Made by a program: the position numbers and the translations under genes
Shown: positions 1 through 64,000 of the stretch, in pieces
Numbering within the stretch: the stretch's first letter is position 1
Layout of the letters: every line of letters starts with the position of its first letter
The notes under the pieces: model-generated
What the model was told of the DNA's origin: nothing
Seen by the model: the letters and a program-made list of their open reading frames with translations, nothing else
Database searches by the model: none
Assembly: GCA_964438895.1 (NCBI GenBank)
Contig: CAYTMJ010000006.1
Coordinates: 12,100 to 76,099 of the forward strand
Direction of reading: 5' to 3'
Origin: an uncultured Syntrophobacterales bacterium
Lineage (GTDB): Bacteria > Desulfobacterota > Binatia > UBA9968 > JAJDTQ01
DNA length: 64,000 nt

Positions 1-1007
1 ACGTAGACTATGCGATCGCAGCCATAAGTGTCATGCCGGTACCGAGCCGCTGCCAGGTCCCGAGTGAGATAGAGGGTGGTGCCGTCAGCCTTCTCCAAAA
101 GGGCAGGGGTATCGATACCCTCGGCAGACACGTCGACAATGACGGCCCCGTCCGAGACCGTAGTCAGGCCCTTGGCCCGAGCGTCCTCGATCACTGGAGC
201 CATCTTATCATTGAAAAATGACTCTCCCGCGTAGGAGTCGAAGTGTACTCCGAGTCGCTGGTAGATGTCCTTAAAGTAGTCGAGGCTAGTGTCACGGATA
301 CTGCGCCAAAGAGCCAGCGCTTCATTATCGCCGGCCTCCTGCCGGCGGAACCACTCCCGTGCCTCCTCCACCAAATCCGCGTCATGATCCACTAGCTCAT
401 GAAACTTTACATAGAGACGATTGAGGCTCATCAGATCGTTCTCATCGCCAGGGCTTCCGAACCGCTTGAGGGCAGCAATCTGCCTGCCAAACTGAGTACC
501 CCAGTCACCCACATGATTAATACCGATGACATGGTAACCGAGCGCCTGAAAGATTCGCACTAATGCTCCACCAATGATGGTGGAGCGCAAGTGGCCGACG
601 TGGAAGGGTTTGGCGATGTTCGGCGACGAATAATCGATGGCGATTGTCTCACCGGCGCCATCCTGGCAACAACCGTATGTTTCCCCCGCGGACACTGCCT
701 CGTGCAGCACCGTTTCGGCAAACCGTCTCCGGTCCACGGACAGATTGACGTACCCGCCCAGAGCTCGAGCGCCACTCAGAAGCTCCAGGTCGGCGGACAC
801 TTTTTCAGCAATATCCTGCGCAATTATCGGGGGAGCCTTGCGTAGCTTCTTGGCCAGCGTGAAGCAGGGAAAGGCGAAGTCGCCCATGTCCAGCTTGGGC
901 GGTACGGTTAGCAACCGCCCCACCGCTTCAGCTTCCATCTCAGCGTGCCTTGCGATAACCCGCGCAGCCTCGCCGCGAAAATCCGCTACCCTCACAATGC
1001 TGGGCAT
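1..1007 (-). CDS. argS: Arginine--tRNA ligase, N-terminal ~335 aa. The C-terminal part lies beyond the window edge.
   Basis: Minus-strand translation from the ATG at 1007 gives MPSIVRV... with the class-I HIGH-like motif PFHVGHLRSTIIG and ...TTLYLTRDLAA..., both typical of ArgS. The reading frame stays open to the window edge. Confidence 0.8.
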   Translation of the reverse strand, partial: MPSIVRVADFRGEAARVIARHAEMEAEAVGRLLTVPPKLDMGDFAFPCFTLAKKLRKAPPIIAQDIAEKVSADLELLSGARALGGYVNLSVDRRRFAETVLHEAVSAGETYGCCQDGAGETIAIDYSSPNIAKPFHVGHLRSTIIGGALVRIFQALGYHVIGINHVGDWGTQFGRQIAALKRFGSPGDENDLMSLNRLYVKFHELVDHDADLVEEAREWFRRQEAGDNEALALWRSIRDTSLDYFKDIYQRLGVHFDSYAGESFFNDKMAPVIEDARAKGLTTVSDGAVIVDVSAEGIDTPALLEKADGTTLYLTRDLAAARYRHDTYGCDRIVY

Positions 1008-1197
1008 CCCGTTTTCATCGTTCGATTGGAATCGTGGATTTCGTGTCTGACCTCACCATTTTATCAAGTCTAACACAAACCCGCACCCCTTAGCAGAGCG
1101 CCGCCGGCAACAAGGCCTTCGGGCAGATTACCCGTCGCCCAACACCCTAGTTCGGACGATTAGAAGCACTAGTTCGTACGGTTCGCGGAAAAGGAGG

Positions 1198-2232
1198 TTA
1201 GAATGCCGGAGCTACATACCGGCTGAAGCGTTCCATGGACGCGAGCACTTTCTGCTGTTCAAGGCCACCGAAGTGAAAACAGAGCCCGATATGGGTAGGG
1301 CCCACTACATCCCTTATGAGCCTGAGATGTTCGATGCAAGTTTCAGGCCCACCAAAGACGGCACGGCTATCTTGTACCATGGCATCGTAAGCGAGGCGCT
1401 CGTAGATCTTTGGCACCATGGGCGCCCGAGCAGGATCCAGTCGGACCTCGTCCAACGCGAACTCGCGCCAGCGGTGCCAGGCCTCCTCCACGTCCACCCT
1501 CGCCTGGCGGTCGTCCTCGCCGACGTACGCAGGGTACATAACGAACACGTCGTGGTCATCCTCGGAGTACCCCGCTTCACGTAGGCTTTTAAGATAGACT
1601 TCGATACGAGGCCGCTGCTCGGGGTTACTACCAATCCACGGCAACGTCATCAGGTGATAGCCGTTGCGCCCGATCATGCGAAAGTTGTCCAAGTCCCGAT
1701 TAGCCGGCACGTAGATGGGGGGATGTGGATGCTGAACCGGCCGCGGCCGCACGGTCACACCGTGGTAATTGAAATACTCCCCCTCCCACTCCACCATCTC
1801 CTCGGTCCAAGCCATACGGATAACATCCAGGGCCTCAACGAGACGAGGTTGCGCAGTATTCCAATCCCATCCGTACACCGCGTACTCGTCGGCGCTCATT
1901 CCCCGACCGGCGCCGAACAACAGTCTCCCCTGAGAGAGAAGATCGAGCATGGCGTAGTCCTCGGCGATCTGGAGAGGGTGGTGCATGGGCACCAGCGACA
2001 CAGCGGAACCGAGCATGAGTCGGCGCGTCCGCTGTGAGGCGGCGGACAGAAGTAACTGGGGATTAGGCATCATACCACCGAAAGGCCGGAAGTGATGCTC
2101 GGTGACCCATAGGCTATCAAACCGCATGTCTTCGGCGGCGTCAATCTGCTCTAGCCAGCGAGCGTAGAGCTCCTGCGAATCTCCATCCAGATCTGGAACA
2201 TAGGTATTAAGCAGATAGTATCCGAACTTCAT
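1198..2232 (-). CDS. LLM-class (luciferase-like) flavin-dependent oxidoreductase
   Basis: The 344-aa product begins MKFGYYLLNTY... and shows the TIM-barrel LLM pattern. Start ATG at 2232 preceded by GAAGGA. The ATGA overlap with the upstream ThrC-like gene indicates translational coupling. Confidence 0.75.
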   Translation of the reverse strand: MKFGYYLLNTYVPDLDGDSQELYARWLEQIDAAEDMRFDSLWVTEHHFRPFGGMMPNPQLLLSAASQRTRRLMLGSAVSLVPMHHPLQIAEDYAMLDLLSQGRLLFGAGRGMSADEYAVYGWDWNTAQPRLVEALDVIRMAWTEEMVEWEGEYFNYHGVTVRPRPVQHPHPPIYVPANRDLDNFRMIGRNGYHLMTLPWIGSNPEQRPRIEVYLKSLREAGYSEDDHDVFVMYPAYVGEDDRQARVDVEEAWHRWREFALDEVRLDPARAPMVPKIYERLAYDAMVQDSRAVFGGPETCIEHLRLIRDVVGPTHIGLCFHFGGLEQQKVLASMERFSRYVAPAF

Positions 2233-3503
2233 GACGGTCCTTCGCTTTCGGAATTGTCCGATGCCGTTGTCCACGTCGTGTTTCTCAGCCTTTCCTTCAG
2301 TGCACCAAGGTTCGGCGCAACAATCTGCAGTTGTTCCGGTGGTACATCCACACTGGCCGACTGCTTTAAACCGTGGCCTGTAACATTACACACGACCATG
2401 TCATCAGCCCCAATCACGCCTTGCCGGCGAAGCTGCGCAGCCGCAGCTAGGGACGCAGCGCCGGACGGCTCCGCGAAGACGCCAGCCATGCGACTCAGAA
2501 GCCCCTGGGCCTCGAGTATTTCGTCGTCCCCCAGGGCCACACCTGTCCCATTACTGGCGCGCACTGCCCGCAGCGCTCGTAACCCCAACGCCTTGGGGTT
2601 ACCTACCCGAATGCTCTCGGCCACCGTGACGCCCGCTGTCACCGGTTCCACCATGGCACTGTCACCTTGCAGCGCCGCAACGATGGGGGCCGCGGCATCG
2701 CTCTGCGCTGCAACCAGCCTGGGAAAGCGATGTACCCAGCCGAGACCATGCAACTCCTGATACCCCTTCCACATCGCCACAAGGCCCGCCCCTCCAGCAG
2801 TGGGGTGGACGATCCAATTGGGTACGTGTTCATCCAGTTGATCAAACAGCTCGTAAGCGTACGACTTCTTTCCTTCATTCCGATACGGGTTCGTCGAAAG
2901 GCAATCGTACCAGCCGAATTCCCGGACCGCATCGCGATAAAAAGAGCCGATGTCGTCTAGACTCCCCTCTACCATCACCACTTCCGCACCGTAGGCGCAC
3001 GCTTGGACCACTTTAGCCATATCAGTAGCCGCCGGCACCATGACAACGCTCCGCAAGCCTGCGATGGCAGCATAAGCGGCCACCGATGCTGCTGCGTTGC
3101 CGGTGGACGGCACCGCTACGGTATCAAAACCCAGTTCTACAGCACGGGAGATACCCACACAGTTGCTGCGATCCTTGAGAGAGCCCGTGGGCAGCAGCGT
3201 ATCATTCTTGAGATAGAGCCGTTCCATGCCCAAGTGTTTGCCGAGGCGCAGGCAACGGATGAGAGGTGTGTAGCCCTCACCCAGCGACACCACTGAACTG
3301 CGGCTCTTCACCGGAAAGAAGTCGAACCAACGCCAGAGAGTGGGCTCGCCCTTGACTCGAATGCTGCGTAGATCCGAGCGAGTGAGGTACCCGAGGTCCA
3401 TACGAACCTCCAGCACGCTACTACAGGCGCCGCACGCAAACGTGTCTTCGGTCACCGCCTCCCAGCCACACTGCGGACAGCACAACGCAGCGATTGTACC
3501 CAT
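2229..3503 (-). CDS. Threonine synthase-like PLP-dependent enzyme (fold type II) with an N-terminal Cys4 zinc ribbon
   Basis: N-terminal CPQCGW...CGAC zinc ribbon, a TGSLKDR PLP-lysine motif, a glycine-rich loop, 424 aa. The gene sits 8 nt downstream of the FAD/Fe-S oxidase gene. Confidence 0.7.
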   Translation of the reverse strand: MGTIAALCCPQCGWEAVTEDTFACGACSSVLEVRMDLGYLTRSDLRSIRVKGEPTLWRWFDFFPVKSRSSVVSLGEGYTPLIRCLRLGKHLGMERLYLKNDTLLPTGSLKDRSNCVGISRAVELGFDTVAVPSTGNAAASVAAYAAIAGLRSVVMVPAATDMAKVVQACAYGAEVVMVEGSLDDIGSFYRDAVREFGWYDCLSTNPYRNEGKKSYAYELFDQLDEHVPNWIVHPTAGGAGLVAMWKGYQELHGLGWVHRFPRLVAAQSDAAAPIVAALQGDSAMVEPVTAGVTVAESIRVGNPKALGLRALRAVRASNGTGVALGDDEILEAQGLLSRMAGVFAEPSGAASLAAAAQLRRQGVIGADDMVVCNVTGHGLKQSASVDVPPEQLQIVAPNLGALKERLRNTTWTTASDNSESEGPS

Positions 3504-3510
3504 GACGGCC

Positions 3511-6397
3511 TCAGGCCTCGGCTTCCCGGATATCTTCCAACAACACCTCTACAGGATGGGCCGCCCGGCGCCCGGTGAGGTGTTCAATTTGCTGCCGGCA
3601 GGAGATTCCTGAAGCTACTACGCGCGCGCCCTGGGGCGCAGCTTCCACCGCCGGCACTAGGCGCCGAGCCGCGATTGCCACAGATACGTCATAGTGCTCC
3701 TTCTCGAAGCCGAATGAGCCAGCCATTCCACAACAGCCGGAGTCTATCTCGCGAACCTCGTGGCCCGCCTCCCGTAGTACCGACACGGTGGGCCCCATGC
3801 CCACCAAAGCCTTCTGATGACAATGACCGTGCAATACCACCGGCGGTCGGCTGCCGTTCTTCAGTGACCCCGCAGCGTTCTCTCGCATCAAAAACTCTTC
3901 AATTAGGAACGTCTGCCCTGCTACCACACGCGCCGCCTCGTTACGTAAAAGATCAGGATACTCGTCTCGAAGCGTGAGAATGCAGGATGGCTCCAACCCC
4001 ACCACGGGCACCCCCTGTTCCACATAGGGTAGGAGTTCATTCACGTTCCAGGTAGCGTGCTCCTTAGCGTCCCTTAGCATGCCCTTGGAGATCATGGGGC
4101 GGCCGCAACAACGTCGAGGAACAGTTAATACCCGGTAGTTGAAGTGCTCTAGGAGGCGGGTAGCCGCAACCGCCACTTCCGGCGTATTGTAGGTGTTAAA
4201 GGTATCGTGGAACAGGATCACCGATCCACGGGCACCAGTCCCCGTCGGCTCGTGCCTGTTCCACCATGCCTCGAAGTTGTTTCGCGCAAAGCTCGGCAAC
4301 GGCCGCCTCCGGTCGATGCCCAAGAAGCGGTCCATGATCCAGCGGTGGGCGAAATTGTCGTTGACCCGGTTCACCAGTGGCGCCAGCCACGATCCCCAAC
4401 GGCTCAGGGCACCGATGCGGCCGAATAGGCGACTTCGGAGCGAAACACCGTGAACCTGCTGGTAGTGATGCAGAAACTCATACTTGAGCTTGGCCATGTC
4501 GACGTTGGAGGGACATTCGGCCTTGCAGCCCTTGCACTCGAGGCATAGATCCAAAACCTTATGGAGCCGCTCCCCAGTGAACTCGGAGCGCGGGACTTTG
4601 CCCGATAACACCGCGCGAAAGGCGGAAGCCCGTCCGCGAGTGGAGTGCTCCTCCTCCAGCGTAGCCATGTAGGAAGGACACATAGTGCCGCCGAGGGTTT
4701 TACGGCAGGCACCTGTGCCGTTACACATCTCCACCGCGGCCACAAAGCCCCCCTGGTCACCGAAGTCTAGCATAGTCTCAGGTTCCCAGGTCTTGTATGA
4801 GGTGCCATAGCGCAACGAATCGGTCATGGGTGGTGCGTCCACGATCTTGCCCGGATTTAGAAGATTGTAGGGATCGAACAGACGCTTGACCTTGCGAAAC
4901 TCCTGGTACAACTCCGGTCCGAAGAGCTTCTCATTCAGGTGGCTCCGAGCCAGACCATCGCCGTGCTCTCCAGACATGGCCCCCCCGAACTCCATCACCA
5001 GATCGGAGATCTCACGGGAGATGTGTGTCATCTTTTCGACCTCGCCCACCTCCTTGAGGTTGATAAATGGGCGTATGTGCATGCACCCCACCGAACAATG
5101 GCCATAATAACCAGCCCGGACGCCGTAGCTCTCTAGGATCTTACGGAACCGTTTGATGAACTGAGGCAGTTTCACCGGATCCACGGCGGTGTCCTCAACG
5201 AAGGCAATAGGTTTCTTTTCTCCTTTAACGCCCAGCAAGAGCCCCAAGCCGGCTTTGCGTAGACCCCAGATCCCCTGCACCTCCCGCGGCTCGTAGGCAA
5301 GAGAGGCAGCATAGCCCATGCGCTCGCGCTTCCGTAGAACTTCCAACCTGCCAACCTTGCTCCGAACCTCCTCGGCGGTGTCTCCATCGTACTCCACCAT
5401 GAGCAACGCGTCGGGGTCTCCCTGTACGAAGCCTAGTCGCTTGGACTGTTCCATGTTCTCGCGGGCTAAATCGAGAATGGGCTTATCGGTGAGCTCCATC
5501 GCGTAGGGGCTGGTGGCGAGAATTGCTTCGGACACCGCCAAAGCGTCTTGAAGGTCGTGGAAGTGAATCACATCGAGTGCAGTGTGCTTAGGCTTGGGCA
5601 CCAACCGCATTTTCGCTTCCACTACACAGGCGAGCGTACCCTCGGAACCCACGATCAGGCGCGAAAGATTGAACGGCTGGTCCTTGGCGAACTCGTCCAA
5701 ATTGTAGCCTGAGACCCGCCGCATAAGCTTAGGATAGCGCTCCGCGATGAGGCCTTTCGCAGACTCGATTAACGGCGGCAGGTGCTGATAGATTTGACTC
5801 TCGAGCCCCTTCCCCGTCTGGCTAGGCGCCAACGAACCATCTGGGAGATCCCGTAGAACCGCCTCGCTCCCATCCGCCAAGAGAACCGTTAGCTCCAGCA
5901 CGTGATCAAGGGTCTTGCCATAGACGATAGAATGGGCACCAGCCGAATTGTTGCCAATCATTCCGCCAATAGTAGCCCTGTTCGAGGTTGAGGTATCGGG
6001 GCCAAACAACATGCCCATAGGTGCCACGCGGGCATTCAGCGCATCCTGAACGAGCCCCGGCTGCACGCGGGCCCAAAGTGCATCTGCGTTTACCTCCAGC
6101 ACGCGGTTCATGTACTTCGAGAAGTCAATGACGATGGCGTGGCCCACAGTCTGGCCCGCCAGCGAGGTACCGCCGCCTCGGGCCAGTACCGGCACGCGAT
6201 GCCGATTAGCCACCTCAATGACCGCCTGGACATCCCCTTTGTGACGGGGAATCACCACGCCTACTGGGTCGATCTGGTACATAGACGCGTCCGTCGCGTA
6301 CAGTAGCCGTGAGTAGGAATCGAACCGGACCTCTCCCTCCACTCTCTTGCGGAGTTCGTTTTCAGTTTCCCGGTAATCATGTAGGCCTTCACGCACC
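3511..6397 (-). CDS. Fused FAD-binding (GlcD-like) and Fe-S/CCG-domain (GlcF-like) 2-hydroxyacid oxidoreductase, Dld-II type D-lactate/glycolate dehydrogenase-like
   Basis: N-terminal FAD-binding PCMH domain (GGGTSLAGQ). C-terminal 4Fe-4S ferredoxin cysteine clusters (CLECKGCKAECPS) and two CCG-like cysteine motifs. The ORF track starts at a TTG at 6420. The ATG at 6397 with a GGGAGG Shine-Dalgarno is more plausible. Confidence 0.8.
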
Positions 6398-6706
6398 ATA
6401 GAAAACCTCCCTCGCAGCAACCCTATCTGAATCGGGCGGGTCGACGTTCAAGTCCCAGCCGCGACGATCCTACCAAGTCGATGGGCCAAATTACTTGACC
6501 GCAAATTTGCGGCTTGCAACCCCCACTCGATGCGCCCACGTCCCTAGTGATTATTGGAGTCGGGACCGGCGTAAACGGTCTGACAATGAACCGTGGGTCC
6601 TCCGATTTGCAAGTCGCCAGTTGTCAATTGTGGCAACTGCTCCGTATACCGCAAGCATTTTGGATGCCGAAACGGGCGTGCACGCCCCACAACACACGAC
6701 CACTTC

Positions 6707-7462
6707 TCAAGTCGGCACGCTTTCTTCCCTCAGCAATGTCTTGGCTGTACGAAACACGCCGTGAAACATAGGCACCGTCAGCTTACCAGTGAAGGTGTTC
6801 TGCTGGCTTGGATGATAGGAGCCCAGCAGGGTTAAACCATCGGCGAGCTCATAACTGCTGCCATGGCCAAATTTAGGCCGGGGTCGAGGGAGTGGCCGAC
6901 CGGCCTCCGTCATAGCCTTGAGGTAGGCATCGAACGCCATCTTTCCCAACGCTATGATCACCCTAAGACGGCTGAGCACCGCGAGTTCACGGACTAGGTA
7001 TCCGATGCAGTTGTGGAACTCGTCCAGGGTGGGTTTGTTGGCGGGAGGTGCGCAGCGTACAGCGGCCGAGATGTAGCAGTCCATGAGTTCCAATCCATCG
7101 TTGCGATCCAACGACTCCGCTTGGTTTGCAAAGCCGTGTTCGAACAGGGCACGATAAAGCCAATCGCCACTGCGGTCTCCGGTGAACACCCGTCCCGTCC
7201 GGTTACCACCGTGGGCCGCTGGGGCTAAGCCAACGACGAGAAGGCGCGCAGCATCATTACCAAACCCCGGTACAGGCTGGCCCCAATACTCGTGTCCGTG
7301 ATATCGGCGCGGGGGATCAGCTGCGGCTTCAGCTCGCCAGGCCACTAGTCGCGGGCACTTGCAACACCGGATCACTGCCCGGTTGATACGCGTGAGGGAG
7401 TCCCGTTCCATAGACTTTCCGGCATAGCCCATTAGGCGCCCGGGCGCCAATGAAAGTGGCAC
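6707..7462 (-). CDS. Uracil-DNA glycosylase, family 4/5 (UdgB-like, GLAPA motif)
   Basis: N-terminal CCKCPRL motif, motif A as GLAPAAHGGNRTGRVFTG (GLAPA rather than GEAPG) and the HPS motif ...LGSYHPSQQN. Start codon uncertain (GTG at 7462, or ATG at 7432 or 7411). Confidence 0.7.
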   Translation of the reverse strand: MPLSLAPGRLMGYAGKSMERDSLTRINRAVIRCCKCPRLVAWRAEAAADPPRRYHGHEYWGQPVPGFGNDAARLLVVGLAPAAHGGNRTGRVFTGDRSGDWLYRALFEHGFANQAESLDRNDGLELMDCYISAAVRCAPPANKPTLDEFHNCIGYLVRELAVLSRLRVIIALGKMAFDAYLKAMTEAGRPLPRPRPKFGHGSSYELADGLTLLGSYHPSQQNTFTGKLTVPMFHGVFRTAKTLLREESVPT

Positions 7463-7758
7463 CTTAGGGAGGGTAGCAACGGTTACAGTTGAGTGTAACG
7501 GAGCACCGCAAATGATTTGTTGAAACGCTGGTGCCAGTTTAACGGGTTGGGTAGATTCTGAGCACTTAGTTTTCTAAAGAAAACATCAGGTAGACAGCGG
7601 TTCACAGACGTTCGTCCTGGATTTCCCATGGGTTTTATACCCCCCCGCACTTCGCCGATGCCGCGTTGGTTGGCATGGCGTGCATACGTAAATCCACCAA
7701 AGCACGCTCCTTGTCCTTCCTGATAAATACCCCACCACCTCCCACTGGAAAACCGACC

Positions 7759-7788
7759 TTGACGTGTCCGAGCGAGTTTTGCTATACC
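7759..7788 (+). promoter_or_regulatory. Candidate sigma70-type promoter for the frdA-like operon: TTGACG, 18-nt spacer, TATACC
   Basis: Hexamers read at 7759-7764 and 7783-7788, about 55 nt upstream of the GTG start at 7844. Confidence 0.3.
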
Positions 7789-7843
7789 CCTCGAAAACGC
7801 AGGAAAAACTTCTAGTCTACTCGCTGAAAAAAGGGGATTGCCA

Positions 7844-9457
7844 GTGCCGCAATATGATGTTCTCGTTATTGGTGGCGGCGCATCCGGTCTACGCGCGGCA
7901 ATTGCTGCCAAGCGCGCCGGGGCGTCCGTGGCGGTGCTGAGTAAGGTCCACCCGCTGCGAACCAACTCAGCATTGTCGCCGGGAGGTCTAAACGCGCCGC
8001 TTGGAAATGACGATTCCACGGAAAAGTTTGCCAATGACATCGTCAGGGCTGGCGACGGCCTGTGCAACACCGAAGCAGTGGACATCTTAGCGACGAACGC
8101 GGCCCGGGAGGTCATCTGGCTAGAGCGTGTTGGTGTACCGTTCAATCGTGACACCGAGGGGCGTATCGACTGCCGACCTCTGGGCTCCAGTAGCGTGCAC
8201 CGTGCCGCGTACGCCGACGACCGCACCGGACACACAATCCTCCACGTGCTTCATGAACAGTTCCAAAGAGAGAAGATCCCCTGTTTCGGGGAGTGGTTCG
8301 CTACTTCCCTGCTCCAAAACGCGGGGGCTTGTACCGGCGCGGTTGCCCTAGGACACCGGAATGGCCAACTCGAGACTTTCAGCGCGGGTGCGGTTATTCT
8401 TGCAACCGGGGGCGCCACTCAGTTGTACCGTCCTTGTACGTCGGCGGTGGGAACGACCGGCGACGGACTGATGCTCGCATATGATATTGGCGTTGGCCTC
8501 GTGGATCTGGAGATGGTGCAGTTTCACCCAACAGTTTACAGCGACACTCGAACCGCGGTCATAAGCGAAGCGACCTTGGGCGAGGGCGCAAAACTCATCA
8601 ACTCGGCAGGCGACACTCTGACGAATTCCGCAGGGCTCTCACGGGCGCAACTGGCTGCAGAGGTGTATAAGGTCGGTCGGAACGGGGGCGGCCCCGTGTC
8701 CCTCGACCTTCGGTCGATCGAGAACCTCGTGTCCCGCTTTCCCGGTGCAGCTGAGGTCGTCAAGATGATGGCCGGGATAGACATCACGAAGAACCCGGTG
8801 CCGGTACAACCGGTGGCACACCGGCCCATGGGTGGAATCGAAACCAACGCCGCCGGAGAGACCTCAGTAGCCGGGCTCTTCGCCGTGGGGGAGTGCGCCC
8901 ACAACGGACTCAATGGCGCGAGCCGCCTTCCGGGCAACACCCTGACTGAGGCGGTTGTTTTCGGCAAACGGATAGGAGAGGCGGCGGCGACTTACGCCAA
9001 GTCAGAGAGCCCCCAAGTAGCGGTGGGATCCCAAGTCGCACAAGACGACAAACGTCTTGCTGAGATCACCTCCGGTGGCCCGTCTAGCGACACCATAGGC
9101 GCCATCCACCGAGAATTGGGCGAGCTCATGACGGCCAACGTAGGCGTGGTGCGCGCGGACGCGGGATTAGCCGAGGCCCAGGATAAGATCCACTCGCTAC
9201 AACAGCGCCATGCCGCGCTTCGCGTCAGTAACACTTCCCGGATCTACAATTACGCGCTTATGGGGTACATTGAACTGGGGAACCTACTCAAGTTGGCTGA
9301 GGCCACGGCCTTGGCGGCCCGGGAGCGCACTGAGAGCCGTGGCGCACATATTCGAAGCGATCATCCGGAGCAAGATGATTCCACCTGGAAGGCACACACC
9401 GTAGTGCGCTTGCAAGATGGTTCACCGAAGCTCGTTACCCGATCGGTGTCGACATAA
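7844..9457 (+). CDS. Fumarate reductase/succinate dehydrogenase-type flavoprotein subunit, predicted non-covalent FAD (FrdA/TfrA/NadB-like)
   Basis: DVLVIGGGASGLRAA Rossmann fold and an FHPT active-site motif. The covalent-FAD histidine of the SHTVAAQGG motif is absent (the sequence reads RTNSALSPGG). GTG start at 7844 after an AAGGGG Shine-Dalgarno. The track's TTG at 7838 is less likely. Confidence 0.75.
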   Translation: MPQYDVLVIGGGASGLRAAIAAKRAGASVAVLSKVHPLRTNSALSPGGLNAPLGNDDSTEKFANDIVRAGDGLCNTEAVDILATNAAREVIWLERVGVPFNRDTEGRIDCRPLGSSSVHRAAYADDRTGHTILHVLHEQFQREKIPCFGEWFATSLLQNAGACTGAVALGHRNGQLETFSAGAVILATGGATQLYRPCTSAVGTTGDGLMLAYDIGVGLVDLEMVQFHPTVYSDTRTAVISEATLGEGAKLINSAGDTLTNSAGLSRAQLAAEVYKVGRNGGGPVSLDLRSIENLVSRFPGAAEVVKMMAGIDITKNPVPVQPVAHRPMGGIETNAAGETSVAGLFAVGECAHNGLNGASRLPGNTLTEAVVFGKRIGEAAATYAKSESPQVAVGSQVAQDDKRLAEITSGGPSSDTIGAIHRELGELMTANVGVVRADAGLAEAQDKIHSLQQRHAALRVSNTSRIYNYALMGYIELGNLLKLAEATALAARERTESRGAHIRSDHPEQDDSTWKAHTVVRLQDGSPKLVTRSVST

Positions 9458-9513
9458 GAGCGGGTATCACAACACCGCGAACGCCGACGAAAAGCGCCGA
9501 CTAAGGAGAAACC

Positions 9514-10470
9514 ATGGAAGTTACCTTCAAAGTTCATCGCAAAGACCCGGAAAACGGTGGTGAATCGAGTTATTCCACCTACCAGGTGGATCTGCCCGAG
9601 GATGCCACGGTGCTGGAGGGGCTGCAGAAGATTCGAGACGAGCAGGATGACACCCTAGCCTTCCGCGCTTCGTGTTGCCAGGGCACTTGCGGCGAGTGTG
9701 CAGTGCGGATCAATTATAAAGCGCAGTTCACTTGTACTGCCAGAATTGGCGCAGTCACAAAAAAAGCTCCTGAAATCTTATTGGATCCAGTGCGCAACAT
9801 CCCGGTCGTCAAGGATCTAGTTTTCGATATGGACGCTTTCACCTGGAATAAAATGAGCGCCATGAAGCCCTGGATGGAGCCAGACGATGAATTCGCGGTC
9901 ACTGAGAACCTAGTCCCCGAAGCAGAGATGGCGGAAGTGCGCAAGACCATGAGCTGCCACCAGTGTGGCCTATGCGATGAAGGCTGCGCGGTACTGCCAG
10001 TGAATTTCGATTTTCTAGGCCCCGCCGCTATGGTAAAGGGCTACCGCTTCGTAATGGACCCTCGGGAAACAGGGGCAAGGATGGATGCCCGCATGAAGGT
10101 GGTGGAACAACCACAGGGACTCTGGGACTGCGTACACTGCTACGAGGCTAACGGAAAGTGTCCGCGTGGGCTAGCCCCTTCCAGCAAGATCATGGAGATA
10201 CGGGATGTGGCCTTCAAGGAAGGCATCAAAAACCAGAAGGTGGGACGGCATCACGCAAGCTTCATAAACTCGGTGAAGCGAACCGGATGGCTCGATGAAC
10301 GCAAGTTGGCCATGGAGACCGAGGGAATTACCAATATAGCGGGACTAATGAAGCTCTTACCCACTGCAGTGCGCGCGTTACGCCGAGGGAAAATGCCCGG
10401 CCGTCACGAGAAACGCCCGGGGGCTGAACAGATTAAACGCATTCTCGAGAAAGCGGAGGACTCCAAGTGA
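9514..10470 (+). CDS. FrdB/SdhB-like iron-sulfur subunit (2Fe-2S plus 4Fe-4S) with a C-terminal extension
   Basis: CCQGTCGECAVRIN 2Fe-2S motif plus CHQCGLCDEGC and CxxC...CP ferredoxin motifs. 318 aa. Strong Shine-Dalgarno AAGGAGA. Confidence 0.8.
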   Translation: MEVTFKVHRKDPENGGESSYSTYQVDLPEDATVLEGLQKIRDEQDDTLAFRASCCQGTCGECAVRINYKAQFTCTARIGAVTKKAPEILLDPVRNIPVVKDLVFDMDAFTWNKMSAMKPWMEPDDEFAVTENLVPEAEMAEVRKTMSCHQCGLCDEGCAVLPVNFDFLGPAAMVKGYRFVMDPRETGARMDARMKVVEQPQGLWDCVHCYEANGKCPRGLAPSSKIMEIRDVAFKEGIKNQKVGRHHASFINSVKRTGWLDERKLAMETEGITNIAGLMKLLPTAVRALRRGKMPGRHEKRPGAEQIKRILEKAEDSK

Positions 10471-11345
10471 AATATGCGTTCTACCCCGGATGTGTGGCCA
10501 AAGGCGGTTGCCCCGAACTCTACTCCGCAGCCGTAAAGGTGGCCAAGAAGCTCGACATTGAGCTTGAAGAGATGCCTGACGTCGCATGTACTGGCGCCGG
10601 TTGCATGCCGACACACCTCTCGGATCCCATTAACGCTCGGACGTTCGCCAAAGCGGAGCAGATGGGGCTACCCATAATGACCATTTGCAGCACCTGCCAG
10701 GGCGTCTTCAGCCAAGCTAACGACCGGCTTCAAGATGCCGAATACCGAGAAGAGATTAACCGCGAGTACCTAGCCGAGGAGGGGCTATCCTACAAGGGAA
10801 CTACCGACGTCAAGCACTTGCTGTGGGTGCTGTTCGAGGACTATGGAATCGAAAAGCTCAAGTCGCTGATCGAGCGCCCCCTCAACGGCCTCAAGGTATC
10901 ACCGTTCTACGGCTGCTTCCTCCGTCGCCCCGGAAACATTATGGTACCCAACGCGGACGTGGGCGGACGCCGGGGCTATCTGGAGGACCTAATCGGCATG
11001 CTGGGAGCGGAGAACGTCGACATAAGCGGCAAAACCAAGTGCTGTGGCTTCCCTATCCTTACAGCCAACGAGGAAGCCTCCCTGGGCATGGTGGCCAAGC
11101 ACACCGGCGAGTCCCGGGATAACGGGGCCGACTGCATGGTGACCCCATGTCCATTGTGTCATCTGAACCTCGACGGAAATCAGCCGAGGGCCGAGGGACA
11201 GAAAGGCGAGAAAATCGACTTGCCGATAATGCATCTGCCGCAGCTCGTTGGCCTGGCATTGGGATTCGACACTGAAGAGATGCAACTCGGACGCCATATC
11301 GTTTCGACCAAGGCTGTCAACGACAAGGTCGACATGCTCACATAG
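10467..11345 (+). CDS. HdrB/SdhE-like cysteine-rich (CCG domain) subunit
   Basis: Two CCG-type motifs (CTGAGCMPTH... and ...CCGFPILTANEE...CPLCHLN). The GTG start overlaps the upstream stop (GTGA). Confidence 0.75.
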   Translation: MKYAFYPGCVAKGGCPELYSAAVKVAKKLDIELEEMPDVACTGAGCMPTHLSDPINARTFAKAEQMGLPIMTICSTCQGVFSQANDRLQDAEYREEINREYLAEEGLSYKGTTDVKHLLWVLFEDYGIEKLKSLIERPLNGLKVSPFYGCFLRRPGNIMVPNADVGGRRGYLEDLIGMLGAENVDISGKTKCCGFPILTANEEASLGMVAKHTGESRDNGADCMVTPCPLCHLNLDGNQPRAEGQKGEKIDLPIMHLPQLVGLALGFDTEEMQLGRHIVSTKAVNDKVDMLT

Positions 11346-11349
11346 AGAA

Positions 11350-11553
11350 ATGGGCAACCAGAAAGATAAGCCCAATCCCGTCAACTTAGCCCGGGAACTC
11401 CTGAAGTTCCGGAAGGCACAGCTTCCCTTTGGCTATTACTACGCTGTCAAGGTCCGCCTCGGTCACGCCTGGATCGAGGATGAGACGGCGCTGGCGGAGA
11501 TCATGGACGGCATCAACGAATTGGGTTACGAGGTGGTCAGAAAGCGGCAGTAG
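11350..11553 (+). CDS. Small hypothetical protein (67 aa) downstream of the CCG subunit
   Basis: ATG at 11350 with a weak AGAGAA Shine-Dalgarno. No recognisable motif. The position resembles the small accessory subunits of type-E complex II. Confidence 0.3.
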   Translation: MGNQKDKPNPVNLARELLKFRKAQLPFGYYYAVKVRLGHAWIEDETALAEIMDGINELGYEVVRKRQ

Positions 11554-11565
11554 CGGCCGTCCCGA

Positions 11566-11580
11566 GGTCCCGCCGGGACC
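11566..11580 (+). terminator. Candidate hairpin GGTCCCGCCGGGACC followed by CTTTAGG, between the two complex-II clusters
   Basis: A 6-bp GC stem with a 3-nt loop directly after the small ORF's stop. The T-tract is weak. Confidence 0.2.
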
Positions 11581-11641
11581 CTTTAGGACGCCACCGTCGC
11601 CGCAAAACCCGCGCAAAGAGGAGCGCTAAGAGCACTGAATC

Positions 11642-12400
11642 ATGAGTAGCATAGCAATCGACAGCAAAAGAACTTTGCGGCAGGACCTGTGGTGGGTCGA
11701 ACCCATGCTTGTGGTACTAGGCCTGGGCTGCTTCGCCGCCTACTCGACCTGGGCCGCACTCCAAAACGGTAACTATTATGCGGCGCCATACCTTTCACCC
11801 CTCTACTCGCCGTGCCTCGCTATCAACTGCGAACACGTGACGGTATCCCTGTTCGGCTCATGGTATAATTGGTCTCCCGCAATTCTTATTCTGTGGATAC
11901 CCGGTGGATTTAGGCTAACCTGCTATTACTATCGCAAAGCCTACTATCGGTCCTTCTTCTGGTCACCGCCAGCCTGCGCCGTGAGGGACGCGGCAAAGGA
12001 ATATTCCGGCGAAACTCGCTTCCCATTCATCCTACAAAACATCCACCGATACTTCTTCTGGATGTCCTTACCAATTTTGGCATTCCTCTGGTGGGACGCC
12101 CTAATCGCCTTCAACTTCGGCGGCAGCTTCGGTGTTGGTCTGGGTACGCTGATTCTAATCGGTAACGCCACGTTGCTATCCCTCTACAGCTTTTCCTGTC
12201 ACTCGTGCCGGCACCTATGCGGTGGAGGCCTAAACAGCTTCCAGGCCGCGGCCGGACGCTACAAGCTCTGGGGCATCGTGACAAAGCTCAACGAAAAGCA
12301 CATGCAAATCGCCTGGATCAGTCTCGTGTGGGTAGGCTTGACCGACGTGTACGTCCGGCTGTTGGCTACCGGCGTCCTACAGGACTTGAGGTTTATCTGA
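11642..12400 (+). CDS. Integral membrane protein, probable membrane anchor (SdhC-like) of the downstream succinate dehydrogenase
   Basis: 252 aa with multiple hydrophobic helices. Its stop overlaps the sdhA ATG (ATGA). It resembles the single-subunit anchors of actinobacterial/Gram-positive-type Sdh operons. Confidence 0.5.
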   Translation: MSSIAIDSKRTLRQDLWWVEPMLVVLGLGCFAAYSTWAALQNGNYYAAPYLSPLYSPCLAINCEHVTVSLFGSWYNWSPAILILWIPGGFRLTCYYYRKAYYRSFFWSPPACAVRDAAKEYSGETRFPFILQNIHRYFFWMSLPILAFLWWDALIAFNFGGSFGVGLGTLILIGNATLLSLYSFSCHSCRHLCGGGLNSFQAAAGRYKLWGIVTKLNEKHMQIAWISLVWVGLTDVYVRLLATGVLQDLRFI

Positions 12401-14202
12401 TGGCCCGCGAGAGCTACGAGACGCACGCGTACGACGTGGTAGTTGTGGGAGCCGGCGGAGCGGGGTTGCGAGCGGGGATTGAGGCTCATGGAAAGGGTGC
12501 CAAGACGGCTATCATCTGCAAATCGCTGCTGGGCAAAGCGCACACTGTGATGGCCGAGGGCGGTATCGCTGCCGCCATGGGCAATGTGTGGCCCGAGGAC
12601 AACTGGAAGGTGCATTTCCGGGACACCATGCGGGGCGGCAAGCTGCTGAACAACTGGCGTATGGCACAGATCCATGCACAGCAGGCGCCGGAACGGGTAC
12701 TAGAATTGGAGGAATGGGGAGCGCTATTCGACCGCACCAACGAAGGCTTGATCTCGCAACGCGATTTCGGTGGCCATCGCTACGCCCGCTTAGCGCACGT
12801 GGGGGATCGTACCGGTCTAGAAATGATCCGTACCCTGCAGCAGCGGGCCGTGGCACTCGGCATCGACGTATATATGGAGTGCAACATCCAGCACCTATTG
12901 ATGAGTGATGGCAGGGTGAGTGGGGTTGTAGGTTACTGGCGCGAGAGCGGTGAACTAATCGTGTTCAACTGCAAGGCAGTGGTGCTAGCCACCGGGGGTT
13001 CCGGGAAGTGCTGGCAAGTGAGTTCCAACTCCTGGGAATACAGTGGAGACGGTATGGGCATGGCGATGGAGGTGGGAGCCGATCTCATCGACATGGAGAA
13101 GGTTCAGTTCCATCCCACCGGCATGGTCTGGCCTCCCAGCGTCCGTGGCATCTTAGTTACGGAGGGGGTTCGCGGTGATGGCGGGACACTACTGAACTCC
13201 GAGGGCGACCGTTTCATGTTCAATTACGTGTCGGAGTTCTTCAAGGCAGAAACCGCCGACAACGAGACTGAAGCGGATGCTTGGTACCAGGATAAGAAAA
13301 ACAACCGTCGGACCCCGGACCTGCTACCGCGAGACGAGGTAGCCCGAGCCATCAACGCAGAGGTCAAGGCCGGCCGTGGTACCGAGCACGGCGGCGTGCT
13401 GCTGGACATCGCAAATCGCCGCGATGCGGAATATATCAAGCGGCGGCTTCCTTCCATGTACCACCAGTTCAAGGAGCTAGCGGACGTCGATATTACCAAA
13501 GAAGCCATGGAGGTGGGGCCCACTTGTCACTACATAATGGGAGGGATCCGGGTAAACGCGGACACTTCCGCGACCACAGTGCCGGGGCTCTATGCCGCGG
13601 GCGAAGTGGCGGGAGGGTTGCACGGCGCCAACCGGCTCGGTGGCAACTCCCTGTCTGACCTGCTGGTGTTCGGATGTATCGCCGGTGCCTCGGCGGCGGA
13701 CCATGCCCTAGGAGTCGAGGCCGTAGCAGCGCCCGACACGGTAGAGTTGGACCGGCTCACGGGCTTCATGCTGGAACCTTTCACAGATCGTGGAAACGAG
13801 AACCCCTACGCGATTCACAGTGATCTTCAGCGCACCATGCACAACCTTGTCGGTATCATCCGCACTGAGAGTGAAATGCTGACCGCGCTGGAGGAAATTG
13901 CGGTGTACAAGGACCGGGCGGCGCACGTGAAAGTCGAAGGTGGCCGGCGTTTTAACCCCGGTTGGCACTTGGCGCTGGATTTGAGGTCACTCCTGGCGGT
14001 TGCAGAAGCTGCCACCCTTTCAGCCCTCGAGTGCAAGGAAAGTCGAGGCGGACACACCCGCGATGACTATCCCGACCCCGACCCCAAGTACGGAACCGTG
14101 AACGTGGTGACGCGTGCGCACAACGGGACCGCCTCTGTTTCCCTCGAGCCCCTACCGGCAATGCCTGAGGAGCTCAAGAAAATAGTTGAGGAGCAATTTT
14201 AA
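12400..14202 (+). CDS. sdhA: Succinate dehydrogenase/fumarate reductase flavoprotein subunit (covalent-FAD type)
   Basis: DVVVVGAGGAGLRAG Rossmann fold, AHTVMAEGG (histidine for covalent FAD), HPTG, HGANRLGGNSL. 600 aa. Confidence 0.9.
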   Translation: MARESYETHAYDVVVVGAGGAGLRAGIEAHGKGAKTAIICKSLLGKAHTVMAEGGIAAAMGNVWPEDNWKVHFRDTMRGGKLLNNWRMAQIHAQQAPERVLELEEWGALFDRTNEGLISQRDFGGHRYARLAHVGDRTGLEMIRTLQQRAVALGIDVYMECNIQHLLMSDGRVSGVVGYWRESGELIVFNCKAVVLATGGSGKCWQVSSNSWEYSGDGMGMAMEVGADLIDMEKVQFHPTGMVWPPSVRGILVTEGVRGDGGTLLNSEGDRFMFNYVSEFFKAETADNETEADAWYQDKKNNRRTPDLLPRDEVARAINAEVKAGRGTEHGGVLLDIANRRDAEYIKRRLPSMYHQFKELADVDITKEAMEVGPTCHYIMGGIRVNADTSATTVPGLYAAGEVAGGLHGANRLGGNSLSDLLVFGCIAGASAADHALGVEAVAAPDTVELDRLTGFMLEPFTDRGNENPYAIHSDLQRTMHNLVGIIRTESEMLTALEEIAVYKDRAAHVKVEGGRRFNPGWHLALDLRSLLAVAEAATLSALECKESRGGHTRDDYPDPDPKYGTVNVVTRAHNGTASVSLEPLPAMPEELKKIVEEQF

Positions 14203-14978
14203 TGCCTGAAGAAACCAATACGGTAAGCGGCGGGGAGGCAAAGATGCGCGTCTGGCGTGGCGACGCCAGCGGCGGAGAATTCAGGGACTACACCATGCCG
14301 CTCCAGGAGGGCATGGTTGTGCTAGACGTGATCCACAATATACAGGCTACGCACGCCGGTGACCTCGCCGTACGCTGGAACTGTAAGGCCGGAAAATGCG
14401 GGTCTTGCAGTGCCGAAGTCAACGGCAAACCGCGACTCATGTGCATGACTCGCATGAACACGTTCGGACCCGACGAGACCATCACCGTAGCACCCATCAA
14501 GACCTTCCCCCTGATTCGCGACCTCGTAACCGACGTATCCTACAACTACGAAAAGGCCAGAAGCATACCCCCCTTCAAGCCTAAGCCCAAGGAGGCCGAC
14601 GGAACTCGACGTATGTACCAAAAGGACGTCGACCGGGCACAAGAGTTCCACAAATGCATCGAATGTTTCCTGTGCCAGGACGTCTGTCACGTCATCCGGG
14701 ACCACAACGATAACAAGCCGAACTTCGCCGGACCGCGTTTTTTCGTTCGGGTAGCAGGTCTTGAGATGCACCCACTGGACACCGACGACCGTCTGGAGTT
14801 CCTGCGTAATGAAGCCGGGCTAGGCTTCTGCAACATCACCAAGTGCTGCACCGACGTTTGCCCGGAGAACATCAAGATCACCGATAACTCAATTATCCCC
14901 ATGAAAGAACGGGTGGTGACGCGGTTCTACGACCCAATCGCGCGGCTACTCGGGGCACTGGGCGGGAAGCGGTCCTGA
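14202..14978 (+). CDS. sdhB: Succinate dehydrogenase iron-sulfur subunit
   Basis: CKAGKCGSCSAEVNG (2Fe-2S), CIECFLCQDVC and CTDVCP (4Fe-4S and 3Fe-4S). The TAATG overlap with sdhA indicates coupling. Confidence 0.9.
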   Translation: MPEETNTVSGGEAKMRVWRGDASGGEFRDYTMPLQEGMVVLDVIHNIQATHAGDLAVRWNCKAGKCGSCSAEVNGKPRLMCMTRMNTFGPDETITVAPIKTFPLIRDLVTDVSYNYEKARSIPPFKPKPKEADGTRRMYQKDVDRAQEFHKCIECFLCQDVCHVIRDHNDNKPNFAGPRFFVRVAGLEMHPLDTDDRLEFLRNEAGLGFCNITKCCTDVCPENIKITDNSIIPMKERVVTRFYDPIARLLGALGGKRS

Positions 14979-15020
14979 CCCTAGCTTTTCGTTGGACAAA
15001 GCAGACAGTCCGTCCCACAC

Positions 15021-15797
15021 ATGGAACTATCGGAACGAGTAGCCCTGATCACGGGGGGCGGCACCGGAATCGGCAAGGCTGTGGCGTGGGCCATGGCGGC
15101 AGAGGGTGCCCGCGTCGTCATCGCCGCGCGCAACAAAACGCGACTAGAAACCGTAGCGGCAGAAATGCAGGCAGTGGGTCATTCTGTATTGTCCGTCCCG
15201 GTAGACGTCACGGACAGAAACTGTATTCGCGATTGCATCAGCAGAGTCCGGGAACATTGGGGCCACATCCACATCCTAGTGAACAACTCCGGAACATCAG
15301 GGATTACGTCCATGGATGACCCGGACGACGATCTGTGGCATACCATCGTCAATACCAATCTTACCGGTGTCTACTTATTGACTAAGGAAGTGCTAGGTAT
15401 CATGAGCGACGATGGTCGTGGTCGAATCATAAACATGTCCTCGGTACTGGGCAAGTTCGGCGTTCCCGGTTATGCCGCTTACTGCGCCAGCAAGCACGGA
15501 CTCATCGGATTCACCCGAGCGCTGGCACTCGAATTGGCCTCGCGGAGCATTACCGTAAACGCCCTATGTCCCGGTTGGGTGGACACAGAAATGTCCCGCG
15601 CCGGTATCGACCAGATTGCCGCGCAGCAGGGGACCGATCCTGAGTCCTTCAAACAGCAGGCGCTCGCTTCAGTGCCAATCCGACGGTTTCTCGAACCGGA
15701 AGAGATTGCCCGGTTCGCGGTGTACTTAGCGTCCGACAAGGCATCTGGCATCAACGGACAAGCCCTCAACATCTGCGGTGGGCAGACAATGGTGTAA
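15021..15797 (+). CDS. SDR-family NAD(P)-dependent oxidoreductase (FabG-like)
   Basis: TGGGTGIGKA cofactor motif, NNSG, YxxxK (YCASK). Confidence 0.85.
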   Translation: MELSERVALITGGGTGIGKAVAWAMAAEGARVVIAARNKTRLETVAAEMQAVGHSVLSVPVDVTDRNCIRDCISRVREHWGHIHILVNNSGTSGITSMDDPDDDLWHTIVNTNLTGVYLLTKEVLGIMSDDGRGRIINMSSVLGKFGVPGYAAYCASKHGLIGFTRALALELASRSITVNALCPGWVDTEMSRAGIDQIAAQQGTDPESFKQQALASVPIRRFLEPEEIARFAVYLASDKASGINGQALNICGGQTMV

Positions 15798-15800
15798 CCC

Positions 15801-16631
15801 ATGACGATTCCTGACCTCGAAGCTATAGCCAAGGAAATTAGAGTCGACGTAATCCGCATGCTAGTGGAGGCAGGTTCCGGACACCCCGGTGGATCACTAT
15901 CGTGCACAGACATGGTGACGGCGCTGTACTTTCACGAGATGAATCACCGTTCAGATCAGCCAAACTGGACCGATCGCGACCGTTTCGTGCTCTCAAAGGG
16001 CCATTGCGTGCCCACAGTGTACGCCGCCCTCGCTAGGGCCGGCTACTTCCCGCCAGAGGAACTGCTTAGCCTGAGAAAACTCAACAGTCGGATACAGGGA
16101 CACCCCGACCGCCATCGCTTCCCATACGTAGAGGCCTCTACCGGCTCCCTTGGACAAGGGTTGTCAGTGGCACTGGGAATGGCACTATCGGGTAAGGTTA
16201 GCGACCAGGGATTCCGTGTATACTGCGTCATCAGCGATGGTGAATGTCAGGCCGGCCAGATCTGGGAGGCAGCCATGGCCGCACCTAGATTCCAGCTCGA
16301 CAACCTCTGCGTACTAATGGACTACAATCATATACAGTTGAGCGGCGAGGTGGACGAAATTATGAGCCTGGAACCACTGCTAGACAAGTGGCGCGCCTTC
16401 AACTGGAACACCCTGGAGATCAACGGTCACGACTTTTCCGCCATTCTCGACGCGCTAAAGATAGCAAAAGAACATCGCGGCGGCCCCACTATGATTGTTT
16501 GCCAGACCGTTAAGGGTAAGGGAGTCAGCTTTATGGAGAATCGCTGGGAGTGGCACGGGAAAGCCCCCAGCCGCGAAGAAGGCGACCTAGCGATTTCCGA
16601 GATTGTCAACGGTGCACCGCCAACCTCCTAA
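15801..16631 (+). CDS. Transketolase, N-terminal (TPP-binding) subunit of a split transketolase
   Basis: GHPGGSLS, DRDRFVLSKGH and GDGE...E motifs of the transketolase PP domain. 276 aa. Confidence 0.85.
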   Translation: MTIPDLEAIAKEIRVDVIRMLVEAGSGHPGGSLSCTDMVTALYFHEMNHRSDQPNWTDRDRFVLSKGHCVPTVYAALARAGYFPPEELLSLRKLNSRIQGHPDRHRFPYVEASTGSLGQGLSVALGMALSGKVSDQGFRVYCVISDGECQAGQIWEAAMAAPRFQLDNLCVLMDYNHIQLSGEVDEIMSLEPLLDKWRAFNWNTLEINGHDFSAILDALKIAKEHRGGPTMIVCQTVKGKGVSFMENRWEWHGKAPSREEGDLAISEIVNGAPPTS

Positions 16632-16648
16632 GCGAAAGGAAACAGTAC

Positions 16649-17572
16649 ATGAGCGCAATTGCGACACGTGTGACCTTTGGCGAGACCGTTGCCCGACTTG
16701 CCAACACCAATCGGGACATCGTTGTGCTCGACGCAGACCTCCGAAAATCCACCATGACGGATGAGTTTTCTCGTAAGCACCCCGACCGGTTTTTTGACGT
16801 AGGCATCGCCGAGGGCAACATGGTAGGTGTAGGCGCCGGCATGGCCCTAACTGGCAAGATCCCTTTCATCTGCAGCTTCGCATGCTTCGTAGTCGGCCGC
16901 TTTGAGCAGATTCGCATGGCAGTGGCGTACAACCGTGCTAACGTAAAGATTGTCGGAACCCATTCCGGCATTGGAATTGGGGAAGATGGTTACAGCCAGA
17001 TGGCGACCGAAGACATCGGCCTCATGCGTACCCTACCCAACATCGCCGTAGTACAGCCCGCTGACCCCGTCGAGACCCGTGGTGCGGTGGAATATATCAC
17101 CCAACACGACGGTCCGGTGTTCCTCCGTCTCACCCGCCAGAAGGTGATCGACGTCAATGACCAGACCTATGAGTTTCAGTTTGGCAAAGCCGTGGTGTTG
17201 CGAGAGGGCTCAGACGTGTCACTCCTGGGAACCGGTGCCGTGATGGAGAACGTCCTAAAAGCTGCCGACCAACTGGTCTCCCAAGGCATCAGTGTGCAGG
17301 TGGCCAACATTCACACTATCAAACCCCTCGATACCGAATTCATCGAGTCGATTGCTACGAGCCACGGCAGGATAGTGACCGTCGAGGACCACGGTATCTC
17401 CGGTGGCCTCGGCAGCGCCGTGGCCGAAACCGTGGCCGAACTTGGACTCGGTCGGGTTCGTCGCGTCGGCGTCACTGACTTTGCTGAATCGGGAGACACT
17501 GAGGGACTTTACGAGAAGTACGGACTATCCTCTAAACGCATCAGTGCGGCGGCAATGGATTTGATGAAGTAG
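16649..17572 (+). CDS. Transketolase, C-terminal (pyrimidine-binding) subunit
   Basis: ATG at 16649 after a GAAAGGAAAC Shine-Dalgarno. FGIAEGNMVG motif and the C-terminal domain of the split transketolase. Confidence 0.85.
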   Translation: MSAIATRVTFGETVARLANTNRDIVVLDADLRKSTMTDEFSRKHPDRFFDVGIAEGNMVGVGAGMALTGKIPFICSFACFVVGRFEQIRMAVAYNRANVKIVGTHSGIGIGEDGYSQMATEDIGLMRTLPNIAVVQPADPVETRGAVEYITQHDGPVFLRLTRQKVIDVNDQTYEFQFGKAVVLREGSDVSLLGTGAVMENVLKAADQLVSQGISVQVANIHTIKPLDTEFIESIATSHGRIVTVEDHGISGGLGSAVAETVAELGLGRVRRVGVTDFAESGDTEGLYEKYGLSSKRISAAAMDLMK

Positions 17573-17982
17573 GTCCTACCGCCCAACGGATTCCCCCGAC
17601 AAAAAACCGGCCAAGTAGGTGGGCCGCTAGCGACAAACTGCTCTCGTCGCCCGTTCTTAGAACACAACGACACCGAAGGCATCGAGCTCAGTGTCACCAC
17701 CCAGAGTCACGTCCTTGACGGAATCTTCCAACAGCCCGAAAGGCAGCTCTGACGGAGTCGCGCTCAACTCGAATCGTTCCTAGTCTCCATTTCCGTTCTG
17801 CCTGGCCGTGTCCCGGGAAATTCAAAACGAAAATCGCTCATGAGGTTGATGAAGAGTTCTAGGGCCAGCCTAGAATAGCTACGTAAAACAATAAAGTCGT
17901 GCGTTCAGCTCGTTGTCTGACCAGGAGTTTTTCGCGAACATTTGGACACGAACATCCCCTCCCCCCAATCGATCAACTCGGC

Positions 17983-18495
17983 TCAATTGCCCTCAGGGGC
18001 GCCAGCATCAGGTCCCCTAGCGCTAGCAGCGTTCTCACCGTCAGAGGTCCCTACCTCCGGCACCACCCGAACCTTGATGCTAGGCATCACTTCCGGCCGT
18101 AGTCGAATGGGCACTTCATAGTCCCCTACGGCCTTGATGGGAAGCTCCAGAACGATTCTGCGGCGCTCCACTTCGAAACCCTGCTCCTTCAACGCCTTCT
18201 CGATGTCAAGGTTAGTGATGGAACCGAAAAGCCGCCCCTCCTCGCCAACCTTCACAGCGAATTCGAGAGACACTCCGGCAAGCTTCTCCCCGACACCCTG
18301 GGCGTCCTTGGTGAGACGGTCCCGTCGCTGAGCGATCATACGCTGCTCGTGTTCCAGAGCCTTGAGGTTCTTCTTATTAGCCAACACCGCCAGTCCACGG
18401 GGCAACAGATAGTTTCTCGCGTAACCGTCCTTGACCTTGACCACGTCGCCCATGTGCCCCAGGTTATCAATGTCTTCCCTTAAAACAACTTCCAT
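17983..18495 (-). CDS. rplI: 50S ribosomal protein L9
   Basis: MEVVLREDIDNLGHMGDVVKVKDGYARNYLLPRGLA... is the canonical L9 N-terminus. Confidence 0.9.
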   Translation of the reverse strand: MEVVLREDIDNLGHMGDVVKVKDGYARNYLLPRGLAVLANKKNLKALEHEQRMIAQRRDRLTKDAQGVGEKLAGVSLEFAVKVGEEGRLFGSITNLDIEKALKEQGFEVERRRIVLELPIKAVGDYEVPIRLRPEVMPSIKVRVVPEVGTSDGENAASARGPDAGAPEGN

Positions 18496-18510
18496 CGACT
18501 CTCCTTCAGG

Positions 18511-19449
18511 TCAGCCTGCAGTTCGCCGCTTGAGGCGACGGAAGTCGCCCCAAAGATCGAAGAACCCTAGGCCGACAACCAGCACCGTGAGAATTTGCTC
18601 AAATACGATGAGCAGATATCCCAGAATGCGGAAAAACACCGGGACCTTCTTATGATCAAAATAATACGCCACAATGGCCAGTCCGTGGAAAAAATAAAAC
18701 ACCGCGCACACGAAGACCACGTTGACCACCACAGTACGCAACAGCCAACCGAGAGGTAGGAAAAGTGCCAGACTCGGCACCAGCATGAACCACACCATAT
18801 GATCGGGAGATTTCCACTCCTTCAGATCTTCGCTCTCAAAGAAAAACGCACGGTACTGTGGGAACTGCCACGACAGCAGAGCCAAATTCACAAGCACCGT
18901 GACCCCCACGCCCAGAAATATCATGCCGGGCAGCATCTGCACAAAGAATGTTGCCATCTGTCCTGCATGTTCACCGAGAAACTCAATGGTCTCGCTCGGC
19001 AGCCCCATTCGCTCGTACATTTCCAGGGTCATGCGAACCTGGGCGTGAACCCCAGCGTGCAGCATAGTCCACAGCGCCGAGAACGATCCTGTCCATACCC
19101 ATGCGGACATTAAGATGGCTGCCAACGTACCGGCAGCACTAACGCTCACAACCGTGGCGATGGACCATCCCCGCCCAAAAGACCCAACCAAGAAGAATAT
19201 CACTAGAACGAACACCACGCACAATGTGGCAACCTCTAGCCCAACTAAAACATAGACGCACACGGTAGCAATCAGGGGCAGCAGTTGCCCTGCATGTTTG
19301 TCTACCCGAACACTCACAAACAGACCTGGAAATATCACGAGAGGAAGCACAAATAGCCCAATGATCGGCAACCAAAGACCTACAAACAACAATAGAAGGG
19401 TAGCGGCCAAGCCAAGGCCGACTCCCCTGAGCGTCTCAAGCTGTTTCAT
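18511..19449 (-). CDS. Polytopic membrane protein, likely DUF2232/YybS-like, judged from its position between rpsR and rplI
   Basis: Highly hydrophobic product. The syntenic position matches yybS in Firmicutes. ATG at 19449 (the track's TTG at 19470 is less likely). Confidence 0.45.
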   Translation of the reverse strand: MKQLETLRGVGLGLAATLLLLFVGLWLPIIGLFVLPLVIFPGLFVSVRVDKHAGQLLPLIATVCVYVLVGLEVATLCVVFVLVIFFLVGSFGRGWSIATVVSVSAAGTLAAILMSAWVWTGSFSALWTMLHAGVHAQVRMTLEMYERMGLPSETIEFLGEHAGQMATFFVQMLPGMIFLGVGVTVLVNLALLSWQFPQYRAFFFESEDLKEWKSPDHMVWFMLVPSLALFLPLGWLLRTVVVNVVFVCAVFYFFHGLAIVAYYFDHKKVPVFFRILGYLLIVFEQILTVLVVGLGFFDLWGDFRRLKRRTAG

Positions 19450-19479
19450 AGACCGATCCGTGGGCGGCAAGACGTCGGA

Positions 19480-19761
19480 TCAGAGTTTGACGGTGGTATA
19501 AGGAAGCAACGCTACCAGACGCGCCCGTTTGATCGCCTTGGATAAGCGCCGTTGACACCAGCAACAGGTCCCAGTGATGCGGCTCGGCGTGATCTTTCCT
19601 CGCTCCGTCATAAATCCGGTGAGGAGCTTGGTATCCTTATAGTCGAAGCGGAGGTCTTTGTTGGCGCAGAAGCGACACACCTTCCGGCGCGTTATGCCAC
19701 CACGCCTTCGAGGTGGCGAATCGTGATCGTCTGTACCTCTTCTACCGCGATATTCTGCCAT
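19480..19761 (-). CDS. rpsR: 30S ribosomal protein S18
   Basis: ...[11 protein letters not shown]...LKRFISERGKI-like motifs ([13 protein letters not shown]). Shine-Dalgarno AGGAAAAG. Confidence 0.9.
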
Positions 19762-19824
19762 CTTTTCCTAGCCGTCCCGATGGTCCGAACGTAGGGTTCT
19801 CGGACCGTACTCCAGAAAGAGCCA

Positions 19825-20211
19825 TTACGCTTTCTGGCCATCCTCAGCAGATTCCGGCGGCGCAGCTTCCCCTGCCTCTACAGCAGCAGATTCCGGCGGG
19901 GCTAACGGTAATACGTCATCATCCAAAACCACGGTCATGCACCGCATGACCTCGTCACTCAAACGCATCACTCGCTCTAGTTCTTCGCTAGCACCTGCCG
20001 AGACCTTGTACTGAATAAGGTTGTAGAAACCCTTACCTTGCTTCTCTATAGGGTATGCTAAATCTCTTATTCCCCACTCCTCAAAGTGAGTGATGGTCGC
20101 ACCCTGCCCTTCGAGAACCCCACGGAACCTATCGCACAACTCCTGGTTTTTGCCACTGTGAACCGGGTGGACAATAAACAGTGTTTCGTAATGGGTCGTA
20201 TCTTCAGCCAT
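19825..20211 (-). CDS. rpsF: 30S ribosomal protein S6
   Basis: YETLFIVHP... is the S6 N-terminus. Acidic C-terminal tail. No ssb gene lies between rpsF and rpsR. Confidence 0.85.
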   Translation of the reverse strand: MAEDTTHYETLFIVHPVHSGKNQELCDRFRGVLEGQGATITHFEEWGIRDLAYPIEKQGKGFYNLIQYKVSAGASEELERVMRLSDEVMRCMTVVLDDDVLPLAPPESAAVEAGEAAPPESAEDGQKA

Positions 20212-20261
20212 CTTCGTCGAGTGTACCTAACATAGGGGCTCTCTCTTTACAACCTACCGCA

Positions 20262-22310
20262 TTAGACTAGGAGCGGTGCGATGACTAACGAAACCACTGA
20301 CATGAGCTTAATCAGGATGTTCATTGACGGTCCGGAGGTATCCTTCAAGGGATCACCAACAGTATCACCGACCACGGCCGCCTTGTGTGCTTCGCCACCC
20401 TTCTGCTCGTTCTCAAGATCACCGCGCTCGATAAATTTCTTGGCGTTGTCCCAAGCGCCACCAGCGTTAGACATGAAGAGCGCTAACAACACGCCCGAAA
20501 CCATCGCCCCGGCTAGTGTCCCACCCAAAGCCACCGGGCCCAGCGTTAACCCCACAACCACCGGCACAATCACCGCCACCAGCCCAGGCAACACCATCTC
20601 CTTGATAGCCGCGCGGGTAGAAATGTCCACGCAACTCGCTGCGTCGGGCTTGACCCCCTCGCGACCTTCCAGCAACCCGGGGATCTCACGGAACTGCCGG
20701 CGTATCTCGTCAATCATTCGTCCGGCTGCCCTCCCCACCGCGGTCATAGTCATGGCTCCAATGAGATACGGAATCAGGCCACCAATGAACAGGCCCACCA
20801 CTACCTCCGGGGAGGTCACCAGGATCTGAATCGGTTCTCGCCCCACCGCTGCTAGCTCGGTGTCCACCGTTCTCGTGTAGGCCGAGAATAGCGCCAATGC
20901 AGTCAACGCCGCCGACCCGATCGCAAAACCTTTGCCAATAGCCGCCGTAGTATTGCCCAACGAGTCGAGCCCGTCAGTGATCTTCCTCACCTCGGGACCC
21001 AAACCGCACATTTCGGATATACCACCAGCATTGTCAGCGATAGGGCCGTAGGCATCGACACTCATAGTGATACCCACCGTAGCCATCATCGCGACCGCCG
21101 CCATACCGATCCCATAGAGCTGAGCTGCACCGTGGGACACCCAAATGGCGACTGCAATCACCACGACCGGCGCCGCAACGCTCTCTAGACCCACGGCAAG
21201 ACCGTGAATGATGTTGGTGGCGTGACCAGTGCGGCTAGCCTCAGCAATGCGCTCCACCGGCTTTGCGGAAGTGTAGTACTCCGTAATAAGACCAATGAAG
21301 ATGCCACCCAACGAACCCGCAAGTACCGCCCAGAAGACGCCGATGGAAACTCCGTAGGAAAGAATGAGCGCCAGCGCTGCCCCTAGAAATAGTACCGTAG
21401 TAAGGACGGTAGCACCCCGCAATGCCGACTGCGGATCAATCTTCTTGAACACTCGCATGGAATAGATCCCCACCACCGAAGCAATGAGTCCTAATACTGC
21501 TAAGATCAGCGGTAGCGCCATCAATGTGGCCCGCGAAGCTTCTCCGGAGACCGAAAACAATCCAGCTAGCCCGTTAGGTGTAATAGTACTAGCGATAGCG
21601 ATGGATGCAATCACGGAGCCCACATATGACTCGAACAGGTCCGCGCCCATGCCAGCGACGTCGCCGACATTATCCCCGACATTGTCCGCGATCACACCAG
21701 GATTACGCGGATCGTCTTCTGGGATTCCCGCCTCGACTTTGCCTACGAGATCGGAGCCAACGTCCGCGGCCTTAGTGTAGATACCGCCGCCGACGCGGGA
21801 GAACAGTGCGATGGAACTGGCGCCCATAGCGAACCCGCTTATGTACTTAGCGTTCTGTACGTCACCATAGAGCAGAAACAGTACGCCCACACCCAAGAGA
21901 CCAAGGCTTGCGACTGAGAGACCCATCACTGACCCACCGTTAAAGGCCATGAGTAGCGCCGCCGCCTGGCCACTCTCCGCAGCCGCCTGAGAAGTGCGTA
22001 CGTTCGCCCGGGTGGCCGCTTTCATGCCGAGGAAGCCGGCGATAACCGAGCAAATTGCTCCCCCGAAGAACGCTAGAGCGGTGGCGACTCCGAGCTGCCA
22101 TGCCAGTAGCAACGCAACGACCACGACAAACACCGAGAGCACGGTGTACTCACGCCTCAGGAACGCCATGGCCCCCTCGTAAATGGAGTCACTCACGGAC
22201 TGCATTTCCGCATCCTTGACTCCCACTTTGACAATCGAGCGATAGACCCCGTATGCAATGAGTAGTCCAACAGCACCCAGCACGGGAGCCCAGACCGCTA
22301 AACCATCCAT
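20262..22310 (-). CDS. hppA: Membrane-bound H+(or Na+)-translocating pyrophosphatase (V-type PPase)
   Basis: Multi-TM product with conserved GGG..AAD..GDNVGD and DVGADL motifs. ATG at 22310 after a perfect AGGAGGTG Shine-Dalgarno. The ORF-track N-terminal extension is rejected. Confidence 0.9.
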
Positions 22311-22320
22311 AACACCTCCT

Positions 22321-22887
22321 CTATTGAAGTCGGTTGAAATCTTCCATAGCCTGTGCCGGGCCCTTGAGCACGATTGCACCCACTGCCTCCCCGGCCTTCC
22401 GCAAAACACCGTCCAGTGGTTCCTGTTCCTCGGGCGAGAACCGGTTCAGCACAAAGTCCACAGGGTCTATGCCTGCAGGTGGACGTCCGATCCCAACACG
22501 CAGTCGAACGAATTCACGGTCAGCTACGTACTGCAGGATGGACATGATACCCCGATGCCCGCCCGCCGAACCGCCACAACGAATCCTAAGGCGCCCGAAG
22601 GGCAGATCTAGGTCGTCGTAAACCACCAATAAGTCCGCTGCCTGGATCTGAAAACGTTTCACTAGCGCCGCCACCGCGAGGCCACTATTGTTCATGTAGG
22701 TCTGCGGCTTGGCGAGCACTAGAGTTTCCTGATCCCACTGGCCCCGACCTATTAATGACTCGCTCCGCTCGTCGGTGACGTGGATGGCCCGAGCATCGGC
22801 GATTTGGTCCAGCAACATAAACCCGAGATTGTGTCGCGTGCGTTCGTATCGCCGACCCGGGTTGCCCAAACCCACTAGCAGCTTCAC
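22321..22887 (-). CDS. pth: Peptidyl-tRNA hydrolase
   Basis: LLVGLGNPG...[10 protein letters not shown]...NNSG...GGHRGI motifs. GTG at 22887 after GGAG. The track extension would overlap rplY. Confidence 0.85.
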
Positions 22888-22945
22888 GGAGGTGACTCCA
22901 TAAATGAGCCCAAGGACGTCCGGTAATCCCCAACGTGTGCGGGGG

Positions 22946-23611
22946 TCACTCGCTGCCCTGTTCCGCGCCGTCCGCGGGCTCCGCCGCATGGCCCTCGGCA
23001 GTTTCAGCAGTTTCCTCCGCAGCTTCAGTCTCCAACTCTTCTTCCGCAGCAATGACCGTAGGCGCCAACACCGATACCAGCGCTAGGTCCGGAGTGCTAT
23101 TAGTTACATTGGGCGGCAGCGTAATATCGCCGACCTTGAGTCCGTGGCCGATTTCCAATGGTGAGACATCGACCTCGATCTGCGCCGGGATGTCCATAGG
23201 CAAGCACTCCACCTCCAATTCCCGAACAATGGGTTGCAAAACGCCTCCCTGCACGACCCCCTCAGCCCGTCCCACAAAACGAACACCGACCATAACGGTA
23301 ATCTTTCGCGACACGTCTACCTCATAGAAATCGATGTGGGCGACTGCGTGGGTCACAGGGTGATACTGAATGTTCTTAATTAGGACAAGCCTACCGTCGA
23401 GAGTATCAACCGACGACTTAAACCGGAGCAAATGGGAGCCCTCTAAGCTTCCGAGGCGGCTCTTAAGCTCCCGGTCATCGACCTGCATAGCGAGACCATC
23501 CGTACCCCGCCCATACACAATCCCCGGAAGCATCCCGTTGCGGCGTAGGCGGCCAGCATCGCGCTTGTTTCCTACCCGCCTCACCTCTACCGAAACTTCT
23601 ACCGTTTCCAA
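22946..23611 (-). CDS. rplY: 50S ribosomal protein L25 / general stress protein Ctc
   Basis: TTG start after AGGAGG. L25 beta-barrel domain followed by an acidic Ala/Glu-rich tail. Confidence 0.85.
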   Translation of the reverse strand: METVEVSVEVRRVGNKRDAGRLRRNGMLPGIVYGRGTDGLAMQVDDRELKSRLGSLEGSHLLRFKSSVDTLDGRLVLIKNIQYHPVTHAVAHIDFYEVDVSRKITVMVGVRFVGRAEGVVQGGVLQPIVRELEVECLPMDIPAQIEVDVSPLEIGHGLKVGDITLPPNVTNSTPDLALVSVLAPTVIAAEEELETEAAEETAETAEGHAAEPADGAEQGSE

Positions 23612-23647
23612 ACCTAACCTCCTGACAACGTGCTGTGAATATTTCGA

Positions 23648-24598
23648 TCAGAAAAGGGAGCTAATGGACCGCTCCAGGTGAGTCCTACGTATTGCCTCCC
23701 CGATAAGGGGCGCTACAGACAAAGGTTTTAACTTATCACACTCCGCCATCTTAGCGCTCAAGGGGACGGTGTCGGTAACCACCATCTCCTCCATCGGCGA
23801 CTCGTTTATCCGGTCTAATGCTTTTCCAGAAAGGATGGCGTGGGTGCAGCAGCCGATAACCTTCTTGGCACCCGCCCTCACCAGCGCCTCCGCAGCCATG
23901 GCTATGGTACCAGCCGTGTCCACCATATCGTCAATTAGAATGGTGGTCTTCCCTTCCACCTCACCAATGATGTTCATCTCCTCCACCACGTTGGCGTCGG
24001 CCCTACGCTTATCGATGACGGCCATCGCCACATTCAACTTAGTGGCGAACGCCCGCGCCCGCTGGGCCCCGCCCGCGTCCGGAGACACAACGATAGAATT
24101 CTCGTTGCCTATGCGGGTTCCCAGGTACTGCAGTAACACCGGTGAAGCATAAAGGTTGTCTACCGGAATGTTAAAGAACCCCTGAATCTGGCCCGAGTGA
24201 AGATCCATCGTAAGCATGCGAGAAGCGCCCGCCGTGGTGATAAGGTCCGCCACCAGTTTGGCGCTGATGGGCACACGGGGGGCTACTTTGCGGTCCTGCC
24301 GCGCGTAGCCATAGTAGGGGATCACCGCAGTGACTCGCTTGGCCGACGCGCGCCTGAAGGCATCCAGCATAATAAGCAGCTCCATCAGGTTGTCGTTTCC
24401 TGGGGCGCAAGTGGACTGGATAACAAAAACGTCACAGCCACGTACGTTCTCCTTGATCTCTACCCGGATTTCGCCGTCACTAAACGTCTCTACTAACGCC
24501 TCCCCTATAGGAACTTCGAGGCCGTCGCAGATGTCGCGCGCAAGCGGAGCATTGGAATTCCCCGCAAAAACCCTCATTTCATCGTACAACGATCCCAT
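23648..24598 (-). CDS. prs: Ribose-phosphate pyrophosphokinase
   Basis: ...VFAGNSNAPLA...GEI.V.I.ENVRGCDVFVIQS... and the DLHSGQIQGFF PRPP-binding motifs. Confidence 0.9.
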   Translation of the reverse strand: MGSLYDEMRVFAGNSNAPLARDICDGLEVPIGEALVETFSDGEIRVEIKENVRGCDVFVIQSTCAPGNDNLMELLIMLDAFRRASAKRVTAVIPYYGYARQDRKVAPRVPISAKLVADLITTAGASRMLTMDLHSGQIQGFFNIPVDNLYASPVLLQYLGTRIGNENSIVVSPDAGGAQRARAFATKLNVAMAVIDKRRADANVVEEMNIIGEVEGKTTILIDDMVDTAGTIAMAAEALVRAGAKKVIGCCTHAILSGKALDRINESPMEEMVVTDTVPLSAKMAECDKLKPLSVAPLIGEAIRRTHLERSISSLF

Positions 24599-24630
24599 GG
24601 TTTACCTTGGCTACTGCAGAAAAACTTGTT

Positions 24631-24643
24631 GGCGCCTTGCGCC
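24631..24643 (-). terminator. Candidate intrinsic terminator or attenuator hairpin downstream of tRNA-Gln
   Basis: GGCGCAAGGCGCC on the minus strand followed by AACAAGTTTTTCT. The stem is short, so confidence is low. Confidence 0.2.
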
Positions 24644-24677
24644 TCGACAGCTCACCGTCCCATCGGAGATGGAAGCT

Positions 24678-24752
24678 TGGCTGGGCGGGAAGGATTCGAA
24701 CCTTCGAATACCGGAACCAAAATCCGGCGCCTTACCACTTGGCGACCGCCCA
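24678..24752 (-). tRNA. tRNA-Gln (anticodon UUG), 75 nt with encoded CCA
   Basis: Reverse complement gives TGGGCGGTCGCCAAGTGGTAAGGCGCCGGATTTTGGTTCCGGTATTCGAAGGTTCGAATCCTTCCCGCCCAGCCA. It folds with a 7-bp acceptor stem, a CCGGA/TCCGG anticodon stem with loop TTTTGGT, and a GAAGG/CCTTC T-stem with a TTCGAAT loop. Confidence 0.9.
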
Positions 24753-24792
24753 TCCCGCCCATCGGCGTCCGAGTGCCCCCTGCGGGGATTGA

Positions 24793-25074
24793 CTATGTTT
24801 CCCGATCCTGGCCTATATCCCGCGTTGTAACTTCCCAGTATGTTGCGATAATTCTTCCCTCAATCATTCGACGGGTCTCGCTGTTGAGCGGATGTGCCAC
24901 ATCCCTATAGATTCCATCCCGGCGTCTCTTACTAGGCATTGAAACGAACAGGCCCGACGTTCCGCCAATAAACTTGAGAACCCGAACGACGAAGCAGTCA
25001 TCCAGGGTAATAGTCACATAAGCCTTCAGCTTCTCCTCTTCCGCAGAAAAGACCTTGACTTCGGTGACCTCCAC
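24793..25074 (-). CDS. spoVG: Septation protein SpoVG
   Basis: MEVTEVKVF...DIAHPLNSETR...-type sequence, 93 aa. Confidence 0.85.
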   Translation of the reverse strand: MEVTEVKVFSAEEEKLKAYVTITLDDCFVVRVLKFIGGTSGLFVSMPSKRRRDGIYRDVAHPLNSETRRMIEGRIIATYWEVTTRDIGQDRET

Positions 25075-25112
25075 AGGGGCCCCCTTTCCGTCATGGGACG
25101 GACGGACTACCC

Positions 25113-25961
25113 TTATGTCAGCGAAAAAGCCAGGAATGCACGGATGTCTTTTTCGCCCTTGAAGCCCACGAATGACCTTTTGGCATCTCCCTGATCAGCA
25201 AACAGCCCAAAAACACAAGAGCCACTACCAGACATCAGACTACCGATTGCCCCGCTCTCTTTCAGGCGAGCCTTGAGGCCAGCAATGTGCGGATAGTGAT
25301 TGACGATTACCGTTTCAAGGTCATTGAACATAACCTGAGCGACTTCGTGGGGTGTGTCCAAGTTTCCGATTAAGTTATTATTGTTCGACGAATTTGTCAA
25401 CTTGAACCGGAAGTTACGGTAGGCCCAAGCGGTGGAAATTGGAAAGTTTGGAAACAGCACCACCATCCAAAGTTTAGGCAGCGGTCCTGCAGGGCTCAAC
25501 TGCTCTCCGATTCCCCGAACCCGAGCGGCCTCACCAAGAATGAAAAAGGGTACATCTGCACCCACCGACACTGCCAAGGCCACAAGTTCCTGAGTGGAAA
25601 GGCCCGCACCGAAAAGTTCGTTCATGCCGCGCAGAACAGCTGCGGCATTAGTGCTACCCCCTCCCAGGCCAGCACCCATCGGGATACGCTTGCGAATCTC
25701 AACCGCAACAGGAGCCCACTCATCGGTCCGTTCCCGAAACACACGGACGGCCCTATGGACCGTGTTCTCTTCCCCGAGTGGCACATCGGAATTGTCAGTC
25801 CACAGCGTAAACGAACCAGGCCTCCCCTCCACCCGCGTGAGACTCAAGTCATCACCCAGGCTGATGGGAACCATCAAGGAGTCCAGCAGGTGGTAGCCAT
25901 CGCCACGCCGGCCGGTGATACGGAGGTAAAGATTTACCTTGGCGGGCGCAAACAGCTTCAT
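25113..25961 (-). CDS. ispE: 4-diphosphocytidyl-2-C-methyl-D-erythritol kinase
   Basis: KVNLYLRITGRR.DGYH.L.S and the GHMP-kinase motif PMGAGLGGGS. Confidence 0.85.
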   Translation of the reverse strand: MKLFAPAKVNLYLRITGRRGDGYHLLDSLMVPISLGDDLSLTRVEGRPGSFTLWTDNSDVPLGEENTVHRAVRVFRERTDEWAPVAVEIRKRIPMGAGLGGGSTNAAAVLRGMNELFGAGLSTQELVALAVSVGADVPFFILGEAARVRGIGEQLSPAGPLPKLWMVVLFPNFPISTAWAYRNFRFKLTNSSNNNNLIGNLDTPHEVAQVMFNDLETVIVNHYPHIAGLKARLKESGAIGSLMSGSGSCVFGLFADQGDAKRSFVGFKGEKDIRAFLAFSLT

Positions 25962-25998
25962 GGACTAAGGGCTCTGCCAAGACACCGGAAGGGGGTGA

Positions 25999-27090
25999 TC
26001 ACCACGGCTTGATCAGCGCCTTGGTCGGGAACATCTCCGGAATCTCGCCACCTACGGCCTGGATGCACTTTTCAGTCTCGTCCAGGGAGAATACGTGGCT
26101 CACCATCTGTTCCACCGGGAAGCCGGTAGTTTCCATCAAGCGGAGGGTGGCATCAATGGCATCGTTGTCGCCAACATATGCTCCCTGAATACAGATCTCG
26201 CCCCATACCAACCGATCCATGAGCATGGGCGTGACCGTATTGTCACCCGTCAGTCCGCCAAGGACCAACTTTCCCTGCCGCCGGAGACAATCCACTGAGG
26301 TACGGATGGCGTTCGGATTTCCTGAGACGTCCACTACCACGTCGGCCATGGCGCCGTCAGTTTCCTCTCGAATAACGTCTACAACGTTTTCCTTTTCAAC
26401 GTTGATTGTACGATGTGCACCGAACTGTTCAGCCACTTCCAAACGGTTCTTGTCGCGCCCTATACCGGCAACAAAGATCCGGGCGGCGCCAGCATGCTTC
26501 GACGCGAAAGTGCACGCCAGGCCTTGCTGACCCGGTCCCTGGATCAGAACATAATCCCCCATCTTGACGCCACCACGGCGGAGTGCCCACTGAAACCCGT
26601 TGGCCATCACCGCTCCGATAAGGGCTGCGGCTTCCGGCGGAAGCTCATCGCTGATTCGGGTGAGTAGCGCGGTGGGTGTGATGTATAGGTACTCAGCAAA
26701 ACCACCGAAGAGATGTGGCGGGTCCGCAGACGACATCCTCGAGCCGTAGGCCGAACGGCGCTTACAAAACCGGTCACCGCCACGCCGACAGTCCGCGCAA
26801 CGGCCACACCCGAGGGATCCCTTCAGTATCACACGGTCGCCTTCCTTGACGCCATGAATCTCAGCCGCCCTGGCACCTAACTTCTCCACCCTCCCCAATA
26901 TCTCGTGGCCCAAGATGATCGGTATCGGTAAGTTGAGCTTACCGGTGTAATATTTATAGTCTGTACCGCAAACCCCACCCATCTCCACCTTCAGCAGTCC
27001 CCCGTCTGGCGGAACCTCCGGTACCGGGTATTCCCGAACCTCAATCTTGCCAGGCGCTACTAAGGTCGCCGCTCGACACGTTGTACTCAT
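25999..27090 (-). CDS. Zn-dependent alcohol dehydrogenase (MDR superfamily), paralog 1
   Basis: GGVCGTD...GHE catalytic-Zn motif, structural-Zn CGRCADCRRG..C, GPGQQGL Rossmann fold. ATG at 27090 (GGGAG Shine-Dalgarno). Confidence 0.8.
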   Translation of the reverse strand: MSTTCRAATLVAPGKIEVREYPVPEVPPDGGLLKVEMGGVCGTDYKYYTGKLNLPIPIILGHEILGRVEKLGARAAEIHGVKEGDRVILKGSLGCGRCADCRRGGDRFCKRRSAYGSRMSSADPPHLFGGFAEYLYITPTALLTRISDELPPEAAALIGAVMANGFQWALRRGGVKMGDYVLIQGPGQQGLACTFASKHAGAARIFVAGIGRDKNRLEVAEQFGAHRTINVEKENVVDVIREETDGAMADVVVDVSGNPNAIRTSVDCLRRQGKLVLGGLTGDNTVTPMLMDRLVWGEICIQGAYVGDNDAIDATLRLMETTGFPVEQMVSHVFSLDETEKCIQAVGGEIPEMFPTKALIKPW

Positions 27091-27348
27091 GAAGTCACTC
27101 CCCACCCCGTTGTCAACCAGGACCCTCACCAACCAGACATGCGTCGCGTCGTCAAATCGTGGGACCCTCTATGAGTAGCGCGGCTAACATCATGGGTGTT
27201 CAACGACAGTCCGCGGTGTGATTCACGGTCCCGATCAGCCGCCCGTTGCTTACAGGACAGAGTGCCACAGCCACGGCAAAACCACCCACCGACATCAGGA
27301 CTTCGCCCGCGCTACTCGCGATCCACAATATGCGTACACCACAACCGC

Positions 27349-28437
27349 CTAGGGCTTGATCAGCGCCTTGGTCGGGAACATCTCCGGAATCTCGCCACCT
27401 ACGGCCTGGATGCACTTTTCAGTCTCGTCCAGGGAGAATACGTGGCTCACCATTTCCTCCACAGGGAACCTGGTAGCCTCGATAAGCCTCATAGTGGCCT
27501 CCACCGCGTCATTGTCGCCAGTGAAGCACCCCTGCAGCTTGATCTCACCCCACACGAGCTTATCCATGTGGACCTCGGTCACCGTCTTATCACCGGTAAG
27601 ACCAGCCAACACCATAGTCCCCTGGCGACGCAGACAATCTATAGACGCGAGAATTGCCTTGGGGTTCCCGGACACGTCCACTACCACGTCGGCCATGGCG
27701 CCGTCGGTTTCCTCTCGAATAACGTCTACAACGTTCTCATTCTCTACGTTAATGATCCGGTCAGCGCCCCACTTCTTCGCCAGCTCCATCCGGGGGGCGT
27801 CGCGGCCGATGCCGGACACGAATATCTTAGCCGCACCCGCGTGCTTCGACGCGAAGGTGCACGCCAGGCCTTGCTGGCCCGGTCCCTGGATCAGAACATA
27901 ATCCCCCATCTTGACGCCACCACGGCGGAGTGCCCACTGAAACCCGTTGGCCATCACCGAACCAATCAGGGCCGCCGCCTCGGCAGGGAGATCGTCGCTA
28001 ATCTTGGTCATCAGCACGTCCGGCGCCAGATAAAGATAATCGGCAAAGCCACCGAACAGGTGGGGCGGATTAGCGCTAGTGGTACGCCCACCATAGTTAG
28101 TTCGATTTCTGCAGAACCGTTGCGCGTTACGCCGGCAATCGTTGCAACGACCGCAACCAATGGCGCCCTTAAGGATAACGCGGTCACCTTCCTTTACTCC
28201 GTGGATCTGCGCCGCCTTGGCACCGAGCTTGTCTACCCGGCCTAGGATCTCGTGGCCAAGTATGATCGGAAGGGGCAGATTGATCCGCCCATGGTAGTAC
28301 TTCACGTCCGAACCACAAACTCCCCCCATCTCCACCTTGAGCAATCCGCCATCGTCGGGAATGTCGGGTATGGGATATTCCCGGATCTCGAGCTTGTTGG
28401 GAGCAAGTAACGTTGCCGCCCTGCTTGTCTGTCCCAT
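27349..28437 (-). CDS. Zn-dependent alcohol dehydrogenase (MDR superfamily), paralog 2
   Basis: About 75% identical to paralog 1 with the same motifs. Strong Shine-Dalgarno AAGGAGGT. Confidence 0.8.
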   Translation of the reverse strand: MGQTSRAATLLAPNKLEIREYPIPDIPDDGGLLKVEMGGVCGSDVKYYHGRINLPLPIILGHEILGRVDKLGAKAAQIHGVKEGDRVILKGAIGCGRCNDCRRNAQRFCRNRTNYGGRTTSANPPHLFGGFADYLYLAPDVLMTKISDDLPAEAAALIGSVMANGFQWALRRGGVKMGDYVLIQGPGQQGLACTFASKHAGAAKIFVSGIGRDAPRMELAKKWGADRIINVENENVVDVIREETDGAMADVVVDVSGNPKAILASIDCLRRQGTMVLAGLTGDKTVTEVHMDKLVWGEIKLQGCFTGDNDAVEATMRLIEATRFPVEEMVSHVFSLDETEKCIQAVGGEIPEMFPTKALIKP

Positions 28438-28486
28438 CGCTTACCTCCTTGATAGGCCTTACGACTGTTCCAGAGCGTTCTCCGGT

Positions 28487-29842
28487 TCAGTCTATATAAT
28501 CTTCCAACCGAACCCGCTCTCGCACCGCCTTCGGCACTGCGAGCCGCCTGGGGAAGTCCTTCCGCTTCTTGGTGGCATCGATAACCATTTTAGCCGTCAT
28601 GCCCCCCTCTCCACTCGAGGGGTCGGTCTCCGACCCCTGACAATGGGGAATAATCAAGGTATCGGTGTCCGCCTGGACACGATTCGCCACCGCCCACATC
28701 ACATCACGTTCGTTGTATACGTCCACATCACCGTCCACAACGACCACCAACTTGAGATATAGGTCTGTTGCCATGGCCGCCATTACTGCATTGCGAACCT
28801 CACCGTCGGAGCGTTTATCGAGGGAGATATAGCAGTGGAATCGAGAGCACCCCGACGTCGGCATATGTACAGCACGGGTACCGGCAGCCACTGCCTTCAC
28901 CGCTCTAAAAATCGCAGCTTCCCGCGGAATAGACCCCATCAACCGTTGCTCCGAGTGGCCGGTAAAAATATCCTGGTAGAGCGGCATCCGCCGAGACGTG
29001 AGTCCGGTGATTTCCGCCACGTGATTCCTGCGCACACCTACCGCGTGTCCTGTGAATTCGCCAAAGGGCCCTTCCTCTTCCCGTACATTGGGTAAGATCT
29101 GTCCCTCCAACACAATCTCGGCATGCGCCGGAACCTCTAAAGATACGGTTTCACACCGCACTAACGGTATTGCCTCCTGCATCATACCACCAATGACATC
29201 GTACTCGTCCACGTCAAAGGGCGCCAGGGACAACGCGCCGATGGCAAAAGCCGGGTGTACACCGACAATGAACGCTATATCCAGTGACTCGCCCCTCTCC
29301 TCGGCATTGCGCTGACAGCGCATAAGGTGCATTCCCGGTGCGAGGTGCATACGCAAACGGTTCCGTCCCACCATCATCGCTCGGTTGAAGCTTAGATTGC
29401 GCACGCCAGTCACGGGGTCCCTGGCAACAACAACACCCGCCGTCACATATGGGGCGGTACTGACGTCGAAATGCGTGAGCAGTGGGACCTCACCCAAATC
29501 CACATCAGTTTCCGTACGCACCACCTCCTTGACCGGACCGTCCTCGGTGAGCCTCGGTGGGATCGGATTGCCTTCCCGTTGCCGGTACTCGTCCACCAGG
29601 TCGCTAGGGTCCACGCCTAACGCCATGGCCAGACGGCGGCGAGTGGCGTGGAGGTTGGTGATCACAGGGATCGAGAATCCCTCTACCTCGTGGACAAACA
29701 GAGTAGGAAATCGGCCGGAGTCCTCCAAATCCATGAGCAGGCTGGTCACGACGTATTCGGGACTCACGGCCTTACGGATGTGCAGAAGTTCCCCGGCCCC
29801 CTCATTGTCTAGGCGGTCTAAAAATGACCGCAGGTCTTTCAT
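28487..29842 (-). CDS. UbiD-family (prFMN-dependent) decarboxylase
   Basis: 451 aa covering the full UbiD fold (…GPFGEFTGH…, E(x)4E-like acid patch). GGAGAGA Shine-Dalgarno. Confidence 0.85.
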   Translation of the reverse strand: MKDLRSFLDRLDNEGAGELLHIRKAVSPEYVVTSLLMDLEDSGRFPTLFVHEVEGFSIPVITNLHATRRRLAMALGVDPSDLVDEYRQREGNPIPPRLTEDGPVKEVVRTETDVDLGEVPLLTHFDVSTAPYVTAGVVVARDPVTGVRNLSFNRAMMVGRNRLRMHLAPGMHLMRCQRNAEERGESLDIAFIVGVHPAFAIGALSLAPFDVDEYDVIGGMMQEAIPLVRCETVSLEVPAHAEIVLEGQILPNVREEEGPFGEFTGHAVGVRRNHVAEITGLTSRRMPLYQDIFTGHSEQRLMGSIPREAAIFRAVKAVAAGTRAVHMPTSGCSRFHCYISLDKRSDGEVRNAVMAAMATDLYLKLVVVVDGDVDVYNERDVMWAVANRVQADTDTLIIPHCQGSETDPSSGEGGMTAKMVIDATKKRKDFPRRLAVPKAVRERVRLEDYID

Positions 29843-29878
29843 AGGATCTCTCCGTTGTCGCGGCCGCGAAATCCCCGA

Positions 29879-30880
29879 TCAGCCTACTCCAAACAGTCGC
29901 TCCGCGTTACCGCCCAGGATCTTGTCCTTGTCCGCTTGATCTATTCGAATCTTGTCGATTATCTCCAAGGGCTTGAGGTCACCAATACCGAATGGGCAGT
30001 CGCTACCCAGTAGCACATGATCTGCACCCACTTCCGCTACTAGAAATTCTAACACATCCGGTTCGAATACTATTGTGTCATAGTAGAACCAGCGTAGAAC
30101 ATCACGGCCCATGAGCGAAGTATGCTTCTGGATCTCGGGCTGGATCTCCCGACCACGCGTCATCCGACCGAACTGGTAGGGCAGAAATCCGCCGCCGTGA
30201 CACAGGATAATCTTTAGGTCCGGAAAGCGATCCAACACCCCTCCATAGTACAAGCAAGCCACCCCCACCGTGGTATCCGCCAGCAAACCCACAATATGGG
30301 TCAGAAAATACTTACTCAGCCGTTCGATACCTAAGGGATTCAAGGGATGAATTATGAGTGGCACTTGCAAGCGCTCGGCGGTTTTCCAGAAGGGATCCAG
30401 CGATGGATTGTCCAGGTTCATGCCATCAATATTGGAGCCGATCATAGCGCCCATTAGGTCGCACTCCTGGACTGCGTATTCCAACTCCTCAGCGGCCCGC
30501 TCGCCATCCTGCAAAGGCACCGTAGCAGTACCCCGGAACAAGCCGTCCTTGTCACCGTCAGCCAAAGCCTCACGCATGCAGTCGTTCAGCATACGACTCC
30601 AACCCACGGCCTGTTCGACCGGAAGAGTGTAACCCACGACATCCATCCACGCGGACAGGATCTGCCGGTCCAGGTGAGTCTCCCTAACGGTCTCCTTGCG
30701 CTTGGGGAGGTTCGTGGCCGGCGTCAAAATAGGCCGGGCCAACGGCCGCCCCTTCCCCAGTCGAAGACGCGGTCCCTGTGGGGTTTCCTCTCCTACTTCC
30801 ACCCCAAAGGATGGTCCGTCCTTTCGGACCCGTTCCAGAACAGCGGCAGGTACATAGTGCGCGTGGCAATCGATTTTCAT
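29879..30880 (-). CDS. Amidohydrolase-2 family protein (ACMSD/LigW-type metal-dependent decarboxylase or hydrolase)
   Basis: MKIDCHAHY... N-terminal HxH metal site, internal His and a C-terminal D of the TIM-barrel amidohydrolase_2 fold. Start at 30880. Confidence 0.7.
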   Translation of the reverse strand: MKIDCHAHYVPAAVLERVRKDGPSFGVEVGEETPQGPRLRLGKGRPLARPILTPATNLPKRKETVRETHLDRQILSAWMDVVGYTLPVEQAVGWSRMLNDCMREALADGDKDGLFRGTATVPLQDGERAAEELEYAVQECDLMGAMIGSNIDGMNLDNPSLDPFWKTAERLQVPLIIHPLNPLGIERLSKYFLTHIVGLLADTTVGVACLYYGGVLDRFPDLKIILCHGGGFLPYQFGRMTRGREIQPEIQKHTSLMGRDVLRWFYYDTIVFEPDVLEFLVAEVGADHVLLGSDCPFGIGDLKPLEIIDKIRIDQADKDKILGGNAERLFGVG

Positions 30881-31249
30881 GGTGCTTCCTGCTCCCGCGA
30901 GAGCGGCGCGTGGCTGAGTTCCACGTTCACCGCTACCCGCCCCAAAGAGGCGTGCCGACTGGTGCAGACGGGATCGCGACAAGTTTGACCTCGACCACCG
31001 TCAGTCCTCCATAATCGTACAAGGCCGAGACGGTCGCCTACCTGAAGCGCCTCCGTTGCGTTTCGAAATCTGTATATCACTTTTTGGACCAGCGCCGTCA
31101 ACTGCCAGGATGCATCGGCCTCGGTACTACGTCGTCCTGCAGCACCCCTCCCTTCCGTTTGCGGAGGCCCCGTCTATTGGATACGTATTACAAGAATACT
31201 TATTTGGAAGGGCCACATCGAATGCCTCGAAGGGAGACCGGAGCACATC

Positions 31250-32131
31250 GTGAAGATCGGGGTCGGACTACCGTTCAAAACCTCCAGGGATAGCTGGCCC
31301 GCCATCGAAGCCCTGGCACGGAAGGTGGACCAAGGCCCGTACTCCAGCATCGCTGTCATTGACCGGCTCGCATACGACAACTATGAGGCACTCACCATGC
31401 TGGCCGCCCTAGCTTCGATCACCAAACGCATACGACTCATGACCGCAGTGCTAGTGGGGCCACTCAGAGGTGCCGGAGTACTAGCAAAGCAGGCGGCTAC
31501 CATCGACGCTGTGTCCGGAGGACGCCTCAGCCTGGGGATTGCCGTAGGGAGTCGAGAAGACGATGCGTTGGTGGCTCCGTCCAGTTTTCACGACCGTGGT
31601 CGCCGCTTTAGCAGTCAGCTCGAACTCATGCGCAGGATCTGGCACGGAGAACTCGTCAACGGCAGTCAGCGACCCGTAGGCCCGGAAACGGTTCAGTCGA
31701 GGGGCCCGGAGCTACTGATCGGAGGTACCGCTCCGCGCGCCTTGGACCGAGTCGGCAAATATGCAGACGGGTACGTCATGGGTGGGAGGGCCCTGGACCA
31801 GAAGTGGGCAGAAAACATTCTCCAAATCATCGACGAATCGTGGCGCGCTCATGGCCGTATCGGGCGACCACGAATCGTGGCGTCAATGCTAACGGCGCTC
31901 GGACCGGGGGCTGAGGATTCCATACGTTGCGCGTTTGCGGACTATTACGGTAATGACCCTGCACGCCTCAAGACCCGTGTTTCCCGAGCCAATTTGACCA
32001 CTCCGGAAAGCATCCGTGAGGCCATCTGTTTCCATCGAGATTTGGGCACGGATGAATTGATCCTCAAGCCCGCGACCCTCGCACCGAAGCAATTGGATCT
32101 GCTTACGGAGGTCGTCAACAAGGAACAGTGA
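31250..32131 (+). CDS. LLM-class flavin/F420-dependent oxidoreductase
   Basis: GTG start. Luciferase-like TIM-barrel pattern. 293 aa. Confidence 0.7.
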   Translation: MKIGVGLPFKTSRDSWPAIEALARKVDQGPYSSIAVIDRLAYDNYEALTMLAALASITKRIRLMTAVLVGPLRGAGVLAKQAATIDAVSGGRLSLGIAVGSREDDALVAPSSFHDRGRRFSSQLELMRRIWHGELVNGSQRPVGPETVQSRGPELLIGGTAPRALDRVGKYADGYVMGGRALDQKWAENILQIIDESWRAHGRIGRPRIVASMLTALGPGAEDSIRCAFADYYGNDPARLKTRVSRANLTTPESIREAICFHRDLGTDELILKPATLAPKQLDLLTEVVNKEQ

Positions 32132-33039
32132 TGCCACCAAGCAGTCTCGTCCCGACAGGACATGAGGTCTATCTGGACCACGTGGGTCTTTTCGTCCCGG
32201 ACTTCGACGCTTCCCCCCGAAGACTCCGGCAATTAGGCTTTGCCCTAACGCCCTTTGTCGCCCATATGGCCAGCACCGAGCCCGGCGTCACGGCCACACC
32301 CAGCGGCACCGGCAACCAGTGTGCCATTTTTAACCAGGGCTATCTCGAGATGCTTGGGCCAACAGTAGATACCTCACTTTCACGCCAACTCCGAGCACAG
32401 CTCAACCGTTACCCTGGATGGCATCTTATCGCCTTCGCAGCCAACCATCCCGAGGCAAACCATAAACGCATTAGTCGAGACGGCCTTAACCCTCTCCCGC
32501 TGGTACGCCTCGCCCGGCCCGTACCTACGGACAACGGCGAGGCAACCTGCCGTTTCTCGGTCATTCGCGTTCCTCCCGAGGCGATGCCAGAGGGTCGCAT
32601 CCAGATCGTAACACATCACACCCCGGAACTAGTGTGGCAACGCCGCTACCAGCACCAACCTAACGGTGCCACGGCCCTCACTGGCGTACTTATATGCGTA
32701 GAGGACCCACAGGAGGCAGCTACGCGCTTCAGCCGATTCGTCGGGGTCAAGTCCGTGGCAAGCAACAACACGTGGGAGATGCGGCTCCATAAAGGCCGCG
32801 TCGTCTTCATCGATGATCGGCATTTTCGCGAGCTCTTCCCGCGCCGGGAGTTACCCTGTACCCCCTACATTGCCGAAGTATCCTTACGAACAGACGATCT
32901 CGCGACCACTCGACATTTTTTTGCCACCGCAGACATCCGCATTGAAACCCCAACCGACCACGCTCTACGAGTGCCAGACACTGAGGCCCTAGGGGCATCT
33001 TTTCTGTTCCATCAATTACCAGAGGCGGGGGTCTTTTGA
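32131..33039 (+). CDS. VOC-family (glyoxalase/dioxygenase-like) domain protein, hypothetical
   Basis: LDHVGLFVPDFDAS..LGF is typical of the VOC betaalphabetabetabeta module. TGATG coupling to the upstream LLM gene. Confidence 0.45.
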   Translation: MPPSSLVPTGHEVYLDHVGLFVPDFDASPRRLRQLGFALTPFVAHMASTEPGVTATPSGTGNQCAIFNQGYLEMLGPTVDTSLSRQLRAQLNRYPGWHLIAFAANHPEANHKRISRDGLNPLPLVRLARPVPTDNGEATCRFSVIRVPPEAMPEGRIQIVTHHTPELVWQRRYQHQPNGATALTGVLICVEDPQEAATRFSRFVGVKSVASNNTWEMRLHKGRVVFIDDRHFRELFPRRELPCTPYIAEVSLRTDDLATTRHFFATADIRIETPTDHALRVPDTEALGASFLFHQLPEAGVF

Positions 33040-34406
33040 ACGTTAACAGCCAGTACGAATTCGATCTGTTCACCATTGGCGCGGGCTCAGGAGGCGTGCG
33101 CGCAAGCCGAATGTCGGCCGCCTATGGTGCCCGGGTCGCCGTAGCTGAGGAACGCTATCTGGGAGGCACCTGCGTCAACGTCGGCTGCATTCCCAAGAAG
33201 CTCCTAACCTACAGCTCACACTTCGCCCACGACTTTGAGGACGCCGCGGGCTTCGGCTGGACCGTAGGCAAGCGAGCCTTCGACTGGTCGTCCCTGATCC
33301 GGAACAAAGACCGGGAGATTGCGCGCCTCAATTCAGTCTACCACAATCTGCTCTCAAGCTCGGGGGTTAAGGTTTTCGATTCGCGGGCCACGGTCTTAAG
33401 CCCGCACTCCGTCATGGTAGGAGACCAGACGTTCACTACTGCCAACATCCTTGTAGCCACCGGCGGTTGGCCCACACTACCGAATATTCCAGGCAAAGAG
33501 CACGCCATTACCTCTAACGAAGCGTTCCAGCTTGCGGAGATGCCGAAGCACATCGTCATTGTCGGGGGCGGCTATATCGGGGTGGAATTTGCTGGCATCT
33601 TCAACGGGCTCGGGGCCGAGGTAACCCAACTCTATCGCGGCCCACTGTTCATGCGCGGCTTCGACATCGACGTCCGGAATACCCTGGCCGGTGAAATGCA
33701 GAAGCAAGGTGTCGACCTCCGGTTCGACACCGAAATCGCCGGCATCGAGAAAAACCCCGGGGGCCTAACGATTGCTTTAAAAGACGCGCAGCCAATGAGA
33801 ACCGACGCGGTGATGTTCGCTACCGGCCGACTGCCCAATACCCGGGGGCTAGGCATTGAGGAAATTGGCGTCGAGCTAGCCACCAACGGCGCGGTCGTGG
33901 TCGACGAGCATTTCCAGACCAACGTCCCAGCCATATACGCCCTGGGTGACGTGACGGACAAGGTCAACCTCACGCCCGTGGCCATAGCCGAGGCAATGAC
34001 ATTCGCACGGACACTCTTCAAAGACGACGTCGCATCGATGGATTACCTAAACATTCCGTCCGCGGTCTTCAGTCAACCCCCGGTCGCCACGGTGGGATAC
34101 ACCGAAGATGTCGCCCGGGAATACTGCAAGGAGGTGGATGTTTATCGGTCTACGTTCAAGCCACTCAAGCATACTCTGTCAGGGCGGAACGAAAAGACCA
34201 TGATGAAACTCATCGTCGAGAGAGCGACGGATCGGGTGGTCGGCTGCCACATGGTTGGGGCCGATGCCGGCGAGATAATACAAGGCCTAGCTGTGGCCCT
34301 CAACTGCGGTGCCACGAAGGCTGATTTCGACCGGACCATCGGTATTCACCCCACGGCTGCGGAAGAGTTCGTAACCATGCGCGAACCCGTCACTGCCAAC
34401 AACTAA
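33036..34406 (+). CDS. Glutathione-disulfide reductase-like pyridine nucleotide-disulfide oxidoreductase
   Basis: FDLFTIGAGSGG, redox-active GGTCVNVGCIPKK, C-terminal HPT.AEE dimerisation motif. TTG start overlapping the upstream stop. Confidence 0.8.
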   Translation: MNVNSQYEFDLFTIGAGSGGVRASRMSAAYGARVAVAEERYLGGTCVNVGCIPKKLLTYSSHFAHDFEDAAGFGWTVGKRAFDWSSLIRNKDREIARLNSVYHNLLSSSGVKVFDSRATVLSPHSVMVGDQTFTTANILVATGGWPTLPNIPGKEHAITSNEAFQLAEMPKHIVIVGGGYIGVEFAGIFNGLGAEVTQLYRGPLFMRGFDIDVRNTLAGEMQKQGVDLRFDTEIAGIEKNPGGLTIALKDAQPMRTDAVMFATGRLPNTRGLGIEEIGVELATNGAVVVDEHFQTNVPAIYALGDVTDKVNLTPVAIAEAMTFARTLFKDDVASMDYLNIPSAVFSQPPVATVGYTEDVAREYCKEVDVYRSTFKPLKHTLSGRNEKTMMKLIVERATDRVVGCHMVGADAGEIIQGLAVALNCGATKADFDRTIGIHPTAAEEFVTMREPVTANN

Positions 34407-34484
34407 TGCAGGTTCTAACTCGAGTGTTTTGCAAGTTCGGAACGGGTTGCCGGGCTCAATGCTCATCCCGACGAGTTCAAAACG

Positions 34485-34820
34485 ATGCAACGAATTAAAT
34501 TGAGCTTGCTTATGTTCTTTGTTCTGGGGTTGGCCAGCGCCTGTAGCGAAGATTCACAAACGGTGGGCACGCCGGATCCAGAGCGCGGGAAAAGGGTCTA
34601 TGTTGCAACATGTATCATGTGTCACAACATAGACCCCAGCCAGAGAGGCTCCCAAGGCCCAGCCATCCGCGGAGCTTCAGTGCAGCTATTAGAAGCCAAG
34701 GTCCTGCACAAGCGCTATCCGATTGGGCACAAACCCAAGCGAAAAACCAAGGCTATGCCTACCTACCCGCAACTGAGAAAAAGAATTCCCGACATCGCTG
34801 CTTTTCTAGCGCAGCCGTAA
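34485..34820 (+). CDS. Monoheme class-I c-type cytochrome, probable lipoprotein
   Basis: Signal peptide with lipobox LGLASAC, single CIMCH heme-binding motif, downstream Met ligand. Confidence 0.75.
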   Translation: MQRIKLSLLMFFVLGLASACSEDSQTVGTPDPERGKRVYVATCIMCHNIDPSQRGSQGPAIRGASVQLLEAKVLHKRYPIGHKPKRKTKAMPTYPQLRKRIPDIAAFLAQP

Positions 34821-34825
34821 GCGTT

Positions 34826-35527
34826 CTATGCAATCTCCAAAAGCACCCAGAACACAGCGGTAAGAATGAAACCGCTCCAGATTGTTCCGGGAATGGACGT
34901 AAGGAGTTTCTTGGTGCCACCACCAGGATTTCCTACCAATGCGTTTAACTCGACTATAGCGATGATCACAAGGCCAACAATCCAAAACATCGCCAAATTA
35001 CCACTAGACTCGCCATGAGGATAGTGGCTCGCCGCGCCCATCAGAAACAGCATGGGTATGGAGAACAGAGTATTTGTACGGGATGCAAAGCCCGCCCACT
35101 GACCCTTGCTCGCAGCGTTTGGCAGTGGCTCTCCGCCCTCAGCCACCTTATTAGCAGAGGCGATGACCACCTGCTGATTGGGCCAAATCACCAGCCACAC
35201 ATTAAGGAACATAAGCGTACCCATGGTTCCACCCATGGTAATGGCCATACCGTAGCCGGAACTGAGGAAGTCTCCTCCCAACTGCATGTACTTGATGAGC
35301 CAGAGGAGAATACCCGCCAAGAAGGTGAACATGGCACCCCAACGGAACCACCAGAGGGCGCGTGGCACGAGCTTTTGTATCGCGCCTGTACGGGTCCCCG
35401 CCTCGGTCTCAGCGAAGAACGGGGTCTGTACGAAGTTGAAATAGTAGAGCAGGCCAATCCAAGTGACACCGGCCAAGAAATGCACCCAACGCAATAAGAA
35501 TTGAACGAGTTCCATCGAGTCCATCAA
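34826..35527 (-). CDS. Integral membrane protein of unknown function (about 6 TM)
   Basis: 233 aa, hydrophobic. It has its own strong promoter and an AAAGGGGAGG Shine-Dalgarno. It lies tail-to-tail with the cytochrome c gene. Confidence 0.5.
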   Translation of the reverse strand: MMDSMELVQFLLRWVHFLAGVTWIGLLYYFNFVQTPFFAETEAGTRTGAIQKLVPRALWWFRWGAMFTFLAGILLWLIKYMQLGGDFLSSGYGMAITMGGTMGTLMFLNVWLVIWPNQQVVIASANKVAEGGEPLPNAASKGQWAGFASRTNTLFSIPMLFLMGAASHYPHGESSGNLAMFWIVGLVIIAIVELNALVGNPGGGTKKLLTSIPGTIWSGFILTAVFWVLLEIA

Positions 35528-35571
35528 GAACCTCCCCTTTGCTACTGGTCGATAAAATACAAAGCGTTGAC

Positions 35572-35601
35572 ATTATATCCTGTCACGACACGACGCGTCA
35601 A
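35572..35601 (-). promoter_or_regulatory. Strong sigma70-type promoter on the minus strand: TTGACG, 18-nt spacer, TATAAT
   Basis: -35 at 35596-35601 and consensus -10 at 35572-35577 (minus-strand reading). The promoter sits about 40 nt upstream of the membrane-protein ATG. Confidence 0.45.
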
Positions 35602-35625
35602 CAAATATTTCACTTACACCGCGAT

Positions 35626-37842
35626 TCAATCCTCTCCTAAAAAGCGGGCGAACCGCTCGTAGAGTTCGCGTAGTCTGGCTTTATAGTAGTCTACATTCTC
35701 GTCGGGGCTCGCAGGGTCCCACTCAGACACATTCCGGCAATTCGTATTCACCATGACGTTGGCACCTTGGCCTACGACGTAGTAGGAAATCTGGTCCCCC
35801 GATAGGTAGTTGCGTTCCGAGCGCAACGCCACCTCGTAGGCACCCCTGGGATGCTGCTTCCCTCCCTTAACTTTCATCTGGTAATCGTCCAACGATTCAC
35901 GCAAAGTTTCGATCCGCTTCAAAAGCAGCAGGTCCAAACGGTGGCTGCCAATCGCGTCGCGATACCGCTCGTACAGTGCTCGGACCTCGTGGTCACGCCC
36001 GTTGAACAGGAGCATCAGAATTTGCTGCAGCCACTCGCGCCGGTAGCGTTCAAGCCCACGTGGGCTTAGATCAGAGCCAACAACGATTTGTTGGTCGTGT
36101 TCGTCCAGCAGCGCATAATTCCCCGGGGCATAGCAAAAGATCGCCCGGTATTGGGCGACTGGAAACTCCACTTTCCGGGGGAATAACGATGCCACCTCCA
36201 CCCTTAGGGCAGCCTCCTCCTGGGCTCGGGAAACCCCCGCAGGAGGTACGACGTATATGCCGTTAGCATCCACGGTAACCATGCGGTGCCCGCGCTGATC
36301 GAACCACCCCACCAGCTTCTTGGTGTGTTCATCCGCAGCTTGCGTTACGAACTCCGCCACACGAAAATCGTTGAAGTGGCCAGTTGCACACACCAGGTAG
36401 TCGTGGAAGGAGTCCATCAATACCTTGAGTCCTGACCGGATCGTCCCAACAATCCGGTTATCGTCCCCTATCAGGGATGCGTTGTCGCACTGCCCGCCCC
36501 GTTCCCACAGGTCCCTGACCCCCCCCAAAAGAGCCGAAAAGATTCCGAGGTCATCGGTCTCCGGACGACAATCGAGGTCCAGCATTACAGCCGCATGGAG
36601 TGACGTAACGTCGCAATGCAGCACTGGCCGTGACACACCCTCTACCTCCAGGGTCGCGTACTTCTCCGCAACCGGCGCTGCAGCTAAGGGGGAAGGTATC
36701 GAATGGCCTTGAGCCGAGTATTCTCGAAGCATGAGCCGATCAATCTTTGTCGGCTCATTCGTAAGGGCCGTGTCCTGGAAACTATATGGAAAGATCTGGG
36801 CCTGAACAAAATAGTTGGGGGAGAGCACCGCCGAAATCTCTCGAGTTTCACGAACGTCGTCAAGTGCGTAATGAAACAGTGTCTCTGGATCGTGATCAAA
36901 ATACCAACTCGCTTGGTCACCCGGGATGTACGTCCGCTGGGGCGCTGCAACACCGAAATGGCGAGCAACATCCTTGAGACCATTGCGCCTGAGCTCGCGA
37001 TTCACCAGACTGTAATACTGAGCGAGGAACCAGGTATCGATGACGTGGCGACCGTAGATACTATAGTAGGGATACGGAATAACCCGATCGCCAACTTGGA
37101 ACCGCGCCTGACGATGCCGAAGCACGCTACCGTCCCTACCTACCCTCAGATCCACGTCATACCGTTGGGCTCGCTCGTCGATGTAAGGCAGGTCGAAGCG
37201 AAAGATGTTGTGACCCTCGATAACGTCTGGGTTGCGATCGCAGATTTCCCGGGCCATTTCGGCCAGCATCTCGGCCTCTTCGTACTCCCTACCGGAAATG
37301 AGACGTTCCCAGCCGCTACTGTCTGACATTGCGATAGCGGTGATACGGTCGCCTTCTCGTAGCGGATTGGGAAACTCGAAACCATTCGTCCGATACACCT
37401 CCAAATCTATCTGCATGCGCACGAGTTGATCGAAACCCAGGCCAAGAAAATGTGTCATTCCCGACCGCAGAAGAAATTGCTGCACGGGATCGGCGAGAAG
37501 AAAATGCGAAGCCCCGTGAACGCCAGGCCTCCTGCCACTCCTACGTTGGAGGTAAGACTTCGCCGACTCCATGCTTTCTAGATCGGGAAATCGCACCATG
37601 AAACGGAATGTACGGGTTCCCGACAGCGGATCAATTTGGCAAGAACCTTTCCACCCGGCAATCCTCTCCTCGGAGGTGAGCCAGAAAAACGGCTCGAACG
37701 GAAGAACTGCCGAAACCACCGTTCCTGAATCCCGGGAGAAGATTCGGATCTGGCGACCCCCCTCTGGCTCCAGAGCCACTATCGCCGGGGTCGTATCCGA
37801 GCCGAACAGTAAGGGAGTATATTTGGGGGTCATATCGCACAT
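35626..37842 (-). CDS. Family-B (Pol II-like) DNA polymerase homologue with intact 3'-5' exonuclease motifs and degenerate polymerase motifs
   Basis: Exonuclease motifs are intact: Exo I ...MQIDLEVYRTNGFEFPNP..., Exo II GHNIFRFDLPYI, Exo III FHYALDDV. Polymerase motifs are degenerate: motif A CDVTSLHAAV (consensus DxxSLYPS), motif B KVLMDSFHDYL (consensus KIMMNSFYGVL), motif C TVDANGIYV (consensus YGDTDS) and a KKRY-equivalent GNYA. Motif order and spacing match E. coli Pol II. Confidence 0.6.
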   Translation of the reverse strand: MCDMTPKYTPLLFGSDTTPAIVALEPEGGRQIRIFSRDSGTVVSAVLPFEPFFWLTSEERIAGWKGSCQIDPLSGTRTFRFMVRFPDLESMESAKSYLQRRSGRRPGVHGASHFLLADPVQQFLLRSGMTHFLGLGFDQLVRMQIDLEVYRTNGFEFPNPLREGDRITAIAMSDSSGWERLISGREYEEAEMLAEMAREICDRNPDVIEGHNIFRFDLPYIDERAQRYDVDLRVGRDGSVLRHRQARFQVGDRVIPYPYYSIYGRHVIDTWFLAQYYSLVNRELRRNGLKDVARHFGVAAPQRTYIPGDQASWYFDHDPETLFHYALDDVRETREISAVLSPNYFVQAQIFPYSFQDTALTNEPTKIDRLMLREYSAQGHSIPSPLAAAPVAEKYATLEVEGVSRPVLHCDVTSLHAAVMLDLDCRPETDDLGIFSALLGGVRDLWERGGQCDNASLIGDDNRIVGTIRSGLKVLMDSFHDYLVCATGHFNDFRVAEFVTQAADEHTKKLVGWFDQRGHRMVTVDANGIYVVPPAGVSRAQEEAALRVEVASLFPRKVEFPVAQYRAIFCYAPGNYALLDEHDQQIVVGSDLSPRGLERYRREWLQQILMLLFNGRDHEVRALYERYRDAIGSHRLDLLLLKRIETLRESLDDYQMKVKGGKQHPRGAYEVALRSERNYLSGDQISYYVVGQGANVMVNTNCRNVSEWDPASPDENVDYYKARLRELYERFARFLGED

Positions 37843-37939
37843 GATGGATCAACCTGCGAGGGATCATCGTGACGAAACCGGGACCCCATCGACCTTCTAC
37901 CAGATCTGGTACTGCCATGAACAGATGTGCTAAAGAATA

Positions 37940-38728
37940 ATGATGGCATCCGAAGCCGTGTCCCATATTCGCCGCCCCCGTTTGCGACAACCATTTCTCA
38001 TCTTGTCGTTCTCAGGTTGGAGCGATGCGGGGTCCTCGGCCACCTCCGCGGTCCGCTATCTGATTGAGCAACTACTAGCCTCTGAGTTGGCCAAGATCGA
38101 TCCGGAAGATTACTACGACTTCTCAGTACAACGGCCGCATGTGCGTTTGGTGGATGGACAGCGGGAAATCGAGTGGCCCTCCTATGATTTCCACTACTAC
38201 AAGTCAGGGGGCGAATTAGAACGGGATTTTATCTTCGCTTCTGGGGTCGAACCCCACTTACGTTGGAAGTCTTTCTCCAGCACCCTGTTACAGCTCGCGC
38301 AAGAGTGGAACGTCACACGGGTCATCACTCTAGGGGCCCTTCTTGACGAGGTTCTCTACACCAAGCCAGTACCTCTGAACGGTTCCTCATCCGACCCAGA
38401 ATTAATGAAGGAGCTCGACTTCACGCCTTCCCAGTACCAAGGGCCCACTGGCATCGTCGGGGTTTTGGGGGACACCTTCCGCAAGGAAAGCATGCCACAC
38501 GTAAGCCTCTGGGCTGCGCTACCGCACTACCTGGCGCTTTCTCCAAACCCGCGCGGAACCCTGGCGCTAGTACTACGCCTCACACAATGGCTCGGGATCC
38601 GCATTGACACGGGCCCCTTGGAACGTGCCGCCGGTGAATTTCAGAATAAAGTCAATGAGGTGGTCGATAGCGACCCCAACCTCATGGCTCTGGTGCGGGA
38701 GCTTAAGAAACACGAGTTCGAACAATAG
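37940..38728 (+). CDS. PAC2-family protein (proteasome-assembly-chaperone-like fold)
   Basis: N-terminal ...FLILSFSGWSDAGSSATSAVRYL... matches the PAC2 G-W-x-D-A-G signature. 262 aa. No obvious Shine-Dalgarno. Confidence 0.6.
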   Translation: MMASEAVSHIRRPRLRQPFLILSFSGWSDAGSSATSAVRYLIEQLLASELAKIDPEDYYDFSVQRPHVRLVDGQREIEWPSYDFHYYKSGGELERDFIFASGVEPHLRWKSFSSTLLQLAQEWNVTRVITLGALLDEVLYTKPVPLNGSSSDPELMKELDFTPSQYQGPTGIVGVLGDTFRKESMPHVSLWAALPHYLALSPNPRGTLALVLRLTQWLGIRIDTGPLERAAGEFQNKVNEVVDSDPNLMALVRELKKHEFEQ

Positions 38729-38924
38729 TGGAAAAGGCATTTACGCGGAAACCACCATCGCTTTTCAGCCTTATGGCGGAGATGCAACCCACCGTCAACC
38801 CCGTTTGGTGTCCTCCGAAACTGACAAACCCGAGGAAACGTTCACCGAACTCAACTGCAAAATTAGGAGGTCTTTCACCAGTGGAACCGATTGCCCAAAC
38901 AAACGAAACTGCCGGCCCGCAAGC

Positions 38925-39200
38925 ATGATTACCCAACACGTCGGGGAAGCGGCCCTCCCGGACCTTGAGGCGTGGGCCAACGATATTATTCAGTCCGAGG
39001 ACAATACGGTCAAGGCGGTAGAGTCCTATCACGACGCAGATTCAAATACGTACGTAATCCGCCTGACCCGATACGCCCGCGTGTTGCTCTTCCGCCTGTC
39101 CGAAGCCCAAGTTCACAACCCTGCACGGAACTCCGAATGTGAAAAGACCCTACGAAACCGAGTGAAGGAAGTGCGTCATCTGTTGGGAACGGTCGGATAA
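38925..39200 (+). CDS. Hypothetical small protein (91 aa); uncertain gene
   Basis: ATG at 38925 within a long ORF that overlaps the PAC2 3' end out of frame. No motif identified. Confidence 0.2.
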   Translation: MITQHVGEAALPDLEAWANDIIQSEDNTVKAVESYHDADSNTYVIRLTRYARVLLFRLSEAQVHNPARNSECEKTLRNRVKEVRHLLGTVG

Positions 39201-39228
39201 CTCGCCCCGATCCCGCGTGGACGCGGTG

Positions 39229-40197
39229 CTACAAACCAGCCGCCATCTCTTTAGCGAAATATGTGAGGATCAGGTCGGCGCCAGCCCGCTTGATAGAAAG
39301 TAGCACTTCCGGAACCACAACACTCTCCTCGATCCATCCGTTTTGGGCGGCTGCTTTGATCATCGCATATTCGCCGCTCACGTTGTACGCGGCAGTGGGG
39401 TAACCGAAGCGCCGCTTCACACGGGAGATGACGTCCAGATAGGAAAGCGCCGGCTTCACCATCACAATGTCGGCGCCCTCTGCTATATCTGCCTCCACCT
39501 CCCGCAACGCCTCTTCGCTGTTCCCTGGGTCCATCTGATACGAGCGGCGATCGCCAAATTGTGGCATCGAGCCTGCAGCATCGCGAAACGGTCCGTAGAA
39601 ACCCGAAGAGTACTTGGCGGCATAGGACATAACAACCACGTTTTCGAACCCATCGCCGTCTAAGGCCTCGCGAATCGCGCCAACCCGCCCATCCATCATA
39701 TCGGAAGGGGCTACGACATCTGACCCGGCCCGGGCATGGGACAATGCCGCTTCGGCCAGCAGCTTCAAGGAAGCGTCGTTGTCCACCTCGCCCTGCTTGA
39801 CAACACCGCAGTGGCCGTGGTCGGTGTACTCACACAGACAGACGTCCGTGATTACGAGCAACTCTGGAGTCTTGCCTTTTATAACCCGAACGGCCTCTTG
39901 AATCACACCATCTCCCGCGTAGGCTTCCGAGCCCACGGCGTCCTTCGTTTTAGGGATTCCGAACAAAATTATACCTGGGATCCCGAGTCGCCAAACCGCC
40001 TCAGCTTCCTGGGCGGCGCGGTCCACCGAAAGCTGGGAAACGCCAGGCATGGATGCTACGGGCTGAACAAGGTCATGACCCGGCCCAACGAACAACGGAT
40101 AGATGAGGTCCTTTGGGCTCAACGCAGTCTCGCGGACGAGGTCGCGCAACGGACCGGTTCGTCGAAGTCTTCGCGGTCGACTGACGGGAAATGCCAT
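39229..40197 (-). CDS. hemB: Porphobilinogen synthase (delta-aminolevulinate dehydratase)
   Basis: RPRRLRR...LIYPLFV... N-terminus, active-site lysines, AGGAGG Shine-Dalgarno. Confidence 0.9.
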
Positions 40198-40356
40198 TAG
40201 CGCCTCCTAGTGTTGAACCTCACAGGCAGGTTTACAAAAATGCGCGGGTTTTTGTTCCGCCCATCGATCTCCGGGCACAAGCAGTAGAGGACATTACGCG
40301 GGGTAGAGTAACAACATTGACTCGTAACTTTGTTGCGCTCTTCCCGGAACACAACG

Positions 40357-41184
40357 CTAGCCTCCTTGTGCGCCGAGTTCTAACAAAGGGAAGTCTAAGA
40401 GAGATTGGACCAGTCCCGCCACGGTGTATTCACGCGCCAACGCATCCACTTTTAAACCCCGCTCGCACGCGGCTTTCATGGTTATAGGCCCGATGCATGC
40501 CACATGGAACTCTAGAGCCGATCGTTCTACTCCGGCATCCTCGATCAAACTCGTGAAAGCGTTGACCGTACTCGGACTCGTGAACGTCACCCAGTCCACC
40601 CGCTTCAGAGTTTGCACAAGCCGTTGGGCACCGCCGCGCACAGGCTCATTACGGTAGGTTTCTACCACCGTGACGACTCCACCCCACCGGCGAAGCGTCT
40701 CGGGTAGCACGTCGCGAGCCCCCGCCACGCGGGGGAGCAGAAAACGGCGCCTTTGAACCTGATCCGGACCCAACGCTGCCAGAATGCCTTCCGCACGATA
40801 CTCCTCTGGCACCACACTCACCGATAGTCCGTGGTCCTGGAGCACACGAGCAGTCTGTGGACCGATGGCAGCGATGCGCAGGCCCCGTAGGGCCTTGATT
40901 CCATCCAGCGCCTCGCAACGCGCCAGAAAGTGCCGGACTCCGTTAGCGCTAGTGAACACCAACCAATCCTGTCTCAGCAGGCCCCGTATGGCCTTATCCA
41001 GAGCAGTGGTATCCCGAAGCGGAAGGATCTCTACGGTAGGAAACACCACGGCCCGGGCACCGAGCGCTTCGACGGTACGTACGAAGACGGCCGCCTGCTC
41101 GCGGGGACGCGTAATTAGAATCCGTTGCCCAAGCAGCGAAGTGCTGCTACGTGTCTCCGGTTTTGACATCGTCGGATCGCTCAC
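40357..41184 (-). CDS. hemD: Uroporphyrinogen-III synthase
   Basis: HemD-fold pattern (ILITRP...FTS.NGV...). GTG start overlapping the hemC stop. Start could be the ATG at 41169. Confidence 0.75.
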   Translation of the reverse strand: MSDPTMSKPETRSSTSLLGQRILITRPREQAAVFVRTVEALGARAVVFPTVEILPLRDTTALDKAIRGLLRQDWLVFTSANGVRHFLARCEALDGIKALRGLRIAAIGPQTARVLQDHGLSVSVVPEEYRAEGILAALGPDQVQRRRFLLPRVAGARDVLPETLRRWGGVVTVVETYRNEPVRGGAQRLVQTLKRVDWVTFTSPSTVNAFTSLIEDAGVERSALEFHVACIGPITMKAACERGLKVDALAREYTVAGLVQSLLDFPLLELGAQGG

Positions 41185-42092
41185 GGCCGAGCCAACCTCA
41201 GCACAGCAGCGGCCCCTTCGTCCAGCAGCCGTTCGGCGAGCTCAACACCCAGGGAAGCCGCGTCCGTGCACGCGCCCGAAATTTCCCCCCTAAAGAGCTT
41301 CCTGCCAGAAACCTCTGCTACCAATCCTGCGAGCGCAACGCCGTCCGGACCCACCACCGCGCGGCCTCCCACAGGCACCTGACACCCCCCTTCCAGGCGT
41401 TGCAGGAAAGCCCGTTCAGCCTCCACCTCCAACGCTGACTGCTCGTGGTTCAAGAAACCAAACTGTTCCGCCTCGTGTCGCCGCGTTTCCAGGCCTAAGG
41501 CCCCCTGCCCGACGGCGTTGAGGCAGGTCTCAGGTGGTAGCGGCTGGGTAGCTTCGTGTTCCCGCCCTAGACGCTTCAAGCCCGCTAGCGCCAGTACCAG
41601 CGCCCCCACCTCACCGCGTTGAAGTTTAATCAGCCGTGTATCAACGTTTCCCCGAATGGGCACTACCGCCAGATCTGGACGTTGGTTCAGAATTTGGGCC
41701 CGCCGCCTCAGACTACCAGTACCAACCCGAAACCCCTCCGGAAGCTCCGCAAGACTCGCGGCAACACGACACACCATCACGTCCCTCGGGTCTTCACGTT
41801 CCGGCACTGCAGCGATGGTCAGACCCTCGGGAATCTCTGTCGGCAGGTCTTTCATAGAGTGTACGGCAACATCAATTTCACGGCTTAGCAGCGCCTCCTC
41901 AATCTCCTTGATGAATACTCCCTTGGCACCGATCTTCTCTATGGGAAGGTGCTGTAAGCGGTCGCCGCTGGTCCTAATCGCCAACACCTCTACAATGGCC
42001 TGGGGGTGACGCGCCCGGATCTGCCCCTGGACCCATTCGGCTTGAGCCAAGGCCAACGGACTCCGCCGCGTGCCGATGCGAATCCTATCCAT
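41181..42092 (-). CDS. hemC: Hydroxymethylbilane synthase (porphobilinogen deaminase)
   Basis: MDRIRIGTRRSPLALAQA... is the canonical HemC N-terminus. Cofactor-binding cysteine region is present. Confidence 0.9.
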   Translation of the reverse strand: MDRIRIGTRRSPLALAQAEWVQGQIRARHPQAIVEVLAIRTSGDRLQHLPIEKIGAKGVFIKEIEEALLSREIDVAVHSMKDLPTEIPEGLTIAAVPEREDPRDVMVCRVAASLAELPEGFRVGTGSLRRRAQILNQRPDLAVVPIRGNVDTRLIKLQRGEVGALVLALAGLKRLGREHEATQPLPPETCLNAVGQGALGLETRRHEAEQFGFLNHEQSALEVEAERAFLQRLEGGCQVPVGGRAVVGPDGVALAGLVAEVSGRKLFRGEISGACTDAASLGVELAERLLDEGAAAVLRLARP

Positions 42093-42094
42093 GC

Positions 42095-43393
42095 TTAGAG
42101 ATCATCCCGATCCGGCTCCTTGTCCAGTTCGAACAACGCCCGAACCGTGTCATGGTAAGCACCATCTTCGGCCGGTCCATCCTTGAGACGCATTAGGGGG
42201 CCATGAAGTATCTTCTTGATTATAGCGGCGGTTAAGTTCTCAACGGCGTTACGCTCGCGCTCGGATATATGTTTCAGGTTGGATTCGAGCGACTTTGTGA
42301 GTTCTCCCTGCCGAATCTCCTCACACTTTCGCTTGAGTGCGACAATAGTTGGCACCTGATCCAGGGCGGTGAACCACTGGTAGAAGGTCTCCACCTCTTC
42401 GTCGACGATCAACTCTCCCTTATCAGCCTCACTTTCCCGCCCTTTTAGATTCTCCTGGGCCAAACCTGCGAGATCATCGATGTGGTAGAGGTACACATTG
42501 TCCAGGTCATTAATGAGGGGGTCGAAGTTCCTGGGCACGCCCAGATCAATTAAAAACATATTATCCTGTTTTCGCTCCCGCAGCACCTCAATAGCCGTCT
42601 CTCGCGTGATGAGGGCCTGTCCCGATTCCACCGAGCCAATAACCACATCGGCCAGTTTTAGGTATCGAGAATAGTCCTCAAAACGAATAGGGCTCGCCTC
42701 GAAACGGGCTGCCAGATCGACTGCCTTCTCGAAAGTCCGGTTGGTGATCATCAGACCCCGCACTCCGTTTTCCACCAAGTGGCGTATAAGCGACTCCCCT
42801 ATAACACCTGAACCGATTACCATCACGGTCTTTTCCGCGAGCCTATCGAAAATCCGTTTGGCCAGATCCACCGCTATGGAGGCTACCGAAACAGGCCGGT
42901 TGGCTATGGCTGTGTCCTGCCTAACCCGTTTCGCCACGGAGAAAGAACGGTGGAAGAGACGGTGAAGAATACTACCGACGGTGCCAGCCTGCTGCGCAAT
43001 GGAGTAGTATTCCTTCAATTGCCCTAAAATCTGAGGTTCTCCCACCACCATAGAGTCCAAACTCGACGCGACTCGGAAGACATGGCGCACGGCACTCCTG
43101 CGGGTGTGACAGAAAAGCTGATCTTCAGTGGGATCAACACGAACACCGGGCTGACTCCGAAGAAAGTCCCCGATCTCAATACATCCATCGTTCCCGTTTC
43201 GTGCCACCGCCACCACCTCCACCCGGTTGCATGTGGACAAGATTACGCCTTCGCCCACCGAGGGCAGTGCCAAAAGTTCCTGCAACGAGTCGTCCAAGTG
43301 TTTTGGCGAGAACGCAAGCTGCTCCCGCACCTCCACAGGCGCAGTCCGGTGGTCCAGGCCAACCACCAGTATCTGTCGTCCCGCCTCACTCAA
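42095..43393 (-). CDS. hemA: Glutamyl-tRNA reductase
   Basis: ILVVGLDHRTAPVEVRE, the catalytic Cys in GEGVILSTCNRVE and the NADPH Rossmann motif VMVIGSGVIGE. TTG start. Confidence 0.9.
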   Translation of the reverse strand: MSEAGRQILVVGLDHRTAPVEVREQLAFSPKHLDDSLQELLALPSVGEGVILSTCNRVEVVAVARNGNDGCIEIGDFLRSQPGVRVDPTEDQLFCHTRRSAVRHVFRVASSLDSMVVGEPQILGQLKEYYSIAQQAGTVGSILHRLFHRSFSVAKRVRQDTAIANRPVSVASIAVDLAKRIFDRLAEKTVMVIGSGVIGESLIRHLVENGVRGLMITNRTFEKAVDLAARFEASPIRFEDYSRYLKLADVVIGSVESGQALITRETAIEVLRERKQDNMFLIDLGVPRNFDPLINDLDNVYLYHIDDLAGLAQENLKGRESEADKGELIVDEEVETFYQWFTALDQVPTIVALKRKCEEIRQGELTKSLESNLKHISERERNAVENLTAAIIKKILHGPLMRLKDGPAEDGAYHDTVRALFELDKEPDRDDL

Positions 43394-44207
43394 AACGACC
43401 GCCGTGACGACTCAGGAACACAATGTCTCCCCAAAGAAAGTAGCCGAGAACAATCATGAACCCAGCGATGGTCCAAACAGCCGCCTTCCTGCCGCGCCAA
43501 CCTGCAGTCAAACGCCCATGAAGAAGAATGCCGTACAGCAGCCAGGTCAGAGCAGAGGTGATCTGGCGTGGATCCCAGGACCAATACGTGCCCCACTGCG
43601 CATGTGCCCACACGCTGCCCGTGAGAATTCCCAGCGTCATAAATGGGAAGCCCCAAACCAGAAAAATCTTGTTGAGGCGATCCAGCGTTTCAAGGGCCGG
43701 AACAGTCCGGGTCAAACCTGTCATCCGCTTGCTCTTGAGCTGGCGCTGGAGCAGCAGATAGACAACGCTCACAGCGGACGCCAAAGCAAAGACCGCATTA
43801 CCCAACAACGCCAGGATCACGTGCAGCGGCAACCAATAGGTCAATAGCGCAGGTGGCGTTTCCAGGGCTAGGTTCCCCAGCGCGATGGACTGTAGGGACA
43901 TGAGGAAGGCCAGCGGCGCGACAAATCCACCCAGAATGGGCAGTCTATACTTGAGCTGCACCGTAAGGTACACGCCCATCATCAACCAGCCATAGAAGGA
44001 GAGTGTGGCCGGCATCTGGGCGAGTGCGGGAAAGCCGGCGTCGTAGAAAAGAAAGGTAAATTTTATCGCATGGCCGATGAATCCGGCCAGCAGCAATCCC
44101 TGACCCACACGAGAGAAGGTTTCCCGCGGAGAAATTAAATACAGGATAAACGCGCCGGTCGCCAGGAGATAGAAACCGGCTGTGGCCTGAAGAAGGTTCT
44201 GGTACAT
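43386..44207 (-). CDS. hemX: CcsA-family cytochrome c assembly protein (HemX-like)
   Basis: Polytopic product with the Trp-rich WGxxWSWDP motif. It occupies the hemX position of a hemAXCDB-type cluster. Confidence 0.7.
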   Translation of the reverse strand: MYQNLLQATAGFYLLATGAFILYLISPRETFSRVGQGLLLAGFIGHAIKFTFLFYDAGFPALAQMPATLSFYGWLMMGVYLTVQLKYRLPILGGFVAPLAFLMSLQSIALGNLALETPPALLTYWLPLHVILALLGNAVFALASAVSVVYLLLQRQLKSKRMTGLTRTVPALETLDRLNKIFLVWGFPFMTLGILTGSVWAHAQWGTYWSWDPRQITSALTWLLYGILLHGRLTAGWRGRKAAVWTIAGFMIVLGYFLWGDIVFLSRHGGRFE

Positions 44208-44317
44208 AGCCTCCAGCCATTATATCGCATCACCGCGGGAACCCCTAGTATCGGATTGCCAAAACGAAAATGGCTGTTTCTAGAGACAGGCGCGTCGGGA
44301 CGATTCCCGGAACCGTG

Positions 44318-45934
44318 TCAGGACTGTCGGCGCGGAATTGCGAGACGCTGCCCGGTGCGGATTTGGTGCCGGTTGCGGATGTCATTTGCGCGTTGCAGGC
44401 TAGGAAGCGAAACCCGGTAGCGACCAGCAATTGCTGAAAGCGTTTCCCCTCGGCGCACGCGGTGGTAGACCTGGGAATTCTGTACAGTCCGTTTCAAGGA
44501 CCGACTTGAGGAAGACTTCACCGGAATTACGAGCTGCTGACCCACTTGCAAACTTCTGGCGCTCGCTAGACGGTTCACCGCCTGGATCTCATGCGCCGAG
44601 GTACTGTAGATTCTAGCAATGTCCCAAAGCGTGTCGCCTCGACTAACCACATGGCGCGACCCGTCGTTATGTCCCGCAACCCCGACGGATTGTGACGTGA
44701 CCGATAGCTTGCCGGGAATGTCCAGTCGCTGACCCACTCGCAAGTAATGAATACTCCTCAGTCCATTAAACGCCTGGATCTCATGCGCCGAACTGCCGTA
44801 GAGCCTGGCGAGCCCAGAGAGCGTGTCGCCTCGACTAACCACGTGGCGCGGAAACGACCGCATCGGACTGATTCCCGCCAACGCCTTACGAAATCCCTCG
44901 ATTTTCCCCTTCGGCGCCTTTAACCGATACCCTGCAGGCATCCACGAGGCATGGCGACTCAACGCTGGATTCCACTCAAGGAACTGATTTCGGGACACGT
45001 GACTGTGACGAAGTAGCGAGGATACCCCAACACGCTTGTTGAGGCGAAGCTCTTCACGCTTTACCGGTTGATCGAACTGGACTCCAGGTAAATACCCTTC
45101 GACGTCACGCATAATGTGTACAGCCGCAATAAACTCCGCGTAAAAGTTCTTAGAGGCAAACTTAAAAGTGCGGCTGCGATAACGACGTATGATGGTAGCG
45201 ATGTCCCGCGTTCCTACCCTTCGCACCGCCCTCCCCATGCCTGCAGCCCCGTGGTTATATGCGGTGACCGCCAACGGCCAGGTCCGAAGCTTCCGGTAGT
45301 TACTCTGAAGCAGACGGGCCGCCGCCCGAGTCGCTTCCATCGGGTCCTTACGTTCGTCCACTAACCGCGTTACGCGCATGTAGATGCGGCCTGTACTCGG
45401 CATGAATTGCCACATTCCCACAGCGCCGCGAAACGAGCGTGCATCATTCCGGAATGAGGATTCCACCAGCGGCAAATAGACCAACTCCACTGGGAGCCCT
45501 TTCTTGGTAAAGGTCCTGCGCATTTCTTCAACATACCGTCCGGACCGCCGCACGCCTGCAGCAAATCGTTCACTGATTCCTCGTTGAACCTTGATCCGGT
45601 GCGACGGAATGCCATTTCTGTTGAGGCGCGCACGCACCGAACGAGCCACCTGCCGCACGCTAGAGCCCTTTTCGATGTCAACCACCCGGTGGATTTTTGA
45701 CATGTCACCGGGATCAAAAAACACAAGCTGATTTGAGTTATAGTCGAGAAAAATACCCTTCCAGAACTCGACAGCAGCCTCGAGGCCTGGAGGAATAGAG
45801 AACGGGTCCGCTTTCGTGGGAACGGTGCCGCGCGCCTGCGCGTCCGGAGTGTATAAAAAACCGCCGAAAAAGAAGAAGAGGAGACTCGCTAGGCCTAAGA
45901 AGTAGCGTGTCGTACAGAACCCCTTTAAAAGCAT
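44318..45934 (-). CDS. Lytic transglycosylase (MltD-like SLT domain) with three C-terminal LysM repeats
   Basis: Signal peptide from the M at 45934, SLT catalytic region (...ESSF...AVGMWQFMPSTG...AYNHGAAG) and three repeats of HVVSRGDTL..IA..Y....EI...N (LysM). Confidence 0.8.
   Translation of the reverse strand: MLLKGFCTTRYFLGLASLLFFFFGGFLYTPDAQARGTVPTKADPFSIPPGLEAAVEFWKGIFLDYNSNQLVFFDPGDMSKIHRVVDIEKGSSVRQVARSVRARLNRNGIPSHRIKVQRGISERFAAGVRRSGRYVEEMRRTFTKKGLPVELVYLPLVESSFRNDARSFRGAVGMWQFMPSTGRIYMRVTRLVDERKDPMEATRAAARLLQSNYRKLRTWPLAVTAYNHGAAGMGRAVRRVGTRDIATIIRRYRSRTFKFASKNFYAEFIAAVHIMRDVEGYLPGVQFDQPVKREELRLNKRVGVSSLLRHSHVSRNQFLEWNPALSRHASWMPAGYRLKAPKGKIEGFRKALAGISPMRSFPRHVVSRGDTLSGLARLYGSSAHEIQAFNGLRSIHYLRVGQRLDIPGKLSVTSQSVGVAGHNDGSRHVVSRGDTLWDIARIYSTSAHEIQAVNRLASARSLQVGQQLVIPVKSSSSRSLKRTVQNSQVYHRVRRGETLSAIAGRYRVSLPSLQRANDIRNRHQIRTGQRLAIPRRQS
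44561..44860. repeat. Intragenic direct repeat encoding the tandem LysM domains (period about 200 nt)
   Basis: gcctggatctcatgcgccga and gtgtcgcctcgactaaccacRtggcgcg recur at ~44570/44771 and ~44621/44822. Confidence 0.7.
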
Positions 45935-46325
45935 AGGTTTAGCGTACCCCTCGTACGCCTCCTTGTCAACTTTAGCGGTATTAGGCCAAGAATCCCGACG
46001 ATAGTTGCTCGCCACAAAACATTGAGCATTGCCCTGGGAGACGCGAACCGCATTCCCCCCGAAATGCTGTAAGTACACCGTCGACACGGTCATCGTCGGG
46101 TGAGAATCGTCAATTGGGACTTTCGGCAAAGATTCTGGGGAATCCTAGGCCTGCGTTCTCAAACACTATCTAGGGGTGTGCCAGGTCACTACCAGCGTAT
46201 TTCATCCGGGTCGCTTCAGCACGTAGCTGATGGCACCGGAGAGCCCGCTCGCGTACTATACTATACAACGCTTCGCGGAGACTGGGGTGGAACACACCAC
46301 CCCACCTCCAGGCAAAATGTGTGGG

Positions 46326-46955
46326 CTATTCGAACTCGAAAGGTATCTGGGTCGGTCCGTATCCCTGCCAGTACTTGCTGGTCTCCGGGTCATATCTACC
46401 CTGCAGGAAGCCGCCCGGTTTCTCGGCGCGGACAATGATCGCGACAGTGCGTTGCTCGCCGCTTTCCTCGGCATGAATCTGCCAAGGGCGAACGAGATCA
46501 ATCTTGCCCGGACCTACCTGAGCATTCTCGGTCTTCCGAACTTCCGCGTACTCCGGCCTGGAACCATCGTCCAGCCGTTCGTAACGTTCGATAGTCTCGC
46601 TCCCATCCAATACCCCATACAGAGTCCAGTTATGCGCGTGGTCATGGATACTGGTTCGAGTGCCCGGCGCTTTGACTAGTCCGTTGACGACAAACCCATG
46701 GTCCGGATCCTCGTAAAGGAGCAGGTTCTGGGCCCGTTGACCGCCTTCAGACAGCCCGCCCTGGTCACACGAAGGCCATTTCTCAGACTGTGATTTCACG
46801 CTAGGCTCTGCGAGCAATTCGCCCAGAAGGGACCCCATCTTCTGCCAGCGCTTGTCGACGTCCGGTTCGTCTATGTGGAGTTGTCGAAGAGCCGCGATGA
46901 ACCGCTTCGTGGCCGAAGGCTCGGCTTCCTGGATCGGCATGGGACGTGCGCTCAT
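46326..46955 (-). CDS. Cupin-fold thiol/cysteine dioxygenase-like protein
   Basis: 209 aa with the cupin His motif SIHDHAH. Assigned to the CDO/ADO type by motif only. Confidence 0.45.
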   Translation of the reverse strand: MSARPMPIQEAEPSATKRFIAALRQLHIDEPDVDKRWQKMGSLLGELLAEPSVKSQSEKWPSCDQGGLSEGGQRAQNLLLYEDPDHGFVVNGLVKAPGTRTSIHDHAHNWTLYGVLDGSETIERYERLDDGSRPEYAEVRKTENAQVGPGKIDLVRPWQIHAEESGEQRTVAIIVRAEKPGGFLQGRYDPETSKYWQGYGPTQIPFEFE

Positions 46956-47037
46956 GGTATCTCCTCCTTATTCCTGGATATACGGATCAAGCAAGCGATA
47001 AGTTAAGTCGGAAGGTACCCGAGGACCAAACACCCTG

Positions 47038-47403
47038 TCAACCTAATCCAGGGCCGGTAACCAACTGGACCCGACCCGTGTCGCGCAACTTGTCAAATCG
47101 GTCCCGGGCCACCTTGAAGTAGTGCGGATAGGCCGAGCTTTTAAGAATATAATCTCCGCCTTCCGAAGGAGCTACAACTGTGTGTGTCACAGGCGGTCCC
47201 TTCTTCATCTCAATAGTGTACTCGAGTACCCGCTCTCCGGCATCGAAGAGCTTCTTGCCGTTCTCGAAAAGTATGTCAATGAAACCTACCTCCGACACAC
47301 CCCCCACGAGCTTTCTGACGCCTTCCTCATCCGTCCGTTCGCCCCCCTGTAACCCCTCGACCTTAAACCCGCCGTCGTCTGCCGTCAGAGCATAAGCCTC
47401 CAA
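47038..47403 (-). CDS. Hypothetical protein (121 aa)
   Basis: TTG start 18 nt downstream of the preceding gene's stop, with no Shine-Dalgarno. The call rests on operon context and ORF length alone. Confidence 0.3.
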   Translation of the reverse strand: MEAYALTADDGGFKVEGLQGGERTDEEGVRKLVGGVSEVGFIDILFENGKKLFDAGERVLEYTIEMKKGPPVTHTVVAPSEGGDYILKSSAYPHYFKVARDRFDKLRDTGRVQLVTGPGLG

Positions 47404-47421
47404 GTCGATACGGGCAATGTC

Positions 47422-47976
47422 TTACGCCACCACCCTAAGAACCCCTCGGTCGTACCACGAGGCGGCATCCACAGGGGCATCAAAGGCGTTAAATTCGATG
47501 GAGTAGGTGTGCTTACTACCACCAACCCGTGCGTGGACCTTGCGGAATCCAGGCGATGAGCCAAGAAAGACATCGCCCAGGACCTTCGAGCCTTGGAGGA
47601 ACTGGACTCTTCTCTCGAAACGGTCCGGGATGACCTTGAACTGCCTGGCGGCGACCATCGTCGTCCCTACTGGCCAGGATCGTCTAGCGTTGAGCAGCTT
47701 ATCCGTAAATTTCTCGAACTTGTCCCGCAACACCGGGAAATCCGCCTTGTCAGGCAACACCCAGGCACCATCTTTACGGACAAACTTCAGTACCTTGTTC
47801 TGCTGCTCGATGACCACGGCATCCATGTAACTGGGATCTACGGCAAACAACGAAGCATTCGCTTCGAACGGATCTGAAGCGTCCCCCCGGAGTTGAACCC
47901 ACGCCACCAGACCTACCTGAAGCACCAACAACAGCAGCAATAACTTGATCGATCGACTCACTCCGAAACCCCTCAC
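47422..47976 (-). CDS. Secreted or anchored DUF4340-like protein associated with the GldG-type ABC system
   Basis: N-terminal signal/anchor (LLLLLVLQVGLVAW). It lies immediately downstream of the GldG-like gene, as is usual for DUF4340. Confidence 0.4.
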   Translation of the reverse strand: MRGFGVSRSIKLLLLLLVLQVGLVAWVQLRGDASDPFEANASLFAVDPSYMDAVVIEQQNKVLKFVRKDGAWVLPDKADFPVLRDKFEKFTDKLLNARRSWPVGTTMVAARQFKVIPDRFERRVQFLQGSKVLGDVFLGSSPGFRKVHARVGGSKHTYSIEFNAFDAPVDAASWYDRGVLRVVA

Positions 47977-48002
47977 TCTGCATCCTTCGACGAAAGAAGC
48001 CG

Positions 48003-50912
48003 CTAGGCTGCAAGCGTCCTTTCATTACGATTCCGAAGACAGCGCAAATAATAACGGTGGCCGCCGTAGACCAGAATCAACCCAACCAACACGAAACCGT
48101 AATTCAGGTATTCCCAGAACGCCTTCTGCTCGCGCGTCATGGGAACAAGCGTGCGGGCGAAATGGGCGCGACTACGGATGGATAGCAAGATCCGGTCCCC
48201 CAGTGCCCAATCCACCACATTTTCTAGGAACTGCAACGAATTAACGAATCGGTCGTTGGCTGCCGCACGAGACAACTGGAGGGTCAGGTCAGTGAAGGAC
48301 TCATTAGAACCGATAAGGATGATACGAGCTGCCTCGGGCGATTTCTCAATCATTCCCGTCACCACCGGCAACGGCGGCTTTGTCGCCGTTGCCGCAGTGT
48401 GACCACCCTCCCGGTTGGACACCGCCGGTTCCCTATTCCCCTCAACCAGTAGAGGCGATTGTTTACCCTTGTAATAGGAACGAAAGGTTCCCTCCACCAC
48501 CGCCGCCAGAATGTGAGCCTTGGGTTGACCCTCTCTTTCGAACCCAAGCGTGGGATGGACCGTGAAGTCCGGATGCACCTTCAGAGAGTCGGATACCCAG
48601 GAAGCATTGGAGCTGGTAAGCAGAGGCGTCGTACGCACCGCCCCTTCCTTCCCGTCGGGAACCGCGAGCGGCGAAACCCAGCTCACGGTTAACTGGGGCA
48701 GGCGTGCGGTAATGGGCATATCCTCGTTGAGGCCCCGGCCCCGGACATCCACAAAATAGGGATACGGCAAAAGCTTGACTTCTCGGACGGTGAAAGTACC
48801 TGCACTCCGGTTCATGAGTACCGGAAAGGGCTCGTTCTGTGGATCCAACACCAAGGTTTTGCGCACCGTTACTCCGTAGTGCTCCAACATCGGCTCGAGA
48901 CCGGAGGTATGCCGTGAGGCAACCAGGCCGGCTCGCGTGCGGGTCACTGTGTAGGGTGACGTTAACAGAACCACTGAACCACCCTTCATCAGGAACTGGT
49001 CCACTGCGAACCGCTGTTTCGGAGTCAACTCCGTCGGAGCCGCAAGCAATAGCAAATCCACGTTATCTGGCACCAGCCCGAACTTCAGATCTACGTCTGC
49101 GATGCGGTAGTTCTCCTGTAGTTTCTGCTTCAGAAAACGAAACTGTCTCGGCGGAGGTGGGCGACGAACCATAGGCTGACGCGGTGGCGGTGGCGGTGGC
49201 GGTGCATGGAACCCGATCGTTTTGATGAAACCGGGAGCGAACCTCCGGAGCGCCGCCTCAACGCTCCGCCTGGCAGACTCCTGACTCAGCTGTCGAGGCA
49301 TGGGCACCTGGACCGTCATGCCTTCGTTCTTCATGACCATGTAGAAGTAGAACCGTTTCGGATCGAAGGGGCCGGCAGCCATGGCCTGAAACCCGTAGCG
49401 GTCAGCAAGTTGTTGAGCCACAGCGCCCCCACCGGCCTCGGGATCGACAATCTCGTACTCAAACTTCCCCCCGGACTCCTCGCGTATCTCCTCAAGAGAA
49501 GCTACCAATTGCGATTTGAAGGCGCCCACCCCCTCCGGTAGCTTCTCCTGTGATGAAATGAAGCCTCGGAACCGTACCGGTTGATCGATGCCAGCAAACA
49601 AAGCACCGATACCCTGAAACCCATAGAGCACCTTTTTGATCCCTCGGGCGAGATCATACTCCAGGTTCCGCAAGCGCACGTCCGTCCGTGCCTCTCCCGC
49701 TTTGACCTCAATCAGATCAGAGAATCGGAGCACCTCGTGTTTGTCGCCGTAACGAAGCAGAACGTCGAAGTAGGAATTGACAAGCGAGGTTTGGTACCGG
49801 TCCGCGGTGCGGAACGGGATGGGACGAATGTTATAAAGCTGGTTCGCCTCCTCTTCGAACTTAGACTCCTCCCGCGGGTCCACAAACTCAGCGCGCACCC
49901 GCCCTCCACTCACGGACTCGATCTCGCGAATGGTGTCCCGAATCCGAGGAACCAACGGAGCCAACAACGGGTGCGTACGGGCACTGAAATATCCCCGGAT
50001 GAGCAACGGCTCCTGCAACTGGGCAACAAGATCGCGTGTCGCACGGGAAATGGAGTAGTCCTTCCCCTCAGTCAGGTCAGCGCGCACCGTCACGCCAGAA
50101 TGGAGCCAAAAGTTGGCCACGATGAGGTTCAGCACCACCAGCGCTGTCACCACCCGCAAGCCTCGATGGCGCTTCTTTTGCCCCATGCACGACCACCTGA
50201 GCCGCTCCAAGGAGAAGGCGTTCAAGGTAAGAAACACCCCAACCAGACTGATGTAGTAATAAATGTCTCTGAGATCGAGGATACCCCTTGTGATGGACTC
50301 GAAACGGGTCCCCGTCCCAACCAGGCCCATGTATTCGACCCAGCGATGACCCACCAAGCCGCTCAGGGTTTCCGCCCCCACCAAATAGAAGAGGAAGCCA
50401 ACTAAGGTGGTTAGAATGAGGCTAGCGATTTGGTTCTCGTTCCGGGAGCTAATGTAAAGGCCCATGGCACAGTAGGCAGCTGCCAACAACAAGGCAGCAG
50501 TGTAGCCACCTAACACCGGACCCCAGTCGAGAGGTCCTGCAAAAGACACGGTGAACGGGACGCCCAAGGTCAGCGCCAAGGCGATCGCCACAAGTCCTAA
50601 ACAGGCGAGAAACTTGCCCAACACCAGATCAATCGTCCTAACTGGCAGGGTGAAGAGAAACTCCAGAGTTTCCATGCGCCGCTCTTCACTCCACATCTTC
50701 ATGGTAAGCGCCGAACTGAGGAAGATGAGCAAGATCGGCATCCACTCGAACAACGGCCTTACATCAACGACGTTGCGCGCGAAGAACTGCTCGACCCAAA
50801 AGAAGATGAAGAGACACACGGCCGAAAACGTTCCTAGGAAAATGAACGCCACCGGCGAAGAAAAGTAGGTGGAAAATTCCTTCTTCGCAACACTCCAGAT
50901 GCTACTCGGCAT
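48003..50912 (-). CDS. Fused ABC-2 permease (GldF-like) and GldG-like auxiliary domain protein
   Basis: The N-terminal ~250 aa are a six-helix ABC-2 permease. A large extracytoplasmic GldG-type domain follows and includes a PPPPPPPRQPMVRRPPPPRQ linker. A C-terminal TM helix closes the protein. The ATG at 50912 overlaps the ATPase stop by 11 nt. Confidence 0.65.
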   Translation of the reverse strand: MPSSIWSVAKKEFSTYFSSPVAFIFLGTFSAVCLFIFFWVEQFFARNVVDVRPLFEWMPILLIFLSSALTMKMWSEERRMETLEFLFTLPVRTIDLVLGKFLACLGLVAIALALTLGVPFTVSFAGPLDWGPVLGGYTAALLLAAAYCAMGLYISSRNENQIASLILTTLVGFLFYLVGAETLSGLVGHRWVEYMGLVGTGTRFESITRGILDLRDIYYYISLVGVFLTLNAFSLERLRWSCMGQKKRHRGLRVVTALVVLNLIVANFWLHSGVTVRADLTEGKDYSISRATRDLVAQLQEPLLIRGYFSARTHPLLAPLVPRIRDTIREIESVSGGRVRAEFVDPREESKFEEEANQLYNIRPIPFRTADRYQTSLVNSYFDVLLRYGDKHEVLRFSDLIEVKAGEARTDVRLRNLEYDLARGIKKVLYGFQGIGALFAGIDQPVRFRGFISSQEKLPEGVGAFKSQLVASLEEIREESGGKFEYEIVDPEAGGGAVAQQLADRYGFQAMAAGPFDPKRFYFYMVMKNEGMTVQVPMPRQLSQESARRSVEAALRRFAPGFIKTIGFHAPPPPPPPRQPMVRRPPPPRQFRFLKQKLQENYRIADVDLKFGLVPDNVDLLLLAAPTELTPKQRFAVDQFLMKGGSVVLLTSPYTVTRTRAGLVASRHTSGLEPMLEHYGVTVRKTLVLDPQNEPFPVLMNRSAGTFTVREVKLLPYPYFVDVRGRGLNEDMPITARLPQLTVSWVSPLAVPDGKEGAVRTTPLLTSSNASWVSDSLKVHPDFTVHPTLGFEREGQPKAHILAAVVEGTFRSYYKGKQSPLLVEGNREPAVSNREGGHTAATATKPPLPVVTGMIEKSPEAARIILIGSNESFTDLTLQLSRAAANDRFVNSLQFLENVVDWALGDRILLSIRSRAHFARTLVPMTREQKAFWEYLNYGFVLVGLILVYGGHRYYLRCLRNRNERTLAA
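49183..49204. repeat. (GGTGGC)n microsatellite encoding a poly-Pro stretch
   Basis: ggtggcggtggcggtggcggtg. Confidence 0.6.
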
Positions 50913-51834
50913 GACGGCCCTTCTCTCCCACTTCACGGAACACGGTCTCCAGGGTGCGCGACTCCTCGCTCATGCCGTAGAGCCCCCAGCCCCCTTCAAC
51001 AGCCACCCTCGCGACCTGGGGCGCCACCGCGCTCACGGAACCTTCGAGTTCGAGGCCGTAGCTCTCCCCACGCGGCCCCGCCACCACGCTGACCAGACCC
51101 ACCCCTGGAATTTTCCGTAGCTGTTCTGCTGCGTCTTCGGATGGATTACCGAGCCCTATCATCAAGCGGTTAGACTGTTGCAGTTCACTCAGCAAAGCAT
51201 CCACTGCGATCTGCCCCTGAACCATGATGATCACTCGCTCGCAGATCGCCTCCACCTCCTGCAGAATATGCGTAGAAATAATGATGGTCGCGTTCCGGCT
51301 CAGATCACCCACCAGAGACCGCATCTGAAAGATTTGCGCGGGGTCTAGGCCGTTGGTGGGCTCGTCGAGGATTAGGATCTCCGGTTCGTGTATGATGGCC
51401 TGGGCCACACCCAGACGCTGCCTGTAGCCCTTCGAAAGCGTGCCCACCGGATCCAACGCTCGGTCTGTTAGCCATGTCCGCGCAAGCGCCCGCTTGAGCA
51501 TCGCGCGCCGATCGGCGCGCTGAACCCCACGCAAATCGGCTAAGTACTCAAGGTAACGCACCACCGACATGTCAGGGTAAAGCGGCGCATTCTCCGACAA
51601 ATAGCCCAGCTTGCGCTGGATGCCCAACCGCTCCCCGGAAAGCAGCATGCCGTCGATGACCACCGACCCCGCGGTAGGTTCGATATACCCGGTGAGCATC
51701 CGCATTATGGTAGTCTTTCCGGCACCGTTGTGCCCCAGAAGGCCGACAACTTCACCCCTTCCGATAGAAAAAGAGACGCCGTCGACCGCTACTAGATCAC
51801 CATATTTTCGGGTGAGACCCTTGACCTCGATCAA
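50902..51834 (-). CDS. ABC transporter ATP-binding protein (GldA/CcmA-like)
   Basis: Walker A GHNGAGKTT, signature LSKGYRQRLG, Walker B ILILDEPT. TTG start after AGGAGGG. Confidence 0.85.
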   Translation of the reverse strand: MIEVKGLTRKYGDLVAVDGVSFSIGRGEVVGLLGHNGAGKTTIMRMLTGYIEPTAGSVVIDGMLLSGERLGIQRKLGYLSENAPLYPDMSVVRYLEYLADLRGVQRADRRAMLKRALARTWLTDRALDPVGTLSKGYRQRLGVAQAIIHEPEILILDEPTNGLDPAQIFQMRSLVGDLSRNATIIISTHILQEVEAICERVIIMVQGQIAVDALLSELQQSNRLMIGLGNPSEDAAEQLRKIPGVGLVSVVAGPRGESYGLELEGSVSAVAPQVARVAVEGGWGLYGMSEESRTLETVFREVGEKGRHAE

Positions 51835-51956
51835 CCTACCCTCCTGACCGGATTATTTAGGGCTTAGAACGGGATAAAAATTTTTAACAGATCGCGTGAC
51901 GAGGTGCGAATTGACAAAGGGACACCCTACTCCCTCCAGTCTGATCTCGTAGCCAT

Positions 51957-51968
51957 CAGTACCGGTAC
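51957..51968. promoter_or_regulatory. Perfect 12-bp palindrome AGTACCGGTACT upstream of the lexA promoter
   Basis: Self-complementary. It lies about 28 nt upstream of the -35 hexamer. Function unknown (second operator or binding site for another regulator). Confidence 0.2.
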
Positions 51969-51995
51969 TCACCTCTGAGTTCAGCGGAATTTATC

Positions 51996-52024
51996 TTGCA
52001 TACCATACATAAGTCTGTTATAAC
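51996..52024 (+). promoter_or_regulatory. Candidate lexA promoter: TTGCAT, 17-nt spacer, TATAAC; the predicted start site is near the ATG (leaderless)
   Basis: Hexamers at 51996-52001 and 52019-52024. Only 6 nt separate the -10 from the ATG at 52031, and there is no Shine-Dalgarno. Confidence 0.35.
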
Positions 52025-52025
52025 A
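52016..52025. promoter_or_regulatory. Candidate LexA operator: perfect palindrome TGTTATAACA overlapping the -10 element
   Basis: Self-complementary 10-mer placed where an autoregulatory operator is expected. It resembles TGTTC/GAACA-type SOS-box half-sites but with shorter spacing. Confidence 0.3.
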
Positions 52026-52030
52026 TCCTA

Positions 52031-52633
52031 ATGACACCCCTCACTCCACCGGGAGAAACCCGGGAAAAAGTTTACCGATTCGTGCGCAAAAAGATCCTAG
52101 AGGAGCTCCCACCCACGGTGCGCGAGGTCCAGGAAGCGTTTCGGTTCAAGGCCGTGCAGACGGCCCGACAACATCTCGAGCGCCTAGTAGCCGAAAAGCG
52201 ACTAGCCAAGGTTCAAGGGAAATCTAGAAGCTATCGACTGCCCCGGGAACCCGGAACACTATTCATACCTTTACTGGGACGAGTGCAAGCGGGTGGGTTA
52301 CAAGCGGCCATCGAAGAATGCGAGGGTTATATTCCGGTCCAATTACGAGGCTCGGCGGAAATGTTCGCTCTCCGAGTCCAGGGGGAGAGCATGATCGGAG
52401 CAGGCATCCTTCCAGGGGACATTGTCGTCGTGAGACGGCAGACGGAAGCTGTTTCAGGGGACATTGTCGTAGCCTTAGTGGGCGATGAAGCCACCATCAA
52501 GAAGCTTCGCCTACATCGGAATGGAATCGAGTTGCATCCAGAGAATCCAGCCTTTGCACCAATTATTCCGAAAGCCGATACGTGCACCATTCTGGGCAAA
52601 GTGGTGGAAATAAGACGCTATCTAGAGAGGTAA
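52031..52633 (+). CDS. lexA: LexA repressor (S24 peptidase)
   Basis: N-terminal winged-helix region. Ala-Gly cleavage site region. Catalytic Ser/Lys (GESMIGAGI...K). 200 aa. Confidence 0.9.
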   Translation: MTPLTPPGETREKVYRFVRKKILEELPPTVREVQEAFRFKAVQTARQHLERLVAEKRLAKVQGKSRSYRLPREPGTLFIPLLGRVQAGGLQAAIEECEGYIPVQLRGSAEMFALRVQGESMIGAGILPGDIVVVRRQTEAVSGDIVVALVGDEATIKKLRLHRNGIELHPENPAFAPIIPKADTCTILGKVVEIRRYLER

Positions 52634-53281
52634 ATGGACGCTTTCACCGAAAAGATACGTAACCAGATTCGGGTTCCGGTCACCGCCTCCACGACGATGC
52701 AAAGCCAATCCGTTCACGAGACCCCAAGGGCCTGGAACTTTTCCTTGCTGGCAGGACGTCTCACGGAGATTTCGGACTCGGGCGCAGCTCCCGCGCTTAC
52801 AGCCGCAGCCTCCCTAATCCTCCAAGCCCAGCAGCATGGTGAGCCCGCAGCATGGATAGGTTTCGGTAACTCCACCTTTTTCCCGCCGGACTTAGTCGAG
52901 TGGGGTATTGACCTCGAAGCCTTGCCGGTGATCCGCGTCCCTAACGCCCTCGCCGCATCCAGTGCCGCCGACCAACTGTTGCGCTCTGGAGCTTTTGGGC
53001 TGGTAGTGTTGGACCTCAAAACCCAGACACAGATGAACATGGCAGCGCAAAGTCGTCTGGCAGCACTAGCCCGCAAATATCATTCGGCGCTCCTCTGTCT
53101 CACTCGTAAAAAGACAGGGGCACCTTCAATAGGACCTATGGTATCGCTTCATGGCGAAGGAAGGATCTCAAGAACTGCCTTCAGCCGCTTTGACTGGGAG
53201 ATCCGTATCCTCAAGGACAAACAGGGAGCTTCGGGATGGAGCCATACGGAGTCGTGCCATGGAACGGATGGCCTGTGTTGA
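52634..53281 (+). CDS. imuA: ImuA-like (RecA/SulA-fold) protein of the mutagenesis cassette
   Basis: 215 aa. It starts 1 nt after the lexA stop. Position and size match imuA of lexA-imuA-imuB-dnaE2 cassettes. Confidence 0.6.
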   Translation: MDAFTEKIRNQIRVPVTASTTMQSQSVHETPRAWNFSLLAGRLTEISDSGAAPALTAAASLILQAQQHGEPAAWIGFGNSTFFPPDLVEWGIDLEALPVIRVPNALAASSAADQLLRSGAFGLVVLDLKTQTQMNMAAQSRLAALARKYHSALLCLTRKKTGAPSIGPMVSLHGEGRISRTAFSRFDWEIRILKDKQGASGWSHTESCHGTDGLC

Positions 53282-54764
53282 TATTGCAGCTTTTCCGCTG
53301 CAATTGCTACTTTGGGACCACCCAAACTGGAAGGACTATCCTGCCGGGGTGGTAGATCGGGACAAGGCCCAAGGAACCATCCTGTGGGTAAACTCCCGGG
53401 CGCGGGCCACGGGCATCCTCCCGGGCATGCGCTACGGCGCAGGTCTCACGCTATCACGTCACTTCCGAGCAGCTGTCATTTCTCGTACGGTCATCGAAAA
53501 GGCCGTAGCCGATCTCGTTCCGCGACTGCGGCACTTTACCGCAGAAGTCGAACCCTCCCGCGACGAGCCCGGAGTGTTCTGGCTCGACACCTCGGGCCTT
53601 TCCCTGCTCCACTCCTCCCTAGATAAATGGGGCGAGCTCATCCACGATGATCTCACCGAAGCCGGTTTTCGTAACACTGTAGCCGTAGGGTTCTCCCGAT
53701 TCGGTAGCTATGCCGCAGCCAAGGCGTGTGACCGAATCGTGGTCTTCCCCACGCCCCAAGATGAGTGTACCTACATCCGGAAAGTCCCGCTAGAACAGCT
53801 CAATCTCGCTCCCGCGATCCGCGACCTTCTGGCCCAGATCGGCATCCACACCCTTGGCGGATTTTTGGACCTACCTGCATCCCAGGTACACTCGCGTCTT
53901 GGGCGCGAAGCTCATCGGCTCCACCAGTTGGCTGCGGGTAATCTCTGGAGCCCGCTCCATTCCGAGATACCCCCCGATCCTGCCACCACGGGCATCTTCC
54001 TCGACTATCCGGAAGCCGACCGCGGACGGTTGATGGTCCTCATGGAAGAACTATTGGAGTCGCTGCTCGACTCGCTAGAGAAACGGCACGAGATGATGAC
54101 CACGCTCCTCCTCCACCTTCGCCTAGACGACAAGTCGAAAAACACTGAGATCCTTCTTCGGTCAGCTAAGCCTACTCTGAACAAAATACAGGTGCTGGAT
54201 CTTCTACGGCTCCGAATGGAAACCGTAGCGCTAACGGCTGGGGTGACTGAAATTGTCATGGAGATCCAGGGGATCTCACCCGCCTTCTGGCAGGGAGAGC
54301 TTTTTCAGAACCCCCCCGTACGCGACCACGATGCGGCTAACCGCGCCCTAGCACGACTGCGAGCGCGGTTCGGCAACGGCGCGCTCCTACGAGCGCGCCC
54401 ACGCACCGGATATCTTCCCGAAGCACGCTTTGCCTGGGAGCCCATGGAAACGATGCCACCACCTAAGCCGCGTCAAGTATGGCTGCGTCCGCTAGTGCGG
54501 CGCTTTTTCCCCAAACCTCTCCGGCTTAAGGACTCTGAATCACCCGTGGGTGCTACTGAAATCGCAGTTGACGACCCCCAAAACGACGGCAGCTTTTTTG
54601 GCCGGGAGAGCACCGGTCCCTATATCATTTCAGGGGGATGGTGGGGCTCTAGCTCAGGTGTACACCGCGAGTATCACTTCGTTCGCACCGACGAGGGTCC
54701 ATGGCTGTGGATCTACTATGACTCCAAACGGCGCCGCTGGTTCCTACATGGAAAGGTGGAGTAA
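53259..54764 (+). CDS. imuB: ImuB, Y-family polymerase-like (non-catalytic) protein
   Basis: UmuC/DinB-like N-terminal fold (CVDIAAFPLQ...) without the full catalytic acidic triad. About 500 aa. Confidence 0.7.
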   Translation: MERMACVDIAAFPLQLLLWDHPNWKDYPAGVVDRDKAQGTILWVNSRARATGILPGMRYGAGLTLSRHFRAAVISRTVIEKAVADLVPRLRHFTAEVEPSRDEPGVFWLDTSGLSLLHSSLDKWGELIHDDLTEAGFRNTVAVGFSRFGSYAAAKACDRIVVFPTPQDECTYIRKVPLEQLNLAPAIRDLLAQIGIHTLGGFLDLPASQVHSRLGREAHRLHQLAAGNLWSPLHSEIPPDPATTGIFLDYPEADRGRLMVLMEELLESLLDSLEKRHEMMTTLLLHLRLDDKSKNTEILLRSAKPTLNKIQVLDLLRLRMETVALTAGVTEIVMEIQGISPAFWQGELFQNPPVRDHDAANRALARLRARFGNGALLRARPRTGYLPEARFAWEPMETMPPPKPRQVWLRPLVRRFFPKPLRLKDSESPVGATEIAVDDPQNDGSFFGRESTGPYIISGGWWGSSSGVHREYHFVRTDEGPWLWIYYDSKRRRWFLHGKVE

Positions 54765-54769
54765 AAGGC

Positions 54770-57700
54770 ATGGCCACCAGCAAAAAGCGTGCTCTCGGGC
54801 CCACGTCCTATACACCGCTCTACTGCAAGAGTCACTACTCATTCCTCGAGGGTGCGAGCCACCCCGAAGAATTACTGGAGCAAGCCGTAGAACTCGGGCT
54901 CCAGTCACTTTGCCTGACTGACCGAGACGGTATCTACGGTATTGTGCGGGCCCACGTCAAAGCCCGAGAACTGGACCTAAACATAGTCATCGGCGCCCAA
55001 ATAACCATCACCGATGGTTCTTCCATTCTCCTTCTCGCCACCGACGAAGCCGGCTACGCTCATCTCTGCCGCCTGATTTCTACCGGCCGCCTCCGCTCAC
55101 CCAAGGGACAGAGCGCCGTAGAATGGCATGAACTCTATTCCTACGCCGGCGGGCTCCTAGCTCTATGGGGCGGGGAAAACAGCCTACTGGTGCAAGAACC
55201 GGACCCTACGTTTATCGCCCGGGATCTCCGGGATGCCTTCGCCGACCGGCTCTACGCGCTGGTGGCTCGCCATTGCCGCGCGGACGAGGCGCTGCAGGAA
55301 CGGCGCCTACGGGAGCGGGCGCAGCGCTACGGCATCCCCACGGTGGCAACCACGGAAGTGCTCTACCATCACCCCTCGCGACGCCAACTCCAAGATGTCC
55401 TCACCTGCATCCGCCACGAGCTCCCGCTTGTCGACGCTGGGCACACAATCAAACCCAACGCAGAGCATTACCTCAAGTCCCCCGCCGCATTTACGGATCT
55501 CTTCAAAGATGATCCGCAATCGGTCGCCCGCACCCTGGAAGTGGCTTCCCGTTGTGAGTTCTCTCTGGATCAGATCCACTACCGCTACCCTTCAAGGGAA
55601 CTTCCGGGCAGCAAGACCTCCGGGGAGTGGCTTAGGGAACTCGTCTTTCGAGGGGCCAGTAACCGCTACGGCAGTAATGTTCCACAAGATATCCGGACAC
55701 AGCTCGAGCGGGAACTTCAGGTCATCGAGGAGCTAGCCTACGAGGGCTACTTTCTCGCCATGTGGGACCTAGTCCAGTTCTGCCATAGTAAAGGGATCCT
55801 CTGTCAGGGACGCGGCTCCGCAGCCAATTCCGCGGTATGCTACTGTCTAGGCATAACCGCCATCAATCCGGTGCGCATGAACCTGCTTTTCGAGCGCTTC
55901 ATCTCAAAGGAACGAGCCGAACCACCTGACATCGACCTTGACATCGAGCATAACCGCCGCGAGGAGGTCATTCAATATCTCTACCGCAAGCACGGCCGCA
56001 CCCACGCAGCCATGGTGGCCAATTTCATCCGCTACCGCTGGCGTTCCGCAGCCCGAGACGTAGGCAAGGTCTTGGGGCTAGCGGAGACCGCAGTCCACCG
56101 CGTCACCCGGCTGCTGGACCATCACAAGGGAATAGACCGAAAGCTACTCAAAAGCGCGGGTCTCGACCCGCACACCCACGTGGAATACCTCCGCCTAGTA
56201 GCGGAAATCCAGGACTTCCCCCGACACCTGTCCATCCATCCCGGTGGATTCCTACTCGGCCACAAGCCAGTATGCGACCTGGTCCCCATCGAGAACGGCA
56301 CCATGCACAACCGTACAGTGATCCAGTGGGACAAGGAGGATCTGGAAAGCCTCAAACTCTTCAAGGTGGACCTGTTAGGGCTAGGTATGCTGACCGTGGT
56401 AAACCGCTCCTTTCACCTCATCCGAGAACACTGGAATCGGACCTTCTCTCTAACTGCCCTTCCCAAGGATGATCCTGAAACCTATGCCATGATCTGCAAG
56501 GCCGATACTGTGGGAGTCTTTCAGATCGAGAGTCGCGCACAGATGTCTATGCTACCCCGACTTAAACCCCGAGAGTATTACGATCTCGTCATCGCAATCA
56601 GCATCGTCCGACCGGGGCCCATCGTGGGAGGTATGGTACATCCCTATCTTCGCCGTCGGAATGGCGAGGAGGCAGTCTCCTACCCCCATCCCTCCCTGGA
56701 GCCCATTCTCAAAAAAACACTGGGGGTACCGCTGTTTCAAGAACAGGTAATGCGACTAGCAGTTGTAGCAGCAAACTACACCCCCGGGGAGGCGGATCAG
56801 CTTAGACGTGACATGGCCGCCTGGAGAAGATCGGGAAGGCTCGAGCAACACCGGGAACGGTTCATCTCGCGCATGCAGGCCAAGGGAATCGCAAAAGACT
56901 TCGCCACCCAGGTATTCGAACAGGTCCGCGGTTTCGGCGATTACGGGTTCCCTGAAGGCCACGCCGCTAGCTTTGCCCACATCGCCTACGTATCAGCATG
57001 GCTCAAGCGCCACTATCCCACGGCCTTCGCCTGTGCGCTACTCAACGCCCAGCCCATGGGCTTCTACGCACCAGCCACTATCATAGACGATGCCAAACGG
57101 CATGGAGTCCACGTGCTACCGATAGACATCCAGAGCAGCGACTGGGACTGCACCCTCGAGAAGAAAACCAGCAGGCAAGCCTCTGTCCTTCCAGTCCATG
57201 CCCTACGCATGGGTCTGCGCTACGTGAAAGGGCTCGGGAAGGCCGACTGGCAGAGCATCGACAACGCCCGACGTACCGGCTCGTTCCGCTCCCTGGTCGA
57301 CTTTGCCTCTCGCACCGGACTACGACAGGACATCCTCGACCGCCTGGCCCAGGCCGGAGCGTTAGCCCTACAAACGCCCCAGCGGCGCCAGGCCCTCTGG
57401 CAAGCCCAAGGGCTCCACGCGACCAGGGGCAACACCCTACCCCTCGAAACCCCCGAGGTGCTGTTTCCTTTCGAACCCCTGAGCGACTTCGAGTCCGTCC
57501 TCTGGGATTACCACGCCACCAACCACAGCCCCCGCGACCACCCGCTGGCCCCCCTGCGTCCCCAGATCGCCGCCCAGAGCCTTCCCGACGCCGCCACCGT
57601 TCAACAGATGTCCCACGGCCAACGCGTAGACTACGCTGGTATAGTCATCTGCCGACAGCGTCCCAAGACCGCCAAGGGCATCATCTTCATGACTCTCGAA

Positions 57701-57901
57701 GACGAAACCGGTTTCGTCAACGTCATTCTATGGCGCGACATTTATGAGCGGTTCCGGGTTACCGTTAAGACCCTTTCGTTCGTGGGTGTAAGCGGCCGCC
57801 TACAAAACGAATCCGACGTCGTCCACATTACTGCAGAGTCGGTATGGCAGCCGAAACTGGAGGTAGAACCGGTGCGGAGGAAGAGCAGAGACTTTCAGTA
57901 G
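54770..57901 (+). CDS. dnaE2: Error-prone DNA polymerase III alpha-type (DnaE2/ImuC)
   Basis: N-terminal PHP domain (YTPLYCKSHYSFLEG), polymerase core, OB domain. 1043 aa. Confidence 0.9.
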   Translation: MATSKKRALGPTSYTPLYCKSHYSFLEGASHPEELLEQAVELGLQSLCLTDRDGIYGIVRAHVKARELDLNIVIGAQITITDGSSILLLATDEAGYAHLCRLISTGRLRSPKGQSAVEWHELYSYAGGLLALWGGENSLLVQEPDPTFIARDLRDAFADRLYALVARHCRADEALQERRLRERAQRYGIPTVATTEVLYHHPSRRQLQDVLTCIRHELPLVDAGHTIKPNAEHYLKSPAAFTDLFKDDPQSVARTLEVASRCEFSLDQIHYRYPSRELPGSKTSGEWLRELVFRGASNRYGSNVPQDIRTQLERELQVIEELAYEGYFLAMWDLVQFCHSKGILCQGRGSAANSAVCYCLGITAINPVRMNLLFERFISKERAEPPDIDLDIEHNRREEVIQYLYRKHGRTHAAMVANFIRYRWRSAARDVGKVLGLAETAVHRVTRLLDHHKGIDRKLLKSAGLDPHTHVEYLRLVAEIQDFPRHLSIHPGGFLLGHKPVCDLVPIENGTMHNRTVIQWDKEDLESLKLFKVDLLGLGMLTVVNRSFHLIREHWNRTFSLTALPKDDPETYAMICKADTVGVFQIESRAQMSMLPRLKPREYYDLVIAISIVRPGPIVGGMVHPYLRRRNGEEAVSYPHPSLEPILKKTLGVPLFQEQVMRLAVVAANYTPGEADQLRRDMAAWRRSGRLEQHRERFISRMQAKGIAKDFATQVFEQVRGFGDYGFPEGHAASFAHIAYVSAWLKRHYPTAFACALLNAQPMGFYAPATIIDDAKRHGVHVLPIDIQSSDWDCTLEKKTSRQASVLPVHALRMGLRYVKGLGKADWQSIDNARRTGSFRSLVDFASRTGLRQDILDRLAQAGALALQTPQRRQALWQAQGLHATRGNTLPLETPEVLFPFEPLSDFESVLWDYHATNHSPRDHPLAPLRPQIAAQSLPDAATVQQMSHGQRVDYAGIVICRQRPKTAKGIIFMTLEDETGFVNVILWRDIYERFRVTVKTLSFVGVSGRLQNESDVVHITAESVWQPKLEVEPVRRKSRDFQ

Positions 57902-58117
57902 GACATAGACCCATTTTAGAGAAGCAGAGGAATTAAACCCACCGAGCAGCCTCCGATTCGGCTACCGCCTGGCGGTCGCTTAGCCTCACAACACCCTCAT
58001 GGGTGTGCGGACCTCCACATCTACAGCGATATCACGGCGCTAACTACGGCACCATTCTCACAACCCCGGGCGCGGTCCAGAACATGCCAGTGAGCCTATT
58101 CGGTGACTTCATGAATG

Positions 58118-58654
58118 CTACTCCTTTTTCGCTTCCCTTAATGAACGCACGGACTGGACACAGCTGAGCCGGTCGATGAGTTCCCTATGCTGGGGGTAAT
58201 GTTCGAGCAGGTCCTTACTAGAAGGAATTTCGAAGTCGGCGAAGTCGAAACCCGGGACGCAAGTGCAACCAACGAGAGCGTAACCTTCACCGCCTTCCAA
58301 GGTGGCGCCAAACAGGGCACCGCCGGGCACCAGTGCCTGCAGGGACTGGCCCGCGTCTGGATTGGGGCCCATTCGAATGGGAGAGTAGTTCCCTTCACTA
58401 TCGATGACATGCACCATAAGGGCTGCGCCTACGTAGAAGTGCCACAGTTCATCCTGCCGGATTCGGTGCAACACAGAGACTTCATCGTCCTGGAGCAGAA
58501 AGTAGATAGAGGTACCGAGGTTGCGGGGACCAACGTAACGACCCAACAACTCACCGGGCACGGCTACGGGAGACCGGTAGATCTCCTTAAAGTGACCACC
58601 TTCGGGGTGTAATTGGAGTCCGAGGTGTTCGATCCAGTAAGCGGCGTCACGCAT
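58118..58654 (-). CDS. Cupin-domain protein (DUF985-like)
   Basis: MRDAAYWIEHLGLQLHPEGGHFKE... cupin pattern. Start at 58654. Confidence 0.55.
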   Translation of the reverse strand: MRDAAYWIEHLGLQLHPEGGHFKEIYRSPVAVPGELLGRYVGPRNLGTSIYFLLQDDEVSVLHRIRQDELWHFYVGAALMVHVIDSEGNYSPIRMGPNPDAGQSLQALVPGGALFGATLEGGEGYALVGCTCVPGFDFADFEIPSSKDLLEHYPQHRELIDRLSCVQSVRSLREAKKE

Positions 58655-58791
58655 CACAAATTCTCGGCGATCCCTACGACCAATCTGTCGTGCGCCCACG
58701 CTGGCTCAGCCCCTTCCCAAGAAACTCGCACCGTCACCAGCGTGAGCCTGAATAAGGTTGCAGGAAGGCAAGGGACCGCGTTTGCGCGGTG

Positions 58792-59949
58792 TCACCCGGT
58801 GGCGTGCAAAGGCCGCCGCCAGAGCGCCAAGTCGCCGCCCTCACCGGAGCGATACCGATCCAACACCTCGGGATCCAGAGTCACCCCTAGACCGGGGCGG
58901 TCCGGAGGGTACATGAAGCCGCCTTCGGGTTCTAAGGATTCCTGCAACAGACCGCTACGAAGCGGATTCTCGTTGTAATCAAACTCCATAACCGAGCTGT
59001 TGTCTATCGCGGCAGCCAGATGCAGACTAGCAGCTAGGGCAATTCCATCGCCATATGTATGGAGCGAAACCGCTAAGCCATGTTCGGCCGCCAGTGCAGC
59101 AATGGCACGCACCTCGCTGATGCCACCGGCCCGGGCCACATCAGGCTGCAGAACGTCGACAGCGTCCCGAGCCATGAACGCTTCGAAAGCAAAACGGGTA
59201 TGAAGATTTTCTCCTAGGGCCACGGGCACGCTAGAGCGGGCCTTGAGCCGCGCATGGCCAACCACATCTTCCATGAACAGGGGCTCCTCCAGCCATTTTA
59301 CGTCAAGCTGTTCGAATGCAGTCGCAGCAGCTAGCGCGACGTCAAACTCATACCCCATATTGGCATCGGTCATTAGCGGGAAATCTGGTCCCAGGGCTGA
59401 CCGTACAGCACCCACAATTTCAATATCCCGGGCTAGGTCGAAGCCTACCTTGATCTTGATACCGCGAAAACCGTAGGCTGCTAGCGTTCTCGCTTTCTCC
59501 ACAACCACTTGCGTCTCTTCGGGATAGAGAGCGGTTGCGTACACCTCGACCTGGTCTCGGCATTTGCCACCCAACAACTCGTACACCGGCATACCCTTCG
59601 CCTTGCCAACAATATCCCATAGGGCGATGTCTACACCGCTAAGCGCTACCACCCCTACGCCCCTAGAGCCAAAAGCGCGGACCCCGCCTCGGAAATAAGC
59701 CTTGTCCCAAACCTCGTCAATCGCCAGAGGATCCATACCAATAAGTAGCGGTTTGAGAACCCGTTCTATAATGCACTCCAGCACCGTTCCATTCCCAGAG
59801 CATGAACCAATGCCGGTGATCCCCGCATCAGTATGAACCTCTACGAGGAGGCCATAGCGGTGAGTTCGCACACCCGTACGACTTTCTACCTGTCCATAGG
59901 TACCGAGGGGGGCGCGCAGTCGTAACGTCCTTATATCCGTAATCTTCAT
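58792..59949 (-). CDS. Enolase-superfamily enzyme (mandelate racemase/muconate-lactonising enzyme family; acid-sugar-dehydratase-like)
   Basis: Capping domain plus a TIM barrel with KxK and D/E/D metal ligands (...IKIKVG...DANMGY...LEEP...). Confidence 0.85.
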   Translation of the reverse strand: MKITDIRTLRLRAPLGTYGQVESRTGVRTHRYGLLVEVHTDAGITGIGSCSGNGTVLECIIERVLKPLLIGMDPLAIDEVWDKAYFRGGVRAFGSRGVGVVALSGVDIALWDIVGKAKGMPVYELLGGKCRDQVEVYATALYPEETQVVVEKARTLAAYGFRGIKIKVGFDLARDIEIVGAVRSALGPDFPLMTDANMGYEFDVALAAATAFEQLDVKWLEEPLFMEDVVGHARLKARSSVPVALGENLHTRFAFEAFMARDAVDVLQPDVARAGGISEVRAIAALAAEHGLAVSLHTYGDGIALAASLHLAAAIDNSSVMEFDYNENPLRSGLLQESLEPEGGFMYPPDRPGLGVTLDPEVLDRYRSGEGGDLALWRRPLHATG

Positions 59950-60264
59950 TCAAGTCCCTACGCCTTTCTAGAAACGGGGTAGCCATCACAGTCCCGTAAA
60001 CAACCAGAGGCCGAGGCAGTCTTGACACCGAAGTACGGGGTCTCATAGATTCGTTAACAAACTATGAGTCCTTTCTAGGCCGCCTAGAGGAGAACCAACT
60101 GGCAAACCAAACCTAATCGATGTCGACGGGCACGTGCAAGACAAGTACACTCGCTGGAGCGACTTCCCTATGTTGAAAGATAGGCTCTGGTCTAAGCGCG
60201 TACCATCTCTACCACCTTTGATTCCGCCGCCTTCCGGCGCTACACGTCAGTATCCGGAGTAACC

Positions 60265-61290
60265 ATGCAAAGCAACAAAGTATGTATCCCAGCACCGCAC
60301 AAGCTCTCGGTGGGAAGGGACGTGCTCAAAAATGCGGGTTGCGAGCTGGTACTAGGAAAGGACCAGGATGAATTTCCGAAACACCGCTATTCCGAAGACG
60401 AACTGGTAGAGCTCGCCGGCGACAGTGACGTCATCTGGGCAGCCCAGCGAGATATCTTCAACAGCGCGGTGTTAGCCCGATGTCCGAACGTCCGAGCAGT
60501 GATCAAGGCCGCCATCGGCTACGAGACCATCGACGTAACCGCCGCTACCGAACTCGGTATCCTAGTGTGCAACAGCCCGGCGCGAGAAAACTTCACCGGT
60601 GTCGCGGAAGCGACCGTTGGACTTATATCCATGCTATTCAAGCGCCTAGCGCACAACCAACAGCTCCTTCACGAAGGCCGATGGAAACGCAACGAACATC
60701 GGGGCGATTTGATGGCCGGCCGAACCATCGGCATCATAGGACTAGGCCGGGTGGGCAAGGAGACTGCTAAGCGGCTCGGCCCCTGGGAGATGCGGCTTAT
60801 CGCCTACGATCCCTATCTTGCCCAGGAGTCCGTGCAGGGCCTAGGAGTGGAGTTAGTATCGCTGAACACCGTTCTGCGGGAATCAGATCTCGTAACTTGC
60901 CATACGCCGCTCACAGAGGAGACGCGCCAACTCATCACCATTACCGAGCTCAAGAAGATGAAACCCACCGCGTACCTGGTTAATACCTCCCGCGGGGGAG
61001 TCATAAAACAGGCGGACCTAGTACACGCTTTGAACGAACGCATCATTGCCGGCGCGGCCCTAGATGTATTCGAGGAAGAGCCTTTACCCATGTCGGACCC
61101 TATCCGAAAGGTCCCCCTTGACCGGTTGATCATGACACCTCATATCATCGGCACCAACCCACAGTCGCAGGTCTCCGGGGAACGCATCGCTGCCCAAAGT
61201 ATTCTTTCAGTGTTAGCGGGACAGGTGCCGGATACGGTAGTAAACGCAGCTTGCGTGGCTGCCTGGAGGGAACGGTTCGCCGTCAGTTAG
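60265..61290 (+). CDS. D-isomer-specific 2-hydroxyacid dehydrogenase (PGDH-like), NAD-dependent
   Basis: GIIGLGRVGKETAKR Rossmann fold. Catalytic R, E and H in the C-terminal region. Confidence 0.85.
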   Translation: MQSNKVCIPAPHKLSVGRDVLKNAGCELVLGKDQDEFPKHRYSEDELVELAGDSDVIWAAQRDIFNSAVLARCPNVRAVIKAAIGYETIDVTAATELGILVCNSPARENFTGVAEATVGLISMLFKRLAHNQQLLHEGRWKRNEHRGDLMAGRTIGIIGLGRVGKETAKRLGPWEMRLIAYDPYLAQESVQGLGVELVSLNTVLRESDLVTCHTPLTEETRQLITITELKKMKPTAYLVNTSRGGVIKQADLVHALNERIIAGAALDVFEEEPLPMSDPIRKVPLDRLIMTPHIIGTNPQSQVSGERIAAQSILSVLAGQVPDTVVNAACVAAWRERFAVS

Positions 61291-61370
61291 GATGTCAGCG
61301 GCTGCTCCCAGCGAGATTTTCAAGGAACCACTTCAGGGCCGATGCCCGATTGAATAGATTGGAGGAAACT

Positions 61371-62189
61371 GTGTCGAACAAGGAAACCATCATCGAAGAG
61401 ATCTCCGAGGAAACAGGTGTTGCTTGGATCACTCTCAATCGACCAGAGCGAAAAAACGCACTGAGCCGAAAACTGCTAACGGAGTTAGCGGACAGCCTCA
61501 AGGCCCTATCGCTGAACGACAACATCCGCTGTATCGTCACTACTGGGGCCGGCAACGCGTACAGTTCGGGGCTGGACCTATACGACTTGCGATCTTCTTG
61601 GGAAGGAAAACGCCGGCTCTACCACGACACTTCGGCAAGAGAAATCGTTACGCTGCTGCGCCAGGCCCCTCAAGTCACCGTGGCCGCCGTTAACGGTTGG
61701 GCGTTAGGAGGCGGACTCGTACTCGTGAACGGTCACGACCTAGCCATCGCCGCGGACACAGCACAGTTCGGCATGCCGGAGATTATCCGGGGGAGTTACG
61801 GCTCCACCGCCACGCCCACCCTCTTTCGAAGCGGAATCCCATTTAAGAAAGCGTTTTACATACAGCTCACCGGAGAAAACATCGGCGGGGCAGAAGCCGA
61901 ACGCCTAGGCCTAGTATCAAAGACTGTAAAAGAAAAGGAGCTGATACCCTTTGTCCGGGAGTTTACCACCACCATCGCTACGCGGCAGGCAGCGACACTG
62001 GAGCATGCCAAAATTGCCGCCTACACGGCCATGGACCTCGATAACCAGCGCGGGCTCCTTGTGGACGAGATCATCTCCCACCGCATGCGCGTCTACACCA
62101 ATCCGCTAAACGATGTCGAGGGCTACCTTCAGTCCCAAAAGGGCGGTGGGAACGTAAGTTATGAGAAGCCTGACGAAAAGAAATCATAG
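61371..62189 (+). CDS. Enoyl-CoA hydratase/isomerase (crotonase) family protein
   Basis: GTG start after GGAGG. ...TGAGNAYSSGLDL... oxyanion-hole motif. Confidence 0.8.
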   Translation: MSNKETIIEEISEETGVAWITLNRPERKNALSRKLLTELADSLKALSLNDNIRCIVTTGAGNAYSSGLDLYDLRSSWEGKRRLYHDTSAREIVTLLRQAPQVTVAAVNGWALGGGLVLVNGHDLAIAADTAQFGMPEIIRGSYGSTATPTLFRSGIPFKKAFYIQLTGENIGGAEAERLGLVSKTVKEKELIPFVREFTTTIATRQAATLEHAKIAAYTAMDLDNQRGLLVDEIISHRMRVYTNPLNDVEGYLQSQKGGGNVSYEKPDEKKS

Positions 62190-62203
62190 GGACAGGAACC
62201 GAC

Positions 62204-64000
62204 ATGACAGAGAATCGACTAGAAGACCCGGCAAGCACAAAGAGTGCCCCACGATTGCTGGCGGGTTATCGGGCATTGGATCTCACGGACCGGAAGGGCC
62301 AGCTATGTGGCCGGATGCTGGCAGACCTCGGGGTGGACGTCCTTAAACTCGCGTCGCCGGACGGCGACCCGCTTCGGACGGCACCTCCTTATGTGGGTGA
62401 CACGAGCCTAGCGTTTGCCCATCTCAACGCCAACAAGCGCACCCACGAGTTGGACCTCCAAATCTCGGAGCACCGAGACAGGTTACGGGAGTTGGTGGTC
62501 CAGGCCGACATCCTCATCGAAAGCGGTGCCGCGGGCGGACTGGCTGAGCTTGACCTTGGTTACGAGCAACTCCGGAAGATCAACCCAACCCTCGTCATGG
62601 CATCAATCACTGGCTTTGGGCAGTGGGGTCCCTACAGCAAACTTGCGTACAACGACCTTGTGGTATTCGCCATGTGCGGACTTATGTCCATCTCAGGCGA
62701 TCCGGATAGACCCCCGTGTGCGCCGCCCGAGACCCAAGCCTACTATTTCGGAAGCCTCGTGGCAGCGCTGGGCATAGTGGCCACACTACATCGCCGGGAG
62801 CTTACCGGAACCGGCGACTGGATCGACGTGTCCATGCAGGAAGCCTTAGCCACACAGGAGCACATGATCCGCCTCTACGCTAACGAGAAGGAGGTCCACA
62901 TTCGCGCCGGCAGTCAACATCAACACGTAGCGCCAGCCCGGATCTTTCCATGCCGGGACGGATACGTCTACCTCTACGTCAGCCGCCAACACTGGCAAAG
63001 ATTTTTGGAGATTTGGCCCGATCATCCCAAGGAATTTGATGCTCCAGAATACCTCAACAACCTTTTTCGGCGAACGCATGCGGACGTCATCAACCCCGCG
63101 GTGAATGATTTCACCCGACAGTATTCAATGGAGGACTTGACGCGCCGGCTCCAATCCAACCGCATACCATGCCTACCGGTGAACCGGCCACTAGGTTTTC
63201 TCCGTGACGCGCACGTAGAAGGACGACACTTCGTGCAGAAGGTCCTCTATCCGAATGGAACGTCGTTGATACAACCGGCCCTGCCTTGCCTTTTCAACGG
63301 ATTACGCCCGGAAGTGATAGCCCCACAAACTATTGCTCCGGATGCTGTAGATGTCTGGACCTCGCCAAGAAACCCCGATGAGGCCGAGCGTCCCAGCGGA
63401 GATAAGATTAACGCAGATTTCCAGCGGCTGCCGCTGGAAGGAATGCGAATATTGAGCTTCGATCACGTGCTTGCCGGTCCTTTTGGTATGATGCTGCTCG
63501 CAGACCTAGGTGCAGAGGTGATCAAGGTGGAATCGAGTAAGGGCGGGCTTGATCCTTTTCGCTTTTTTGGCACTGGAGACGACCCCAACGCATCAGCCCG
63601 TTTCCTAGAATTTAACCGGAATAAGCGCTCCGTAGCGATTAACCTCAAGCATCCTGAGGGACCCGACCTGATCCGGGAACTGGCCCTACACTGTGATCTG
63701 GTGCTGGACAACTTCGCGGCAAGGGTCATGCCTGGCCTCGGCCTCGACTATGAGCACTTGGTAGAGCACAAATCCGACATCGTAACCCTGCGGATGCCGG
63801 GACTCGGCGCTACCGGCCCCAAGAAAGACTCCCTCACACTAGGTACCATTATCACAGCGTTCACCGGCTTCACGTGGCTATGGAAAGAATCCCCACCAGC
63901 AGACCCACCGGTGGGATCCGGCACCGTTCTTCCGGACTACGTATCCGGCGTCATAGCGGCAATCCTGTCAGTAGCAGCGACCCTCTACCGCCGGCGAACC
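62204..64000 (+). CDS. Family III CoA-transferase (CaiB/BaiF-like) with two tandem domains. Partial: it continues past the window end.
   Basis: ATG at 62204. The first domain begins ...LAGYRALDLTDRKGQ...LADLGVDV... The second begins ...MRILSFDHVLAGPFGMMLLADLGAEVIKVES... No stop codon before 64000. Confidence 0.7.
   Translation, partial: MTENRLEDPASTKSAPRLLAGYRALDLTDRKGQLCGRMLADLGVDVLKLASPDGDPLRTAPPYVGDTSLAFAHLNANKRTHELDLQISEHRDRLRELVVQADILIESGAAGGLAELDLGYEQLRKINPTLVMASITGFGQWGPYSKLAYNDLVVFAMCGLMSISGDPDRPPCAPPETQAYYFGSLVAALGIVATLHRRELTGTGDWIDVSMQEALATQEHMIRLYANEKEVHIRAGSQHQHVAPARIFPCRDGYVYLYVSRQHWQRFLEIWPDHPKEFDAPEYLNNLFRRTHADVINPAVNDFTRQYSMEDLTRRLQSNRIPCLPVNRPLGFLRDAHVEGRHFVQKVLYPNGTSLIQPALPCLFNGLRPEVIAPQTIAPDAVDVWTSPRNPDEAERPSGDKINADFQRLPLEGMRILSFDHVLAGPFGMMLLADLGAEVIKVESSKGGLDPFRFFGTGDDPNASARFLEFNRNKRSVAINLKHPEGPDLIRELALHCDLVLDNFAARVMPGLGLDYEHLVEHKSDIVTLRMPGLGATGPKKDSLTLGTIITAFTGFTWLWKESPPADPPVGSGTVLPDYVSGVIAAILSVAATLYRRRT

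Follow-up and report, generated by a model that had tools for sequence, protein, structure and literature searches.

Why would a bacterium carry two different enzymes of the complex II family side by side, and do the two run in opposite directions? The question arises from the window (the whole analysed stretch of 64,000 nucleotides of DNA from an uncultured member of the Binatia), where open reading frames and profile searches identified seven plus-strand genes for two different enzymes of this family at positions 7844-14978.

Gene content of the locus

The locus contains a peripheral complex II enzyme that lacks the flavin-anchoring histidine (cluster 1) next to a mycobacterial-type succinate dehydrogenase (cluster 2), probably in a single operon. 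It is a new variant of known enzyme kinds, specific to a lineage of uncultured Binatia. The original prediction of two unlike complex II clusters back to back holds, and all the genes that it listed were found on the plus strand. About 50 related genome loci share the gene set, which is thus not a chance arrangement. The features are as follows.

7759-7788, plus strand: promoter-like element, a conserved block in the upstream alignment
7844-9457, plus strand: flavoprotein A1 of the SdhA/FrdA family, 537 aa (Pfam FAD_binding_2 and Succ_DH_flav_C)
9514-10470, plus strand: Fe-S subunit B1, 318 aa (Pfam Fer2_3 and Fer4_8)
10467-11345, plus strand: HdrB/SdhE-like CCG-domain subunit E1, 292 aa (Pfam CCG, two stretches)
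11350-11553, plus strand: orphan subunit F1, 67 aa, an ORF conserved in Asn-type gene sets
11566-11580, plus strand: GC hairpin GGTCCC-GCC-GGGACC, within a GC-rich insert of the spacer that varies by indels
11615-11641, plus strand: conserved 3' portion of the spacer (AAAGAGGAGCGC...GAATC), immediately 5' of the anchor gene
11642-12400, plus strand: type F membrane anchor C2, 252 aa, homologous to Mycobacterium smegmatis Sdh1 SdhC
12400-14202, plus strand: flavoprotein A2 with the covalent-FAD histidine, 600 aa (NF005866)
14202-14978, plus strand: Fe-S subunit B2 with canonical cluster motifs, 258 aa (NF009052)

The genes are tightly packed: B1 and E1 overlap by GTGA, 4 nt separate the E1 stop from the F1 start, and the C2/A2 and A2/B2 junctions are 1-nt overlaps (TGATG and TAATG, respectively). 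The interpretation that we favor, with a probability of about 0.6, is that A1-B1-E1-F1 (enzyme 1) is a fumarate-only derivative of type E enzymes with non-covalent FAD, encoded in one operon with a type F succinate dehydrogenase, C2-A2-B2 (enzyme 2).

The flavoprotein A1 lacks the FAD-linking histidine

The A1 reading frame starts at the GTG at 7844, located 6-7 nt 3' of AAAGGGGA, in agreement with the 537-aa gene call P0001. At the covalent-FAD site, A1 reads HPLRTNSALSPGG where E. coli FrdA reads YPMRSHTVAAEGG, and alignment to two His-bearing flavoproteins likewise places no histidine there. His44 is replaced by Asn, and the equivalents of H232, T/S244-E245, R287, H355 and R390 are retained. 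The predicted absence of the histidine is thereby confirmed, and no other known linking residue occupies the site. Asn is found at this position in all 51 group I (Asn-type) sequences, that is, the window and 50 genome loci, and in 117 of 117 N-terminally complete metagenome homologs.

Given that Asn replaces the linking histidine while the other catalytic residues are kept, A1, judged from these alignments, must bind FAD non-covalently. The potential of a non-covalent flavin is too low for succinate oxidation, as observed in His mutants of E. coli FrdA and of yeast SDH and in a natural enzyme, 8-methylmenaquinol:fumarate reductase (MFR; cited in PMC2680327), so enzyme 1 should be confined to fumarate reduction. 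Direction is not set by the His state alone, because MFR with the histidine restored gained covalent FAD, yet did not oxidize succinate (PMC2680327). The accompanying view of non-covalent FAD as typical for fumarate reductases stands for the soluble enzymes and MFR, but not for membrane QFRs, in which FAD is covalent (PMC2680327).

Relatives of cluster 1 and the orphan subunit F1

In the A1 flavoprotein tree, group I is monophyletic (neighbor-joining bootstrap 200/200) and is the sister group of a His-bearing clade of Binatia (193/200; group II, 27 loci). The nearest relatives of A1 are His-bearing SdhA-like proteins, so that group I, in a tree that took in no MFR sequence, very probably lost the histidine independently of MFR. 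Group II, which retains the histidine, shares the B and E features and lacks F1, looks like an ordinary type E succinate:quinone oxidoreductase (SQR); on this sequence evidence, cluster 1 is a descendant of such an enzyme.

The predicted 67-aa ORF, F1, is carried by the window and by 49 of the 50 Asn-type loci (50 of 51 gene sets in all), but by none of the 27 His-type loci. It has no match in Pfam, NCBIfam or PDB; a word search returned only 21 matches, and two clusters at E<1e-10 were found among 1.84 billion representatives. With 20 invariant residues and 403/178/775 substitutions by codon position, a bias typical of purifying selection, F1 is protein-coding. It goes along with cluster 1, not with the partner enzyme.

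Of the 42 group I loci that extend at least 3 kb downstream, 31-33 have a covalent-FAD complex II after F1, compared with 0 of 25 group II loci; these counts are not phylogenetically independent. In nine group I loci, no partner lies next to cluster 1. At least 13 relatives have an E. coli-type (type D) quinol:fumarate reductase, FrdABCD, which is absent from the window, in the position of cluster 2, with FrdA, FrdB and FrdD above the curated cut-offs; type F and type D have replaced one another at least twice while the partner position itself persisted. The FrdABCD partner, nominally a fumarate reductase itself, misfits a simple forward/reverse pairing unless it serves as a succinate dehydrogenase in those relatives.

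Subunits B1 and E1 and comparison with type E enzymes

The predicted FrdB-like protein with a C-terminal extension is B1, which is about 80 aa longer than B2; the surplus is a C-terminal extension with a conserved amphipathic stretch and the conserved sequence 'GLMKLLPTA'. Its best NCBIfam matches are the long SdhB/FrdB models NF009227 and NF009226, both under cut-off. In its third-cluster motif, CVHCYEANGKCP, positions 1, 4 and 11 are Cys, position 7 is not, and Ala stands where porcine SdhB has Cys, so that the canonical CxxCxxCxxxCP is absent. E1, the predicted HdrB/SdhE-like protein, contains ten conserved Cys and a degenerate N-terminal motif ('CTGAG' instead of 'CCG'). Because B1 lacks one canonical third-cluster Cys and E1 lacks the full N-terminal CCG, the electron path may differ from that of characterized type E enzymes.

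Transmembrane (TM) segments and Tat signals were sought in A1, B1, E1 and F1, and an N-terminal extension in A1; none was found. This agrees with the prediction of a peripheral, type-E-like enzyme. Enzyme 1 faces the cytoplasm, presumably held on the membrane surface by E1 and the amphipathic extension of B1.

Type E SQRs (SdhABEF of Sulfolobus and Acidianus; SdhABE of cyanobacteria and Nitrospina) are similarly peripheral, without haem or a TM anchor, and have a CCG-domain SdhE. Their SdhB is extended, with an extra third-cluster Cys, and the archaeal enzymes have a small fourth subunit (PMC2754724, PMC3578206), SdhF; for F1, homologs outside its clade were not detectable. Type E SdhA is described as binding FAD covalently (PMC2754724), whereas A1 lacks the linking His, B1 the canonical motif and E1 the intact N-terminal CCG.

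In function, the nearest precedent is MFR (SdhABE/MfrABE), an enzyme of Wolinella succinogenes and Campylobacter jejuni that has the same type E architecture of a flavoprotein, a long Fe-S subunit and a CCG subunit without TM helices. The linking histidine is naturally absent from MFR as well (Ala86, against Asn in A1); MFR contains non-covalent FAD and reduces fumarate, with no detectable succinate oxidation (PMC2680327). Unlike enzyme 1, which is cytoplasmic, MFR has an N-terminal extension of about 40 aa and is Tat-exported to the periplasm, and it lacks a small fourth subunit comparable to F1. Membership of enzyme 1 in MFR proper was rejected, as the three MFR equivalog models score far under cut-off (342 against 1100, 142 against 600 and 198 against 500 bits).

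Cluster 2 encodes a type F succinate dehydrogenase

The anchor C2, which contains hydrophobic segments and matches no Pfam or NCBIfam model, aligns with 7d6v_C over residues 9-252 (E = 1.4e-68). It keeps 'QNIHRYF' (His-C155), 'LNEKHM' (His-C240) and 'SCHSCRH'; the two histidines are ligands of the membrane Rieske-type 2Fe-2S cluster (PMC8054011). The classical membrane anchor of the original prediction thus gives way to the type F anchor of mycobacterial Sdh1, and a classical haem anchor was rejected. The predicted SdhA with an AHTV histidine and SdhB are both present: A2 scores 998 bits with NF005866 (cut-off 819) and contains 'KAHTVMAEGG', and B2 scores 448 bits with NF009052 (cut-off 256) and contains CNITKCCTDVCP with canonical Cys positions. 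Cluster 2 comprises the same three subunits as Sdh1 of M. smegmatis and M. tuberculosis (class F, PDB 7D6V), with an anchor homologous over the full length, but Sdh1 occurs in Actinobacteria, whereas cluster 2 belongs to Binatia and lies, probably in one operon, behind a type-E-derived enzyme.

Transcription of the two clusters

About 55 nt upstream of the A1 start, a promoter-like element consists of a -35 TTGACG, an 18-nt spacer and an extended -10 TGcTATACC. In an alignment of the window with 18 clade Ia relatives, this block is nearly invariant between divergent flanks; 17 of the 18 relatives carry it, and one (L004) deviates in the -35 part. A generic promoter scan missed the element because its -10 ends in C. 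The element is a putative promoter. The element occurs once in the window, and the conserved block lies upstream of cluster 1 only, not before cluster 2, so that co-transcription of both clusters is likely; the seven genes most likely form one transcription unit driven from 7759-7788.

The hairpin between the clusters lies exactly where predicted, but its proposed role in separating the transcripts is not supported. It has no T-run, was not called by the terminator scan, has a regional z-score of -0.6 and is not repeated elsewhere in the window. It is missing from relatives with spacers of 37-40 nt (7 relatives) or with ATGA overlaps, the latter joining F1 to the anchor gene, and hence the clusters, in two relatives (L003 and L006). 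The 3' part of the spacer, 11615-11641, is conserved across clade Ia; in L006, the homologous bases are the last ones of the F1 ORF, whose 3' end overlaps the start of the anchor gene.

Proposed function and alternatives

Enzyme 1, which keeps all fumarate/succinate-binding and proton-transfer residues, would work as a fumarate reductase only, most likely with a low-potential quinol as the donor and with E1 and the Fe-S chain carrying the electrons to fumarate. Enzyme 2, whose FAD is covalent and whose anchor holds a Rieske-type 2Fe-2S cluster within the membrane, would transfer electrons from succinate to quinone. The predicted division of labor, fumarate reduction by enzyme 1 and succinate oxidation by enzyme 2, is plausible, but the likely co-transcription and the FrdABCD-type partner of relatives weaken it. 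If co-transcribed and using the same quinone pool, the two enzymes would form a futile cycle, so post-transcriptional control or different donors or quinones must be assumed.

The two enzymes could alternatively be a functional pair, enzyme 1 reducing fumarate with a cytoplasmic donor and the membrane partner re-oxidizing succinate to the quinone pool, or the complexes could associate physically. The (near-)translational coupling of the clusters in relatives, the single conserved promoter-like element, the survival of the partner position through the swaps and the confinement of adjacency to the Asn clade all speak for this, but nine Asn-type loci lack an adjacent partner, F1 travels with cluster 1, and adjacency, seen in non-independent loci, may merely reflect co-regulation of TCA-cycle genes, which makes such a pair doubtful.

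It is unlikely that enzyme 1 is a split bacterial thiol:fumarate reductase, soluble, cytoplasmic and quinone-independent, in which E1 oxidizes a thiol pair at clusters of the HdrB type and B1 relays the electrons to fumarate at A1. A non-quinone donor would lift the futile-cycle problem beside a quinone-reducing succinate dehydrogenase, enzyme 1 has no TM helices, and E1 is about equally close to HdrB (TIGR03288, 183 bits; PDB 8rvu_b, E = 3e-45) and to its best NCBIfam match, the MFR SdhE model (MFR_anch_SdhE, 198 bits), both models being under cut-off. TfrAB of Methanothermobacter, soluble or peripheral, also combines a fumarate-reducing flavoprotein with an Fe-S module and HdrB-like CCG domains, but TfrB fuses the modules that enzyme 1 encodes in separate genes. 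Scores are far below the Tfr cut-offs (TfrA, 356 against 718 bits; TfrB, 124 against 385; E1 on TfrB, 26 bits), and A2 resembles TfrA more than A1 does (523 against 356 bits). Disulfide chemistry in HdrB takes two non-cubane cluster sites, both complete, whereas the N-terminal CCG of E1 is degenerate, and the His-bearing sister clade, similar to ordinary type E SQRs, shares the B and E features. The thiol substrates of Tfr are methanogen cofactors, and CoM/CoB would not be expected in Binatia.

A substrate of enzyme 1 other than fumarate, such as L-aspartate (as in NadB) or an unsaturated or substituted dicarboxylate, seems improbable. The non-covalent FAD and short length of A1 (537 aa) are reminiscent of NadB, A1 falls under the curated cut-off of every SdhA/FrdA equivalog, and FAD_binding_2 enzymes of other specificity exist (bioRxiv 10.1101/2022.01.20.477176). 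Against this, all fumarate-binding and catalytic residues are conserved, the best NCBIfam match is sdhA_frdA_Gneg (464 bits, against 342 for NadB, itself under its cut-off of 452.75), and the nearest relatives are SdhA-like. Furthermore, NadB works without dedicated Fe-S or CCG subunits, whereas the Fe-S and CCG genes of cluster 1 overlap.

Decay of cluster 1 into a non-functional duplicate disabled by the His loss is highly improbable: although the lost residue is otherwise almost universal in SQORs (PMC2680327), about 50 species-level genomes, with identities as low as 48%, carry intact ORFs, there are 1317 metagenome homologs, Asn is fixed, the catalytic residues have been preserved, and the gene set gained a new conserved subunit, F1, which shows the codon-position bias of purifying selection.

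Gene organization of the locus

Positions 7844-14978 carry seven tightly packed genes on the + strand that encode two complex II-type enzymes. Enzyme 1, the product of cluster 1, comprises the flavoprotein A1, the Fe-S subunit B1, the CCG protein E1 and the orphan protein F1; enzyme 2, the product of cluster 2, comprises the membrane anchor C2, the flavoprotein A2 and the Fe-S subunit B2. The coordinates and descriptive statements of the original prediction (ORFs, domains and the hairpin at 11566-11580) were all correct when checked.

Genes of the two complex II clusters
7844-9457, + strand, A1, SdhA/FrdA-family flavoprotein, 537 aa
9514-10470, + strand, B1, 318-aa Fe-S subunit with Fer2_3 and Fer4_8 and a C-terminal extension of ~80 aa
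10467-11345, + strand, E1, 292 aa, two CCG stretches; GTGA overlap with B1
11350-11553, + strand, F1, 67-aa ORF that begins 4 nt past the E1 stop
11642-12400, + strand, C2, hydrophobic protein, 252 aa
12400-14202, + strand, A2, flavoprotein, 600 aa; 1-nt overlap with C2
14202-14978, + strand, B2, Fe-S subunit, 258 aa; 1-nt overlap with A2

The GTG start of A1, directly after AAAGGGGA, agrees with the 537-aa gene call of a 97%-identical relative (P0001), and the gap between A1 and B1 is 56 nt. Two additional ORFs, a 250-aa ORF antisense to A1 (7483-8235, - strand) and a 65-codon upstream extension of A2 overlapping C2 (12205-12399, + strand), were rejected as artefacts of the high GC content.

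Subunits of enzyme 1

The A1 segment 'SKVHPLRTNSALSPGG' aligns with 'SKVYPMRSHTVAAEGG' of E. coli FrdA, so that His44 is replaced with Asn; the same column holds His in A2 and in the E. coli-type FrdA of a related locus. The alignments thus bear out the earlier claim that the flavoprotein of cluster 1 lacks the covalent-FAD histidine. A1 retains H232 ('QFHPT'), T/S244-E245, R287 ('LSRAQ'; 'PRD/TRD' in relatives), H355 ('VAHRPMGG') and R390 ('GASRLPGN'). There is no N-terminal extension or twin-arginine motif in A1, which opens 'MPQYDVLVIGGG', straight at the Rossmann fold. Residue 48 of A1, counted in a 539-aa translation from a TTG start (window ~7979-7981, 'SALSPGG'), falls in a column with Pro in the closest relatives of the window; most of the other Asn-type proteins have Gln there, and type F A2 and the FrdA of related loci have the FrdA-like Glu. 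The column corresponds to FrdA Glu49 and SdhA Gln50, a position that has been linked to catalytic bias.

A1 was compared with NadB, TfrA, MfrA and archaeal SdhA by curated HMM scores. The best model was the SdhA/FrdA subfamily (464 bits, NCBIfam), and A1 scored under the cut-off of every curated NCBIfam model, including NadB TIGR00551 (342 bits; cut-off 452.75) and TfrA (356 bits; cut-off 718).

In the third-cluster motif of B1, CVHCYEANGKCP (residues 205-216, window 10126-10161), Cys occupies positions 1, 4 and 11. Position 7, where porcine SdhB has the canonical 3Fe-4S Cys, is Ala, and the Cys at position 4 is an extra one; the third cluster could accordingly be either 3Fe-4S, or 4Fe-4S with a non-Cys ligand. 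In E1, which matches Pfam CCG in two stretches, the C-terminal CCG motif is complete, the N-terminal one reads 'CTGAG' instead of 'CCG', and ten Cys are conserved, including Cys15. E1 resembles MFR SdhE (198 bits) and HdrB (183 bits; PDB 8rvu_b, 3e-45) about equally.

F1 is a real gene, as indicated by 20 invariant residues across 16 sequences and by the distribution of substitutions over codon positions (403/178/775). Searches of Pfam, NCBIfam and PDB sequences returned no match, and when 1.84 billion representative proteins were searched exhaustively with a profile, no family outside the clade came up (only two clusters at E<1e-10). The AlphaFold2 model built from the 16-sequence alignment (pLDDT 52, pTM 0.28) is unreliable and too poor for a fold search. 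No hydrophobic 19-residue segment was found in A1, B1, E1 or F1, in line with the prediction of a peripheral enzyme, whereas C2 contains several.

Distribution and phylogeny of cluster 1

In species-representative genomes, 80 relatives of the CCG protein were retrieved, the nearest (~90% identity) in uncultured 'Candidatus Binatia' MAGs and the remoter ones (62-67%) in lineages that include other Binatia and Dehalococcoidia. The seven window proteins were mapped onto these 80 loci by tblastn, and the FAD-site motif was then read in each flavoprotein, yielding two groups.

Relatives of cluster 1
Group I: 51 sequences including the window; A1 at least 48% identical to that of the window; FAD-site motif 'HPLR[TS]N' (Asn)
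Group II: 27 loci (other Binatia, Dehalococcoidia/Chloroflexota); A1 42-46% identical; FAD-site motif 'HPLRSH[ST]' (His)

An F1 homolog follows the CCG gene in 50 of the 51 group I sequences versus none of the 27 loci of group II, where the gene in this place is unrelated to F1 (a 408-aa ORF in L054). The B1 third-cluster motif and the 'CTGAG' of E1 are common to both groups. Among the best 120 metagenome homologs, all 117 N-terminally complete proteins have Asn. A pseudogene reading of cluster 1 was rejected on the basis of its conservation.

In a neighbor-joining tree (Kimura distances, 200 bootstraps, rooted with A2 and FrdA; MFR sequences not included), group I is monophyletic (200/200). 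Its sister group is formed by the group II sequences from Binatia (193/200), and it is nested among His-bearing lineages. The simplest reading of this topology would be a single His-to-Asn change, along with the gain of F1, in the ancestor of group I. The histidine loss is fixed over a clade of uncultured Binatia that is widespread in soil, groundwater and host-associated settings, and it goes together with the gain of the orphan subunit. The His and Asn sister clades offer a natural pair for understanding how covalent flavinylation sets catalytic direction.

Cluster 2 is a type F complex II

The anchor of cluster 2 had been described as classical, which was not borne out. C2 falls into none of the anchor families of Pfam or NCBIfam, and its sole PDB homolog is a type F anchor, chain C of M. 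smegmatis Sdh1, to which it aligns over the full length (7d6v_C, E 1.4e-68). Instead of haem b, the Sdh1 anchor holds a Rieske-type 2Fe-2S cluster within the membrane, ligated by His-C155 and His-C240 (PMC8054011). C2 keeps both histidines ('QNIHRYF', 'LNEKHM') and an 'SCHSCRH' motif. A2 and B2 exceed the cut-offs of NF005866 (998 versus 819 bits) and NF009052 (448 versus 256 bits), respectively, and A2 has the covalent-FAD histidine ('KAHTVMAEGG'). Taken together, the homology and ligands of C2, the A2 and B2 scores and the A2 histidine place cluster 2 in class F as defined previously (PMC10238741), with a single haem-free anchor. Complex II of types A-C, anchored by haem b, was rejected for cluster 2, given that C2 matches no SdhC/SdhD or FrdC family. 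Type F complex II now extends beyond mycobacteria.

In mycobacteria, this type of complex II is a drug target.

Exchange of the partner enzyme

Where the sequence extends 3 kb or more downstream, cluster 1 of group I (counts not phylogenetically independent) is followed by a type F cluster in 20 loci, by E. coli-type FrdABCD (type D) in 11-13, and by neither in 9; in group II, a second complex II adjoins cluster 1 in 0 of 25. The FrdABCD partner passes the cut-offs for FrdA (892 > 854 bits), FrdB (366 > 333) and FrdD (69 > 60), and its FrdA contains 'YPMRSHTVSAEGG'. On the flavoprotein tree, type D partners occur within the type F clade (L012, 11155-14383; L014; L022), with FrdABCD also present in L026 and others, and the reverse case, a type F partner within the type D clade, is found in L037. 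Thus, the partner was swapped in place at least twice. The synteny around the swap is conserved: GlcD-like/CCG fusion, UDG, cluster 1, partner, SDR, split transketolase.

In several loci with the FrdABCD partner (L026, L039-L046, L049), 'CTTGACAC(C)' is conserved in the spacer between F1 and FrdA, shortly upstream of FrdA. It is possibly a -35 element of an internal promoter or a regulator site, and is absent from the type F loci of clade Ia, a part of group I.

Transcription of the two clusters

When the regions preceding A1 were aligned for 19 sequences, a block emerged, TTGACG-18 nt-TGcTATACC (7759-7788), that is near-invariant amid divergent flanks and is shared by the window and 17 of the 18 clade Ia relatives in the alignment. 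The block is promoter-like, resembling a -35 element followed by an extended -10 element. It was found through comparative alignment only: a generic sigma-70 scan missed it and reported no + strand promoter. No comparable block lies between clusters 1 and 2, and we infer that 7844-14978 is one seven-gene transcription unit. Because no FNR or CRP box with up to 2 mismatches occurs within 7463-7843, the sequence gives no hint of oxygen regulation.

The hairpin GGTCCC-GCC-GGGACC at 11566-11580 does exist, but its proposed role as a separator of the two transcripts did not hold up. It has no T-run, was not called by the terminator scan and is not conserved, and shuffled versions of the spacer fold equally well (z = -0.6), so it was rejected as an intrinsic terminator; in relatives the two clusters are joined by short spacers or overlaps. 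The hairpin, which has no repeat copy elsewhere in the window, sits in a GC-rich insert of ~50-80 nt, which differs from relative to relative through indels. The spacer between F1 and the anchor is only 37-40 nt in seven relatives, and in L003 and L006 the F1 ORF reaches the anchor start with an ATGA overlap. A conserved stretch containing AAAGGAG (window 11615-11641; L003:11058-11114; L006:11053-11109) is separated from the anchor start by 16-20 nt, which exceeds normal Shine-Dalgarno spacing, and in L006 the bases homologous to window 11615-11641 encode the C-terminal tail of F1. In the window, the insert may have shortened or split an F1/anchor pair that originally overlapped. The hairpin may at most modulate the inferred transcription unit.

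Relation to known enzymes and probable function

As far as sequence can tell, cluster 1 is a new, clade-wide type E/MFR-like variant of complex II, predicted to be cytoplasmic, with Asn in place of the FAD-linking His and an orphan subunit, and it is joined to a type F complex II in the probable operon. Type E succinate:quinone reductases bind FAD covalently via the conserved His, unlike A1 with its clade-fixed Asn; their SdhB carries CxxCxxCxxxCP, with a second 4Fe-4S cluster replacing 3Fe-4S, in contrast to the extra Cys and the Ala of B1; their SdhE has two CCG domains (the ten-cysteine motif) and no transmembrane segment, and E1 shows two CCG stretches, ten conserved Cys and no hydrophobic segment, with 'CTGAG' at the N-terminal motif; and they have a small second 'anchor' subunit, SdhF, where cluster 1 has the 67-aa F1, which matches nothing in Pfam, NCBIfam or PDB. 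The original interpretation stands with respect to a type E-like cluster 1 without the FAD-linking His, and fails with respect to the classical cluster 2 anchor and the hairpin.

An aspartate oxidase is not supported: NadB, a grouping that the original prediction had set against its own, is a stand-alone flavoprotein with a lower score on A1 than SdhA/FrdA, whereas A1 lies upstream of B1, which overlaps E1. In TfrAB, which oxidizes the thiols CoM-SH and CoB-SH, the Fe-S and CCG modules are fused in TfrB, as opposed to separate B1 and E1 genes, and the Tfr cut-offs are missed by B1 as well (124 versus 385 bits on TfrB; E1, 26 bits). The closest characterized precedent is MFR (MfrABE); the FAD-linking His is absent in both, with Ala86 in MFR (PMC2680327) and Asn in A1. 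The MFR flavoprotein is periplasmic, however, with a Tat signal and an N-terminal extension, neither of which A1 has, and cluster 1 remains far below the cut-offs of the MFR equivalogs NF042982 (342 versus 1100 bits for A1, the MFR SdhA model), NF042952 (142 versus 600) and NF042965 (198 versus 500). The lack of Tat export, the extra subunit, these scores and the very probable independence of the His loss place cluster 1 outside the MFR family.

In 2009, the FAD-linking histidine was reported to be conserved in all succinate:quinone oxidoreductases except for epsilonproteobacterial MFR (PMC2680327). The locus described here represents a second loss, very probably independent of that in MFR, in a cytoplasm-facing enzyme apparently derived from type E. 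No relevant description of complex II in Binatia/Binatota was found in the literature; a survey of Binatota genomes lists just 'complexes I and II' (PMC8262859).

The MFR of W. succinogenes and C. jejuni, a type E SdhABE enzyme with Ala86 and non-covalent FAD, reduces fumarate with methylmenaquinol and does not oxidize succinate. E. coli QFR and yeast SQR in which the His is mutated still assemble, but their FAD is non-covalent and they no longer oxidize succinate, and restoring the His in MFR (A86H) gave covalent FAD without succinate oxidation (PMC2680327). The most likely role of enzyme 1, by analogy, is that of a dedicated fumarate reductase facing the cytoplasm, in which electrons would enter through E1 and pass to the clusters of B1; enzyme 2 would be the one competent for succinate oxidation. 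The proposal that the two enzymes work in opposite directions is plausible but not secure, because a quinol:fumarate and a succinate:quinone reductase that are co-transcribed and share a quinone pool would amount to a futile cycle, and because the partner itself is of the FrdABCD type in many relatives. Enzyme 1 might use a donor other than quinol, or the two enzymes might be functionally paired.

An elaboration that we consider improbable combines both options: the Asn-type enzyme would be quinol-independent and reduce fumarate with a cytoplasmic donor, and the membrane partner, a covalent-FAD complex II co-transcribed with it and in some relatives translationally coupled, would re-oxidize succinate to the quinone pool. 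The donor, either a thiol/disulfide couple or some other soluble carrier, would act at the HdrB-like subunit and would possibly be recruited by the orphan subunit. The pair would then shuttle electrons from the cytoplasm to the membrane by way of fumarate and succinate, or the two complex II enzymes would form a physical assembly.

In annotated Binatia genomes, the label 'complex II' can stand for as many as three enzymes with different mechanisms, with the type F and type D partners repeatedly exchanged in place, and the Asn-type enzyme, probably a fumarate reductase, should not be counted as succinate dehydrogenase.

Genomic neighborhood

A 969-aa protein (3511-6420, - strand) in which a GlcD-like FAD-linked oxidase is fused to a 4Fe-4S dicluster domain and a CCG domain is kept upstream in the same synteny block and is a second CCG-domain redox enzyme near the complex II genes. 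On the other side, the SDR gene directly downstream is followed by a split transketolase, with the N- and C-terminal halves encoded by separate genes (15801-17572, + strand). The window also encodes a luciferase-like monooxygenase (1198-2274, - strand) and a membrane H+-pyrophosphatase (20262-22409, - strand).

Follow-up and report, generated by a model that had tools for sequence, protein, structure and literature searches.

A group G3 family-B DNA polymerase homologue of Candidatus Binatia with an intact exonuclease site and degenerate polymerase motifs, a predicted exonuclease on a polymerase scaffold

The gene and its surroundings

The stretch of DNA analyzed in this work (64,000 nucleotides, hereafter the window) harbors, on its minus strand, a gene coding for a homologue of family-B DNA polymerases (PolBs), which faces a PAC2-family gene across a short intergenic region. 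The features of this locus are the following (window positions):

35626..37842, minus strand: whole gene (exact ORF) for a 738-aa G3-type family-B polymerase homologue, exonuclease motifs intact, polymerase motifs degenerate
37438..37842, minus strand: N-terminal domain, residues 1-135 (approximate; limits from the alignment to archaeal PolBs)
36808..37437, minus strand: 3'-5' exonuclease (DEDDy) domain, residues 136-345 (from PF03104, omega and column retention)
36043..36807, minus strand: palm/fingers, residues 346-600 (constraint relaxed, charge inverted)
35629..36042, minus strand: thumb, residues 601-738 (constraint moderate, omega 0.20)
35648..35669, minus strand: terminator-like hairpin and T-tract over the last codons (consensus scan, weak)
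37843..37939, no strand: divergent intergenic region of 97 bp, common to PAC2, with the conserved blocks TAGCAYAYCTGTTCAT and ATCTGKTA (footprinting, 11 loci)
37898-37911, no strand: window-specific 14-bp palindrome TACCAGATCTGGTA within the 97-bp intergenic region
37940..38728, plus strand: PAC2-family gene, divergent neighbour (PF09754, 5e-54)

A previous reading made from the sequence alone (the sequence-only reading) had described the gene as monocistronic and head-to-head with a PAC2-family gene. The latter arrangement is confirmed, with a gap of 97 bp; the former is plausible, the 3' terminator-like hairpin and a promoter-like site that the downstream gene has of its own (consensus scan) pointing weakly in this direction. 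The gene, whose composition is ordinary, is embedded in a housekeeping block (hemABCD, glutathione-reductase-like and cytochrome c genes) that is syntenic in 10 genomes, and it evolves faster than its neighbours (62-68% identity vs 75-95%). PAC2 adjoins it in 10/10 orthologous loci (PAC2 identity 86-91%) and lies 1-7 kb from the canonical PolB in other Binatia; the adjacency is absent at the Methylomirabilota loci. A functional link with PAC2 was considered and set aside: the whole block is syntenic in Binatia, so the adjacency is uninformative. The search for a repair partner in the haem-biosynthesis/redox neighbourhood gave none, no integrases, repeats or defence genes were found near the PolB-like gene, and the Rfam and tRNA scans returned nothing relevant close to it.

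The mutasome that the sequence-only reading had placed about 15 kb away is indeed present; its cassette also includes lexA (lexA-imuA-imuB-dnaE2, 52031-57901) and its distance from the PolB-like gene is ~14.2 kb. The LexA box AACAGACATATGTCTGTT, derived from 10 distinct cassette-lexA promoters (21 cassette-lexA loci), has a sole match in the 64-kb window, at 52002-52019 (23.7 bits, PWM scan). Upstream of the PolB-like gene the best score is -2.5, a second LexA with another box being possible; the 10 orthologous loci reach at most 7.3 (null 95th percentile 6.3), none of them judged to carry a box, and none was found upstream of nine canonical PolB loci. The SOS control of the PolB-like gene was rejected on the lack of a LexA box at the gene in the window and at the orthologous and canonical loci. 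The palindrome TACCAGATCTGGTA was also evaluated as a LexA site and judged coincidental, its half-sites matching and its 6-nt centre missing; it arises from a window-specific deletion, the two halves lying ~90 nt apart in the other loci. The PolB-like gene and the mutasome cassette lie within the same 64 kb; apart from this, nothing was found to connect the two in genomic context, regulation or co-occurrence.

Fold, motif states and family assignment

The AF2 model of the protein (pLDDT 82, pTM 0.82) bears out a complete PolB fold, in which the N-terminal domain, the DnaQ-like exonuclease, the palm, the fingers and the thumb follow one another in PolB order; the confidence is low for thumb residues 644-708 (pLDDT profile). 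Foldseek with this model retrieved archaeal PolBs over ~790 columns (TM 0.72-0.77, E 1e-31), and the profile search against PDB gave an E value of 6e-42. At the level of Pfam domains, PF03104 (PolB exonuclease domain) is the sole match of the 738-aa protein (3e-10), and a match to PF00136 (polymerase domain) is absent. The motifs are located as follows:

37393..37416, minus strand: Exo I, MQIDLEVY (D146, E148), invariant in 141/141 sequences
37183..37215, minus strand: Exo II, GHNIFRFDLPY (N212, D217), by alignment; GHN where the Pol II-like clade has GWN
36844..36870, minus strand: Exo III, YALDDVRET (Y325, D329), by alignment
36580..36621, minus strand: degenerate motif A, LHCDVTSLHAAVML (canonical LHCDVTSLYPSIML), D411 kept, steric-gate Tyr to His
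36391..36429, minus strand: degenerate motif B, LKVLMDSFHDYLV (canonical FKILINSFYGYLG), with N477D, Y480H and G481D
36247..36279, minus strand: degenerate motif C, VTVDANGIYVV (canonical IEVDTDGIYFV), with D527N (second Asp) and Glu523 to Thr
36106..36138, minus strand: degenerate KxY motif, FCYAPGNYALL (canonical FSYKMKNYALL), both lysines gone

The exonuclease motifs had been described as canonical and, in agreement with this, D146, E148, D217, Y325 and D329 are invariant in an alignment of 71 sequences, and N212 is invariant as well; the protein conforms to the pattern expected for a putative DEDDy exonuclease (Exo I DxE, Exo II Nx2-3(F/Y)D, Exo III Yx3D). The register of the polymerase motifs was set by phmmer alignments to archaeal PolBs of solved structure, in which DVTSLHAAV pairs with DFSSMYPNI (motif A), KVLMDSFHDYL with KVMANAMYGYL (motif B), VDANG with GDTDS (motif C) and A-PGNY-A with A-KKRY-A (KxY motif). 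No shift was detected and no canonical polymerase motif lies near the aligned columns. Indeed, relatives ~50% identical show SLYPS, KILINSFYGYLG, DTDG and K-x-K-N-Y-A in the very same columns, and the hallmarks of PolBs acting as enzymes (DxxSLYPS, Kx3NSxYG, the second Asp of DTD and the KKRY/KxY lysines) are not found in the window protein. The view that the motifs are altered in place is thereby sustained, with one correction: the segment corresponding to KKRY is PGNY rather than GNYA, the family motif being K-x-K-N-Y with both lysines lost.

Among uncultured Candidatus Binatia, ~40 orthologues with 59-70% identity display the same degenerate pattern. The ORF is intact, at ~738 aa, in 40 or more sequences that come from independent assemblies, some of them closed chromosomes, which answers the concern of a sequencing error. 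The members of this clade are as degenerate as the window protein and variable, the lost positions differing from orthologue to orthologue. Motif C reads DAG, DAN, DPG, DAA or ESG, the motif-A Asp is replaced by E, G or H in some members, and the motif-B Lys is lost in ~8; Asp411 of motif A and the first motif-C Asp are kept in most members, and position 477 is consistently Asp/Glu. The changes that had been noticed in motifs A and C are real, but the Tyr to His replacement and the motif-C Asn belong to the window lineage only, the clade norm being ALYPA and DAG. The clade is monophyletic (support 100/100) and is joined by a sister, P0030, all of whose motifs are canonical; with the canonical members from Binatia and Methylomirabilota the window protein shares 45-51% identity. 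The loss of the polymerase motifs was a single in-place event within one Binatia lineage. A search of the genome collection returned one PolB locus per genome, a weak indication against a second, canonical PolB in the same genomes.

As for the family, the sequence-only reading had called the protein Pol II-like, an attribution which does not hold: it belongs to the bacterial group G3 (Pol-epsilon-N-like) and not to the group of E. coli Pol II (G1). The profile places E. coli Pol II far away (E 3e-18 vs 1e-42 for archaeal B3-type PolBs), and Exo II lacks the GWN that serves as a criterion for the Pol II-like clade (PMC7544198). The three NCBIfam Pol II models (cut-offs 570-1435) give the window protein 33-52 bits (best 52.5, cut-off 570) and the canonical relatives, also below the cut-offs, 50-107 bits. 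When canonical P0035 was used as a tblastn query against phages, Salinibacter phages were the top matches (38% identity, 98% coverage, 6e-134) and Nostoc/Anabaena phages ranked next, and the window clade nests with P0035-type sequences; named G3 members are the PolBs of Salinibacter and Nostoc phages and Rhodothermus D0MIJ2 (PMC7544198; PMC12926913). The G3 signature Glu, two residues ahead of DTD, is Thr523 in the window protein and T or A in the clade. It is present in all the canonical sister sequences (IEVDTDG), and is thus an ancestral feature that was lost secondarily in the degenerate clade.

Group G3, experimentally uncharacterised, is described as conserving the active sites of both polymerase and exonuclease and as having, in addition, a clamp-binding motif (PMC12926913). 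The canonical G3 PolBs share fold, length, domain order and exonuclease motifs with the window protein, whose clade, unlike them, lacks the polymerase motifs, the signature Glu and the N-terminal F..N. Concerning the latter, an N-terminal F-x-x-N-E-V-L-F-G is invariant in the canonical relatives, some of which add a C-terminal NLDLFG; in the window the tail reads K-Y-T-P-L-L-F-G, with F6 and N9 lost, and the clade retains just L-[FY]-G. The canonical element is a candidate beta-clamp-binding-like motif, the source on G3 giving no position for the motif.

Constraint on the two active sites

The comparison of substitution rates revealed that the gene is under purifying constraint in the degenerate clade (omega ~0.24 over the whole gene, dN/dS) and that its distribution is uneven. 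Omega is 0.12 for the exonuclease domain, 0.33 for palm/fingers and 0.20 for the thumb, vs 0.11, 0.14 and 0.13, respectively, in the canonical relatives, so that palm/fingers stand ~2.5-fold above the latter. The columns invariant among the canonical relatives tell the same story: the exonuclease domain keeps 79 of 96, palm/fingers just 38 of 109. The net charge of palm/fingers moves from +1.3 (canonical) to -5.3 (clade), with consistent acidic gains at positions 357, 362, 363, 477 and 497, and many residues are newly fixed in the clade (K394, S404, P561, C570, Y600, R601, Q663 and L680). The idea that DNA binding is retained survives only in part: 16 conserved K/R are lost (12 in palm/fingers and four in the thumb), but the N-terminal and exonuclease domains each gain a charge of ~+5. 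As far as computation reaches, the notion of a putative pseudo-polymerase with a retained exonuclease is upheld, palm/fingers being the part specifically relaxed.

The same condition is not confined to this clade. In an exhaustive search, the combination of an intact exonuclease with a dead polymerase was encountered in no fewer than three other G3-like lineages of independent origin, which brings the occurrences of this outcome in the G3 group to at least four, and the exonuclease catalytic residues are invariant across four independent pol-dead lineages. Both sites are decayed in 17/131 members of the same family, and hence the retention of the exonuclease is not automatic. That the pol-dead state appeared independently on no fewer than three other occasions speaks for an exonuclease-only function on which selection can act. 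Exonuclease sites are generally less conserved than polymerase sites in bacterial polymerases (PMC12926913).

In one of the independent pol-dead lineages (P0274), the gene is part of an operon of three overlapping genes, of which the other two code for an MBL-fold hydrolase and an ABC-type ATPase.

Possible functions of the protein

It is fairly probable that the protein is a G3 PolB derivative that has lost polymerisation and works as a 3'-5' exonuclease on a polymerase scaffold. According to this proposal, with the residues holding the dNTP and the primer terminus lost and the polymerase cleft acidic, a bound 3' end should partition to the exonuclease site, into which it would go by default; the enzyme would be constitutively in an "editing mode", trimming mismatched, damaged or unextendable 3' termini. 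Most likely, it would serve another polymerase as an extrinsic (in trans) proofreader or clean up 3' ends in repair. E. coli Pol II (G1) likewise belongs to family B and carries a DEDDy proofreading domain, but it is an active polymerase; it is accessory and non-essential, and is regarded as a back-up proofreader or fidelity factor, similar to the role proposed here. It reportedly swaps with Pol III on the clamp. The degraded state of the putative clamp-binding-like motif (F6 and N9 lost) weakens a replisome-associated version of the proofreading proposal, and the loss of four basic residues from the thumb could impair the binding of duplex DNA on which editing depends.

Inactivated polymerases retained for other purposes are known, and they share some properties with the window protein. 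In PolB2/G2, in the C-terminal half of Pol epsilon and in poxvirus F12, as here, the PolB fold is kept, the motifs are degenerate and the protein is maintained by selection; those proteins, however, lost the exonuclease or both sites, as is usual for inactivated polymerases, and the polarity is reversed in the present case. In G2/PolB2, Exo I is not conserved and Exo III is missing, whereas both are intact in the window protein, which does not fit that group. In PolX1 the polymerase site is inactivated and the PHP 3'-5' exonuclease is active, PolX-like proteins devoid of the polymerase domain exist, and both have been suggested to process DNA intermediates of repair (PMC12926913). This is a parallel in which the nuclease outlives the polymerase, but PolX1 combines family X with PHP and is not homologous to the family-B DEDDy enzymes. 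Lastly, ImuB is a Y-family homologue without catalysis kept for another function, an adaptor which has no nuclease. Within family B, the Binatia clade would represent the reverse polarity: synthesis is lost across the lineage, in a state maintained by selection, and editing is retained in full. Through this clade the function of the uncharacterised G3 group becomes open to concrete tests; it also bears on whether PolB-scaffolded exonucleases act as extrinsic proofreaders, and, as a naturally "exo-locked" PolB, is a possible tool for studying the partitioning of the primer terminus between the two sites.

One might also speculate that G3 PolBs at large are retained in bacteria chiefly for their exonuclease, which would act on its own and in trans, as a proofreader or 3'-end editor serving replicative or mutasome polymerases; we regard this extension as doubtful. 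If this was true, G3 could be the "missing" proofreader where PHP/DnaQ is not functional, e.g., in Chlorobi, and the Binatia clade, like the other independent pol-dead lineages, of which there are at least three, would be a natural separation-of-function mutant revealing this role. Some lineages in which both DnaQ and PHP proofreading are missing "may use noncanonical proofreaders" (PMC12926913).

Different explanations might account for the same data. The protein might be an inert scaffold or regulatory pseudo-enzyme, comparable to the C-terminal half of Pol epsilon, ImuB or poxvirus F12, in which the exonuclease motifs are kept for structural reasons. Structural roles of inactivated PolBs are well established (PMC2669801, PMC4304020), the many newly fixed clade-specific residues suggest new interaction surfaces, and PAC2 is a conserved neighbour. 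Nevertheless, the known scaffold-type inactivated PolBs all have a degenerate exonuclease site too, whereas five DEDDy residues are invariant here in ~40 members and in the four independent pol-dead lineages, the omega of the exonuclease domain equals that of active enzymes, and the decay of both sites in 17/131 family members illustrates the other outcome; we consider this explanation unlikely.

Quite improbable, in our opinion, is that the protein is still a DNA polymerase with a non-canonical active site, perhaps a low-efficiency extender or a translesion synthesis (TLS) enzyme. The precedents are suggestive: PolB2/Dpo2 was predicted to be inactive, yet it polymerises (PMC8764526), and piPolB is active with a single motif-C Asp (PMC7544198). 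Moreover, the motif-A Asp and the first motif-C Asp are kept in most members and the acidic gains at 357, 362, 363, 477 and 497 are consistent, so that the Asp/Glu at position 477, together with Asp411 and the first motif-C Asp, may form an unconventional metal site. However, piPolB misses the first motif-C Asp, and the one lost here is the second, which is conserved across PolBs (PMC7544198). No alternative constellation of residues is conserved, the members differing in motifs A, B and C; all the dNTP- and primer-binding Lys/Arg are gone; and the 2.5-fold rise of omega in palm/fingers and the undetected PF00136 likewise speak against a working polymerase.

The sequence-only reading had also mentioned a defence role, in the sense of a part of an anti-phage or mobile-element system whose exonuclease would degrade foreign DNA. 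The operon of P0274 and the phage relatives of G3 PolBs could be invoked in its favor, but the gene, of ordinary composition, sits in a stable housekeeping block syntenic in 10 genomes with no integrases, repeats or defence genes nearby, and PADLOC returned no defence system and only noise, i.e., generic DEDDh and intein-PolB matches (2e-5 and 8e-5), which makes this role very improbable indeed. Finally, a decaying pseudogene or a sequencing/assembly artefact, to which the evolution of the gene faster than its neighbours (62-68% vs 75-95% identity) might be ascribed, is refuted by at least 40 intact ORFs, an omega of 0.24 (0.12 for the exonuclease domain) and motif states that are clade-wide.

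Fold and family of the PolB-like protein

The gene reported by the sequence-only reading is indeed present at 35626-37842 (minus strand, ATG start) and encodes a protein of 738 aa. Its sole Pfam match is the family-B exonuclease domain (PF03104, E 3e-10); the polymerase domain PF00136 was not detected by Pfam, and the NCBIfam Pol II models align below threshold, to the exonuclease region only (52 bits vs a cut-off of 570). A phmmer search against all PDB sequences aligned the full length of the protein to archaeal PolBs (top match Pyrobaculum 5mdn, 2.4e-18), pairing DVTSLHAAV with DFSSMYPNI (motif A), KVLMDSFHDYL with KVMANAMYGYL (motif B), VDANG with GDTDS (motif C) and A-PGNY-A with A-KKRY-A. 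These printed alignments fix the register and therefore bear out the assignments previously made for motifs A, B and C, whereas the KKRY equivalent is PGNY and not GNYA. The structural comparison that had been recommended points the same way: an AlphaFold2 model built on a 71-sequence alignment (pLDDT 82, pTM 0.82, low confidence being confined to residues 450-461 and 644-708) matched archaeal PolBs in a Foldseek search of the PDB, over ~790 alignment columns (E 1e-31, TM 0.72-0.77). The top TM scores belong to P. abyssi PolB in "edition mode", a conformational detail to which we give no weight.

The label "Pol II-like" did not prove accurate. A profile of the family gave E-values of 1e-42 for archaeal B3/B1-type PolBs, only 3e-18 for E. 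coli Pol II, and between 1e-16 and 1e-10 for Pol alpha, delta and epsilon; canonical relatives (motifs A, B, C and KxK intact) score 50-107 bits on NCBIfam Pol II models with cut-offs of 570-1435. According to Kazlauskas et al. 2020 (PMC7544198), the bacterial group G1 (Pol II-like) is defined by a "GWN" Exo II motif, G2 by having lost Exo I as well as Exo III, and G3 (Pol-epsilon-N-like) by a Glu conserved in motif C, while phage-borne G3 enzymes occur only in Salinibacter and Nostoc phages. Unlike G1, the window protein has GHN; the G3 signature Glu is present in canonical relatives (I-E-V-DTDG) and has been secondarily lost (Thr523) in the window clade, that is, the ~40 Binatia orthologues with degenerate polymerase motifs. 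A tblastn search of 50,697 phage records with the canonical relative P0035 gave Salinibacter phages as best matches (38% identity, 98% coverage, 6e-134), followed by Nostoc and Anabaena phages. On these sequence features (GHN, I-E-V-DTDG and the phage matches), the family is G3. A 2026 survey of complete cultured genomes, among which Binatia are absent, ranks G3 second in abundance among bacterial PolB groups and calls it "experimentally uncharacterized" (PMC12926913).

Polymerase-motif loss and selection in the Binatia clade

A search of 5.8 billion proteins retrieved 3,946 relatives. The nearest 29 clusters (59-70% identity, all ~738 aa) have the exonuclease Pfam match only, and relatives at ~51% identity and below have both PF03104 and PF00136. 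In a motif table of 141 sequences, the split between canonical relatives and the window clade is strikingly binary. SLYPS, K-ILINSFYGYLG, DTDG and K-x-K-N-Y-A-L-L are invariant in all the canonical relatives; in every member of the window clade, Exo I (DxE), Exo II (NxxFD) and Exo III (YxxxD) are invariant and the polymerase motifs are degenerate, differing between members. Motif C reads DAG, DAN, DPG, DAA, DAR, DGG or ESG, the motif-B Asn is Asp, Glu or Arg without exception, both KxK lysines are gone throughout, the motif-B Lys is missing in ~8 members and the motif-A Asp has become Glu or Gly in several; the motif-A Tyr-to-His change and the motif-C Asn are lineage-specific extras of the window protein. 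Residues D146, E148, D217, Y325 and D329 are invariant in the 71-sequence alignment. The orthologue alignment proposed earlier as a check thus rules out sequencing error, since the degenerate motifs are common to a conserved clade whose members are 59-70% identical.

Relative to 98 canonical sequences, the clade keeps 79/96 canonical-invariant columns in the exonuclease domain, 38/109 in palm/fingers (34 being wholly replaced) and 29/46 in the thumb. Pairwise Nei-Gojobori (NG86) dN/dS for the 11 clade sequences with DNA is 0.24 overall and, by domain, 0.12 (exonuclease), 0.33 (palm/fingers) and 0.20 (thumb), the canonical loci giving 0.11, 0.14 and 0.13, respectively; close pairs (dS 0.26-0.45) exhibit the same domain pattern. 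By this measure, the exonuclease domain is constrained equally to working polymerases, and the relaxation, ~2.5-fold, is specific to palm/fingers. The overall and exonuclease dN/dS values rule out a pseudogene; together with the retained columns, they imply that the gene is maintained. The idea of a pseudo-polymerase with an intact exonuclease therefore holds at the sequence level, on both motifs and dN/dS.

The relaxation in palm/fingers is also directional. Twelve conserved Lys/Arg residues are gone from it (R361, K450, R454, R462, K502, R504, K515, K572, K574, R584, K588, R593) and four more from the thumb, new acidic residues appear at 357, 362, 363, 477, 497 and 515, and the palm/fingers net charge falls from +1.3 to -5.3, with a gain of ~5 units of positive charge in each of the N-terminal and exonuclease domains. 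The newly fixed clade-specific residues K394, S404, P561, C570, Y600, R601, Q663 and L680 argue that the domain is under new constraint and not merely decaying.

A scan with one genome per species gave 20 loci. MAGs of uncultured Candidatus Binatia account for all ten of the nearest loci (62-68% identity); two of these MAGs bear older Thermodesulfobacteriota or Syntrophobacterales labels, and several are closed, with chromosomes of 3.6-5.7 Mb. The canonical relatives are hosted by other Binatia, "Deltaproteobacteria" MAGs and Methylomirabilota. Synteny is complete in 10/10 genomes. One flank comprises the PAC2-family gene, hemB, hemD, hemC, hemA and a gene for cytochrome-c assembly; the opposite flank codes for a membrane protein resembling Urate_ox_N, a cytochrome c and a flavoprotein similar to glutathione reductase. 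The surroundings are those of a chromosomal housekeeping block, and the PolB-like gene is among its fastest-evolving members, given its 62-68% identity between the ten genomes vs 75-95% for most neighbours. Other Binatia (L010-L013) likewise have PAC2 at 1-7 kb upstream of their canonical PolB, as does the contig of canonical P0030; we therefore take the degenerate gene to be an active PolB's orthologue in its original place and not a stray paralogue. In bootstrapped NJ trees, the degenerate clade is monophyletic (100/100) and its sister is P0030 (100/100), whose motifs are fully canonical, a topology that indicates one putative inactivation event inside Binatia.

Recurrence and predicted activity

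When 1.84 billion cluster representatives were searched exhaustively with HMMER, 1,729 matched; the best 150 of these (131 full-length) were classified by five DEDDy and three polymerase residues. Both sites are intact in 68/131, only the polymerase site in 31/131, only the exonuclease site in 15/131 and neither in 17/131. So scored, the G3-like family (P0128-P0276 included) is a mosaic of activity states, whereas the G3 of the literature has both sites conserved. Re-alignment and regex searches found Exo I-III kept and no polymerase motif in P0129, P0149, P0150, P0152, P0195, P0274, P0278 and P0279. Within the window clade, P0129 (48% identity) branches off first (bootstrap 100/100, and 88/100 when palm/fingers columns are omitted); P0150 groups with P0195 (100), P0274 with the canonical P0241 (89-100) and P0149 with P0152 (82-91), and a single grouping of all exo-intact/pol-dead sequences was recovered in 0/100 replicates. 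On these separate groupings, the state arose at least four times. In P0129 the motif-A Asp is gone and the second motif-C Asp is kept, the reverse of the main clade; the two share the loss of the KxK lysines, an acidic residue for N477, Y576H and G484A. It would follow that substrate- and primer-binding residues were lost first and catalytic carboxylates later, independently.

Family-B enzymes distribute the primer 3' end between their polymerase and exonuclease sites; in the former, primer terminus and dNTP are held by the KKRY lysines, by Lys, Asn and Tyr of motif B and by arginines of the fingers. In the clade, these stabilising residues are gone and the polymerase cleft has become acidic, with the exonuclease site preserved and the exonuclease and N-terminal side more basic; the expected outcome would be an enzyme that binds primer-template DNA and is in editing mode by default. 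We therefore propose a polymerase-scaffolded 3'-5' exonuclease. Polymerase activity has very probably been lost and exonuclease activity has probably been retained; a role in extrinsic proofreading, or in cleaning up 3' ends that are mismatched, damaged or blocked, is put forward tentatively. Such a role would be compatible with E. coli Pol II serving, as has been proposed, as a back-up for Pol III fidelity. It would also fit the 2026 survey, which notes that certain lineages devoid of DnaQ or PHP proofreading "may use noncanonical proofreaders" and that a G3 PolB is carried by all Chlorobi (PMC12926913). PolB2/Dpo2, predicted to be inactive, yet polymerises (PMC8764526), which calls for caution. 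A defence role, also raised previously, found no backing, as PADLOC gave no meaningful match to defence systems.

We found no description in the literature of a natural exonuclease-intact, polymerase-dead PolB; an analogue is described in family X, where PolX1 combines a dead polymerase with a live PHP exonuclease (PMC12926913). The protein would represent an inactivated polymerase homologue of reversed polarity, lineage-wide and recurrent, in an uncharacterised PolB group. Two candidate clamp-binding peptides can be recognised in canonical relatives: an N-terminal F-x-x-N-E-V-L-F-G, invariant in nearly all of them, and a C-terminal extension ending in NLDLFG in some G3 members (P0055, P0061), resembling the QL[SD]LF beta-clamp motif. 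The window clade keeps only L-[FY]-G of the former, which slightly weakens a replisome-tethered model.

The P0274 locus (L102 7210-11104; L103 3357-7251) is a three-gene unit with overlapping stop/start codons, in the order MBL-fold hydrolase (Lactamase_B_2), PolB-like gene, ABC-type ATPase (ABC_tran, weak AAA_21). The arrangement suggests a module dedicated to DNA processing, or possibly to defence, and its context is unlike that of the window gene.

Regulatory elements and neighbouring genes

The head-to-head arrangement with PAC2 was seen in the window and in ten clade genomes. A terminator-like hairpin overlapping the final codons of the PolB-like gene and a sigma-70-like promoter (11/12) of the gene downstream are consistent with the monocistronic unit previously claimed, though they are no proof of it. 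Features of the region are as follows:

37898-37911, 14-bp perfect palindrome TACCAGATCTGGTA in the PolB-like/PAC2 intergenic region
37915-37935 (and equivalents in clade loci L001-L009, L020), conserved block TAGCAYAYCTGTTCAT (reverse complement ATGAACAGATGTGCTA)
52031-57901, plus strand, lexA-imuA-imuB-dnaE2 cassette
52634-53281, plus strand, imuA-like ORF (ImuA models weakly, 29 bits vs a cut-off of 150)

The mutasome noted from sequence is present 14 kb away and also carries lexA; lexA (TIGR00498, 147 bits) and dnaE2 ("error-prone DNA polymerase" model, 1339 bits) exceed their cut-offs. The longest imuB ORF overlaps the imuA-like ORF by ~130 nt, and the true imuB start is therefore probably later. 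From 21 related cassette loci (L022-L042, LexA orthologues 51-86% identical), we derived a LexA box conserved upstream of the cassette lexA, AACAGACATATGTCTGTT (core CAGAC-N4-GTCTG), which differs from both the classical E. coli box CTGT-N8-ACAG and the Gram-positive GAAC-N4-GTTC. Its one occurrence in the window is at 52002-52019, ahead of lexA. No copy precedes the window's PolB-like gene, its orthologues at ten loci or the canonical PolB genes at nine others, which speaks against SOS control of the PolB-like gene. The palindrome TACCAGATCTGGTA has the same half-sites as the LexA box found with related cassettes (TACCAGAC-AAAA-GTCTGGTA) but not its 6-nt centre; in orthologous loci the halves lie ~90 nt apart, so the palindrome stems from a window-specific deletion and the likeness is probably coincidental. 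In most genomes of the clade, the block TAGCAYAYCTGTTCAT directly precedes the start codon of PAC2; it may bind a regulator or belong to the promoter of either PAC2 or the PolB-like gene.

The 500-bp PAC2-hemB gap (38729-39228) has no Rfam match and holds only dubious overlapping ORFs (38604-39200, plus strand; 38703-39032, minus strand). Farther away lie:

25999-27132 and 27349-28437, minus strand, two tandem zinc-dependent alcohol-dehydrogenase-family paralogues
24678-24752, minus strand, tRNA-Gln, farther upstream of this pair
20262-22409, H+-pyrophosphatase gene, likewise farther upstream

The paralogues adjoin UbiD-like decarboxylase and amidohydrolase genes, and these surroundings are ordinary housekeeping.
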